Below are positions 1 to 64,000 of a stretch of DNA of 64,000 bases, piece after piece; position 1 is the stretch's first letter; each line of letters opens with the position of its first letter. Below the pieces are notes generated by a model. It was given only the letters and a program-made list of their open reading frames with translations, was not told the origin of the DNA and searched no databases. This DNA comes from Leucoraja erinacea. Taxonomy: Eukaryota. The stretch is from positions 11,594,001-11,658,000 of the forward strand of contig NC_073409.1 of assembly GCF_028641065.1 (NCBI RefSeq), read 5' to 3'. Both the position numbers and the translations under genes were made by a program.

Positions 1-398
1 GTGTTTTCGATGTTTCTGCTCCCATTGCTCCTGCCGCAAACAAGCAAAGCACTGAGGAATACGAACTGTGTTCGGTTGCTGCAAGCATCACAATGACAAC
101 CAACTGAAATAGGACTGGGGACAAGTAATGGAATGTGGCCATGGTACCAGTGGAGATTCCATACTCAACCCAGCATCTGGGTTGAAAAACAATCAGCTGG
201 AGTGGAAGCACTCAAATCCTCAGCCCATTCCAGCCCAGGAATGGGAATCACTGCTGGCAACAATTTTGGACAATAAGCTATAGATGATGCAGAGAAAGCA
301 AAGTTATGCAAATTTCTTAGGATTCAGAATGACGCATACAAGGTACAGATTTGTCAGAGATGGCTCAGATACCCCAGTGAGGGTCATGGGGTCCATAC

Positions 399-485
399 CT
401 TTAGTCTTGATGTCTTTTCATGCAACGTGACCATTTCCCTGCGAATGTTCACCAGTTTATCGTGGTAACATTTGGCCTCTGTGAA
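399..485 (-). CDS. BLOC1S6: BLOC-1 subunit 6 (pallidin), coding exon 4; final exon lies left of the window
   Basis: ttcctgcag|FTEAKCYHDKLVNIRREMVTLHEKTSRLK|gtatgg; 87 nt, phase 0/0; matches pallidin FAEAKHYHAKLVNIRKEM... Confidence 0.93.
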
Positions 486-753
486 CTGCAGGAAAATAGT
501 TTCATTTGTTGTTAGGTGTACCGAAGTAGTGAATAGATGACATAATCACTGAGAAACATATCCATCTAATATTGTTAGCCATAGGCTGAGTTAAGAATGT
601 GTACAAGTTAAAGAAGCCCTCCCACAACCAAGTGGAACTCTGATATGTCTGGAGAGTAGGCAGATGATTAGTGGGATAACATAGAGTGAACAGGTGATCA
701 ATGGTCGGCATGGACTCGGTGGGTTGAAGAGCCTGTTTCCATGCTGTATCTTA

Positions 754-1390
754 GAAACATAGAAACATAGAAATTAGGTGCAGGAGTAGGCCATTCGGCC
801 CTTCGAGCCTGCACCGCCATTCAATATGATCATGGCTGATCGTCCAACTCAGTATCCCGTACCTGCCTTCTCTCTATACCCTCTGATCCCCTTAGCCACA
901 AGGGCCACATCTAACTCCCTCTTAAATATAGCCAATGAACTGGCCTCGACTACCCTCTGTGGCAGAGAGTTCCAGAGATTCACCACTCTCTGTGTGAAAA
1001 AAGTTCTTCTCATCTCAGTTTTAAAGGATTTCCCCCTTATCCTTAAGCTGTGACCCCTTGTCCTGGACTTCCCCAACATTGGGAGCAATCTTCCTGCATC
1101 TAGCCTGTCCAACCCCTTAAGAATTGTGTAAGTTTCTATAAGATCCCCTCTCAATCTCCTAAATTCTAGAGGGTATAAACCAAGTCTATCCAGTCTTTCT
1201 TCATAAGACAGTCCTGACATCCCAGGAATCAGTCTGGTGAACCTTCTCTGCACTCCCTCTATGGCAATAATGTCCTTCCTCAGATTTGGAGACCAAAACT
1301 GTACGCAATACTCCAGGTGTGGTCTCACCAAGACCCTGTACAACTGCAGTAGAACCTCCCTGCTCCTATACTCAAATCCTTTTGCTATGA
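754..1390 (-). mobile_element. CR1-type (HER1-like) LINE 3' fragment, young
   Basis: ORF 849..1442 LYRVLVRPHLEYCVQFWSP...VQRRFTRLIPG...WNSLP is the CR1 ORF2 C-terminus; (TTCTATGT)n-type tail at ~754-772; near-identical 3' end recurs at ~58655-58826. Confidence 0.9.
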
Positions 1391-2594
1391 AATATCTTTC
1401 TGTGAACAGCAGCCAATGTCTCACCAGTTCACCACATTTCAATATCTATCATAACTGACCTGCTAACTGATGCAAGGTAAAACCATTAAAATATATAGGT
1501 GGTAACCTATTTTGCAGCAGGTTAATGAGGTAGTGCAGACAGGCTCTGCCTTATTCATTACCAGGAATACAAAAGTAACAACTAGCAGTGAGATACAAAA
1601 AAAGTTCTCTACTCTTGTCATTCATTAATACCATGGTTATTCTTTACTTAAATATCACTTACCTACACTCTCTCCACAGATTTCTGGATATTAAGGGAAT
1701 TCATTGTTATCCTTTTTGAATAAACTCAATGACATCCTCTGTTGTATTGAAATGCAAAGATTCATCGCCTCCCAAGTGAAGAACTTTCTCCTATCTCAGT
1801 CCAATGTGGCCTCTCTGCCGCTCCGAGCTGTGACCCCAATCCTGAACTCTTCTGCTGTAGAAATAGTCCCCCTTGCATCTAGCCTTTCAAATAAATCATC
1901 TCAGATTTCTCCAAACTCAGAACCGAGTATTCAACTTTTCCTCACATGACAAACTCGCTTTCACTGGAACCAGTCTAGTGGACTTTCACCACATTCCCAT
2001 CATGGCAAATCAATGCCTTTTTGTATTTTCTGTTCAAATGGCATCCAGTCCTTAATTATCAAATGTTACAAGAGTCACATTTCCTTGATCTGATTATATG
2101 CCAAGCAACAATCACAGCATTGTTACTAAAATCAGTTGCCCCTCCCCACGATCATGTAAATCAGTAGCCTGCCTCCTAAAAATCAGCCCCCATCCCACCA
2201 AAGAGCTGGCAGCAGCACTTGGAGATGAAAGGCCTTTCCTTTGCTGGGAGAATGCGATTCTGATGCCAGTTGAAACCTTGTGCTGCCTTTTCATCCCTTA
2301 ATCAGCCTGCATTTATCTATTTATTTTTATTATTATTTATTTAATTCTTTATTTCGAGCGGAATAAAAGAATAAAAAGCAAGTGTGAAACAGCATACAAA
2401 AAACAAACAAAAAACAAAACAGGAATATTTATAAAGTGTCATAAACAATATTTATAAATAAATGAAATCGTAATGGTTCGAAAAGGAGCAGGAAGAAGCC
2501 AAAGCTTATTAATTCCCACCCCTTATTTAACTGCTTATAATTATCTTAAACAAATTCAGCAGCTATAATTTAGCAGCATTAAAATTGTACTTAC

Positions 2595-2682
2595 TAGTGC
2601 ATTAATATCCAGCACCAAATGACACTCACGGAATTTAGCAATCTGTTGCTCCAGGGTGTCCAATAATACCACCTGATTCTGT
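2595..2682 (-). CDS. BLOC1S6: Pallidin coding exon 3
   Basis: ttctag|(T)QNQVVLLDTLEQQIAKFRECHLVLDINAL|gtaagt; 88 nt, phase 2/0. Confidence 0.94.
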
Positions 2683-4632
2683 CTAGAACAGATAAAATAC
2701 AAAGAGTTTTAAAAAGTGACCAAGTTCATCGCTATTCTCAGCTCCATTTCATACAACATGCATCGATTTCCACCGAAAAGCTATGTTCCTCCTAGGATTT
2801 TCAGAGAAACAGACTGGAACACTGACACTCAGCTACAGCAAGGCTCAACATCACAGCAAGTCATTCACAATCACCTGCATACAGTCAGACCCACTTGCCT
2901 TCCCTCCATGTTCCCCCATGACACATACTCTCGACCCCTAAATTACCCCAGCTATGACCCTCTTGCAGTCTGTTCTAGGTTTAATGAACTGTTAGATTTT
3001 CTCTGCAGTGAGTCTGCTTCCCTTTATTCCAATTGCTAATATCAAACATCATACTTTATTTCTAATCTTTTATAGTATTTGCAGGTTTACACCACATCAT
3101 TACTCAGTCACATCACATCTTTGCAATTCCCTTATTCTTCACTTTAACCTCTCTGATGGATGAGATTAGTGCACCTTTGAGCTGACTATATAAAGTCCCC
3201 TGACACTTTCATTATACAGGTACTTGCAATCTTCCAATTTACATATTTGCCAGACGAGCATTGGTTCTATGTAGAAATGCTGAAGGTGACAAATTAAACA
3301 TAATGCAGGCAATGCAAAGCTTGGTAGACAGGGCAGGAAAGCAGAATCCTTTTTAAAAGCTGGGAAACTGTAAACGTGGGTTTAGAGTGCTGGGTGCTGG
3401 TGAACATTCAGGGAACCCTCTCCTTCGAAGGATGAGGGAAGGGCAGCGTGGACATCACATTTCCTCATCTTATAAACCATTTTCCAGATATTTGCCCACA
3501 CACGTCACCCATCTATCTTTGAACATTTTTAATGTAGCGGTAGACAAACATTTGATTAAAAGTAAGAGAACCATAAATGGACAGAAACATAGAGGTGAAG
3601 TTACAGTACGATCAGCTGTGACCTTATTAAATGGTGGGGCAGGCTCTTGGGCCTGGGCCTACTTCTGCATCTAACTTGTATGTTTGTCACTTGCTGAGTG
3701 AGGCTCAACACAATTGATATGGGGATGACATCTTTTGGGGATAGCTCGAGATTCTGAAACGTGGAGGACTAAAAAAGCCAAAAGGACACTGAAAGCAAAG
3801 TCATAGTTTTTCCTTGGTACTTTTATCAATTTGTGGAGCCTGTGTTAATGGCAAATAACATTCCCACTGGAATTATCTGTATGGAAAAAACATCCAATGT
3901 AATTTTAATACTGATTTAGGCAAAAATCAATTAGTCATGCAACTTTATTCAGTTCTCATTATAGTTGATACTGGCAAGGTCAGCATTTATTATTCATCTG
4001 CAAAACTGTACAAGTGACAAGCTACTGTCTTGAACCACTGCTGCGCCGTACAGGGAGATTTCTTCCACAGTGCAGTACTCAATGTGCTTTGGTCATTATC
4101 TGGTGGTTCTGCTTGTTTAATTCTCCTTTTGTTTTTGTCATAATGGGTTAGTGCAGCAGAACACTTGCCAGGCCAGGTTAGAGTGCACATGGGAAACATG
4201 TCAGAGCAGGCCCAAACCCAGAGAGGCAGGTTCCCTTCCCTCAACAACACTTGTGAAACGTACATTATTTTAAAATGTCAATTTGTTTGATCGTGATCAC
4301 AAATAAAGACACTTTAGGTGTGGATTAGTTATTTCAATGAATTTAAATTCCCAGTAACCACAGTAAGAGCTGGCTCAGGGCCGGAATCTTAAGCCCTCTG
4401 GATCACTGGTCCTGTGATTTAACCACCTTGCTTCTGTTCCCATCTACAATATTGATCTGATCAAACAGAATGAGAACTAATGGCACATAAAAGCTGCAGA
4501 AAAGCAGAATATTTCAATTTGTCACCAGATTGTCTCTCAGCTTATTCCTCATAAAAAGTACACTTGCTAAGCAAATAGCAAAACAATCAATAATTAATCA
4601 ATACCCGAGCATAAATACTTTCATAGACATAC

Positions 4633-4777
4633 GTCAGTTCCTGCAGGGCATTTTTCAATTGCTTTAGATCGGGGAGGTAGTGAGATATTAATCCTTCTGT
4701 CAGCTTTTCCACTGTCTCCTGATTCACACACGATAACTCGCCAGAGCTCTCAAACTCTGTAATGCTTTCACTGAGAC
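4633..4777 (-). CDS. BLOC1S6: Pallidin coding exon 2
   Basis: tgtctcag|(G)LSESITEF...VEKLTEGLISHYLPDLKQLKNALQEL(T)|gtatgt; 145 nt, phase 1/2. Confidence 0.93.
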
Positions 4778-5679
4778 CTGAGACACAGGAAGGAGCAGAG
4801 TGGGAAATGATTAACATCACGCAATCCTCACCCACCTTACAATTCAAGCAACAAGCAAATTTGTCAGCATAAGCCCTTTCGTGTTCAAAATTAAAATCTA
4901 TTTCTCTTTGGTTAATTATTAAGCGCAGAACAGTGTGTGCATTGCAGCATTTACACTGCTGCCTGGTTACGTAGAGCTGGATTAGGGCACGAAGTATAAA
5001 TGGCAAGAGGCTGCAGATTTGAGATGTGGAGGGTTTGGGTGCCCATGCGCCTGTTCCACAGAGGCAAGTATGCTGCACAGCAAGTCATTCAGAAAGTGTG
5101 CACCACGGACTCTGGAACAGCTTCTTCTCCCTCTGTTATCAAACTTCTGAATGGTCCTTCCATAATCCAGAGTACTGCCCAATACATCTCTACCCCATTG
5201 TGTACATTGGATTTTTGTCTCTGAAACTGATGCACTGCAATGCTGTGAACTATATTCTGTATTCTATATCTTCCCCTTTGCTCTACCTATTGTACTCGAG
5301 TTTGACATGATTATATTTATGTATAGTATTATCTGATCTGATTGGATGGTGTGCAAAACAAAGCTTTTCACTATACCTTGGTACATGTGAGAATAATAAA
5401 CCATAATAATAATGTCATAAGAATCTTATTACCTGTACCTCACATCAGTCTAGATTAAATTCCATCTGCCACTGCTCCACCCAATTTTTCAACTGATTTA
5501 TGCCCTGCAGTATTCTTAAACAAGATCTTCGCAATCTATAATTTCACCAATTGCCACGTGGAGCTTTGCCAAAAGCCTTCCTGAAATCCACTACTTTCTT
5601 CATCAATTTTCATAGTTACCTCTTCAAAGAAAAACTCAGACCTGCAAGTACTAGTTCCTTGAAGTGGCGTCACAGGTGC

Positions 5680-6300
5680 TGCAGATAGGATGGCTAAGGC
5701 GACTTTTGGAACATTGGCCATTGGTCAGGGTATTGAACATGGAAGTTGTGCTGTTATGTTGCAGTTGTTCATGATGTTGGCAAGAGTATACTTGCAGTAT
5801 TGTGTTCACGTTTGGTCACCCTACTATAGGAAGAATGCTGTTAAGCTGGAAGAGTGCAGAGGAGATTTACAAGAATATTGCCAGGACCTGAGGGCCTGAG
5901 TTGTAGGAAGAGGTTGGGCAAGATAGAATTTGGAGTGCATAAGGCTGAGGGGTGACATTGTAGAGGTATATAAAAACATGAATGGAACAGTTTTTTATCC
6001 AGAATAGGGGAATTAAAAACCAGGGGACATAGGTTTAAGGTGAGAGGGGAAAGATTTATTTGGAATCTGAAGCACCTTTTTCACAAAAAGGGTAGTGTGT
6101 ATATGGAATGAGCTGCCAGAGGAGGCAGTTAAGACAGGTACTGTAACAACATTTTGAGAGACATTTAGACAGATACACAGATAGGAAAGGTGTAGAGATA
6201 TGGGCCAAACGCCGACAGGTGGGACTAGCTTAGATGGGGCATCTTGGTCGGCATGGACAAGTTGAGCCAAAGGGCCTATTTCTATGCTGTGTGACTCTAC
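5680..6300 (+). mobile_element. Degraded CR1-type LINE 3' fragment
   Basis: LQYCVHVWSPYYRKNAVKLE motif and CR1-like 3' UTR. Confidence 0.75.
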
Positions 6301-6409
6301 GGTACCTGGCCAATGGATTTCCATGCCCAACGATCCGTAGATACCAATCCACTTAAATATTGTCAATGACTCTGCTTCCCTCACTGTCACCAGCAGTATA
6401 TTAGATAAT

Positions 6410-7760
6410 AGACAATAGGTGCAGAAGTAGGCCATTTGGCCCTTCAAACCAGCACCGCCATTCAATGTGATCAATCATTTACAATCAGTACCCCGTTCCT
6501 GCCTTTTCTCCATATCCCTTAACTCTGCTATCCCGAAGAGCTCTATCTAACTCTCTCTTGAAAGCATCCAGAGAACCAGCCTCGACCGCCCTCTGAAGCC
6601 GAGACTTCCACACACTCACAACTCTCTGAGTGAAAAGGTTTTTCGTCGTCTCCTTTCTAAATGGGTTACCACTTATTTTTAAACTATGGCCCCTGGTTCT
6701 GGACCACCGACATTAAGAACTCGCTTCCTGCCTCTAGCATGTCCAAACCCTTAATAATCTTATATGTTTCAATAAGAGCCCCACTCATCCTTCTAAACTC
6801 GAGAGTGTACAAGCCCAGCCGCTCCAATCTATCAACATATGACAGTCCCGCCATCCCGGGATTTAACCTCGTGAACCTACGCTGCACTCCCTCAATAGCA
6901 AGAATATCCTTTCTCAGGTTTGGAGACCAAAATTGCACACAATACTCCAGGTATGGTCTCACTAGGGCCCTGTACAACTGCAGGTGGACCTCTTTGATCC
7001 TATACTTAACTCCTCTTGTTATGAAGCCTAACATGCCATTCACTTTCTTCACTGCCTGCTATACCTGCATGCTTACTTTCAGTGATTGATGAACAAGGAC
7101 CCCCAGGTCCCCCTGTACTTCCCCTGTACTTTTCCCAACTGCCTTCCTGTTTTTGCACCAAAGTATAGATCTCACATTTATCCACATTAAACTGCCTTCC
7201 TGTTTTCACCCACCTGTCCAGTCACCCTGCATCCTCATAGCATCCTCACAGTTCACACTGTTGGCTCATATCAATGTACTCACAATTCTGCGTGAAAAAG
7301 GCCCCCTGAAAAACCAACATCTGAGTTTGTTGTTTCATCATTCTGGTGAAACTCCTCTGCACACTCCCCAGCACTATCACATCCTTCCTATTGTGAGGTG
7401 ACCATAACTGCCTGCAGTACTCAATCTGACAAATATAAAAGTTGGAGAACAACCTCTCTGCTGTTGTACTCAATGACCCAATTAAAGGCAGCCGATGTCC
7501 CATCGGTATTTTTAAACACATTATCTACTTGTGCTACCACCTTTGTGGATCTTTCGCCTGGTCTACTTTTGGACATCCCTTTGTTCCTCAAAACCCTATT
7601 ATTCATGGAGCATGTCCCAGCCTCATTAGTACTCCCAAAATATATTATCTCACATCTGTCAGGATTAAGTTCTATCTGCCATTTCTCAGGCCAGCACGTC
7701 GACATGACCCTGTAGTCCCGACTACCCCTCACACAGTCAACATCAATCTGTGTGTCATTG
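6410..7760 (-). mobile_element. CR1-type LINE fragments (at least two)
   Basis: ORF 6684..7052 LYRALVRPYLEYCVQFWSP; 7421..7732 WQIELNPDRCEIIYFG. Confidence 0.8.
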
Positions 7761-7979
7761 ATGAATTTACTGGTGGTGCTCCTACATCCAACTCACTCAC
7801 GGACATTACATGCAGCAAGGGTTATCAAGCACCGGTTCCTATGGGACTGCGCTAGTCACAAAACACCCCCACCTTGTCTCCCTCACTGTGGACACGAGTT
7901 ATCCTCCTGCCGTCTCCCGCATTGTGGACACGAGTTATCCTCCTGCCACCACCATGGCCGACAAGATGCAGAATTATCC

Positions 7980-8460
7980 CGCAGAGCACCAGCAAGCCCT
8001 ACCTGCGGCGGCCTTGGGCCAAGCGGAGGCGCCCTGAGCAGAGTCCCCAGGCTCCATGGTTTACCGGCCGCGCCGGGCCTCACACCGGCGGCCTCCTGTT
8101 GGTGTAATGGGAAAAGGTCAAGGCGGTAACCGACCAGTGGAACAGGCCGATCCGTGGCCCACCTCGCCCACTCCCCGGCCCGAACGTCCACCCCTCGCCC
8201 AGCGCCAGCCCGGACCCGCGCCCGTCATCCACCGTATAAATACATATAATCCGTGTAAGTACATATACAAACACAAGCCGCTTGCGCCGCAACAGCTAAC
8301 AGTATGCAGGAGTCGAGATGTGTTCCGGGAAAGACCGAGGCTGCGCTTCATGCCCTGATTCCGCCTCCAGCGGAACCCGGCTCGTCGAGAGAACTCGCTC
8401 CGTCCCACAGGCCCGACCCTCGTACCCTCTCCACCAGAGCCCCAGACATCGGATCTGTCC
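7980..8460. promoter_or_regulatory. CpG island / BLOC1S6 promoter and 5' region
   Basis: GC- and CpG-rich block in an AT-rich background, overlapping and upstream of the predicted exon 1. Confidence 0.65.
8003..8057 (-). CDS. BLOC1S6: Pallidin coding exon 1 (probable)
   Basis: aaccATGG strong Kozak, MEPGDSAQGASAWPKAAA(G)|gtaggg; phase 1 joins exon 2 in frame; lies in a CpG-rich island; N-terminus poorly conserved, so the call rests on splice signals and phase. Confidence 0.7.
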
Positions 8461-8814
8461 AATTCTACTCGCGTCCTTTACTCCGCTACCACTTATTTAT
8501 TTACTATAGGTTGCTCATTTCTCGCTTTCCATAAATTCCAAGGTGCTTTCCCCGATTCTGCCAGTGAAAATGATGCAAACGCCCCTCCCATTCCTTTATT
8601 TATTTTATAATTTCTGAGTGTATCTGCAGAACCCTCGTCGTCTTTCCCAAGTTTCGTTTTACATAGTTACAGAAATTAGTGTAATATGCATAAATAAGGA
8701 ACTGCAAATGCTGGTTACTAAAAACGGCACCAAGTGCTGGAGTAGCTCAGCGGGTCAAGCAGCATCTCTGGAGAACATGGATAGGTTGGGTGATGTATCA
8801 AATGATTACTTGCA

Positions 8815-11800
8815 GTGACTGGTGTACAAGGACACCCAGGACTTGTTGCACCTCCCGTTTTCCTAATCTGACACTATTAAGATAATCATAACTTTTTTTT
8901 TATTCTTGCCACCAAAGTGGATAATCTCACATTTATCCACATTATACTGCATCTGGTTTGCATCTGCCCACTCACCCAACCTATCCAAGTCACCCTGCAG
9001 CCACATAGCACCCTCCTCGCAACTCACACTGCCACCCAGCTTTGTGTCATCCCAAAACGTGGAGATGTGACATTTAATTCCCTCGTCTAAATCGTTAATA
9101 TATATATATATTTTTTATAAATCATGTTTCTCTGGGTATCTAAATTTTTAGTTGTTTGTTATGACATCGGATGGAAGCTGCATACTAAATCTCGTTGCAC
9201 CTATGTGCAATGACAATAAAATATATTATTATTATTGTAAATAATTGGTGTCCAAGCACTGAGCCTTGCGGCACCTCATTAGTCATTACCTGCCATAAAG
9301 GACCTGTTAATTCCTACTCTTTGCTTCCTGTCTACCAACCAGTTCGCTATCCATGTCAATACCCTACCCTCAATACCATGTACTCTAATTTGGCACACTA
9401 ATCTCTTATGTGGGACCTTACCAAAGGCTTTTTGAAAGTCCAGATACACCACATCCACTGGCTCTCCTTTATCCATTCTACTTGTTACATCCTCAAAAAA
9501 TTCCAGAAGGTTAGGCAAGCATGATTTCCCCTTCATAAATCCATGCTGACTTTGACCGATCCTGTCACTGCCTTCCAAATGTACTGCTATTACATCTTTA
9601 ATAATCGACTCAAGCATCTTCCCCACTACAGATGTCAGGCTAGCTGGCCTATAATTCATTTTTCTCTCTCCCTCCTTTCTTAAAAAGTCCACAGGAACTG
9701 ATCCAGAGACTATAGAACATTGGAGAATGATCACCAATGCAGCCACGATTTATAGGGCCACCTCCTTGAGTACTCTGGGATGCAGACCATCAGGCCTTGC
9801 CGATTTATCTGCTTTCAATCCCAACAGTTTACCTAACACAATTTCCTGATTAATGTGGATTCCCTTCAGTTCTCCCTCCCACTAGAACCTCGGTCCTCTA
9901 ATATTTCTGGCAAATTGTGAAGACATAACCAGAGTACTCATTTAACTGTTTTGCCATTTCCTGGTTTCCCATTATTAATTCACCTGTTGCTGCCTGGAAG
10001 GGACATACTGTACATTTGTCTTCACTAATCGGCCAATTCTGAAACTCCAAGCCGCGAGTGTGTTCCGATCTGTTCCGACGCTGGAGATTCGATCAACCCG
10101 GCGAGAGGGCCTGTGCATCGGGCCGTCCGACGCGGCGACTGCGGAGGATTCAAAGGCCCCGACCACGGGTGAACAAAGAGGAAGATGACTGAACTTCCAT
10201 CACAGTGGGAAACGTCGATTCCGTTGTGGTGGATGTTTATGTTAAACTCTATCGTGTATCGTGTTCTTTTTATTTGTATGGCTGTATGGTAACACCAATT
10301 TCACTGTACCAATTGGAGCATGTGACAATAAATATGAAGGTGAACATAATTTTTTCCTCTTCACATATCTAAAGAAGATTTTAGAGTCAGTGTTTATATT
10401 CCCCGAAACTTTCTTTCATGCTCTAATTTCCCCCTCTTAATTAACCCCTTTGTCCTCTGTTGAATTCAAAATTTCTCTCAGTCTTCCAGTTTGCTGCTTC
10501 CTCTGGCTAATTTATATGCCTCTTCCTTGGATTTAACACTTTCCTAATTTCCTTCGTTCGCCACAGTTGAGCCGCCTTCTTCATTTTATTTTTACGCCTG
10601 ACAGGGATGACTAGTTACATCCTCAAAAAATTCCAGAAGATTATTCAAGCATGATTTTCCTTTCGTAAATCCATGCTGACTCAGACCAATCCTGCTACTG
10701 CTATCCAAATATGCTGCTATTTCATCTTTTATAATTGACTCCAGCATCACCCCACCACCAATGTGTCAGGTTAACTGGTCTATAATTCCCTGTTTTCTCT
10801 CTCCCGCCTTTCTCAACAAGTGGGATAACATTAGCAACCCTCCAATCCACAGGAACTGATCCTGAATATATAGAGAATATTGGAAAATGATCACCAATGC
10901 ATCCACGATTTCTAGAACCACTTCCTTAAGTACCCTGGAATGCAGACCATCAGGCCCTGGGGATTTATCAGCCTTCAGTCCCATCAGTCTACCCAACACC
11001 ATTTCTTGCCTAGTGTGAATTTCCTTCAGTTCCTCCGTCACCCTAGATCCTCTGGCTGCTAGTACATCAGGGAGATCGTTTGTACCTTCCTTAGTGAAGA
11101 TAGAACCAAAGTACCTGTTTAACTCTTCTGCCATTTCCTTGTTCCCCAATAAGTCCACCATATTATGGTCACTGTTGCCCAAGGGGCTTTGCACAACAAG
11201 ATTGCTAACTAATCCTTCCTCATTCCACAATACCCAGTCTAGGATGGCCAGTTCTACACATTTGTTTACACAACCATCCCCTATACATTCCAGGATATCC
11301 TCGTCAGCATTGTAACCAATTTGTTTAGCCCAATCTATATGTAGATTAAAGTCACCCATGATAACTGCTGTACCTTTGCTACACGCATGCCTGGTTTCCT
11401 GTTTGATGTTATTCCTAACCTCACTACTGCTATTTGGTGGTCTGTACACATCTCCAACAAGCGTTTCCTGCCTTTGGCTATTTCGCGGTTCTACCCATAC
11501 AGATTGTACAGCATCCAAGCTAATGTCTCTCCTTGCTATTGCATTAATCTCCTCTTTAACCAGCAATGCCACCCCACCTCCTCTTCCTTTCTGTCTATCC
11601 TTCCTGAATCTTGAATACCCCCAGCATATTGAGCTCCCAGCCTTGGTCACCCTGGAGCCTCCGTAATCCCAACTATATCATATCCGTTAACAACTAACTG
11701 CGCATTTAATTCATCCACCTTATTACGAATGCTCCTCGCATTAAGGTACAAAGCTTTCAGACTTGTTTTTCTTTTCTCCCTTCTACTTTTTGCTTCTCCC

Positions 11801-13230
11801 CTCAACCTACAGCCCTCTGTCTCCCATCATTGGTTCCCATCCTCCTGCCCTATTAGTTTAAACATGATTTTTCCTACACTCTCTTTCCCATTAACTGCAC
11901 ACACACACTTCCACGTTGTTGCCCCCCCCCCCCTCTCAATATTTAGTTTAAACCCACCCGTGTAGCACTAGCAAACCTACCTGTCAGAATGTTGGTCCTC
12001 TTCCAATTAAGGTGCAACCTGTCCCTTTTGTACAGGTTACCTCTTCCCTAGAAGAGATCCCAGTGGTCTAGAAGCACAAATTTAGGTTCCTATTCATAAC
12101 TAAAATCCCTTATTCTTACAGCCATTCTCATGCATCTCCTCAACATCCACTTAAGACCAATTGTACCAGAAATAGTATTCCAGGTATAGCTTATCCAGAG
12201 CTTTATAAAGTTTCAGAACAATTTTCTAGAGGTAAGTTCCTCCAGCATTTTGTTTTTCTTGTGAACCATCCTCTGGACCATCTGCAATGGGGCCTAAGTC
12301 AGGTATGGGGCCTAAATCTGCTCATAATATTCCAAATAAGGCCTGACTTGCACCTTATAAAGCCTCATCATTACATCCTTGCTTTTATATTCTAGTCCTC
12401 TAGAAATGAATGCTGACATTGCATTTGCCTTTTCTCACCAACCCAACCAGCGTAATAACCTTCTGGAAATCCTACGCCAGCACTCTCAATCCCTTTGCAC
12501 CTCCAATTTCAGAACCCTCTCCCCATTTGGAAAATAGTCTGTGTCTTTATTCCTTTGACCAAAGTGCATGACCGTACACTTTGCTACACTCTATTCCATT
12601 TGACACTACATTGACCACTCTCCCAACCTATTCAATTCCTTCTGCAGGTCCCCTGCTTCCTGGCCATCCATCTATTTTCGTATCATCTGCAAACTTGGCC
12701 GCAAAGCCTTCAGTTCCATCATCCAGATCATTGATATGAAACGTAGCCGACCAACTCCTGAGGAACACTACTAGTCACCGGCAGCCAACAAGAAAAGGCC
12801 CCTTTATTCACACTCATTGCCTTCTGCTAGTCAGCCAATCTTCTGTCCATGCAAGTACCTTTCTTTGAATACCATGAGCTCCTATCTTATTTAGCAGCCT
12901 CACATGCGGCACCTTATCAGTGGCCCTCGGAAAATCCAACATCGTCCACTGACTCTCTTTTGTCTATCCTGCTTGTTACTTCGTCAGAGAATTCTAATAG
13001 ATTTGTCAGGCAAAATCTCCCCTTTACAAAACCATGCTGCATTCAGCATCCTATATCATGTACTTCGAAGTACCTGGAAACATGATCCTTATAATGGACT
13101 CTAAAATTTAACTAACCACCGAAGTCAGACTTCTGGCAAAAATTTCCTTTTTTTTGGCCACGCTCCTTCTTATACAGTGGGGGTTAGGTTACATTCATGA
13201 TTTTCAAGTCCTCTGGAACCATTCCTAACA
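8815..13230 (-). mobile_element. Cluster of CR1-type LINE fragments including endonuclease and RT regions, with nested insertions
   Basis: ORF 10766..11650 (RKDRQKGRGGGVALLVKE, VYRPP, IMGDFNLH, SDHN: APE endonuclease); ORF 9279..9746 (NYRPASLTSVVGKMLE, QHGFMKGKSC, VYLDFQKAF: RT). Confidence 0.88.
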
Positions 13231-14319
13231 GGTGATTCATGCTGAAGTGTAAAATCCCATATGCTTTGTTAAGCATTCACTCAACGTGTCCTGCCATCTT
13301 CAAACATGAATCTCAAGTCACACTATTGCTGCACATCCTTCAGAACAGTGCCATTAAGTTTTTATTGCATTTTTCCATTCCTTCTCCAAAAATGTATCAC
13401 CTCACAATTCAGTACTAAATTCTATTTCCACCCCTCTGCCCATTCTGCTCGCCGTTGTCATATTGCAGACAATTAAATTGTATTCCAATATTCATTTCAC
13501 TCACAGTGAACAAAGCATTCCCTTTGACCAGCGAACTCAACTTCTTCCACTTGCACACACCCCTCCCAACAACTACCAAAGCATACCCAACACATTAAAG
13601 ATAACCCCACCCATCTCTCAAGAGCTCTTAGCTCTTTGACATTTGCAGCCTGGTAATTGGGTTGAACAATGAAGCACTAGGCGTTAACCACACAAGGAAA
13701 ATATAAACAACATTCAATTGCCAAAGAAGATGCAGCGATCTCTGACCATCAGCCACATGATGAACTCATCCTTCAAGAGATCCATTTTTGTGGCATCCCA
13801 ACCCTTGGAAGAATTACTAACCTAATTGTAGAACAAGGCGACCAGGTGATTCTAGCATTAACATTGGCACACTGTCTGATAGATACACACAAAGTGCTGG
13901 AGTAACTCAGCAGATCAGGCAGCATATTTAGAGAAAAAGGAAGGGTGATGTTTCAGGTTGGAACCCTTCTTCAGACTTTTTTTCCAGAGATGCTGCCCGA
14001 CCCACTGAGTCTATCCTCAGTATAAATCTGCATTTGTAGTTCCTTCCTACACAACTGTCTATTGTGAAAATTAGACAACCACTTGCCACAACACGTTATC
14101 TTCCATCCTTGAGCCATTTTTTCAGAGCTGATCCTCAATTGTGTTCAATTTAAATTACTGGAGAAACTCGTTCGTCGAGCAGCATCTGTGGGAGGAAAAT
14201 AATTGTTGACGTTTTACTTGTCCAGACTCAACGCGAGGATTTAAGATTAATAAGCCAAAAAATCAATTGTAAAGTAAGAACAAATAATACTTGTCAGGTC
14301 GGACAGCTTCTGTGGAGAA

Positions 14320-14820
14320 AGGCGCGGGGGGGGGGGAGGGCCCGTTGGACGTGCGCGGGGAGGGTACTTGCGCCCCCCTCTGGCTCAGCCCCGCACTACA
14401 CTCCGCGTCACAGGCCGAGTTGTTGGAGGCGGGGAGAGGGTCAAAGTCGACCTCAAACCGCGATTGGCTGTGGTTACCATCAATCATGTGCTCCTGGCCT
14501 CTGATAGGCTGGGAACCTATGACCGTCACCGGGGGGCGTTGCCGATTCTAATGCCCATCGTGATAGGCTGATTGCGTTGGCAGCTGTGTCCGAGCGCCGG
14601 GCCCTGGGGTGAGCTGGGCGCCGGGGTCGCGCCTCCCGCCTTGGCTTGCTTATGCTGCACGTCGCACGGACGAGATATGATGCCGTCCCGGGGTTGGTAG
14701 TCCGGGAGAGTGGTCCCTGCAGAGACCTTTGAGGGAAGCTCTGGGCTGGGTCCTGGAGGGTGTCCGGGGCTTGGGGGTCTTCAAGGCCGAGGGTCTGGCA
14801 GTGAATGTGACCATTGACGA
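14320..14820 (+). promoter_or_regulatory. CpG island / SLC30A4 promoter and probable non-coding first exon
   Basis: CpG-rich block ~0.5 kb upstream of the acceptor at 15223; inverted CCAAT (GATTGG at ~14462) plus two related GATAGGCTG motifs. Confidence 0.65.
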
Positions 14821-15356
14821 ACCCAGGCGCTGCTTTAAAGCAGAGCAACATCATGTATCTGCGCTGAGATTACTGATTACTGTCGGCTTGTTGAGTTCAC
14901 ACTGGGAAGTCCTGTGGCTTCCTTGGTTTGCATAGGGAAATGTCAAACATTCCTACTTGCTTTGCTTTGCTTCGGGTCTGCTTTTGGTAACGGGCTCTGT
15001 TGGTGTGTTGTGATATTTCAGCGATAACATCAGGGAACGGGTGACTGATTTCTCCGAGACTGGCCACTGTGATTGGAGAGAGCTGAGCCATGAAATGAGA
15101 ATGCGTTGAGAGATGTCAGCACTTTGAACATGTTGTCCCTGTACACAGTGCACTGGATCGGAAGGCTAACACTTGTGTTGCAGTGATCGGTGAATGCAGT
15201 TAATGTGTTTCTGTTTGTTGCAGGGTGTTCTGACGATGCTGGGTTAATCATTGCTGGTCTCCTGGGGCAGAAAAGAAGCAGCATTAGAACTGTAAAGGAG
15301 GAAGGAATATCCAGCTCTGACCAACACTTGGTGTCCATTGCTGACCTTGAGTGATC

Positions 15357-15789
15357 ATGGCTAAATCCTTATGGAGTAAATTGAAGTCATTCACCCACCA
15401 AGATGACGGAGCCTGCACTGACTTAACAAGTGACACTGTTGCACTAGACTTTGCTGATGATGCAGAGGACGATGGAGATATGTCGACATTCAACAGTACC
15501 TGTACACTGCAAGTAGTCACTTTTGATCAGACTGAGGAGATTGCAAATGTGCCGATTGTGATTTGTAATGGGAGCACGGAAGCCAATGGCGAGAGCACCA
15601 ACACTCATGAGGAGTTGGAGGCTTTTCAGAAACCAGGCTTGCAGGATGAATTTCAAGAAGCTGGGCAGTGTAATGAGGAATGCAAACATTGTACAAAGAA
15701 CTCAGAATTAGTCAAGCAGAGGACAGTAAAAAGAAAATTGTGGATTGCTGTTATACTCTACAGTTTGTTTACCATTGGAGAACTTGTGG
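15357..15789 (+). CDS. SLC30A4: Zinc transporter ZnT4, coding exon 1 (exon begins at acceptor 15224); full CDS 7 exons, 437 aa
   Basis: MAKSLWSKLKS...DTVALDFADD...KQRTVKRKLWIAVILYSLFTIGELV(G)|gtaagt; similar to the ZnT4 N-terminus and TM1. Confidence 0.93.
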
Positions 15790-16019
15790 GTAAGTTTGAT
15801 TTTGGATATTTGGATGACAATTTGAACTTTTGTTGAATAGTTTTACAGTTTTATGCCTCTTTGTAATTTACGAGTGGGGTAATTGATTGGATAGAAGATT
15901 GCATCCTACCATTTCTGGGTTTTAATGTGCTGCATAATAGGTGCAAAATTCAGCCTTTGCTGGAAATCAGCCTGCTTTGGTATAAATCATTTAACAAGGA
16001 AGCATCCGTGGATACTATG

Positions 16020-16385
16020 GGGAAGGCGACCAGAACTGTATACAATACTCGAAATGCGACCTAACCGGTCTTATGGAACTGCATCATGATTCCCTGACTC
16101 TTGTACTCAATGCCCTGACAATAAAGCCAAGCATACCAGACACATTCTTTACCACCCTATGTACTTGTGCTGCAATCTTCAGTGAGTTATGAACTCTGAC
16201 GCCACTTGTGCTGCAATCTTCAGTGAGTTATGAACTCTGACGCCAAGATAGATAGATATAGATATAGATATGCCATTTATTGTCACTATACATGTACAGT
16301 GAAATTGAAAGCTGCTCGTACTCAGTGCATACATATAATTTAGTACAAAAAACAAGAAACAGAAAAACAAAAACAGAAGGGAGAA

Positions 16386-16427
<42 letters not shown>

Positions 16428-16805
16428 TGCACAATTCTGCAGAGCTATATACATATATACATATATACAGATGGAAGTCCGGGTGTTGGGCTGTGAAGTC
16501 AGTGCATGTGTGAATTTGAATTAAGAGTAGTTATAATTTTCGGAAAGCAACTATTGATCCCTTTACACTTCAATGCTGTTAAGGGTCCTGCCATTAACTG
16601 TATACTTTCTGCTTACATTCAACCTCCCAAAGTGCAACACCTCACATGTGCTCCGATTAAACTCCATATGCCATTTCTCTGCCCGTTTCTGCAGCTGATG
16701 TATATCACGCTGTATCTCCTGACAGCCTTCCTCACTGTCTGCAACTCCTGCAATTTTGGTGTCGTCCGCAAACTTGCTCACCAACCAATCAACATTTACG
16801 TCCAA
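16020..16805 (-). mobile_element. CR1-type LINE RT fragment interrupted by another element (~16248-16555)
   Basis: ORF 16563..16823 SKFADDTKIAG...WHMEFNRSTCEVLHFG. Confidence 0.8.
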
Positions 16806-17126
16806 GTAAAATACAAAGTGCAAGAGGGGGATTCAGTAGATCAGACATCTGGGAGGGGGAGAGGGGGGGGGGGTTGGACAGGCGATTAATTGGGTTGCGA
16901 TCCTTTAATAGATTGCGAATTCTGACCTTAACATTTAGAGGACTAAGTCAATGTGGTACATGTTATGCTATGGCAGTCACCAAAAGTATGAAGGGATTTG
17001 AGACATCAACCTGGATGTTAATGAATGGTGGAGCAAGTTGAAGCACTGTCTCCTGTTCTTATGTTCAGTGATTTTGTCTAAGTGGGTTTTTTTTTCTCCC
17101 CCTCCCTTTCTTTCCCCACTAACCAG

Positions 17127-17273
17127 GAGGGTGGCTTTCTAACAGCCTGGCGATCATGACTGATGCTGTTCACATGCTAGCCGATGTGCTGGGGATTGCT
17201 GCTTCCTTGGTTGCACTATATCTTTCAGCAAGGCCTCCAAGTAACAGGTTCACGTTCGGCTGGCATCGATTCG
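17127..17273 (+). CDS. SLC30A4: ZnT4 coding exon 2
   Basis: accag|[20 protein letters not shown]...RFTFGWHRF|gtacgt; CDF signature, TM2 HxxxD; 147 nt. Confidence 0.96.
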
Positions 17274-20200
17274 GTACGTGATAATTTGCCTGATTATTGT
17301 AAGCTCTCACTTCACCTTTTTGGTGCACAATTGGTTGGATGATTACAGTGTGTTAATTTCCTTAGATATGGATCAATATCAACTTTTTGCCATCCAGACG
17401 TGCTGTGGTATAAAGTCTTTGTCTTGCTGCAGTCCTGGCTTTGCTCTCTCAGCACTTCAAGCTGACAGTCCTAAATTGAGATTGATCAGGATAGATGATG
17501 GGCTAAAGTTATAGGAAAAGTATAATGAAGAGAGGCTTTAATGCGGAGCTTGCTGTTTCAGCTGATGAGGTAAACAAGCTGCCCTGTGGGGGTGGGAAGG
17601 GAGGGAACTGCATGGGGAAGTGGAGGGAGCCTCTCACTAACCAAGTACAGTTAGCTGACTCCCCAGTACAACTTGGGAGCTTATAAAGGGATGCTGAAGT
17701 CCCGACCGGAAACATCACCCATCATGTTCTCCAGGGTTGCTCCCTGAACCGCTGAGTTATTCCAGCACTTTTTGTCGATGGGGAATCTCAATACGTTTCA
17801 TGCACCATGGTCTTGCGAGTGTGGGTTTTGGTATATAACGGGAGGGGGGTTCAGGGAGGCTGGTAATGCTGATTTGTCTGTGTGGGAATGTTCACCATGA
17901 GCTTCTGAATGTCAGTAGCTATACGGTGAGTCTTTTGACACTTATTGTTCAAGGTTTTGGTGAGGGTGTGGCCTGGCAGGACGGGTTCTCCAGGTGGATG
18001 CACCCTGTGCATCATGAGGGAGGTGTTAGATGACATGTTCCAGAAATCGTCATGTCCAGTTGCAGCAGCTTGTGCTGTTTCAGAGCTGGGCCGATGCTAA
18101 GAGTCACTGAGGTGCATCCATGGGGCTGATAACTGAATAACATGATTGGGGAGGTGATTACATTGTAGCTTGGGTTTGACAAGGCAGAGTTCATGGGGGA
18201 CCATCAATCAGACTGGAAGGAGAGATACAGAATGTTGGAGTAACTCAGCAGGTCAGGCAGCACATCTGGAGAACATGAATAGGTGATGTTTCAGGTAGGG
18301 GCCCTTCAGACTGATTGGGTCAGACTAGAAGAAGCCCGTGAGTAATGAGCGAGTCATCATTGTTGAGCAGACTTCCCTTTGGCACGCTGTTAGGGGTCTG
18401 TAAAGGAATACAGAGAGAGTCAGGATCATGACACTGAATGGCTCGGCTGCATAGGAGAGCGGGAAGAAAGTGTGAGAACAATAATGATAGGGAATTCAAT
18501 GGTTGGGGTGTGTTTCTGTGCTTGCAGATGTGGCTCCTCGTGCCAGTGACAATCATACCGGGGAACATCTGCAGAACATCTGGAGGGGGTGGGCAAACCC
18601 CAGGAATTGTGGTTCATGTTCTTCAAAGCTTAATTTTAACTGCAAATTAAACTATCTTTGTTTTAGCCTGTATCCATATGCTTCACATATTATTGAGAAC
18701 TATCTTACTATATAGGTAGCTCCATCAAAGAGACGGCACAAGATAATGTGAATGGTCTCCTCCTGTACTGTATCGGTCTTTGCTTATTTATTCAGTTCAA
18801 CCGTACACTCACTCCTGGATTTGTTTTAGTGTAATGGAATTTGTGTGTTGGTAAACTGAACTAAAAATCATTACATTGGAAAACCCTTAATTAGTCAGTC
18901 GCTTGAACATTGACTCACTGTTTGAACTTTGTATTATGTTCCTAAATATAAAACAATAATTGCTGTATGCTTCACCTACACACTGCCTTTAGACCTAAAG
19001 GCACAACATTTACAACAAGACAATGGAGAGTGTATTATGCCACGCAGCATTGACTGCCTAATCTGGTGAGGAGTGACTTTGTGTGCTCCAAATGTATTGC
19101 ATCTGTGACTGAGGCTGAAAGTTTGGACAAAACTCTAGAGAAGAGCTGGTGGAGAAGGAAAGAGTAAGAGTGTGTGTACAGGGATGGGGGGGTCATGATT
19201 TCTGCAGTATAATCATAACACAGATTAAGACTGCATGAGTCAAGGTGTTGTCTAGGCGGAAAAAAGTGAGAAAGCTGTGCTCTTTTAATGTATTATTTTT
19301 TACTGCAATCTCACCTTGAAAATGCCATTTCTTCCCTTGCACCTGCTCTGCCTATCTCCTTTATGTATTGTTAGAATTACAATTCTTAATTCATTTGTGG
19401 GATTTGACTATCGCTCATAAGGCCAGCATCTATTGCCTTTACTGCTTTGAAGAAGGTGTTGATGAGCCACATTTTTGATGGCTGTTGGCAAGGGAGATTC
19501 AGTATTGAGACTGAGTGATGATGAGGTTTATAAGTATATTTCCAAATCAGCCCAATGTGCAAGCTGGGGAACCTGCAGATGGCGGTGATTCTCTGCTCTT
19601 GCTGGTGGAAGAGATTGCAAGTTTGTGGGGCTACTGTCGGGGACCTAGATAAGTAACCGCAGAGCATTCTTTGATATTGCACATTGTAGCCACAGTGGTG
19701 GAAGGAGCGAATCTTGAGGGTGGAGTTTGGGATGTCACTGAATCCATGGTGCCTTATCCTCAATGATGTTGAAGGAAATTGTTGGAGCTATCAATACTGT
19801 CCAATTCTTCTACTAATGTTACAAATACTGCCTTGGACAGACGTATCAATTACAAAAGTACTGGTTGCAGATGTAATCATGCAGGGTGTCCAACTTGGTC
19901 AATGATGGGGGGAAAAAAGTTCCCTGTGAGGATGTCAGCTGTGGTCTTGCTCCAAACAGTGGTTCTTTAAAAGTGCTTATTAAATATTTAGTCTTTGTAT
20001 GTACTGGAAGCCAAGTACAGTATGTTCCCTAAGTGTATTTTGGCAGCAGTGAAGATTTTGGTGAAATTGGGAATTCGTTGCATGGGGGAAAGATGTGGTG
20101 CTTAGTATTAAAAATAACAGAAAGAAAATTGAATTAAGAAGAAAACAACATATTGAGTTGAATAAACTAACAATGTAGCTGGGTACCAAGTCTTGAGCTG

Positions 20201-20347
20201 TTGGCAACTACACCTGCAGTAATTGTTAACCGGAACTGCTTAAGGTCTCGAGTTCAGACCTTGAGCAGGGCTTGCTGTCACGCTGGTGACATCTGTAAGG
20301 CCAGAGGTTATATGGACAGCATGTTCCAGGTGGTGATTGCTGCAGCT

Positions 20348-21830
20348 TGTATCATTTTCAACCTGAGCCTCCAGTCAGGGAGGGTACCAGGTTTGTGGAA
20401 AACATCATGTCTCGTGCCGATTCCCAAAGCAGGGCGGCCGACCGAGATCAACGACTACGGACCGGTGGCCCTTGCATCCCATATCATGAAAACAATGGAG
20501 CGGCTATTCATTCGTCTCCTGAGACCACAAGTCCAGCACGCACTCGACCCACTACAGTCTGCATACCAGGAGAACATTGGGGTGGATGACGCAGTCCTCT
20601 ACATGCTGCACCGGATCTACTCCTTTTTGGACAAACCCGGTGGCTATGTGAGGATTATGTTCTTCGACTTCTCAAGTGCGTTCAACACCATCCAACCCCT
20701 GATTCTGAATGACAAGCTTAAGAAGATGGGGGTGGATTCCACATTTATCTCCTGGATAGACGACTACCTGACGGGTCAACCACAGTTTGTCAAGCTGAGG
20801 GACAGTGTCTCTGGCACAGTGGTGTGCAATGTTGGAGCCCCACACGGAACGGTTCTGGCCCCGTTCCTCTTCACCCTGTATACAGCAGACTTTAACTATA
20901 AGTCTGACACATGCCACGTACAGAAATATTCAGATGATACAGCGATTGTGGCATGTGTAAGGAACGGGCAGGAGGAGGAATACAGGAACTTGACCAGTTC
21001 CTTTTGTGCCTGGAGTGAAGAGAACTGTCTCATCCTGAACACAACTAAGACTAAAGAGATGGTGGTTAACTTTGGCAGGTCCAAGCTCCCCCTTCAGCCG
21101 GTCAACGCTGCTGGGGCTGACATTGAGGTGGTGCAGACATATAAATACCTTGGAGTGCACCTTGATAACAAACTGGACTGGTCTGTCAACTCTGCATCCC
21201 TCTACAAAAAAGGCCAGAGCAGACTCTTTTTCCTCAGAAGGCTCAAATCCTTCAATGTGTGTAATGACATGCTGCACATGTTTTACAACACTGTGGTTGC
21301 AAGTGTTATTTTCTATGCTGTTGTCTGCTGGGGCAACAGCATTAGTGCAAAAAACAACAAGAAGCTGGTCAAACTGGTTAAACGAGCTAGCTCAGTGCTG
21401 GAGGGGAGAGTAGACTCTGGGATGGATGTGCTTGAGAGGCGTATGAGGCACAAGGTGCAGGTCATCCTGAAAAACCCCGGGCATCCCCTCCATGTAATTC
21501 TGGAGAGTCAAAAGAGCACTCGGAACAACAACCGGCTCCTCTCCCTGCCCTGTAGAACGGAGCGGTTCAGGAGATCCTTCACCCCTGCAGCCATTAGATT
21601 TTATAATTCGGACCGCTAGGCTGTAGGGGGATGCATTCTTGCAATTTTTAATTTTTAATTGTTAATTATTGGTCTTTTTAAGTATTTATTGCTCTCAGGT
21701 AGTGTCCACAGTGTATTCTATGTATTTTCTGTCTGCGTTCGTTTTGAATCTGTGGGTTTGTTGGTTGGGGGCTTCTGGACATCTGAATTTCCCTGAGGGG
21801 ATCAATTAAGTATTTATTATTATTATTATT
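20348..21830 (+). mobile_element. Rex1/Babar-clade LINE, 5'-truncated, uninterrupted RT ORF to 21619
   Basis: VRIMFFDFSSAFNTIQP, GAPHGTVLAPFLFTLYT, QKYSDDTAIV, YKYLGVHLDNKLDW, HPLH, RFRRSF; (TAT)n tail at ~21810-21830. Confidence 0.88.
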
Positions 21831-22377
21831 ATATGGAGGGAGAATGATCTGACTAGGAGGACCAGGCAGGAAATGCAAGCATCTACGGAATGCCCTTGAC
21901 TCTACAGTTGGTTTTTGCTTCTGAACACTGGAGAAGGTGTTAAATTCCTTGGGATTTCAACCAGATCAAAATCCAAGGTAAAGCAGGTGACTTGCCTGAA
22001 CAGGATAGAAACCAAACTACAGAGATCTGGGGTGACAGGAATTCAGCACGTGATGGGGTGAGGTGAGGGATGAAGTTCTGGGGCTCAGCTAGGATGCCTG
22101 GGTTGAAGGTTCTTCTTGGTACCCGAGCCAAGGATGCGGCAGAACGCAGAAATGAATGGAGCAAATTTGAAAACAATGTACCAAAATGCTGTGGTATTCA
22201 CATTCCTTGTATATTTAGCATTGGTTCAGTTGTCATGTAGTTGTGACAATGATCATTGTGCTTGATGTGATCAGCCCATTCCTCCTGACAAGTCTCTTCA
22301 GTCGTAGGGTTGCCAATGCTTGCATTATTTGTTTTGTACTTTATTAATGTGACTAACATTCTCCCCGTCTGTTGCAG

Positions 22378-22531
22378 AGGCGCTGGCGGCGGTGCTCAGT
22401 ATGTTGCTGATCTACGCTGTAACCATAGGGCTTGTATATGAGGCTGTTCAGAGGACCATACACCAGGACTTTGAGATCAATGCAGACGTGATGATTATCA
22501 TTGCAGCTGTTGGAGTTGCCATTAACCTCGT
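22378..22531 (+). CDS. SLC30A4: ZnT4 coding exon 3
   Basis: ttgcag|EALAAVLSMLLIY...YEAVQRTIHQDFEINADVM...VGVAINL|gtaagt; 154 nt. Confidence 0.95.
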
Positions 22532-22580
22532 GTAAGTAGCATTTGCTTTAAAGAGCTGAATTAACACTCTGCTGCAGTCC

Positions 22581-23133
22581 TTCTTCTTATCTTCTCAAGC
22601 CCTTTGCTCCTCTGGGGAGCATAGGCCATTGACAAATGTCCCCCACCTCATTCGATTGTTGGCAAATCTTTTGAGATCTCCCCAGTTGAGCCCACTCTCA
22701 GACATCTCTCTCTGGACACCTCTTCTCCAGCTGTTCCTGGGGTGACCTCTTTTCATTTTTCCCTGGGGTTCAGTTTCAGGGCTTGCCGGGTGATGTTTGT
22801 GGCAGGTTTTCTGAGGGTCCAACTCCAACTCTATTTTCTCCTTCGAATTTGTAAGTCAGTGGGCTCCTGGCTTGTTCTTTTCCACAGGTCCACATTGCTG
22901 ACATTGCCTCTCCACCAGATGTTAAGTATTCTCCTAAGGCAGGTGTTAATAAATGTTTGCAGCCTGTTTGTAGTATGTTTTGTTGTTTTCCATGTCTCTG
23001 ATCCATACAGCACCACCTGTTTCACATTTGAGTTAAAGATGCGTATTTTGGTGTTGATTGAGATGTGTTTTGAGCTCCTTCCTGAGCATGTTAAACACCA
23101 CCCTAGCATTGATTCTACATTTTATGTCTGCCT
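22581..23133 (-). mobile_element. RTE-clade LINE 3' fragment with 9-bp target site duplication
   Basis: TKIRIFNSNVKQVVLYGSETW...CLRRIL, PQGKMKRGHPRNSWRR; (AAG)n-like tail; CTGCAGTCC at 22572-22580 and 23134-23142. Confidence 0.85.
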
Positions 23134-23885
23134 CTGCAGTCCACAATGTCTTTACGCCCATCATTTGGGCTGGAAGTCCAATTTCACGGTTTCATTGGTT
23201 GTAACATCCAAAGGTCAGAGGAATGTTGGGTAATGATTATTAGTATGGCTTATATTGTGAGTGCCCAGAAGTGTGGTTGGGTGGGAACAGTATGGAATTA
23301 GACATTGCTGGAAGAGGGTGGCACCAGGTCAGTGAGTCTAGTAGCCTTGGGAGGGGGTGCCCAGCAGTGTTTGGGGGTGTAGGGGAGAGGGAGAGTGCCC
23401 AGCATCAAGGGGTCAGTGCAGTGTAGGGTGTAAGCACATCTCTGAACAGCGACAGTTCTGAAAGTGCTATTGTTGCAATTCTTCCCAAGCAAAACTTATT
23501 TCCAGCACTCACAATCTTTTGGGTAGAGATCCTTCTTCAAACGTCTGAAGAAAGGTTCCAAATCAAAACATCACCTTTCCAACACTTGGTGTTTTACTCA
23601 AGATTTCAGCACCTGCGGTTCTCTGTGTGTTAATTTGTGCTCTAACTTAATCACTCCAGATTCACTGTGTTTAGGAGAATTAATTTCCATCCACTGAGAT
23701 GAAATTATTTGATTAAATTAATTTGGCTTCACTTGATCGAGGTTTTATGCCAGGTGTTGAGATGATGCCAGGCTGCATGCCAGGTTTATACTCAGTAATA
23801 CTTTGATTATGCAGAATGATGAAGGGTTTTGTATGCACATTGTTCAATGTTTAAAACTTTCATGTTTTTAATTTAAATTTAACAG

Positions 23886-24069
23886 GATGGGGTTTTTGCT
23901 GAATCAGTCTACCCATTCCCATTCCCACTGCCCTTCAGAAACCAGGGGAGCGCCTGGACACGCTCATGGTTCTGGGACTCTGGCTGTGCGAGCTGCTTTC
24001 ATCCATGCTCTGGGAGACATGATGCAGAGTATTGGTGTCCTGATGGCAGCCTATATCATTCGCTTTGAA
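23886..24069 (+). CDS. SLC30A4: ZnT4 coding exon 4 (His-rich loop, TM5)
   Basis: aacag|[14 protein letters not shown]...[30 protein letters not shown]|gtacgt; 184 nt. Confidence 0.96.
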
Positions 24070-25876
24070 GTACGTTTGACCTTCTTTTGTTGCAAATTAT
24101 ATAATCCTGTGCACTGCATGGTTCCATAATGGAGTGGGTAAAACTGGTTTAGTCCTTCAGGTGCAAGGTGTTGTCACTTGTCTGTGAAATCAATGCTAAG
24201 TTTTGGGAGACGAAAATATGATTTGGAGTGGAACAAAATGACTCATAAATAAGAATTGGAGGGAGTAGATTGTGAGGCCTCTTGCCTTCCCTGCAATACC
24301 ACAATGGTGTGCTCCTGCACACTCCACATATCCTGTGTGAACATCTATTTTTTATATTTGTTTTCAGGGTCACGGGTTTGCTGACCAGGTCGGCATTCAT
24401 CCCCTTTCCAATATTGTTCCTGGGGAGGTGTGGTTGTGAACCACTGATCTGTTTTGAATTATCTCGAGGACTGAACTTCCTGTGCTCTCCAGCGGGCAGG
24501 GAATTCCCGCGATTCACCCATTTGCGTGGACATTTCTCCTCATCTCTCTCCTACATGCCCTACCCCTTATTCTGAGGCTGTGGCCCTGGTTACAGATTTC
24601 TATCTCGGGAGAAATTGTCCTCCCTGCAACCCAGACTGTCGAGCCGGGCAAGAGTTTGTAATTGTCAGTGAGATCGCCTTTCATTCTACTAGTTTTGCAA
24701 ATCCAATTCCAGCCTATTGATCAGTCCAAGAATGGCAAATCCACCTCCCTGGAACCAGTCTGGGGACACTTCCTTTCTGGATGGTATATCCTTCTTTAAA
24801 GAAACCAACACTGACCCCTATTGGACTAATTACCAGTATTCTAAATCTGAAGTCCCATCTTTCTATTGTAACTCTTGAATCACGCCCCATATAATTGTAC
24901 TAAGATATTTGTATTCCTGCATTTAAATACTCTTGCAGTAATGGCCAACATGTAATTTGCCTTTATTTCTCTGGCAGCATGCTCATTGGCCCTATCTCTG
25001 TGCTTTGACTTGTTGAATACCTGACATTTGTTGTAAATACAAAGGCTTTATAGCACAGAAAGAGAGCAGTTGGACCTGTCCTAGGGAGTAAAAACTCCCA
25101 AGTACATGGTTGCTGTGTTCACATTCATTCTACCCAATCTCAACTTGGGATGATAGACACAAAATGCTGGAGTAACTCAGCGGATCAGGCAGCATCCCTG
25201 AAGAAAAGAAATAGGTGACATTTCGGGTTGAGACCCTTCTTTGAACTGAAAGTCAGACAGAATTTTTTCCCTGGATCTCAGTCTGAAGAAGAATCTCAAC
25301 CCAAAACATATTTTCCTTTTCTCCAGAGGTGCTGTCTGACCAGCTGATTTTTTTCTTGTTGTCTCTTTTCAGTTTTAAAAGGATCTGCAGTCCATCCTAC
25401 ACATTTTCTCAACTTGGGATGATTCTCTCAGATTCCCGCGTATTTGCCATTTTTGGAGATGTTGAATAGAATGGGATTGGATTTACATGACTTTTGGGTG
25501 TTGAGATGATGCTAGGAGGCAGTCTGTTAACAAATAGTCCGCATCAAATTCTTGATTAACTGTGCCTTCTAAACTCATCCAGAGCCATTTTATGCTTTCT
25601 TTAAATGTGCTGGGTTCACTGATAAAATTACAGTCGACTCTATAACATGCAAAGTAAAAGTGTATTGGGAGTATCATTCAATAATTCAGTAAATTCAAGA
25701 AATCTGCTTGTTTCAAAACCAGCAAATTCCCAAGCTTGCTGTATTATTGTAATTGTCCTTTGACCAGATGTTAACGGATGTTTTGGGTGTGTGAAACACA
25801 CGACTGATTGGGTCCATGACCCAGCATGGTGTTGTGGCTTTGACTCCACTTCATGGTTACTCTTACTCTCCCACAG

Positions 25877-25982
25877 CCAGCCTACAAGATTGCTGACCCA
25901 ATTTGCACCTACATCTTCTCCATTCTCGTTTTGTGCACGACATTCCGAATAATGCGAGACACCGTTCTGATCTTTCTGGAAG
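25877..25982 (+). CDS. SLC30A4: ZnT4 coding exon 5
   Basis: cacag|[35 protein letters not shown](G)|gtacaa; 106 nt. Confidence 0.96.
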
Positions 25983-28355
25983 GTACAAATTTTAGCACAA
26001 AAGTACTAATTCTTCTCTTACAGATAGTGGTTGAAAAGCAGCTCTAATCGGGGAGTAGTCTGGTCCTGCAGCAGGAGTATCGGGTTCATGGAAGGCACCG
26101 TTATTTCCCACACAACAGAAAAGTTAATTGTGTTTTGTGATAGTAATTAGTGGGTTTATAATGTCCGTGAACACTACCTTCTGAAGGATTCTGACACTGG
26201 GAGGTGTGCTATGTGTCCCTACTGCACTAGCAGAGGGCTTGCAGAAGCATATTTTTATTTCATTTCAGTTTTTCCAACATCTGCAGCTTTATTTCCCCCA
26301 TTTCTCCCCATTATTTTCTTGAATAGTTATCAAATAAGAGAATAAAATATTACATTTCAAAAATGGCATAAAAAGGAACTACAAGATGCTGTCTTGTACC
26401 AAAGAAAGACACAAAATACTGGAGTAATTCAGCGGGTCAAGCAGTATCCCTGGAGAACATGGATAGGCGACATTTCGGGTCGGAACACTTCTTCAATCTG
26501 AAACATCTCTTATCCATATGCTCCTGGGATGCCTCCTGACCCGCTGAGTTACTCCAGCATTTTATATTAGACGTTATATCATAAATGGTTTGTAAACCAT
26601 ATCGGGTATGTGTCAGTTGCTCCTTTGGTTGAATATCAAATCAGGTTGTACTCGCTTGAACTGCAGCCACATCATCAGAGCGCATTATTATGAGTACGTT
26701 TCTTTATCGTGATCAACATTGATGTCGTAAAGTGTGAAATCTCCCATTTAGTTAATTAATCTCTGCACCCTATTGGGCAAAATACCAGTATTCCAAATCT
26801 GAATTCCCATACGTTCTATTGTAACTAATTGAAAAGCAAAAATGCAGGAAATTCTCAGGAGGTCATTCAGCACCTGTGGAGAGAGAATTGGAGTTAAATG
26901 TTGCAAGTCAAATTGGGAGGAGTTAGAAAGGTGACACGTTTTAAGTTGCAAAGAAAATGAGGAAAAGCAGAGGGGGAAGGGGAAATCTGTTACCAGGAGA
27001 GAGTGAAGGACAAGTGCGGGAGGTGGTGCGTGAAGGAATGGTGAATGAGTATCTGGAGGAGTGTTCATGAGATGGAGGGGGAAAAAGAGAGGGGTTGAAT
27101 TCTGGAAATAAAGGATATAAGATAGGAAAGCTGATTCCCAATCATTAAAAAATTACATATAATGACACCAACTTTTCTCTCTTCTGCTTTGCTAATTGAC
27201 CTAAAATGAGAACTATTTTCCTCACAGTTTGACTGACTGACTTGCTGACTATTTCCAATAATCTGTGTTTTCATACTCATCTCCCTCTTCTAAACACCAG
27301 TGGATACAATCCTTGCCTCTCCAAATTTATAACACAAACTCGACTGGTAGGAAAAACAAAGTGCTGGAAATTTTCAGCGTGTCAGGCCACATTTGTGAGA
27401 AGAGAAACAAAGTTCATGTTTCCTTTGTCTAGTAAACCTCTGGACTCCCCCGAGTGCCACCCCTGGTGATCTGATAAGCCTTGTGAGTTGAGCAACGCAT
27501 TTTATAAATGAGCTGATAACTGAGCAGTAATTGTTTTGGTTCTGGATTTTCCTCATCCTGAGAAAGGATTACAAGGCCAAAACACCCCTAGCCCACTGGG
27601 TGTGTTTAGACCACCAGCTGGTGCTGCTTGAGTTCCACTTGTGCCTGTATAGTGATGGATTGAGGCATATTTTGTGTCTTTTCCTCACACTCTGCATTTC
27701 ACAATCACTAAAAAATCACAACTGCAATAATACTTTATTAGCCAATTATGTTTTGCAACATACGAGGAATTTCATTTGCCAAGTCAGTCATTCAAATAAA
27801 AAGCAACGGAACACACAAAACACATTTTAACATAAACATCCGTCACAGTGACCTCTCCACATTCCTCACTGTGATGGAAGGCGAAAAAAAAGTTCAATCT
27901 CTTCCCTTTGCTCACCCGCGGTCGGGGTCCTCAAGCCCTCCGTTGACGGGATGATGTTGCCTCCCGTAGCCGATGGCGGGCCCTTCGTGTCAAGGTGATC
28001 AGCTCCTGCATCGGGGGAGGTCATCACTCTCTGGCAGACCAGTCAGTTCCAAGCAATGTCAGTTGTCGGCAGCGTGACTCCAGGGAAACCCAGCGGTAAA
28101 GGTTCGAAACCTTTATGGATGGTTTACATTGTATATCATGGTATATGGACACATTATCATGGTATATGGACACACTATCATGGTATATGGACACATTTAT
28201 CTGTTTTGTAGTAAATGCCTACTATTTTCTGTGTCCTATACAGGGACACATGACAATAAACTCACTTGAACTTGAACATTGTGTGACCGACTGATCCTCC
28301 TGCCACCCCCCCCCCCCCCCTCACCCCCCATTCATTGGACATTTTGTACCCTCAG

Positions 28356-28490
28356 GCACACCAAGACATCTTGATGTACATCACATGCGGGACTCTCTGC
28401 TGAAGATCGATGATGTGCATTCTGTTCAGGATCTGAATGTATGGTCACTAACAGTGGGGAAAACAGCAGCCATTGTGCATTTAAAGCTGA
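28356..28490 (+). CDS. SLC30A4: ZnT4 coding exon 6
   Basis: ctcag|TPRHLDVHHMRDSLLKIDDVHSVQDLNVWSLTVGKTAAIVHLKL|gtaagt; 135 nt. Confidence 0.95.
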
Positions 28491-29491
28491 GTAAGTGGTT
28501 TACACATCAAATCCACCCCACCCAACTCCCTGGGAATAACCTTGCAGTTTTAGTTAGTGGCAAAACCTTGATCTAATGGCTTCTTTCTGCATCTCTTGTT
28601 GACTGTGGTCAGGAACAGGGGAATGAACTCGGCCAGTGGGGGCTGAAAGGTCTCTTCCACATTGTGTACAGTTGTGGTCACTACACTGCAGCAAGGATGT
28701 GGTTACACATGTGAGAGTGCAGAGGTGGTTCAACAGGATGTTGCCCGGAATGGAGTATTGTAGTTAAATGGCGAGATTGGATAGGCTGAGTTTATTCTCA
28801 CTGGAACCTAGGAGCATGAGGGGTAGCCATAGAGCTTTACAAAATTATGAGGGGCATAAATAAGACAGCTAGTTTTGTTTCCCCTAGCCAGGAGTATCTA
28901 GAACCAGAGGGGGCAAACTTGGGTCAGAGGAGATTTCGGTCATGTCTTGGTTTTCTGGAACATGTTGTGAGAGGAAGTGGGAGAGGCAGGTCCAATTATA
29001 ATGTTTGAAAGGTGTTTGGACATGGATAGGAAAGGAACATATATGGACCAACAGGTAAATGGGATTGGTGTAGATACGCATTGAAGCTGACAAGGGTTCA
29101 TATCAGTGCTGTTTCTATTCTCTGACTGAGGATTGGACTAAAGCTGGCAAAACTGCTTTATGCTGATGATAAAATCTATCACTTTGGCCCAAGGGTGCGA
29201 TTTTAGCATTTCAGTGCACTCGCAGCCTGGTGTAAAGCCTGGCTCTGCTACTGAAGTCTAATTTATGTCGGTAAAGGCCAAAAGTATTCACAATTCCATT
29301 TGTCTTCCTCCTGTGGTGCAGTGACCATTTCAGGTGCTCAGATACTGAATGGGTCGGGTAAAATTGACATTTGTGCTACTTGCTCCGGTTAGAACTACTG
29401 ACCACTCAGGAGCTCCGGCTAGTGTTCACTGATTTCACCAGTCTCAGCATCCTCGTGTTGGCTGCCTGCTTTGATTAATGTCTGTATTCAG

Positions 29492-29646
29492 TTCCAGAGA
29501 GTACCTCCAGATGGGAAGGTGTTCAGGCCAAGGCTCGGCACGTCTTGCTTCATTCCTACGGCATGCACCAGTGCACAGTGCAGCTCCAGGTCTACAAGGA
29601 ATCATCGGGCAGTGCTTGCACCAAGTGTGGGTCCTTGGATGGTTAG
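29492..29646 (+). CDS. SLC30A4: ZnT4 last coding exon
   Basis: ttcag|(I)PESTSRWEGVQAKARHVLLHSYGMHQCTVQLQVYKESSGSACTKCGSLDG*; C-terminal CxxC; candidate AATAAA at 31608-31613. Confidence 0.94.
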
Positions 29647-31939
29647 GGGCCTGATCCTTAAATTTTGTGCCTTTCATTCAGATGAAAAACACTAAAAATC
29701 AGTATTTGAAACTGTCATCACAAACAAATTCTACTTGTGGAACGCCAGCTGTAGAATTGAACCTCTCAACACATCGCCTCGCTCTGTTGCTGCAGAGACC
29801 CTCTGCTCAGCAGCTGACTTGAAGACCCTTTTGCCCTTCGGGCAGCTTCTGATCACGTGTCCCCCTTGATTCCCAGGTACCCAATATGTTTATATACCTT
29901 TTCTTCAGTTCGTATTTACTCCGTCTGGGTGAGAACTCTGGGTGTTCACTAGTGGCCTGGGACTGAGCAGCGCTGTTTATCTAGAGAGCCAAGAGTGATG
30001 CAGGGAGTTGTTGATTAAAGCAGCTGTCGAGGACATTCTGGGCAGAATGGCCTCTGTGCTGGACCAATCTCTCAGTCCACACGGAGCTGCTTGAAGGCAC
30101 TCTTCTAACTTGCTGAGAATTTGATTCACTGAAACAATGTGTTTCAGCTAATAATCATGAATAGTAATTAGTTTTATCCCTCTCCCCATTTCCTTCCTGG
30201 GGAGCAGATAAGGAAAATGAGGCTCCAGCTGCCGGTGGCCATGTTGCAGCCTGGTCTGGGCATTGATTTACTTTGAGACTCTGTTCATTTTACAGCTCCC
30301 CAGTTCCATTCTGTGACCCAGAGCCAGTTTATTGATGGTGCAAGTGTGTGCCATTTGTAATCGCAAGTTGAGCATTAACAATTACTCGACATTATGTGCG
30401 ATAGTGCAGTTTGCTGGGATTTGGATTGGGAAGACGAGTTGTCCCAAGTGCAGTAAACAGTTAAACAGTATTTGCAGATCAACACTTTGAACAAGTCTTT
30501 CTGAAAGAAATTTCCTCCTAACCTTTTGTGAGCTCGGCCTCTCTTAATTGTTACTGGAAAGAATTGTTTAGCCTTCAATCTCCTGGAAGAAATCAGACAA
30601 TTTAAACATGTTTATAATGAGGAATAACTAAGAAACAAGTTAATAATGTGCATAATCTGGTGAGATTTAAAAACAAAAATAGAAGCTATAGTAATTGCAG
30701 GACTTCTGATCGTGTTCATCACAATTCACTCCAGTTTAGTACAGGATATGCTGCTGTCCTGTTGATGGGATATGAACTAATCTATCAAAATAGTTATTTC
30801 TGGTTTGTCTGCAATGTCCTTTTTAAAGTGCCATATACAATTCTACAGGCAAGGGATTCTTGACACTGTTAAGAGTCAGCCTTTGCCAAGTGCCACCAAC
30901 TATAGCAAGCAGCTGATGTCTTTAAGCAGATGTGCTTCTGTGCACTGTGGTGGCACCTTCCTGCTGCTCTGTTACAAGACCTGGAATTAACCTGCAAATG
31001 GTCTTGAATTTTCCCCATCAGCCCTTTGATGTTCGCTTTGTTTAGCAGTGCAGGTAGTCTCTGTGGTAGGGCAGTGCTACCTGATGTTTGTGTTACATGT
31101 GACCCCCAAGGTCATGAGGAAAGAAGGAAGCACCAGCATTGAGTGCCATATTGCGTTGCATGGCTATTGATTTCCCTATTTCATTATTTACAAGTAATAT
31201 GCTGTCTTATTTTTTATTCCTATTTGAATTTGCCTCGCATTTGAATTTTGGTGCCAAATGTTATGCTTATTTTGCTTGAATATTAATGTTGTAACTAACA
31301 TCCACTGCACCGATTTACAGTGGTAAATTATGTTTCACCTCCAATTGTGTATCAACTCCAAATTAAAGAAAACTTGTCCTTTTGTCTCTGTTTTTCCACA
31401 TACCAGTTACCAGTTTTTATTTTGCTCATTATACCCGTTATATTTTCCTTGGGTTTTGAATTCTCTTAAATCTTTTCCATTGCTGTTCAGTTTCATTGTT
31501 TTGCAATATTGTAAATCATTATACTTTGCAAGGTTGAATTCTCAGCCCCTCAAAATGGCATTTTCTTAAGTCTTTTGCCTCGGTATTCATTTTGTGTCCT
31601 TTAAGATAATAAACTGGAGTACAGTCTTTGAGTCGACGCTGTTTATTCTCTGTGTTCTGTTACCTGCTCGGGCGAATCCACAGGTGGCGCATCTTATCAA
31701 CCCTTTTCCCCTGCTGAGTACAAAGGTGTGTATGTACATTGTGGGGATAATAACTACTCACCTTTGCATGCTATTTAATTTTCGAGTTGTGCAAATTCAT
31801 GTGTCTTTGCTCAATTCCCAAATTGGTTTGTAAATCCTCTCTGATTCCACAATTCACGAGTCAGTGAACAAACCCCGAGTCTGTGATTCATCCCTCAATG
31901 TCCGTTTCTCTCGTGAAAATGACTGGAGTGGTGCAGGTG

Positions 31940-32520
31940 AATCATGGCCTCGCCTCTTTGGGTCACTGGATGATGGGAAGGGAAGATGCAGTAGGCGAGG
32001 CGGGAAGGCAACCATCCCTCGCAGATGCTGAACAGTGGAGCAGCAGCCTCCACATAGGATGACTATTCTTCACTATTTCCTCCACATGTGTAGGATACAT
32101 CATCCAATGTGGCTGATGCTGGGGTATGGGTGAGGACCAGGGCATATCTGTTTTGCGGTGTCTAGAAGAAGAGGCGAGAGCAGGATATGGATGAGATGTG
32201 GACAGAGGCTCTGTCCAATACAGTAGAGGGGAAGCAATGGTTCAAGAAGAAAAACATTTCAGGGGCACATCCACATTATTGGAGCACTTGTGGGCAAGAC
32301 AGACGAACTGAGAGAGCGAAATGGAGGCAGGGTGGAGGAGGTCCAACCTAAGGGAGGCTGTGGGCTTGTGGTGGATGCTGGTGTCCAGCCTATCACAGGA
32401 TAGAGGAGAGACCTGGAATGGATGAGGAGATGGGCCGTGTGAAGATGAGAGCGGGGTGGAAACTGACATTAGCGAGTGGAGGAAGTAGCAGTAACGCGAT
32501 CCTGGATGTAACGGGGGAGA
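31940..32520 (-). mobile_element. Degraded Penelope-like element RT fragment
   Basis: DRLDTSIHHKPT...HPAS...LSQF...CSN resembles the PLE RT thumb region; followed by a pLTR-type repeat at ~32575-32690. Confidence 0.55.
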
Positions 32521-32949
32521 ATTGGGGGAATGGCGGAAACAGCGCTGAAACCGTCTCTCACAACAACAACAACGCAAGCGCTGGAGGAACTCAGTGGGTC
32601 GGGCAGCATCTGCAGAAGCAACGCTGCCTGACCCGCTGAGTTACTCAAATACTTTGTGTTTTTTTTAAACCAGCATCTGCAGTTTCTTGCCACAACAAGA
32701 CGGTGGGGGCTGTGGCAAGAAACTACCCAAGGCCGCCCCTCGTGTCGGGGACACGAACCCTCCGTGTGAGGGCTGATGTCGGGTTGGACCAGCCTGCCAG
32801 GTGTTTCCGTCTCTTCATTTTAAATTACCCGAGGAGGAGATCGGTGCGGTGGTAAGCGGGGAGTTGCAGCCTCGCCCAGCGGACAGGAATGAAGTCAGCG
32901 GATGGAGCCGCCCCGAGTCCGGGGGAGCGGAGAATCCTGCGCTTCTTCA

Positions 32950-33030
32950 GCACCGCCCCTCCCACAGCACAGCCCCTCCCACATCACAGCCCCTCCCACA
33001 TCACAGCCCCTCCATCAGCACCGCTCCCTG
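32950..33030 (+). repeat. 17-bp minisatellite (CACAGCCCCTCCCACAT), ~4-5 copies
   Basis: Directly visible tandem copies. Confidence 0.85.
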
Positions 33031-34039
33031 GCATTTCACTGCTTGCAAGGCGTCCTATTCGCTGTGAAAATGTGGGATTCGTGCAAACGTGAGAAAATAA
33101 GACAAACACGATCGAGCCTTGTACATACACACAGGCAGGAGCGGTTGTACATGGGGTATAATATAGGGGACACAATGTATTGATACGCGGCAGGTGTTGA
33201 GATCTTCTGAAGTTGGACCTACTATAGAAATCTAGATGAATGATTGATCTGTGCATCTGTTAGGGGCTGGAATAAGCATAAATACTGACAGAGGGGTGTG
33301 GACAGCACTGGCCTGTCCCACCCTGCAACGTCCCCATAACGCAACACCATGACCCTCCCCCCCCCCCCCCCCCCCACACACACACACGTGTGGCTCCCTC
33401 AACTCTTTAGCAATAACAAAAGTGCCGGAGAAAAAGTGAACGTCGCCTATCCATTCCCTCCACAGATGCTGCCTGACCCGCTGTGTTCCTCCATAACTTT
33501 GTGTTTTGCACAGGATTCCAGCATCTGCAGTTCCTTGTGTCTCCTTCAGATCTTAGTCTGAAACGCATGTCGCCCACGAGGTTCCCTCCAAGCCTCGGGG
33601 AATAAGTGTCGGTAACATTGAGCACCCCCGCCCTCACGTTGTATACTTCCTTACAGTATAGAAGGAGACGAATCGGCCAATTGAGCTTGGGCCAACTCTC
33701 CGATCAATCCCACCCCAACTCCCCAGGACCGGCCTCTCTCACGTCCACAGTGCTGGGGTGAAGACAAGGGAGACAGATAATTCAATAGAATGTTATTCAA
33801 TAGAATAAAAATCTTCGTTTATTTTTTAATTTACACAATTTGTTAAATAGAATGTAATGAGTTAGATATATTTGATGCTTCCACACGATGGCCTGAGGGT
33901 TACAATGAGAGAGAGAAAGTTGTCATTTCCTGATGAATTTTGAAATCTGTAGCGAGAGCAGTTGCAGAGTTCAGGGATGATTGGACAGAATGACTCAGCA
34001 TTTGTCTGCTCACCTACGCGCTCAGGATTCGCACACTCC

Positions 34040-34108
34040 TCACTTGGTGTAACCTTTCACCATCTGCAGTTCATCCACGGGTTTCCATTTCTGACTGACG
34101 GTCATGAA
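34040..34108 (-). CDS. C15orf48: C15orf48/NMES1 (COXFA4L3/MOCCI), last coding exon
   Basis: ctggcag|FMTVSQKWKPVDELQMVKGYTK*; cf. human [22 protein letters not shown]; minus-strand AATAAA at 33818-33823. Confidence 0.9.
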   Translation of the reverse strand, partial: FMTVSQKWKPVDELQMVKGYTK

Positions 34109-35129
34109 CTGCCAGGAGAAAAAACGGCAAGGCTTTAATCGTTCCGCGAAACAGGCGTCGTGGCACAGATGTACATAAACAATTGTACTGTCATCGGCAG
34201 TGAAACTGCACTGATCCAGTGTGAGAGCCAGTGGCCATTGGACCGGTCTCTGGACTGAGATGGAAGTCGGATGTTTGAAGGAGCAGGTGGGGGATTGAGG
34301 TCCCGCCTGTGTGATTCAAGTCTTCTATCACAGGCTCAGATCGTTCTCTGAACACTAGTGGTGGTATATTCGGAACGAACTGCCAGTCCCCCCAACCCCC
34401 CCCCCCCCCCCCCCCCCCCCACACACACACAACAAAACGCTCCCATTGTGTATGTGTCCTTTACCCCAACTTCACCGCCGCCACGTTCCAGGTCATTCTG
34501 GTTAACAAACTGTTCCACAGGCATTAGGCCGGGGGCCGGAGGACACATTTCCGACCAGTTGACTTTATTTCCTGAGACAGTGGAATGAAACAGGCTGGGC
34601 CACCACTGACTTCGAACGCCACATTTGGATCCGTGACCCACATTTGGAGCATTGCCCTATCCTCCTCTGGAACCCGGTGGACACTGTTCTGAGGCAGGAT
34701 CCCAACCCGAAACGCCGACCATGTATCTGTCTCCACAGATGCTGCCCGACCCGCTGAGTATTTCCAGCAGTTTTACTCTGCTCCAGTTTCCAGCATATGT
34801 ATCTCGAGAAATTCCCCCACGTAACTAGCGCGTCCACAGGAGCAACCCAAACCCAACACTAAATGCTGTTGGTGCTGCATTTCCTCGGCGCCTCCCCCCT
34901 CCCACAGTGCGCGGCTCCCTCACACCTGGGTCTGAAGCTCTCATCTCCCGCGAGGTTCCCTCCAAACCCCATCAGGCCTCCGAGAGCATTTGTCCGCCCA
35001 CCCTCCCATATAGTGCTCATTCCACCCTCCCATCAATCCCACCCCCAAGGACTGGTCTCTTGCACAAAACCATCGGAGCCACCAGCTTCTCCCCCTCACC
35101 CACATTTGGGGAATTCACAGCCGATTAAC

Positions 35130-35285
35130 CCACATCGTCGTTGGAGGAAAGCGAGCTCCTGGAGAGGAGGGGGTAACGCGGTGACACGGGAACATGCAAA
35201 CCCCACGCAGACAGCATCGGAGGGCGGGATCGAACCCACGCCACCAGCGCTGGGAAACAGCGGCCCTCCCGCGGCGCCATCACTG
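35130..35285 (-). mobile_element. tRNA-derived V-SINE (HE1-like)
   Basis: Minus strand GGTTCGATCCC (B box) followed by TGCGTGGGGTTTGCATGTTCCC (V-domain-like); a degraded copy lies at ~51925-52060. Confidence 0.7.
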
Positions 35286-35835
35286 ACGCACCGGCACAGC
35301 CCCGCCCCCCTGTTGTCCAGTGAACTCCCTTTTCCCTCGCCAACATCCTTTTCCATCGGCCATCGCCTCTCTTGCCGGTAAAAGCAAACTTCATCACCTC
35401 CTCGAGTCTCGCTCCACCCCCCTCCTCCCGTCCCCGCCACGTCTCCTCCCCTCCCTCTAATCCCCCCTCCCATCCCTCCTCTCGCATCCTCCCATCCTCC
35501 GCCCCCCCTCTAATCCTCGCTCCCCCTCTCCATCCCGTTCCTCCCACCCTCTAAAACCCGCTCCTCCCCTCCATCCCCTTAATCTGCCCATATCCCTCCC
35601 CGCTCCCCCCCACCTCAATACTCCTTCCCCCCTCCCCCCCTTCTCCCCCCATCTCTTCCATCACCCCCCCCCCCCCCCCCCCCCCCTCCCGCTCTCCAGC
35701 CGCGGCCCCACCCGTCTGGTCACCAGGATACTCTTACATCAAGATGTTGCCCAACATCGCGACCAGCCCGCTCCGGGAATCAGTGACTCAGCCGCTTTCC
35801 CATCAAATGTTATAAAGTCAGAGCTATGAGGTTAC

Positions 35836-35896
35836 CTTCTGAGGTTTGTTCGGGTCTATGTTCTCCCATGGGGTAGGATTGTGCGTCTTATCGATT
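35836..35896 (-). CDS. C15orf48: C15orf48 coding exon 3
   Basis: atttag|(I)IDKTHNPTPWENIDPNKPQK|gtaacc; NDUFA4/B12D-family NPxPW motif; 61 nt. Confidence 0.9.
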
Positions 35897-36167
35897 CTAA
35901 ATAGAGAGAAATGAACTTCAGAAATGTTTTATCATCCAAAAAGTATCCGATCGCACGGCTGGTGTACTACATCCAGATCCTGATCCCCCCCCCCCCCCCC
36001 AACACACACGTCTAGACAAACACACCAAGACCGGAAACCACCAAACGCGCACCCCAACATACAGACACATCCTTGAACACATACACAGTGATGCTTGTTG
36101 CACTTCAACATCTGCAACAGGTCCCCGGCCCCTGTCCCCTGTCTCCCGGCCGGGACCGGATACTTAC

Positions 36168-36255
36168 ATGACATCGCTCTTGGTGACGAGGAAGTAATGC
36201 CGGCGCTGGTACAGAACGAGGCGGCGGTGGCCATCAGGCCGATCAGGGGGATGAG
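36168..36255 (-). CDS. C15orf48: C15orf48 coding exon 2 (apparent 1-nt deletion)
   Basis: ccgcag|LIPLIGLMATAASFCTSAG, then frame shift to YFLVTKSDV(I)|gtaagt; 88 nt where 89 is needed. Confidence 0.85.
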
Positions 36256-36802
36256 CTGCGGGACAGACAGCATCGGTCACCATGGGCTCCGAATGCGGCA
36301 TCGGAGCCCGATTGAAAAGCAACGGGTCTAACAGAAGCGGCTACTCGGCTGCTGCAAACACCCGGGGAAAGTCAACAACAGCGGGCCGGGCGAAGCTCAG
36401 CGCGCCGGGCAGCGGGTGAAGAGGGAGGACTGCGGTCAAGAAACGGACTAAACTGTCGGGAAGAAGAGGGGGAGACAGGCCGAGCGGCAACAGTGGTTCG
36501 GGAACAGACCGGGGGGTGATAGAGATGGAGCGGTCGGTGGCATAAGGGAGACGGGCCGATAGGCCATAATGGGGGGGGATGCTGTCGATGGGCCGATCGG
36601 TCCGGTGGCTCACGGAGACGGGCTGGGCGTGATAGAAACATAGAAAACAGGTGCAGGAGTAGGTACCCGTTCCTGCTTTCTCCCCGTAGCCCTTGATTCT
36701 GTTGGTGCCAAGAGCTAAATCTAACTCTTTCTGATGGAGGGGACGGGCCGAGTGGTCAGGGAGGATAGGACGATCGGAAGGGGGTGGGTGGGGTTGGTTC
36801 AC

Positions 36803-36841
36803 CTCCTTCCTCCGGCGGAGCATCGTGAAAAAGTTCGACAT
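36803..36841 (-). CDS. C15orf48: C15orf48 coding exon 1
   Basis: aagATG MSNFFTMLRRRKE|gtgaac; cf. human MSFFQLLMKRKE. Confidence 0.88.
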
Positions 36842-36899
36842 CTTCGCAGCGCTTGTCCCGATGATACCGGAAAATGAGAAACGAGCGTCGTAGCCTAGT

Positions 36900-37110
36900 T
36901 TTGAAACACCGGTCACAAACGGCCCCGCCCACCCGCCACATGCCCCGCCCACCCCTGCTAGCCCCGCCCCCTCCTCTGCTCGCCCCGCCCACTCCCATGA
37001 TAGCCCCGCCCACTCCACCTGAGTTCAGCAGCGACGAGACTCCGGTCACGTCCACAGCAGAGACAGAGGGTGGAACGACTGGGGCGGGGCAAGGCCGCGA
37101 GCGCTAAGGT
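36900..37110 (-). promoter_or_regulatory. GC-box (Sp/KLF) cluster, C15orf48 promoter
   Basis: Five CCCCGCCC motifs at 36923-37011 plus GGGGCGGGG at 37081, immediately upstream of exon 1. Confidence 0.7.
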
Positions 37111-39574
37111 GCAGGTGGAGGAAGTCATAGTCATATTTCCACTGCTGTGTTAGTTTTCCAGCATTTGGCCCCTGGCCCAGGAACTTATCACACAGATCCC
37201 CTCTACATCAATACTTTATTTTAAACAAATATTATCTATAGCTACTATGGGAAATATAGGTTATTGCAGAATACCATATCTATATTCATCATAATTTCAT
37301 ACACTTTTAATATGTCCCCTCTTAAGCCACTCCACTTTAGGGAAAACAGACCCAGCTTCAAATTAAGGGAAGTGGTGATGGAAAAGGTGTACGGGAGAGG
37401 AGGGGCGAAGGAAAGGTTATGGGGTACGAGAAGCTGGGGAGTATTGGAATGAGAAGATGGGGAGTATTGGAATGAGATGCTAAGAGGGAGGGATATGCAG
37501 GGAGGAGTATGTGAACTTTGTGGGATGTAGAGAAGGGGTGTACATAATGGTAGGGGACAAAGTTGCAGGAAGGGAAGGGATTGTGGAGGAGACATGGAAT
37601 GGAGATGGAAAGAGGGGAAGTGGTGTGGTGGAAAAGAGGTGGGAAGGAATTGTGGGGAGAGGAAGGGTGCGTGCAGGGGGTATGGAGAGGGGAGGGTGCT
37701 TTGGTGAGCTGAAACCCAAGTCATGATTGTGAGGATCCCAGTAATGGGTTTTGGTTGTCTAACATGGTAAAGTCAATCCCATCCCTTCAGGGTCTGATTC
37801 ATGTTAAACTCTGTGTTGTATTGTGTTCTTTTTACCCGTATGGCTGTATGGCAACTCAAATCTCACTGTACCAATTGGTGCATGTGGCAATAAATGTAAC
37901 CGGAACTAGATTGCAGTTATTGCTCAGATATAGGTGCACCATCAGAATCATTCTTGTAATTTGCCCGAGCCCTCCATCATCATCCTTGAGGTGTCCCATG
38001 TCCCATGGCGGCAGATCAGTGTGATATAGGTGCAAGGGCCTCAACATTGCCTCCAGGTCCCCAGTCTCATGACATCATGAGAAACATAACAAAGGAAACC
38101 TTCTAGTTACCACCCACCATTCAGCATTCCCTCTTAATTTGCTTAATGAGGGCTCCTCCATGTTGAACAACAAGATTTAGCTCTTAGGGCGAAGTGAATG
38201 AAGAGGTATGGGGGGAACAGGGTACTGATTTTGGATGATTAGCCATGATCATATTGAATGGTGATGCTGGCACAAAGGGCCGAATGGCCTACTCCTGCAT
38301 CTACTTTCTATGTTTCTAAAGCAGTACTGAAACTAGCAAAAGTACAGAATGTTGAACCTCTAGGGGCTGTCCACCCCCAGCAGGATTTTGTAGCACCATC
38401 CCAGACTAAACTGGCAGAAGCATGAAGGACGGAGTAGTCAGAATGAGTCGATAGCAGATGGTGATGATCCAACCTAGCTTTGTCCAATCCTGTCTATCTG
38501 TAGTAAATACATCTGTCCATGCCCACACTGACAGCTTCAACTGACAGACAGGGAGATTTCACAAATTTTACAATATTTATTTTACTAACTCCAGAAGGGC
38601 AATGGAAGTGGTTGGAGTGTTGGATTTAGGTTGACTGTCCTGCAAGGATTCTGGTGCCAGTTTGAACCATTGCTAGCATTATGTACAAGACCAGTGTCCT
38701 GGACGTTTAAGGAACAGCAATGGAGACATCTCAGGACTTGTATTTTGGAAGATTTGAAGAGCAATACAAGTGGGTCCTGCCAGAGCTCTCTACATTTAGA
38801 TATCAGAATATTTTTGTGTTACCTTTCACCTCCACCCTCAATTACCTCCATCGGTTACCTTCCCTCGGTACATCAACTGAATTTACTAAATTTCACCTCT
38901 TTTTCTGCTTCTTTGTCCAGTTTGGGTTGAATTTGTTCCGTTAAACTTTCCTGCCTTCCTCTTTCTGGTAGCCGAGGGTACAGCCCAGCTGCTCTTTCCC
39001 TCATTCTTATCAGTGACTCCATCTCTCTCTACACCTTCCTCAAAGTCACAAGCAACTTGCATTTATCATCCATCCCAAATCTTTTTCAAGCTTACTTTTC
39101 CAGCACATTGCTCTGCAGATTACATCTCATGTACCATTGTGGCATCCACACTAATGTAAACATAAACTCTTTTTTGCAGAGCATGCTAATGCAATGCTTC
39201 AAGGTCTTCTTTTGTATACTTCACCCTCCATCCATCATGCCTCACACGTGCCCAGTAGAACAGCAGTGGAAAAGCCCAAGATTCTGAGACTCTCAATGTA
39301 GACCTCTTCGTTCGAAACTCACCATTCTTTCTCACTTAAATTGTTACAACAAATTCCATCACAATTACAACTGCATTCTTTAGATATTTAATATTTTTTT
39401 ACAATTCTATTTTCTACTTTATAAAGTCACACTTACAGATTGAAGTATAAAAAATACTTCTACATTTATTCAAAATAAAACACAATAAATCTTTAAGCAG
39501 TTGTGATTCATTTGTCCATGGCTGAACCAGTGATTTGGCAAAAGGTCAAAGGTTACATACTCTGGAATCAATGG

Positions 39575-39730
39575 TCACATTCCTGGGTTCCTAGCTGAGA
39601 ACAGGTTGCAGTAAAAGTCAAAGTGCTGGTCAGTTAGTGAAGGTTGAAAACTCTGAAGAGAGTTCATGAAGTGCATTTGTGTCACTGCGGCAGCATCAAG
39701 CCCATTTTCTTGTAGAGACAATAACGCAGC
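39575..39730 (-). CDS. AFG2B: SPATA5L1/AFG2B exon 8 (last)
   Basis: tgacag|AALLSLQENGLDAAAVTQMHFMNSLQSFQPSL...RNPGM*; minus-strand AATAAA at 39465-39470. Confidence 0.92.
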   Translation of the reverse strand, partial: AALLSLQENGLDAAAVTQMHFMNSLQSFQPSLTDQHFDFYCNLFSARNPGM

Positions 39731-41489
39731 CTGTCAGAGGAATAAGAGATGAAAATTAAACATCTGACGACTCTGTGGTATAAGTTACAGGACACATAGA
39801 GGTGTCCGCACAGCCCAGGCCAGTCTGGGGACATAATCATGCCAAACTGGAGCTGTTGTGTCAGAGAGGGGATGGGCCAGAGGAGGTGGTGGTGGAATAA
39901 ATGGGACTGAGGGGCAAGGTTTTTGAGATCAAGAAGTGGGGCTTTCCCAAGGTTGACTGATTACACTGGGAACATTGAATGAACAAGGAAGTTGAAACCG
40001 AAAGTGAAACACAAATTCTTGCAACAATTCCAAGAAGTTCAGCAGCAGAGTAATAAACAAGTGCAGAGTGCAACAAACCGAACAAGAGTTTGGTTACCAG
40101 GTCAGTGCAGCTGGTGTCCTTCATCTGACTACTTCACTCTACAGATGCTACCTGACTCACTGAATTCCTCCAGCACTTTGTTGTCTGGTCGATAATCTAG
40201 GGCTGGACTAATCTCGTAATACAGCAGAGAGCATAAATTTATAAAATTGTAATTTTTCTCACAGGAGATAATGGATACAAACAGCTGATATTTAGTGTCC
40301 ATCCCTAACCATGCCTGAACTGAGGAAGCAGTTTAAAGTTGTTGGATCTGGATTCGTGGGTGACAGAAAGGGTGAGGACGGCAGACTTTCTCGCACAGAA
40401 ATTAATGAACCAGCTGTGATTAAGACAATTTGGTGGTTTCACTATTATCAATCCTGAGATTAATTTAATTCCAGATTCATTTAATTAATTAAAGTTAAAT
40501 GCCTTGTAGCCATGGAGGGATTCAGAGCATCACACTGAATCAATGGTCTGCACTCCAGATACCCATGCAATGGTGTAACCACTTCATGGTCATCCTCATC
40601 TACCTCTTCTGTACTAAATTCTGGAATGAAAAGCTGGAGTCTGTGCTGCAATGATTCAATGGGCTTGTGTGGTCAGGGAAGGAAACCTGGTGTCTTTACC
40701 CCGTGGGCAATGCAGTACCCACAGCAATGAAATGGGCCGCATTCCCTCAGTGATGACAAAACATCACATTGATGGCAGATTTATACAGTTACAGAACTCA
40801 GCAGCCACACAGAGAAGCAATCCGCAGATATGCATGCCAGGTATGTTCAGGTTAGTTTCAGATTTTCATCATCCGCAACAATTTAGATATATGCAGAGGA
40901 CTTCAGTAGATTTGCAAAGTATTGCAATGGCTAGAGGATGTGTTGTGATAACAGTAAATGCCTCAAGAAAATGGCTGTTTCACCATAACACAGCAGCAGC
41001 AATCATTGAGTTACACCACCTCAACCTGTGCATTCACCTCGGGTAAGCAGACAGTAGAGTTACAGTTCTCTTGCTGTGTTTCAGCAAACTGAATGCATCT
41101 GCCAATTTCCCCAACGATGTTCACATCCCACGTAAGCAGTTATACTGCCCCTGGGACGAGGCATTATAAACTAACGGCATGACAAACTCACCGCAGTGCC
41201 TGACGTCTGAGGACACTTATGGTTCCAACTCAGCATTGCTTTGCTAGTTTAAGGTACATGGAGCTCCAGCCTTGTCTGACCTGCACCACAATCCACATTT
41301 CTCTGTTCACTCAAAATCTAAAATGCATCTCTACTTCCCTTTAAAGAGTTTGTTTTTACATTTTTGCCCTTTCCCTGTTCGGCTGCCCTGATAATGACTG
41401 CCTGTAAACCCTCGCTTGATACAGAGAGTGAAAGACCTGGCCCGACTCCCAATCCGGCCACTACAAGCCCATGCTGTCAGCGCACTCAC

Positions 41490-41612
41490 CTCCTTGCACA
41501 AATTCTGTAAATCTGCTCCAGTAAATCCTGCGGTCGCAGCTCCTAGCTCCTTCAGGCACACGCCATCCAGTGGCGTTTTGGAAGTGCAGATCCTCAGAAT
41601 GGAAAGTCTTGC
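41490..41612 (-). CDS. AFG2B: SPATA5L1/AFG2B exon 7
   Basis: cgttag|ARLSILRICTSKTPLDGVCLKELGAATAGFTGADLQNLCKE|gtgagt; 123 nt. Confidence 0.94.
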
Positions 41613-42464
41613 CTAACGTGTAAAAAATGTTAATTAGTAACCAAGAAAAACAGTGTAGAGATGATCACAATGCAAATTGACCACTATCTAAACAATTTCA
41701 CTGAAAATGTGATCATCTGATCATTTCTTGTTGTTTTTGGAACATTATTATACACAGGCGCTGATATATTACTGTGTCAGTGAGGTTTGGAAATACTTTA
41801 TATAAACACAGGACTGTCCTAAGCGTGACATATAAATGTTCCAATTAAAGGCAGAAGTGTAGTACACCTTTATCCACAGCTCTTTGTGTCTTCAAAAAAC
41901 TCCAATAAATTGGCCACACGTGATTTCTCTTCCCTCCCCGTTGTGTTGACCTGATCATCCCGATTTGTTTGCAAGTGCTTTGCTATGACATTTTAATAAT
42001 AGCGTTTAACGTTTTTCCAATGACAGATGTTAAAACTGACAGGACCGTAATTTCCCTTTTTCTGTCTCCCTCCCATTTTGAATAAAGTACATTTGCTACT
42101 TTCAAAACTAATGCAACCGTCCCTGGAATTACGAAGTTAAGAAAAATTGAAACCTATGGGTCAACCATCTACTGTTTTTTAAGGGCTTTTCCAGGACACA
42201 GTGACCCATACGTCATCAACTCCACAAGTCGCTTGGATGATTGTTATTTTCCGACTTGCTCTCTGTTCCCGATTCTGGAATTTGAGCTATCTCTAATAGC
42301 TGCGCTCTGCAATGGTTTATCAAATGGTGGCCACTTCAACAAAACATTCAATGGAACTTTATTTATCCCAAGAGGAAAATTGATCTGCCAACAGCCATAA
42401 AAACACAAAATATATAAAGCATGAAATTAAAGTGACGAGTGGAAAGTACAGAAGTGCATCATCA

Positions 42465-42620
<156 letters not shown>

Positions 42621-44582
42621 CTAAGGGATAATAACAGTTCAATTATCCTCAAACAATAGCAACAGCGTAATGATGAAATATCATTGCTTAAAATCTGTCA
42701 TAGAATTACAAGATTATGCAATTCCTGCCTACAAGATTATTATATTTCGTAAGAGTTTAGGCATAACGGATCGAACCATGGGTTTCATGAAGTATAGATG
42801 CCTTTGTTTTAGAGGAGTGAGCACACAAACTTTCTCATTCAGTTCTATTTTAAATCACTTGGCCCTTTGTACTACATTTCTTGGTCTTTTGCTTTGCCGA
42901 CATGCATGCTATTCAGTTGTGATTATAGATTTATGTATTATTCATTTTGGAATTTTGCTATTGCTGGAATAGCCAGCATTTAGTGCCCATATCCCCATAA
43001 GAAAGTGGTGATGTTCGAACTTGCTGAGTTCTGGAATTCATACCTAGTAAACAAGTAAAGATGGTGATATAGTTCCAAATCAGGATAGTACCCCTGCTGG
43101 GGGGGGAAGCAGCTGAGCCGCTCCCTGCTCGTCCGCCGAAAACCAGAGACTGGGAGGATGGAGCCGGTGATGACAACAGATGCGACAGGCGAGGTGCAAA
43201 GCCGGTGGGAGAGGGAACCGTGGTCTGGATCACTGCGTACTCAAGGTCGGCTGCAGGAGGCACCCCCGGGGCATAAAGGTAAGACAGGCGAGGAGAGGGA
43301 CGTTGGGCCCAAAGAAGGCGACAGCTTGGGCCCGCAGCAACTTGCCTGGATTCAGCAACGCTCAAGAATTAGAGTAAGAACTAGAGTGCGGACTGGACTT
43401 TGAAAAGGGCGACAAAACATGGTGCATAATACATGCGGGCTCAGTAGACTATTTCTGTACACTTTGCTAATCAGGGTTGTACTGGCAATACTTTACTGCA
43501 TGCAAGAAAAGAATTTCACTGTGTATTTGCACGTGGCAATAAAAGCAGCATTGAACTCGCGTGGTGGTGTTCCACATGCCTTTTGCCCTCATCCTGCTTG
43601 GTGGCCCATGCTGCTGGTTTGAGGTGTGATTTAGGATACTCTAGGCAAGTAAATGCAGTACTGTGTGCAATTACAGCAGTTGTTCCAGCTTCTCCCTATC
43701 AAACAGATGAATACAACTTGGCTTGACTTTAATACAATGTTATTTCTATTCATTTGTTTTGGGAAGTAAGCATCACTGGCAAAGCCCAAATTTAGTCTGT
43801 CTCCAACTACCCCCAAAGTGGTGGTGGTGAGTTACCCTTTTAAATCACTGCAGTCCATCTGGTCCAGCACCAACACAAAATACTGGACAGAAGGTTCCCG
43901 ACCCGAAACACCATCTCTCCATATTCTCCAGGGATGCTGCCTGACCCACTGGGTTACTGCAGCATTTTTGTGTCTTTCCTTGGTAAACCAGTATGTGCAG
44001 TTCCTTGTTTCTACACACTTCCAGTGCTGTTGGGAAATCCCAGAAGATAGGCCAGCAATGATAAAGGACAAAACATTTCCTATGCCTGTCTTTCCCCAAT
44101 CGACATCCATGGTTCCTTTACCTCACCAGGTTTAAGTCCTGGAGCTCACTCACCAACAGCAGTGTGGGACACCCTCACCTGAAGGACTGCAATGGTTGAA
44201 GGCAGCTGTCCATCAACCTCTGAATGCTGACTTGCTAATGATGCCGTCTTCCCAAAAGATAAATAAATGAACAAAATAATGACAGCTGAAGCAAAGACTG
44301 AGACACAGGGATACAGTGAACAACCTCTCCTGCGTTCTTTTATTCTAGGATTCTGACCCCATATTCTTTCCAAAGCCGCTTTACTATCTTATCAACCTCT
44401 TTCTAGAGTCTGTTTGAATCAAATCTTTATTTTCCCAGTTCCAACAATCCATTTCAGGTTAATGTCGATGTTGAACCAATGTTTGACCAGATATGTTGCA
44501 TTTTACTCTTTTGATTACAAAAACGGGATTAAAATTTGCATCCGTCACACTCAACACACGTTTGGCTGCTTTAATCTTTCAC

Positions 44583-44816
44583 CTTTCTTGCCTGTTCCTC
44601 AGATTGATCCCCTTCACACGTCAGCATGCTCTTGCCAGTTCCTCTTCTCTCAGCCAGTGGGGATCCAATTCCATCCATCTCGTTGAGAAGGACAGACAGT
44701 ACTCGCTGCTGTACACTGTGGCCACTTGCAATGTCCCTCGACCGAGACCCAACTATTGAGTCAATCTCATCCAGGAACAGGATTGATGGAGCGGCAGCTC
44801 GAGCCTGGCGAAAGAC
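44583..44816 (-). CDS. AFG2B: SPATA5L1/AFG2B exon 5 (D2 Walker B)
   Basis: tgcag|[23 protein letters not shown]...[13 protein letters not shown]...QARK|gtgaaa; 234 nt. Confidence 0.93.
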
Positions 44817-45075
44817 CTGCACTCGAAACACAACAGGATGGAAGTGAGAGAAAGGATAGGGATGGGGCCAGCCAACCAGTCACACAGAACAAGCAAGCAG
44901 CTGGACAGTGGATGGCCAAATCTCCCCAAATATAAAGGGACTGTATGACATTATCACATTATGAGCATTGATTACCCAAGGAATATGCAGCAAATGCTTT
45001 ACTGCCGAAAGTGAGGTCCACGTTGCAACAACTCGCAACATAGCCAGCCCGGAGCAGAGGACAGTAAATGCTCAC

Positions 45076-45285
45076 CTCAGACAACGCCTTTTCAGAATCA
45101 CCCACAAAGGGGGAGAAGAGCTCAGCCCCACTGACCGACAGCAAGGAGCACCGGCAGCTGGAGGCCGTGGCCTTCACCAACGTGGTCTTTGCACATCCTG
45201 GTGGTCCATACAGGAGGATACCTCGACAAGGCCTCAGTCCCATCCTCACAAATGCTTCCGGGTACATCAGTGGCCACTCGACACT
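45076..45285 (-). CDS. AFG2B: SPATA5L1/AFG2B exon 4 (D2 Walker A)
   Basis: tggcag|[16 protein letters not shown]...[12 protein letters not shown]...[11 protein letters not shown]|gtgagc; GCAKT is typical of SPATA5L1; 210 nt. Confidence 0.95.
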
Positions 45286-45483
45286 CTGCCAGAAGCAATG
45301 CCAAAGTGGTCAAACTCTGCTGAGAGACAGAGAGCAAGAGGGAGAGAGACAGAGACACGTATAGACAGAAACACATACAGAAATCCCAGAATGATATGGA
45401 TGCACAAAGATAGAAAGAGCAGCAGATGGAGAATTAAATTGGTTTGAAGCAGATGGGCAAGGGGAGGGTTTGATGAACTTTAC

Positions 45484-45642
45484 CTGCCTTAGTTTCAACT
45501 TGATATCATCCAAACCTCCGACCTGGTCCCAGGGCACGGGTCTGAAGTCAGTCAGGCCAATGCTGCTCCGCAAAGATGAAGGGAACACGATCTTCAGCGC
45601 CTCCTGGAAGTCTGCCAGTGTAATCCGCTGCTTCACCGAGCT
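45484..45642 (-). CDS. AFG2B: SPATA5L1/AFG2B exon 3 (5' boundary slightly uncertain)
   Basis: [53 protein letters not shown]|gtaaag; first in-frame AG after the poly-T tract is AAG. Confidence 0.88.
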
Positions 45643-47067
45643 CTTCCTCAAAAAAAATCAGAAGTTTAGAAAATAAGTGATTTCAACAAACAAGCAATGT
45701 TGGAGGATTGGCAAAATACCTGGCATACTGCTAACTCAGGGTTATAGTACAGCATAGCATAAAGTAGATGGGGAGGAGGAGAAGGCTACTTCAGAGAACA
45801 TTGGCCTACAACAGTTCCCTGGTCTATGTAATGACCTGTTAACAAACCATTATTGTCACATTATACTTTATTGTCACATGTACCTAGGTACAGCGAAAAT
45901 CTTTGTTTTTGCATACAATGTACAAAGTGTGTAAAGTGCCGCCATGTAGTCGACAAAGTCCTCATTATAACCCAAAGGTCCCTCTCACCCCCCCCCCCCC
46001 CCCCCCGCCCCCCACCTGTTCTTGGCTACTCTCCCTGTCTCTCCTCTCCGGTCCTTCAACCTTTGTGCCCCATGGGGGGGGGGGGGGGGGGGGGAACGCC
46101 CCCGGAGGCTAAAAAAACCTCCAACGATTCCCAACTTACGTGGTCTGCCAGTACTAGTTCTGACCCAGTCCCATGTGTTTGGAGGTGGGATACTGTCGGG
46201 GCATTCCCACCCTGTGTGCAGAGAGCCGGCGTAACACCTATGTCTGGACATCAATGTGGCCGAATCCTGGAGCTTTACATTTATTTTCCAGAGCCCGTTT
46301 CCTGGGAAGGCTGGCATTTAATGCCCAATCCCAAATGCCCGAGGCGAAGATAGTAAATTGCCTTCTTGAACCACTGCTGTCCTTCTGGTCAAGGTACTCC
46401 CACAGTACTGTTGAAGAGGGAGTTCCAGGATTTTGAGCCAGCATTGACAAATGGGGATACACCTCCACGATGTGTGTGACTCGGAAGGTATCTTATAACA
46501 GGACAGTCAGTCTCTGGCCTGTTCCTGTAACCACTGTATTTTCATGGCTGTTTCTGTGACTTTCTGGAGACAGTGATCCTCCTCGGGATACTGATGGTGA
46601 ACGAGTCAACGACAGTAAAACCAATGAACATCACAATTGGGTTGCTCAATTCTCACTTGCTAAGATGCTAATTTGTGAAATGATTACAGGTCAGACGTTG
46701 ATAGGCACTGTCAGCTCACACCGGAATATTGTCTAGGTCTTGCTACATGAACTGAGCTGAGCTGCTTCTAATGGAACTGAACCAATCATCTGTGAAGTTG
46801 CAATGGAAAGTCTGCAGAGGCAGCTGAAAACATTTGAGTCCAGCAAACGGTTCTGAGGCAGGGACACTTGACCTGCGATAGCCTCAACCATTCTCCAACC
46901 ATCAATTCTACATCATTTTGCACGATTCTGGTTTGCTTAAATCTCACACTCACTCCACTGGTAGGTGGATGCCTCTGCACCCAGCCTCAAGGTTTCAAGG
47001 TCAGTTTATTGTCACATGTACCACTTAAGGGGCCTGGGTGTTTCTGGCAGTTTGTTTATCTCCATAC

Positions 47068-47253
47068 CTGGGAACTGCGCCTGATGACCTGCAGTGCGGT
47101 CTCTCGACACAGGGCTGTCAGGTCAGCCCCAACGTAGCCACTTGTTGCTTCCGCCAGCCAGGACACATTAACATCAGCGCTCAGAGGCATCGGGGCAGTG
47201 ACCGCTTCCAAAATGGATTGGCGTTGCAACATAGTAGGGACTCCGATTGTGAT
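47068..47253 (-). CDS. AFG2B: SPATA5L1/AFG2B exon 2
   Basis: ctccag|ITIGVPTMLQRQSIL...GYVGADLTALCRETALQVIRRSSQ|gtatgg; 186 nt. Confidence 0.94.
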
Positions 47254-48677
47254 CTGGAGGAAGGAACAGAAGTGGGTGACCGAGTCTGATGCTGAGTGCA
47301 AAAATGTAATCGTAAAACAACCGGCAAGACGGGATGCGACTGAACCAAGAAATGAGGAAGTCAGTGGATGCACTGCTGCAACCAGGGAAGGGGGCACGTT
47401 TACTGCTCAAACAGGTTGAATGGATGGAGCAAGGTGGCTGGGGCAAGACCCAGTTCTGATATATAGAAACCCAATTCTCCCCTCATTGTGTCACTAGTGA
47501 AAGTGGAAATACAGAAAACATGGTTGCGTGAAGAGCAGGACTGGCAGCAATTGTTCCAGGGTGGTGGTTTCGTAGGTGTTGGCGCTGGGAGCTTTGCTGT
47601 TTGTGATGCATATAAACAATTTGAATGGAAATGAAACCAGACCGATTAGCTTACTGATGACACAAAAACTATGGGAGTTTGAAAAACGATTCACGAGGAA
47701 ATAAAGCTGTTGGTGATGTGGGTGAAGAAATGGTAGATGGAGCCTAATACGTAGATGCAAGGTGTTGCACTTTGAAAGGTAAAATGCAAGGAGAAAGTAT
47801 ATAATAAATAACTGGGCCCTTAGCAGTATTGAGGGGATACAAATCCATAGCTCCCTGCAGATGACAACACAAGCAGACAAGGTAGTAAAGAAGGTGGAAG
47901 CATGCTTGTGTTGGGACATGGAGTATAATAGCCACAAAGTCAAGTTGCAGCTGCTTAAAACTTTGTTTCGACACATTTGGAGTATCATGTACAGTTCTGG
48001 TCACCACATTACAGAATGGATATGGAAGTCTTGGAGGACACAGAAGAGGTTCACGAGGATGTTGCCTGGATTAGAACGTATTAGCAGTTAGGAAATCATA
48101 TGACAATAAAATACTCGTGACTCATGAGAAACTATCATTGTGTCAAACTATCACATTCGCATCAATCATATGCTGGGAACTTTTCACAACTATTCAGTCG
48201 TAGGGGCAATGAGTTATATTGCGAAATATAGCCGTATTATTTTAGATGGGCAAACATCTCGGGCTGGACACACTGGGCCAAAGGGCCCGTTTAGGTGCTG
48301 TACTAAATAAACAGCATACCAAGTTTCACAGAACATTACTGGTTTAATATTTCTGACTCGAGAAATTGTTTACACTTTCCTCCGCTACATTTGAAATCAT
48401 GTTCCCCACCTGCTGCACCTCTAACTCGACCCATGTACAGGCAACCACTGGTCTTTGCTATAAGATCTTTGCAGGCAACCACTGGTTCCAGGTGAAGCTT
48501 GCACTGGTCTTGAATGCGACCAACGACTAAAGTAACCAACAGACTGGCCGGAGGGAGTCCAGGGGGAAAGAGGATCAGTCCCATCCCGAAGTCCCTACTT
48601 CCCTGGGGTGGGCTCATCCCGGCTATTGCTGTTTCCCCTCCATCCATACACCAACTCCCGCTGGACGCAACCCTCAC

Positions 48678-49757
48678 CTCCCGATCAAATCGTCCTGGCC
48701 TCCTCAGTGCGGGGTCCAATGCCTCGGGTCTGTCCGTTGCGGCCACTAACACGAATTGCCTGCGGTCCTGCCCATCGAGCAGGCCGAGGAGCTGCGCCAA
48801 CAGCCGGTGCCCGGCGCCCTGGCTCCGACCCGCCCTGCGGGAAAACACGGCGTCCAACTGGTCGATGAAGAGCAGGCAAGGCCGACGCTCGGCCGCAGCC
48901 CGCCCAAAGAGACGCCGGAGGCGGCGTTCGCTGTCCCCGGGCCGCGGCCCGAGCAAAGCTGAGGCGGAGGCCTCCAGCACCGTGGCGCCCAGCTCCCGGG
49001 CCAGGCAGTGCAGCAGCCGGGTCTTGCCCACGCCCGAAGGCCCGAGCAGCAGCACGCCCCGCGGGCAGTCCAGGCCCAGGCGCGCCGACGTCTTGGGGTA
49101 GAGGAGCGGCCAGGCCAGCGCCTCCCGCAGGGAGGTGAGAACAGGCTCGGGCCCCGGCCCCGGTGCCTCGGGCGGGGCTCGGCACTCGGCCCGGTACTGA
49201 TCCAAACTCAGCACCTCAGCCACCTGCACCTCTGCACCTGCCGCTAACAGAGCGGCCCCAGCTGCCGGTGGATCCAGCCAGACGACCTCGAGCTGGAGCA
49301 AGGCGCCGGGACAGGCCGAGGCCTCGGGGCCTGCTACCCGCACCACCAGCCCGGCGCTCAGGTAGACGCCCTTCAGCAGGCCGCGGATCAGCGGGAGGGG
49401 GAGCGGGGACGGAGGCTCCGGGCCGTCGGGCCGCGCCGCCACCACCGCCCGCACACACACCCGCCGGGCCCTACTGCAGCCGAGGGGCTGCAACTGCCCG
49501 ATGCCCAGGCTTAGGCCTCGGGCCGCGCTGTCGGGGAAGCCCGGGCTGGCGCACTTGGTGTCCAGCTGCACGAAGCCGTCGGCGCGGTCAGCCCGGGGCC
49601 AGGCGGAGCAGAGGGCCAGGCCACCGGCCACGCACACCCGTAGCGGGGCACCGAGGCGCACGGCCAGCGTTGCCAGAGCCCGGGGCCCCAGGCGGCAACG
49701 CTGCGAGTCGCGGTCCCGAGCATCGGGCGGCAACAGCCGCAGCTCCGGCCCCTCCAT
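48678..49757 (-). CDS. AFG2B: SPATA5L1/AFG2B exon 1 (N-domain and AAA D1); whole protein ~760 aa
   Basis: MEGPELRLLPPDARDRDSQRCRLGP...CSAWPRADRADGFVQLD matches the SPATA5L1 N-terminus; GPSGVGKT; DPALRRPGRFDRE|gtgagg; 1080 nt. Confidence 0.95.
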
Positions 49758-49820
49758 GGGGCCGTTACCTGGGTGATCGACTAGTTTCCGCCGGAAGCCT
49801 TCCCAGTATCCGGTCGGACG
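49758..49820. promoter_or_regulatory. Bidirectional promoter core between AFG2B and ARPIN, within a CpG island (~48600-50000)
   Basis: 63 nt between divergent ATGs; ETS/GABPA-type CCGGAAG at 49791-49797. Confidence 0.75.
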
Positions 49821-49921
49821 ATGAGCCGCATCTACAGCGACGAGCGGCTGCGGGTCGGCCCGGTGCATCGACACCGCCTCCCCGGCTGCTGGACCCCGGC
49901 CACCGCCACACGGACACCATG
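49821..49921 (+). CDS. ARPIN: Arpin (Arp2/3 inhibitor) coding exon 1; whole protein 229 aa
   Basis: MSRIYSDERLRVGPVHRHRLPGCW...|gtgagg; cf. human MSRIYHDGALRNKAVQSVRLPGAW; phase 2. Confidence 0.92.
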
Positions 49922-50154
49922 GTGAGGCTCGGGGGAGGGGGAATCTGGGGGCTGAGCGCTGCCCGCCACATACGGCCGCAGGCGGAAGATAGGACAAAAG
50001 ATGGACACAAAATGGGGAACAGGGGACAGGCAGCACCTCTGGATATTCAAGATTCTAGAGAGTTTATTGTCGTGTGTCCTAGATAGGACAATGAAATTCT
50101 TACTTAGCTTCAGCACAGAATATAGCAAGCATGAATACAGAACTGAAACTTGAT

Positions 50155-50285
50155 CAGTCTGAAGAAGGGTTTCGGCCCGAAACGTTGCCTATTTCCTTCG
50201 CTCCATAGATGCTGCCTCACCCACTGAGTTTCTCCAGCCTCTTTGCCTACTTTCCGATTTTCCCGCATCTGCAGTTCCTTCTTGA
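50155..50285 (+). mobile_element. Penelope pLTR-type short repeat with minimal hammerhead motif
   Basis: CTGAAGA-AGGGT-TTCG-GCCC-GAAAC-GTT followed by the recurrent GATGCTGCC...CTGAGTT.CTCCAGC...CATCTGCAGTTCC module seen more than 10 times in the window. Confidence 0.6.
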
Positions 50286-50780
50286 ACATGAATACAGAAC
50301 AGATCAGTGTGTCCATATACCATTATATAAATATATACATACATGAATAAATAAACAGATAAAGTGCAAATAAACAGATAATGGTCTATTAATGTTCAGA
50401 GTTTTGTTTCATTTGAGTTTAATAGCCTGATGGCTGTGGGGAAGTAGCTATTCCTGAACCTGGACGTTCAGAGAAGGAATAGTTCGTGTTTCGGGTCGAT
50501 AACGAATCTTCAGTTCCTTTTCATAACCTATTCCTTTTCTCCCGAGATGCTGCCTGTCTCGCTGAGTTACTCCAACATTTTGTGTCTGAGGTGTAAACTA
50601 GCATCTTCAGTTCCTTGTTACACAGAAGACAGGAATGCCCGGTGAACTTTGTCAGTGCCAGAAACGTGCCGACTCTTGTGATTTTACCGCGTTCTATGCA
50701 AAACAAATCATTTCATTGTACCTAGGCACATGTGACAACGAAGTATCATTGAGCCACATTGACTCGGTATTTGTTTACAG

Positions 50781-50856
50781 TGGTCCTGGTGCGGTGCTGG
50801 AAGGGGAACTACTGCTGGTGACCCGGCATCAGATCGAGGACGAGACCGACAGTAAG
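50781..50856 (+). CDS. ARPIN: Arpin exon 2
   Basis: ttacag|GPGAVLEGELLLVTRHQIEDETDSK|gtgagc; 76 nt. Confidence 0.93.
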
Positions 50857-51450
50857 GTGAGCGGGTGTGTCGGTAATTGGGTGGGGGACAGCTTTGGGGT
50901 AGCGGTGTGATAATTTCGGGGGATTATGGGGACGTTGCACGCAGTCGAGGTCACGACCCATGACCCGTACTATTGCCATGCAACGCCAGCTGGAGGGCAC
51001 GCGGTGAACTGCAGGTAAGCATTTACCAAAGCTCTAGTATCTTTGGCATTTACTGTGGCTGTCAGCACAGCCGGCCCTTCTTCTAGCCCAGCATCCGGAA
51101 TGGTTGCACTGGAGGAGGAGGGGGTCGGGGCGAAGAGGTCGGGGTGCCGATGCAGCGCGGTGAGTGACTCTGGGTGGGTGGAGGAAGCAGACCACCCCCA
51201 ACTCTGCTGCAGCTGACGTTGCCTGGAGCCGCGGCCCCGGCCCCTCAACCCACAGTCCCGTGACAGTGCGGCCCACAGAGGGAGACGGGGTGGAGGGCAG
51301 CAGTGGCCGGACAGCGCTGGCCCGGGTGGGAGAGTCCGAAAAATGCAAATGTAATTACCATAATTCAAAATTGTTTAAGTGTTTCTATTAATACCTAAGT
51401 AATCAAATATGTATTACCATACCATGTTGATTTGTTTGCATCTTTTTCAG

Positions 51451-51583
51451 TACCGTTACTTCATTCTGTATATTAAGCCAACGAAAATCCACAAAAGAAA
51501 GTTTGATTCTGATGGAGTGGAGATTGAACCAAACTTCAGTGAAACCAAGAAAGTCAACACTGGATACTTAATGTCATCCTTCA
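51451..51583 (+). CDS. ARPIN: Arpin exon 3
   Basis: tttcag|YRYFILYIKPTKIHKRKFDSDGVEIEPNFSETKKVNTGYLMSSF|gtgagt; 133 nt. Confidence 0.96.
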
Positions 51584-52255
51584 GTGAGTACAGAGAGTTA
51601 GGTTGCAATTGAGCCACTATCTCATTAAATGGGATCCATCTCGGGGGGCAAATACCCTTCTTATACTTTGAGTATCAGACTCAATGATTCTTTGGGAGAG
51701 GTCCCCATCTCCCAATAAATGTCAGTGATTTTCATGTCCTCTTAGCCTTGCTATACTTCCATATCTCTTTGCAAATTTGAGTCTAAACAGGCTCAATGAG
51801 CCATTTCATTCTCCTTACTTGTTTTCCCAGTAATCTATTTTCTCCACATTCCCAAGAATTCCCAGCAGATTCTACCACTTACCAATATACTTGGAACCAG
51901 TTAAAGGATTATTTAACCTGCGTGTTTTTGGGACGTGAGAGCACAGGAGGAAATTCACGTGGTCACAGCCATATGATGCAAACTAGCACTGAAAGCACCA
52001 GAGATGCAGATTGAACTTGGGTTGCTGAAGCTGTGAGGCAGCAGCTCTGCCAAACGCACCAAGAAGAACTGCATTGCATTTTCCCACTGTTTCCATCTCT
52101 AATTCTATATTCCTCGCCACTTCTCCAAAAGTGAGATTGGCTTCCCTGAATCCTAGATGTCCAGTACACCAGCTTTTATATTGTGCTGCATAGTTCTGAC
52201 ACCTTTAAACCTGATTTCACCATCAATGAATGAAAATGGGAAATATTGGAAATGT

Positions 52256-52497
52256 TGTGGCGGCACCTGGTGGCTAGCACAGGCATAGCGAACCCTCGGC
52301 TCAGGAGGGAGGGGTTGAGCGTCTCAGAATGGGAGGCATAGGGTCACGGGGCCTGGCCCTGGGTCTTTAAGGTCGGGTAACGCCCGTGCACGTTCTTGGA
52401 GTAGGGAGCAGCACTGAAGTAGTAATAAATACGTTCGATCACACAATTTTGTGTTTCCGACTAATTCTTGGCTGGACTCCTGTGAGACCCCACTACT
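52256..52497 (+). mobile_element. Solo LTR (Gypsy/BEL-like) with 4-bp TSD
   Basis: TGTGG...CTACT termini (about TG...CA), flanked by ATGT at 52252-52255 and 52498-52501; internal AATAAA at 52424-52429. Confidence 0.65.
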
Positions 52498-54280
52498 ATG
52501 TGACGGTTTGGTGGCCTCTAATGGAGAGCTGAATCCAGCTAGTTTTAAAACCACATTTTTAGCATGCTTGGCTTGCAAATATACCCATTGTCTGTAACAG
52601 TACCTTTCTCCATCCTCTCAGATGGCCCCACCACCACGTGCCATTCAAGATCTCTTTGTTCCTATCCTAAAACAGGCCTTTCTGCCTCCCCTCTCTACGC
52701 TGTCCTCACATTGGCTCACATTTTTCATTGTTCGCTGTTATGATGTTATTTACCAGATTTTTCTATTTACCTGAGAATCCTATTATCTCCACATGATCCT
52801 GACCTGCTGATGTTTTTATATCATGTGATAGTTGGGATTGGAGGAGTTCAAACCTAACAGGTCCGGAATGGGCAGATTAGTGAACAATCGGTTCCATTGA
52901 GCACTTGGAGTTTCAAGGGCATCTGATGAGGCATTAGATATAACAATTGTAGTTATAGAGGATTGGTTAGAGGACAGAAAACCAACAATTATTATTTCCG
53001 GGTTGGCAGGCTATTACTTGTGTTGCCGCAGTGACGGGGTTCCAACCTCTCAGCTTTTCCTAGTTTATATTATTAACTGATGAGATATCAATATAACATA
53101 TACAAGGCAAGGTGGGAAAATGAGCTGTGAGGATACAACAAGTCTGTGAAGGATCTGGACAGGTCAGGTGAGTGGGCAAGAGGTTGGCAGATATACTTAA
53201 TCTGATATTATAAACTTTAATGGAAAGTGGGATTTTTAAATGAAGAGGAACTAAATTCAGGAAGTCCGCAGATTACGACAGAGTTCAGTTCCTGAGATCT
53301 GTTTGTAAGTTGTAAATGAACAGATACAGATGTGCAAGGAGAGCGAGTAGCTACCAGCCAGCCTCACTGACTCAATGAGTCATATGAGTTTATTCAGCAT
53401 TCCCAGTGCTGCTCGACTCAGTGGGGATGTGTGGGGGTGAAGGCGCATGTAAATGCCCTATTCCCAACCGGCAGAAGATACCTGTAGTTCTGCAGCAGCC
53501 AGCAAGCCCGTCCCACTGGTCTCCAAAAACTCACTTGTATGTATGGGTTGTCCACAATCCCGGTGTTTGTTGTAAAGCTGGGGAGGACCTGGATACATTG
53601 GTGTACAGAGCGTACTGGTTCATCAGAAACTGTCAAAAAAAATTTGCGCCAATTATGGGATATGAGCATTGCTGGCAAGATCAGCACTTACCCTCCTTGA
53701 GTATCGTGCATCTCTATACCTAAAGGTGGATGTTCTTGCTTAGGAATTAATAGATATGCCAGAAGAGGAGATTTAGTTGGAAGAGATGGTCTGGCCTAAC
53801 TTGATAGGGTAGATGTTGGGATTTGTTCTCTAGTTGGAAAATTACAAACAAGAGGACACCGCTACAAAATAAGTGGGTGGTCATTTAAAGCTAGGAAGTG
53901 TAGAAATGTTTTCTCCCAGAAGGTGGTGAATCTCTGGAACTCTCAGGTGGTGAAGGCTGGGTCATTAGGTATATTTAATGTGGAAGATATTTATATGTAG
54001 AGATATAATTGAAAGATCATGGAAGTGCAGATTATGTGGAACTGGTGCATATATCAGCAATGATAGTGAAGGCAAGGGCAGGTTTGAGGAGGCACGTGGC
54101 TTATTCCTGCTATTTGCTTGTGAAATCTACTGCTCCCAATTCTCTGGTTGTTAAGTGGTAAGAGAATGGTTGTAAACTTGGTGAGGTTAAGGGGTCCATA
54201 GAGGGCAGTTACCTGAAGCAAAATATTGAGACTAATTTGGCCTTTGTTTTCACTTTCTCCTTTGTTACACCATGTGACAG

Positions 54281-54487
54281 AGGTGGAAGCTAAAGGACAG
54301 TCAGATAAGATTTCGACAGAAGAGTTGAAGAAGTTGATTTACAAATCAGAGCTGGTGCAGATCTCCGAGAAACACACCCCAGACCAAAGCTTTGCATTTT
54401 GGATCACTGAAGAAGAGATGGGAAACATTGAGCTGGACGTCGGAGATGCGTTGCGTCTGAAAACACAGGGCGACAGCCCATTTATCC
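54281..54487 (+). CDS. ARPIN: Arpin exon 4
   Basis: tgacag|(K)VEAKGQSDKIS...FAFWITEEEM...LRLKTQGDSPFI|gtaagt; 207 nt. Confidence 0.95.
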
Positions 54488-55896
54488 GTAAGTACTGCGC
54501 TGTGGAATTGTCTGGTTTTGGATCTGAAAGGTAAAACTGGAAATTCTTCAGAACTTCTCACTGTCTCCAGATTGTCCCAGACAATTTACTACTGAAATGT
54601 TATCACTGTTCACGTAACCTTAATGGTTGGGCGTTTGCCATTATTTCCATGCTAGTCAACCTAATGGCTTGGTCCCACTTTCTGCACCAGGTTCACAACC
54701 CTGCCAGTCAGAGCTTTTCAAGTACACATCCAGCTGCTAGTTAATTCATCTTGGGAGGGGGGGGGGGTCTGACTGTCCCACCTCCCAGGAGGGAGGTCCC
54801 AGGAGGAGACTCCCAGGAGGCAACTTCCAGAATCCCACCAGCTTCTAGGTGAGAAACATCTCCTTATTTCCCCAAAATCTCATCCAATTATTTTGCACCA
54901 CTCTGTATATTGGTCCTCTTATTTAAGAAAAAAAATCCAGGAGCATTGTGGGCTATTCGAAAGACTTTTCCCAGGCTAATTTCTGAGATGGGACAGTTGC
55001 AATGTCACAGAAGTTAGATCAGGTATTCGTGGTCATCAGAAGAATGAGCAGTGATTTTATCAAAACACAGAAGATCCTGAGAGGACTTGGCAGTGCAGAT
55101 GTTGACATGTTACCACAAAGGGCAGAGTCTTGATCGAGAGGACATAGTTATAAGATATGGGGGTGGCCATTTAAAACTGAGGTGCGTGGAACTTCTCACA
55201 GTAAATTAGAAGTAATCATAGAACATATAAATGCAGGCAGTTATACAGCCTGGAAATAGGTCCTTCTGCCCAACCTGTTCATGCTGAGCAAGGTGCCTCC
55301 CCATAAGCGAGCTTCACTTGCCTGTATTTGATCCATTTTCTTCTGAACCTTTACTATCATCTCCGGGATCATTCTCGTAAACCACTTCTGTATCCTCTCC
55401 AACATCAGCATATCCTTCATCAGATATGGGGCCTAAAACGGTTCGCAATATTCCAAATGTGGTCCTACCAGCGCCTTATAAAGCCCCAGCACTACATCCT
55501 TGTTTTTATATTCTAGTCCCTTTAAAATAAATGCTAGCATTGCATATGCCTTCCTTACCACTGACTCAACCTGCAAATTAACCTTTTGGGAAATCCTGCA
55601 CTCCCAAGTCCTTTTGCATCTCCGATTTCTGAATCTTTCCCCATTTAGAAAGTAGTCTATGCCTTTATTCCTTCTATCAAAGGACTAACTGTAAACCTTG
55701 CTGCGCTGTATTCCATTTGCCTCTTCTTTGCCCACTCTCCCAAACTGTCCTCACCCTTCTGCAGACTCCTGGCTTCTTCAACACCACTTGTCCCTCCACT
55801 TATCTTTGTATCATCAGCAAACCTGATTGAAATTGAAAGATTGAAATACAGGAGGGTGTGCAGTGCTCACCAGTAATGCAAGTACTTGATTTTCAG

Positions 55897-56060
55897 TTAC
55901 AGTGGCCAAATTGGATGCAGGAACTGTGACCAAATGCAACTTTGCAGGTGATAAAAAGGCAGGAGATTCCTGGACAGACAATATATTTGCTACAAAGTCT
56001 AAAAACGAGCAAGAGGATAAAGGCAGCAGCCGAGGAGAGGGTGCTGAGGAGGATGAGTGG
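55897..56060 (+). CDS. ARPIN: Arpin exon 5
   Basis: tttcag|(L)TVAKLDAGTVTKCNFAGD...SWTDNI...GEGAEEDEW|gtaagt; acidic tail with Trp; 164 nt. Confidence 0.96.
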
Positions 56061-56609
56061 GTAAGTTATCGATGGAAAATGCCCACTTCACAAACTCCTA
56101 TTGGGAAATGTGTCTGAGATTTCGAAGAGGTGAACTGATTGTGAAGTTCATTTCACTTGAATTGAACCATAAGGAAGTTGGCAGAGTGAAGCCCCATTAC
56201 GTGCTGTAGTAAGGAAAAAAGTTGTATCGGACAGAACATTAAATGCATTTGGTTAAATGAATGATCCCAGAAAACTTTGTAGTCAGACAATTAGCTTTTC
56301 TTTAGTCAATTATAGTTGGACTAACAACGTATTAAATGAATCTATAAACTGCCAAGATGAGTAAGTACTTATACAAAGGACCAAAAGAAAGAAGTCAAAA
56401 ACAAAGACATTGTCAGAATGTATACAGTATTCCAAACCAGATCGATGGCATAATGGATGTGCGTGGGTTTGATCTAATAGTCTTTACAGGTACGAGCGGC
56501 AAGGTGAACAAAACTGAATCCTCCGTAGTTCTACGTTTACGAAGGAAAGGTGGAATGGAAGAGACGGGCAGTGCTGAGAAATTATTTTACTCAAAATCAG
56601 GAAGAACAA

Positions 56610-56940
56610 TATTCGGGTTGAGAGTAGCAACTGGGAGATCAGGTAGGTTTAGGCAGACTAAGCGGAAGTGTTCAGCGAAACGGTCGCCGAGCCTGTGCTT
56701 GACCTCATCGACATATAAGAGTCCACACCTGGAATAGCGGATACCGTAGATGAGGTTGGAAAAGGTGCAAGTGAGCCTCTGCCTCACCTGAAAAGACTGC
56801 CGGGGTCCTTGGACGGAGTCGAGGGGGAGGTGTTGTATCTCCTGCGGTTGCAGGGGAAAGTACCTGAGGGAGCGGTGGTTTGGGAGGAAAGGGACGAGTT
56901 GACCAGGTAGTTGTGGAGGGAATGGCATCTGCGGAAAACG
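56610..56940 (-). mobile_element. Penelope-like element GIY-YIG endonuclease fragment
   Basis: LTCTFSNLIYGIRYSRCGLLYVDEVKHRLGDRFAEH is a degenerate PLE GIY-YIG (N.IY.I.C..C...YIG.T.R.L..RF.EH). Confidence 0.8.
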
Positions 56941-57255
56941 TTTAGAACTTTATGAAGATCTAGACATGCAAGTTCAGGTATTGGTGGAATTTCACAACAT
57001 TTTCTAAACAGAAAAACCTATAATTAGAACTAGGGGTTGTTGGAAATGTGTTCCCCGGCTCCCAACCAATTCCTCCCAATATATTTTCTCTTTGCGTGCA
57101 CGGCTGATGTCTGTATGGTAAACACAAACACTGTTTTAAATTTAGCTAATTAATATTCCGTTTAGAGATATAGCACAGAAACAGGCCCTTTGGCTCACTG
57201 AGACACGCCGACCAGCGATCCCTGCACAATTTTAACAATTGTTTTTGCCTTCCAG

Positions 57256-57264
57256 GATGATTGA
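57256..57264 (+). CDS. ARPIN: Arpin last coding exon (DD*); 3' UTR to AATAAA at 58453-58458
   Basis: ccttccag|GAT GAT TGA completes the EDEWDD Arp2/3-binding acidic motif. Confidence 0.9.
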   Translation, partial: DD

Positions 57265-58654
57265 AGGTCCAGGCAGCCAGCGAGACAATGAAATGACCAG
57301 CCCTGTCAACGTATTATTTTTTACACTCCCTCTCATCATTTGATGTTCTTTATATGGCACTAAAATTTACTTAGATTCTATGACCCTTTGGATTTACCAA
57401 CTGCGGAACACTATTCAAAGAAGCTTGGTGTTTTGCTCGAGTTGTATCTCAACTTCTATGCTTTTTTTGCTTTTGAACTAAATTGGTTATCTAATGCCTT
57501 TCCTGAACCCGAGCACTGTGTGTGTTGAATTACACTCTTCCTTCTTCTTTGGCGTTTTATGCTTAGTCTGAGAACATGGGTTATTGATGAGCTGACAGCA
57601 AACCAATGTCTGGGGAAAAATGTTCAATTTTTGCTTTTATTTGAAATGAATGTTAGCACAACTATGAGGGAATATTGGTCAGCGAGTGCAGTGTTATGTC
57701 AGTGATATGTTTGGGTGGGAATTGACCTGCAGTGAACCAAGGTGATGGTTAGTGATTTACTGAGCTGAAACCAGGTCATCTTCGTGTGGCATAGGTTTGC
57801 GGTTCATAAGTGACCTCTGCTGAGTACAACATGAGGTTGCAAACAATAGGGTTTATATTCAAAGAGAGGACTAGTCAGTCGTCAGGGAATGGAGTTTGTG
57901 ACGGGGTTGAAGATGATGGCTTCATCCTTCACTGTTAATAGGAGGAAATTTCCACTCCTCCGTTACTGGATGTTGGACAAGTAGCCTGATGATGCAGTTG
58001 CAACAGAGGGGCCACTGGAGGCGATGGTGAGGTGAAGCCAGGTGAAATCCAAGAGGTAGAGTCAATCCTTGCAATTTCTGGAAGGGAAGTGAACCTGTTA
58101 CAGGAAATATCAAGAGTGTGTGGATAGATAAGAATAGCAGCAAGTGCGTGCTGTCCCTACCAGAAGCTTTTTGGGATGCAAGGTCAGTATGTTGAGGAGG
58201 GAGAGAAGCTGAGGCTGATTTGAGCCACTAGTACAGAACCAGGAAAGAAACTCTCCAGACGGGGCTGGGCCCAGCATTAACCAACTTTAAACAGGAAATT
58301 CTGAGAGATGCGATGGAAAAATCTGTGCTTTTTATTAAGTGTTTTTTTAATATCCTTTTGTTAATGTTTGCTTGCCTGTGAACAGTATATTTGTACTTTT
58401 TTACTCTAATGCTTTTGTTGTTTATTTGAATTTTTTTTAAATTTCCTCAATGAATAAAAGTTATCAAATGTACTTTAATAATTTCACTCTGCTACTGTTA
58501 GCGTTTCGGAGAACTCTTATCTGTCTTCTGTGCTGCACTGTTGTGTAGATGGCATGCTTTATTGGATGGGACGGGGGAATGGATTCATAAGATCAGGTAT
58601 ATCACATTACTGATGACATCTTAGTGCAAGTGTAGCATTGTGCAGGACAAGATA

Positions 58655-59600
58655 GAAACATGGAAAATAGGTGCAGGAGTAGGCCATTCGGCCCTTCGAG
58701 CCTGCACCGCCATTCAATATGATCATGGCTGATCATCCAACTCAGTATCCCGTACCTGCCTTCTCTCCATACCCCCTGATCCCTTTAGCCACAAGGGCCA
58801 CATCTAACTCCCTCTTAAATATAGCAATGTTAATACTCTGCAGATAGTGAGAACTGCTACATGTGTATGAAAAGGAATAGACAAGCTAAGGGAAATGTGC
58901 GTAGAGGAAATCACATTGATTCTAAATAATTTTGGATCAGTCTTCATAGCTTTAAACATAATTGATAAATCAAAAAGCTGCAAAGAGAAACCTGGGAACC
59001 ATAGACCAGTAGGCCTAACATCTATATTAGAAATGTTACTGGGGAGGATACACATGCGTTTGGAAAGACAAGGGATGACTAGGGATAGTCAGCATAGTTT
59101 TGTGCAGGTTGTGTCTCATGATTTAGAACGTTTTGAAGAAGTAACCAAGACGGTGGATGATGGCAGGGCCATAGACGTCGACTATATGGGGCTAGTTTGT
59201 TTGGATGGGACCAAAGGGCCTGTTTCCATGCTGCATGACTATGACGCATTGGGGGCTTTGGAGTAAATCAGACAATCTTAATGTCACTTGAGGAGAAATA
59301 CTGGACAATAATGAGGCTAAAGGCCGATGTCTACTGGATAATGGTCAGCTTCAGATCTTAAAGGACGTAACTACAGAGATGGTGGGTGTGTTGATTGTAA
59401 TCCAACATCAGAACACAAAATAGCAGGGACAGGCCATTGAGCCTTCCCTGCCATTCAGTGTGATCGAGGCTGATATATGCAGGCCACAGCTACCCTTTTT
59501 GTACTACAATTCCTCAAATACTTATCCATCTTCACCTTGTATATCTAGTGATCTGCATCTGCCTCTGCCTTGGAGGCAGAGAATTCCATTCTATTAAATG
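58655..59600. mobile_element. CR1-type LINE fragments
   Basis: Copy of the 754-930 LINE 3' end; ORF 58895..59266 KPGNHRPVGLTS...QHSFV. Confidence 0.75.
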
Positions 59601-59799
59601 GTGACACAAAAAACTGCAGACGCTCTGATGCTGAACAAAGAAAAAGTGCTGGAAGAAGTCAGCCACTCAGGCAGCACCCATGGAGGAAAGTGGACAGGTG
59701 ACGTTTCCGGTCGGGACACTTCTTCAATGGTCTGTCCATTTTCTCCACGGATACCGCCTGACCAGCTGAGTTTCTGAATTTTTTTTCAATGGTTAAATT

Positions 59800-60220
59800 T
59801 CGATTTCTCCGCTGCTAGAGCTCCAGACGCCGGTCTGGGCATCCTGAGTCAATGGTGGTTCGCTTTGCCCAGAGGCCACCGCGCACAGGAATACACTCTA
59901 TCCGCGTTAGTGAGGTGTTGGAGCCGCGACATCAACTCCTGGAGAGGACGGCAGGGGGCAGCACCGCGCCGCCGCGCTCGGTCAGGTGCTGATGTCAACG
60001 GAGCCGGAAGCGGTGCAAGCCGGCCGGAACCTGTGGTGGTGCGGGTTGTCCGGGAGGATGATCAAGGCGATCTTGGTGTTTAACAATCACGGCAAGCCGC
60101 GGCTCAGCCGTTTCTACCAGCACTTCGTGAGTAGCCGAGCTCGGGGCCGGCCTCCTCCACGGGATACCGCACTCCTGGGGCGAGCTCCAGCTTCATGCCT
60201 CCCCCTCGCCTTTTAAACCT
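59800..60220 (+). promoter_or_regulatory. CpG island / AP3S2 promoter
   Basis: CpG-rich; CCGGAAG at ~60004 and CCGGAAC at ~60024 upstream of the ATG at 60058. Confidence 0.65.
60058..60126 (+). CDS. AP3S2: AP-3 complex subunit sigma-2, exon 1
   Basis: MIKAILVFNNHGKPRLSRFYQHF|gtgagt; sigma-3 N-terminus; sigma-2 rather than sigma-1 is assigned from its position downstream of ARPIN. Confidence 0.92.
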
Positions 60221-60249
60221 GTCCCTCTGGTCTGGGACTGCCTTGGGGA

Positions 60250-60960
60250 ACAGGCTGTGTGGTTATCCATCTTATCTGTGCCCCCCTCATGATTTTATAA
60301 ACTCCGAGGTCACGACTTTGCTCCCCGAAATATAGTTCCACCCCCTCATTGTGACCCGAGCCTCCAGTCCTGGTAACATCCTGGAGAATTTATTCTGCGC
60401 TATTTCCAGTTTAACTACATCCTTCATATAGCTGGGCAACCGGAACTGCGCACAATGCTCCAAGTGCTGTCCCATCAATGCATTTTAACATGTCATCCCA
60501 ACGTTTGTGCCCAAAGCCCAGACCGACGAACGCAAAGTGTGCTTTCATGGAACTACATACCTGCACTCGTATGTCTGTCTGCTCTACAAACATCCTCAGC
60601 GCCCTGTCATGCACTGTGTATGACCTGGTCTGGATCAACTTGCCAAAATGCATTACTTTGGAGTTAAATTCCATCTGTCATTCCTTCGCCCACTTTCCCA
60701 GTTGCTCTAAATAGCCTTCTTCACCCTCCATTATACCACCAATTTTGGTATCTGCAAACTTACTAATCACACCACGTACATTTCCAGATCATTAATATGC
60801 ACAAATAAGGATCCAATACTGATCCCTTGGCACACTGTTGGCCCCCAATCTGACTCCTTATACCAAACCAATTTTGTATCCAATTGGCTAGTTCACCCTG
60901 GGCACCATGTAATTTAACCTGCACTGGCATACCATGCAGGACCTTGTCAAAAGGGATTTT
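60250..60960 (-). mobile_element. Degraded CR1-type LINE fragment
   Basis: HLEHCAQFRLP...DVVKLE; MEFNSKVMHFG motifs. Confidence 0.75.
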
Positions 60961-62932
60961 GAGGTTGTGACAATCTCAAAGACAGGGGAGACCATTAATA
61001 TGAGCTTTTATTATGCAGCGGGAGGCAAATCCTTGGAAATCCTTACCCAAGAGGCTGGGTCATTGAGTTAATTCAGAACAGAGATTGATAAATTTTGAAC
61101 AATTAAGGGAATTAAAATGCGGTGAAATGGCAGGAAAATAGATGATGAATGACCACATACTTAAGGGCTGGAATGATCTCCTCCCTCTGTTCCTTATCTT
61201 ATTATACACTACCAGTCTAAAAATGATTGTCTACCCTCACTGTGTGCACTCTGTCCAGTGATTAATATTGTAATCAGAGTGTTACTCTTTTAATTCCATT
61301 GATTTTGGTAATAAGTGATTGCAACTTCATATTTTTATTTTACGAACAAGGAATGTCGAAGGGAACATGATTGACGAGATCTTTATGCATTTAGCTAGGT
61401 GTTTAATAAAGTTTGAGTCAATTTTCTCATGGAAATGTAAAATACATTGTTATTCAGGGGAAGTTGGCAGTTTCATTGTGGGCCGAAGGGCCTGTTCCTG
61501 TGCTGAACTGTTCTATGTACATTTGCTTTTCATGGTTTATTTTTACTATCCATCAATGATTTATGTTTGCCAATGATGAAGGTTGATGGGGGGGAAAATT
61601 AGTTTAGATAACAGAAAGACATGACTGGAAATGAAATTTAATGGGTAGAAGCGATGCATTTTGTGGTGGCCAAGACATGAGAATGCTGAATACATTATGG
61701 ATTTTGCAAAGAGGTACCTTGACTGCATTTCCACAAACCTGAAGGTAGATGGCAGGTAATATGAGTGTCATCGGCTAGTTGCCTTTACTGCTTGAAGCAC
61801 GAGTGAAGAGAAAGGAGGCCATGCAGGACTGCATAAATCTTTTGTTAGGCCACAGCTAGGATATCAGGTAGAGTTCGATAACCAGCCTGAAGACTGGATG
61901 TGAAGTACTGGCAAGGATGTAAAGAGAAATTCAAGAGTCAAGTCAAGAGTGTTTTATTGTCATATGTCCCGGATGGGACAATGACATTTTTAAATTGTAT
62001 AGAAGTGTAGTTATTCTTTGGATTAGAGAGGCTGAGGGGAGTTTTATGTGAGTTTTTATTACATTGCAGGCAGCCAGGACAGGGCGAACAGCCTGTACTT
62101 TAGTCAGAATTCCAGCCAGTTGGAAGCAGTAAATGTAACATCCCAATGCAAGAAAGGAGGGAGTGCCAGAGAGAGAGAGAGAGTCATTAAGCATGAAAAT
62201 ACTACCCATGCAGCCTAACATCTGGATGAAAGCTGGCATCCAAGAGTGGAGAAATAGTAGCAGAACATTGAGAAAGTCTTAACCAAACTGGCACATTGAA
62301 CATGGTTTAGTGCAAGAGAAATCAGATTAGACAAGGTAGATTTTTTTTGAGTTATGGTTCAACATTTGTCACATATGCAACTGCACAGTGAAATTATTTT
62401 TCCATATTTACACATGCAGGCGCCGCCGTGTTTTGGCGCCATTATTCAAAGTCCAAACTCCGTATGGCCCATGAGCTTGATGTACTGGAGCAGTTTGCAT
62501 GAACAGATGCGCCCCTCTCCTCTCCCGGTCTTCTTTGTGTCCTGGAGATGCTTCCTGTAGCCAACCATTAAGGCCGGCCCACCATCCATGCTCCTCACAT
62601 CCGATGTCTCCAGCTCTCTCCCCGTTACAACGTCCGATGAGCCTTCAACCAGGTTACCGGTTCTGCTGCGTTGGCTGTAACTTGTGTGTGGATTGCCAAT
62701 GTACTCCATCCACCTCATATCTGTCGTTACTATAGATTGCAAGGACAGGTTCTGCAACGTCTCTACAGGATGTTGGTGAGGCCATGTCTAGGTATGGTAT
62801 AAAGTGGTGGCCTCCTTAACATACTTGACATAGATGTGGATCAGATAAGGATAAGCTGGTTCTAGGTCAAAGGGGTTGAGTAGTTTGGGTTTGCGTTCTT
62901 TGCAACTGATTGTGTTTGTTTTATGTGTTCAG

Positions 62933-63024
62933 TCGGAGGATATGCAACAGCAGATAATCCGTGAAACTTTCCAACTGGTATCCAGGAGAGATGAAAATGT
63001 TTGCAACTTTCTGGAAGGTGGCAG
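62933..63024 (+). CDS. AP3S2: AP-3 sigma-2 exon 2 (gene continues beyond the window)
   Basis: gttcag|SEDMQQQIIRETFQLVSRRDENVCNFLEGG|gtaagt; 92 nt. Confidence 0.94.
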
Positions 63025-63129
63025 GTAAGTGGTGCTAGAGAGAAACGAGTTCCAGCAGAGAGCGATGGTTTGCGGTGAGCCCCAGTCTTGGCGTGAGACC
63101 AACAACCAAACGTCAGCCACCCAGCCCTT

Positions 63130-64000
63130 TAAGCCTCCACTGCTGTCATCTAGATCCTGGTGATCTTTACCTTGGCTGCATTTTCCTTCACTGTCCCCAC
63201 CTTACTCAATACTCTTCCTGCTGAGAAACCAATCGATTTGTGTTTTGAATGAACTTGGAGACTAAATCTCTGCAACTGCCTAGAATAATGAATAACAAGA
63301 TTTAACACCTTTTGTGTGAATACATTTATCCTGCAGCCACTCTGGTGAATGTTCAGAAACCTGAGGGACAACATTTTCATACAGGGTGGTCGGGAAATGG
63401 AACAAGCTGCCAGAGGAGGTAGTTGAGGCCAGAACTATAACAACATTTAAGAGACATTTAGACAATTACATGGTTAGGAAGGATGTCATTAAACTAGAAA
63501 GGGTGCAAAATAAAAAGCTTTACAAGGATCCTGCCAGATGTGGAAAGTTTGAATTTTAAGAAGTGGCTGGATTAGGTGGATCTTTTTACACCGTTGGCAC
63601 TGCCGCCAAACATGTCCATGCCAACGAAGATGCCTATCTGAGCTAATCCCACTTGGCTGCGTTTGGCCTAAATCTCTCTAAACCATTCCTATCCAAGTAA
63701 CTGTCCAACTGTCTTACCATAGTTGTAATTGTAGCCACATGTACCACTTCTTCTGACAGTTTGTTCCACTTATCCATCTCCCTCTGTGTGAAGAGGTTAC
63801 CCCGCAAGTCCTTTCTAAATCTCTCCCCTCTTATCTTAAAACCATGCCCTCTAGTTTCAGACTCCCCTTACTCGGGACTGTGACCATCTACCTTATCAGT
63901 GCAAGATTTTTATATCTCGTTAATGTCTCTCAATCTCCATATGCTCCAGGGAATAATGCCCCAGCCTATCTAGAACATCCTCGTAACTCAAATCCTTCAG
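63130..64000. mobile_element. Several degraded CR1-type LINE 3' fragments in both orientations
   Basis: Segments similar to other CR1 3' ends in the window (TGGAACAAGCTGCCAGAGGAGG.., FTQKVLNL). Confidence 0.65.

What the first reader, a model, noticed from the sequence alone, without database searches (positions are those of the whole stretch)
48732..48860. SPATA5L1 AAA domain 1 carries Walker B E->Q and sensor-1 N->D: a natural hydrolysis-dead or acid-swapped ATPase site
Seen in sequence: D1 reads LLFIDQLD (CAG codon at 48858-48860, residue ~300) and VAATDRP (GAC codon at 48732-48734, residue ~342), while D2 of the same gene has canonical LFLDEID and AATNRP. Walker A (GPSGVGKT) and the arginine fingers (LRRPGRFD) of D1 are intact. 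Established: Walker B E->Q is the standard engineered ATP-trapping, hydrolysis-dead mutation in AAA+ proteins, and the sensor-1 Asn helps position the same attacking water. Inference: either D1 of this subunit has become a binding-only pseudo-ATPase within the SPATA5/SPATA5L1 heterohexamer, or the catalytic carboxylate has moved from Walker B to sensor 1. Two substitutions at functionally coupled residues are less likely to be assembly errors than a single one.
Basis: partly seen in the sequence, partly recalled or inferred. Interest (0 to 1): 0.78.

Follow-up and report, generated by a model that had tools for sequence, protein, structure and literature searches.

The report
Rays' naturally switched-off ATPase site
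All skates and rays examined carry the same change that labs use to stop ATP breakdown in one motor domain of a ribosome-building enzyme, and sharks altered that site another way, so the domain likely works as a scaffold rather than a motor in these fishes.

Summary
The window holds the single, intact, spliced SPATA5L1/AFG2B gene of a skate (760 aa). D1 reads Walker B DQ and sensor-1 TD; D2 is canonical. Contigs of three runs show no other letter at either codon. It is a clade trait: 8 of 8 named batoid species (all four orders) have DQ/TD, and 9 of 9 galeomorph sharks have DD with sensor-1 S (6) or N (3). All 234 other jawed-vertebrate records, plus lamprey, hagfish and amphioxus, keep DE. 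One unnamed non-vertebrate orthologue has DQ/TS independently. The partner SPATA5 is canonical. In human cells the same E304Q only weakly impairs function unless D2 is also dead. Best reading (0.65): batoid D1 is a hydrolysis-dead, probably still ATP-binding protomer that lends its arginine fingers to SPATA5. The acid swap is unlikely (0.07). Batoids also lost the N-linker Gly-Gly, so the site may be empty (0.17). Exon 1 turned GC-rich in elasmobranchs, which confounds rate arguments. No activity was measured. Not found in print.

The parts
48678..49757 (-). SPATA5L1/AFG2B exon 1 (residues 1-360: N domain and D1 large subdomain); GC 74%, GC3 84%. An in-frame upstream ATG at 49868 would add 37 residues
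49146..49181 (-). N-D1 linker, Pro-rich, lacking the family's Gly-Gly (or Ala-Gly) cap; pLDDT under 50 at residues 193-202
49020..49043 (-). D1 Walker A GPSGVGKT (K245 kept in all 17 elasmobranch species)
48927..48956 (-). D1 pore loop 1 with Arg in place of an aromatic residue, as in human SPATA5L1 (R274)
48858..48860 (-). D1 Walker B Gln300 (CAG) in place of the catalytic Glu; the preceding Asp299 is kept
48732..48734 (-). D1 sensor-1 Asp342 (GAC) in place of Asn
48690..48701 (-). D1 arginine fingers R353 and R356 (trans-acting), invariant
47068..47253 (-). exon 2 (D1 small subdomain, GYVGADL at 47119-47139)
45484..45642 (-). exon 3 (D1-D2 linker with canonical VGGL)
45076..45285 (-). exon 4 (D2 Walker A GPPGCAKT, aromatic pore loop SPFVG)
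44583..44816 (-). exon 5 (D2 Walker B LFLDEID; Glu562 GAG at 44768-44766)
42486..42620 (-). exon 6 (D2 sensor-1 Asn641 AAT at 42569-42567; arginine fingers); followed by a GC donor
41490..41612 (-). exon 7 (D2 small subdomain)
39575..39730 (-). exon 8 with stop codon

Best explanation
This is the skate's one intact SPATA5L1 (AFG2B) gene, whose first AAA domain has Gln for the catalytic Glu as in all batoids sampled, and that domain is likely a hydrolysis-dead site that probably still binds Mg-ATP. Shown: the residues, their clade distribution, the intact spliced gene, canonical D2 and canonical partner SPATA5. Inferred: in the 4:2 SPATA5:SPATA5L1 ring the two SPATA5L1 D1 sites would hold ATP without splitting it, keep the ring and the C1orf109/CINP-bound N domains in place, and donate their arginine fingers to the adjacent SPATA5 D1 site. 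Pulling RSL24D1 off the pre-60S subunit would be powered by the other ten sites (SPATA5 D1 and D2, SPATA5L1 D2). The sensor-1 Asp is read as a second change tolerated once hydrolysis no longer mattered, possibly one that tightens nucleotide binding as in DnaA. Sharks likely reached a slowed state of the same site by other changes (Glu to Asp, mostly Asn to Ser).
For: E-to-Q blocks hydrolysis but not binding in AAA+ proteins (PMC5039278 passages). The identical change was made in human SPATA5L1 (E304Q): it lowers the complex's ATPase rate but has only a minor effect on RLP24 release (PMC12019325 section 8), and only weakly reduces rescue of proliferation, while D1+D2 double-dead fails and SPATA5 single mutants fail (bioRxiv 10.1101/2025.11.07.687187 section 11). 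The natural pattern fits: D2 is DE/TN in 17 of 17 elasmobranch species and own-genome SPATA5 is canonical in both domains. Binding residues are kept: Walker A Lys, Walker B Asp and both Arg in 17 of 17; the D1 small subdomain changed 0-1 of 25 conserved columns. D1 keeps the AAA fold in the model (best match human SPATA5L1 chains of 9lgo). Still constrained: 7 synonymous to 2 non-synonymous differences in the D1 part of exon 1 among laid contigs, pN/pS 0.12-0.14, P about 0.004-0.007; within batoids D1-large/D2-large branch length is 0.50/0.41, the same ratio as in bony vertebrates, 1.39/1.17. Recurrence: unnamed P0382, placed outside vertebrates within the SPATA5L1 clade, has DQ, TS and a lost Gly-Gly with canonical D2. 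Yeast Drg1 D1 E346Q does not affect growth (PMC9646744 passage citing earlier work).
Against: No ATPase or binding measurement exists for any elasmobranch protein. The N-linker that helps form the adenine pocket is lost in batoids and predicted disordered, so binding may be weak or absent. In human cells D2-dead rescues fully and D1-dead slightly less, so 'cheapest site to lose' would predict loss of D2, not D1. 234 of 234 other jawed-vertebrate records keep the Glu, so it normally matters. Invariance of Q300 and D342 across batoids is weak evidence of selection on them, since 124 of 170 D1-large columns are invariant across the four orders. The selection test rests on 9 differences from three contig sets.
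Confidence: 0.65

Rival explanations
1. Batoid D1 is an empty scaffold: it neither hydrolyses nor appreciably binds ATP, and is kept only for its fold, its interfaces and its trans arginine fingers.
For: Loss of the N-linker Gly-Gly in all 8 batoid species; that linker contributes to the ATP pocket and is low-confidence in the model. An Asp at sensor 1 adds negative charge near the gamma-phosphate (inference). 15-18 of 74 conserved D1-large columns changed in batoids. P0382 lost the linker too.
Against: Walker A Lys, Walker B Asp and GYVGADL are kept in every batoid with those columns. Sensor-1 Asp supports stable nucleotide binding in DnaA (PMC4245941 passage).
Confidence: 0.17
2. Acid swap: the sensor-1 Asp has taken over from the Walker B Glu as the base that activates the attacking water, so batoid D1 is still an active ATPase with rewired chemistry.
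For: Q and D co-occur in 8 of 8 batoid species; both positions contact the attacking water. One unnamed CDC48-like protein, P0454, pairs a non-acidic Walker B (DT) with sensor-1 Asp in its D2 (single case).
Against: P0382 has DQ with sensor-1 Ser, so E-to-Q is fixed elsewhere with no replacement acid. Human E304Q is nearly tolerated, so no compensation is needed. Sensor-1 Asp is a listed natural variant, linked in DnaA to binding. N-to-D is an A-to-G change in an exon that became GC-rich. The one paper search aimed at such a mechanism listed 1 paper, and the passages read describe no such swap in AAA+ proteins.
Confidence: 0.07
3. GC-biased drift, no functional shift: exon 1 became GC-rich on the elasmobranch and batoid stems and mildly harmful changes were fixed, the catalytic residues among them, leaving a slightly impaired enzyme rather than a repurposed domain. 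This concerns the cause; D1 would still be dead or slow.
For: Exon 1 GC 74%, GC3 84% against 45-58% GC in the other exons; Gly+Ala+Arg+Pro fraction 0.41-0.51 in elasmobranchs against 0.32 in the chimaera and 0.24 in the coelacanth. Long stem branches affect the N domain (0.74 and 0.48) as much as D1-large (0.44 and 0.54), both in exon 1, but not D2-large (0.20 and 0.11).
Against: 34 of 234 other records with an equally shifted exon 1 (mostly mammals) all keep DE, as does lamprey (0.48); P0382 has DQ with the opposite composition (0.22). E-to-Q and E-to-D can arise without any gain of GC (genetic code).
Confidence: 0.1
4. Assembly error, rare allele or pseudogene.
For: None found.
Against: No other letter at either codon in three covering contig sets; eight exons give a 760-aa frame with no internal stop, identical to the named record P0123; spliced joints across the introns in three runs; single copy in the genome search with the N domain; same residues in 8 species.
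Confidence: 0.01

Closest known systems
Human SPATA5L1/AFG2B of the 55LCC complex and its engineered E304Q mutant (PDB 9lgo, 8rhn; PMC12019325; bioRxiv 10.1101/2025.11.07.687187)
   Same: Orthologue; N-D1-D2 layout, Arg at D1 pore loop 1, canonical D2; Q300 is the natural equivalent of E304Q
   Different: Fixed in the germ line of a whole superorder; adds sensor-1 Asp and loss of the N-linker Gly-Gly
Pex1 and Pex6 D1 domains (degenerate AAA ring; PMC5070193, PMC6696164 passages)
   Same: First AAA domain of a Cdc48-family heterohexamer without the catalytic Glu, D2 intact
   Different: Pex D1 lost Walker A/B and arginine-finger conservation in the whole ring and across eukaryotes; here only two of six D1 sites are affected, Walker A and fingers are kept, and the loss is lineage-specific
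NSF D2 domain (PMC11532144 passages)
   Same: High-affinity, slowly hydrolysing structural domain with Ser at sensor 1, as in 6 of 9 sharks; a DD Walker B in NSF D2 is recalled, not shown by a call
   Different: NSF D2 lacks functional arginine fingers and is a homohexamer ring; batoids have Gln/Asp, not Asp/Ser
E. coli DnaA sensor-1 Asp269 (PMC4245941 passage; Kawakami 2006 seen only as a title in its reference list)
   Same: Asp at sensor 1, associated with stable nucleotide binding
   Different: Different AAA+ clade; DnaA still hydrolyses ATP; no Gln at Walker B
Yeast Drg1/Afg2 D1 (PMC9646744 passages)
   Same: Same pathway; D1 E346Q reported not to affect growth, D1 seen as the structural high-affinity site
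   Different: Homohexamer; wild-type keeps the Glu

Membership tests
SPATA5L1/AFG2B (Cdc48-family type II AAA ATPase) | N domain plus two AAA domains | tested here: met
SPATA5L1/AFG2B (Cdc48-family type II AAA ATPase) | Closer to AFG2B than to AFG2A, p97 or NVL | tested here: met
   phmmer 323 bits to AFG2B against 215 or less to the others; tree clade with support 1.0 on the branch separating SPATA5-like and CDC48-like rows
SPATA5L1/AFG2B (Cdc48-family type II AAA ATPase) | Arg, not an aromatic residue, in D1 pore loop 1; aromatic residue in D2 pore loop 1 | tested here: met
SPATA5L1/AFG2B (Cdc48-family type II AAA ATPase) | Partner genes present in the genome | tested here: inconclusive
   SPATA5 exons found and a C1orf109-family match over the cut-off; CINP not searched
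SPATA5L1/AFG2B (Cdc48-family type II AAA ATPase) | Assembles the 4:2:2:2 55LCC complex and releases RSL24D1 | not testable with these tools
   inferred from the human papers
Active AAA+ ATPase site (D1) | Walker A Lys and Thr/Ser | tested here: met
Active AAA+ ATPase site (D1) | Walker B hhhhD[D/E] with an acidic catalytic residue | tested here: not met
   Gln300 in batoids; sharks have Asp, which fits the wider consensus
Active AAA+ ATPase site (D1) | Polar sensor 1 (Asn, also Ser, Thr or Asp) | tested here: met
   Asp342; non-canonical for this family but a listed variant
Active AAA+ ATPase site (D1) | Arginine fingers supplied by the neighbour (SPATA5 D1) | tested here: met
   own-genome SPATA5 exon reads LRRPGRFD
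Active AAA+ ATPase site (D1) | Gly-Gly N-linker of p97-like proteins | tested here: not met
Active AAA+ ATPase site (D1) | Measured ATP hydrolysis or binding | not testable with these tools
   needs purified protein
Pex1/Pex6-type degenerate D1 | Decayed Walker A and arginine-finger region | tested here: not met
   both kept against the description
NSF-D2-type structural domain | Ser at sensor 1 and no functional arginine fingers | tested here: not met
   Ser in 6 of 9 sharks and 0 of 8 batoids; fingers kept in all 17
Pseudogene | Stops, frameshifts, loss of splicing or neutral evolution | tested here: not met

The most novel reading that the evidence does not exclude
Rays and skates moved the catalytic carboxylate of an AAA ATPase from Walker B to sensor 1: Gln300/Asp342 is a working, rewired active site, a natural second-site suppressor of the standard E-to-Q trap.
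Probability: 0.07. Interest if true: 0.85.

Novelty: new variant of a known kind. Interest (0 to 1): 0.52.

Why it matters
SPATA5L1 is an essential ribosome-maturation and neurodevelopmental-disease gene, and recent human work asks what its own ATPase sites add to the SPATA5 motor. Batoids are a whole-animal, clade-wide natural equivalent of the E304Q experiment. They suggest that vertebrates can live with ten rather than twelve hydrolysing sites in 55LCC, and that D1, not D2, is the site that evolution gives up (rays, probably sharks, and one unnamed invertebrate-like lineage). They catch an AAA domain early in the change to a pseudo-ATPase, which in Pex1/6 and NSF was finished before the last eukaryotic ancestor. 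They also give ready-made sequences for testing what sensor-1 Asp or Ser does beside a Gln or Asp Walker B. It is a variant of a known theme, and the human mutants already hinted that this site is nearly dispensable, which caps the surprise.

Tried and rejected
1) Arginine fingers as evidence that D1 is active: rejected, they act in trans. 2) The sub-stoichiometric ATP in the human 'SPATA5(1):SPATA5L1' centre: not used, because the text does not make clear which subunit owns that ATP. 3) 'D1 decays faster than D2' as proof of relaxed catalysis: batoids changed 15-18 of 74 conserved D1-large columns against 5-8 of 90 in D2-large (Fisher P 0.001-0.011), sharks 10-16 against 4-7 (P 0.003-0.17), chimaera 3 and coelacanth 2 of 74; but the N domain in the same GC-rich exon sped up as much, so this is confounded, and the training set was dominated by birds and teleosts. 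4) More elasmobranchs: a third search with an elasmobranch-weighted profile found no further species and no squalomorph shark. 5) Raw RNA reads: run X24 gave 1 read off the codons; no listed holder is on record as RNA, which is no evidence either way. One search's table of other letters was cut (287 rows not shown), so it was used only for splice joints. 6) A second, canonical SPATA5L1 copy: none; the D1 search gave fidgetin-like genes and a VCP exon and the N-domain search one match (only top candidates are scored). 7) A full maximum-likelihood tree of the representatives did not finish; a smaller FastTree was used. 8) No coding DNA of other species and no ancestral states were obtained, so cross-species dN/dS and the order of changes are open. 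9) A complex prediction was not sent: the pair would pass by likeness to solved structures. 10) Earlier scan findings: three look-ups, nothing. 11) Supplementary files of the papers were not seen; the alignments and rescue panels there (PMC11055677 Figs S2B, S4J-M; PMC12019325 Supplementary Fig. 7; bioRxiv Fig. S11) may bear on single-domain requirements and on whether any shark or ray sequence was shown.

Full report
Observation. On the minus strand, exon 1 (49757-48678) encodes 360 residues with LLFIDQLD (CAG at 48860-48858) and VAATDRP (GAC at 48734-48732). The best solved relative is human AFG2B/SPATA5L1 (323 bits; next family 215), which has DE and TN at these columns. Eight exons give a 760-residue frame with no internal stop and 0 mismatches to record P0123, which its source names as Leucoraja erinacea. 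D2 has [21 protein letters not shown] and LRPGRFD. Of 4 runs laid on exon 1, three contig sets cover both codons and list no other letter there; two of them, from other studies, run from the end of exon 1 into the start of exon 2. Three more runs show joints across the introns. A genome search with the N domain found one copy.

Distribution. Three homologue searches and three cluster look-ups were tabulated. All 18 batoid records with a D1 read DQ and TD; they cover 8 named species in the four orders of Batoidea (placement of the skates and stingrays is recalled). All 14 tabulated shark records read DD; of the 9 named species 6 have Ser and 3 (Hemiscyllium, two Chiloscyllium) Asn at sensor 1. 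All are galeomorphs (placement recalled); no squalomorph was found. Of 234 other jawed-vertebrate records (redundant, with isoforms, fragments, unnamed rows and two chimaera records) 234 have DE; sensor 1 is Asn in 228, Ser in 5, Asp in 1 (a partial bird record with a broken Walker A). I dropped the prokaryotic and fungal CDC48-like hits, one C-terminal fragment (P0125) and one shark isoform (P0265) before counting. D2 is DE/TN in 17 of 17 elasmobranch species. From the library of representatives I aligned 52 of 144 new rows; 51 have DE in D1, among them lamprey, hagfish, amphioxus, a hemichordate, a brachiopod, two molluscs and two fungi. So DE/TN is the ancestral state, by outgroup argument. 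The exception is unnamed P0382: DQ, TS, no Gly-Gly linker, canonical D2, and a place in the SPATA5L1 clade outside vertebrates on a tree built without the two motif positions. It is one sequence, seen on two contigs, and I did not check it in reads.

Order of events. Glu to Gln and Glu to Asp are each one base; Gln to Asp needs two. The simplest reading is that constraint on the site eased on or after the elasmobranch stem and that rays and sharks changed it separately. This is inference from the code and the tree; no reconstruction was run, and squalomorphs are missing.

What else changed and what did not. Batoids replaced the Gly-Gly N-linker, which helps form the ATP pocket (PMC5039278 passage), by a Pro-rich stretch that the model leaves disordered. 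Walker A Lys, Walker B Asp and both arginine fingers are kept in 17 of 17 species, and the D1 small subdomain changed 0-1 of 25 conserved columns. The model (mean pLDDT 80) shows a normal AAA fold in D1 and matches the SPATA5L1 chains of 9lgo best by E-value; whole-chain TM-scores are modest (0.44-0.45), which I put down to domain orientation. Own-genome SPATA5 has canonical Walker A, pore loops, Walker B and sensor 1 in both domains and D1 arginine fingers; its D2 finger exon was not seen. A C1orf109-family gene is present.

Selection. Fourteen exon-1 differences among the laid contigs are 9 synonymous and 5 not; in the D1 part 7 and 2, pN/pS 0.12-0.14, P 0.004-0.007 against neutrality (small sample, alleles and possibly sister species mixed). 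Within batoids D1-large evolves at the usual rate relative to D2-large (0.50/0.41; bony vertebrates 1.39/1.17; sharks 0.81/0.53). The excess of change lies on the elasmobranch and batoid stems and covers all of exon 1, N domain included, together with a shift to GC-rich codons. That weakens any rate-based claim of D1-specific relaxation. It does not explain the catalytic change alone: 34 of 234 other records with the same shift keep DE, and P0382 has DQ without it.

Mechanism. Walker B Glu is the catalytic base and E-to-Q stops hydrolysis but not binding; sensor 1 is usually Asn but can be Ser, Thr or Asp; arginine fingers act on the neighbour (PMC5039278 passages). The exact human equivalent has been tested. 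SPATA5L1 E304Q lowers ATPase activity of the complex but has a minor effect on RLP24 release (PMC12019325, section 8 read whole). It only weakly reduces rescue of proliferation, D2-dead rescues fully, the double mutant fails, and either SPATA5 mutant fails (bioRxiv 10.1101/2025.11.07.687187, section 11 read whole). PMC11055677 (passages) reports that Walker A and B residues are needed, largely with double mutants. I therefore read batoid D1 as hydrolysis-dead and probably ATP-bound (0.65), or empty (0.17), or acid-swapped (0.07); GC-driven drift as the whole story gets 0.10. For sharks, DD with Ser or Asn may be slow rather than dead. Against my reading: the human data would make D2 the cheaper loss, yet D2 is never lost; its aromatic pore loop may be the reason (inference).

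Comparison and novelty. Non-hydrolysing domains in Cdc48-family rings are known: Pex1/Pex6 D1 and NSF D2 (passages of PMC5070193, PMC6696164, PMC11532144). The skate domain works like these but fails their defining features, as it keeps Walker A and fingers and affects two of six D1 sites. Sensor-1 Asp has a precedent in DnaA (PMC4245941 passage). I found no report of the elasmobranch state: SPATA5L1 + Walker B (7 papers, 5 listed), SPATA5L1 + shark (1, unrelated by its listing), AFG2B + evolution + vertebrate (1, unrelated by its listing), elasmobranch + SPATA5 (0), 55LCC (7 listed), and two general searches. The library lacks most subscription papers, and supplements were not seen. PMC9646744 and PMC9599734 were seen as passages.

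Verdict. Real, clade-wide, apparently unreported; a new variant of the known pseudo-ATPase theme, with a close laboratory precedent that makes it believable and less surprising. Interest 0.52.

Noticed in passing
window 49820-49921 and about 50779-50853, + strand: A gene starts head-to-head with SPATA5L1, under 100 bases from its ATG; a contig of run X9 splices from 49921 to this second exon, which has a weak Arpin match (PF10574, E 0.003, below cut-off). In human the head-to-head neighbour is GATM (recalled), so the order differs.
   Followed up: partly
window 35935-37024 (-) and 17123-17278 (+): Exons resembling C15orf48/NMES1 (weak B12D match, E 0.03) and a cation-efflux zinc transporter (E 5e-16), the neighbours of SPATA5L1 in human (recalled); supports orthology.
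   Followed up: partly
window 41613-42485 (-): The intron between exons 6 and 7 appears to begin with a GC donor (GC-AG intron).
   Followed up: partly
protein P0382 (unnamed, 762 aa): Non-vertebrate SPATA5L1 with D1 DQ, sensor-1 Ser, the same GPSGVGKT Walker A as skates and loss of the N-linker Gly-Gly: apparent convergence.
   Followed up: partly
protein P0454 (unnamed, 762 aa): CDC48-like protein whose D2 pairs a Thr at the Walker B Glu position with Asp at sensor 1: a second case of these two positions changing together.
   Followed up: no
proteins P0025/P0144, P0165, P0312, P0316, P0199: Sensor-1 Asn-to-Ser in SPATA5L1 D1 occurs with an intact Glu in a silverside, an anteater, a skink and a hoopoe, so this position is loosely held across vertebrates.
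   Followed up: partly
L003 and L004 (G000 C40 and C7): Fidgetin-like single-exon genes with altered Walker B (FINELD, FISEAD) and sensor-1 regions; degenerate motifs are known for this family (recalled).
   Followed up: no
L007 (G000 C39) and L005/L008 (G000 C1): Two distinct VCP/p97-like genes in this genome.
   Followed up: no
window 849-1445, 10766-11677, 20171-21619: Long frames that look like pieces of LINE-type retrotransposons (endonuclease and reverse transcriptase; by eye).
   Followed up: no
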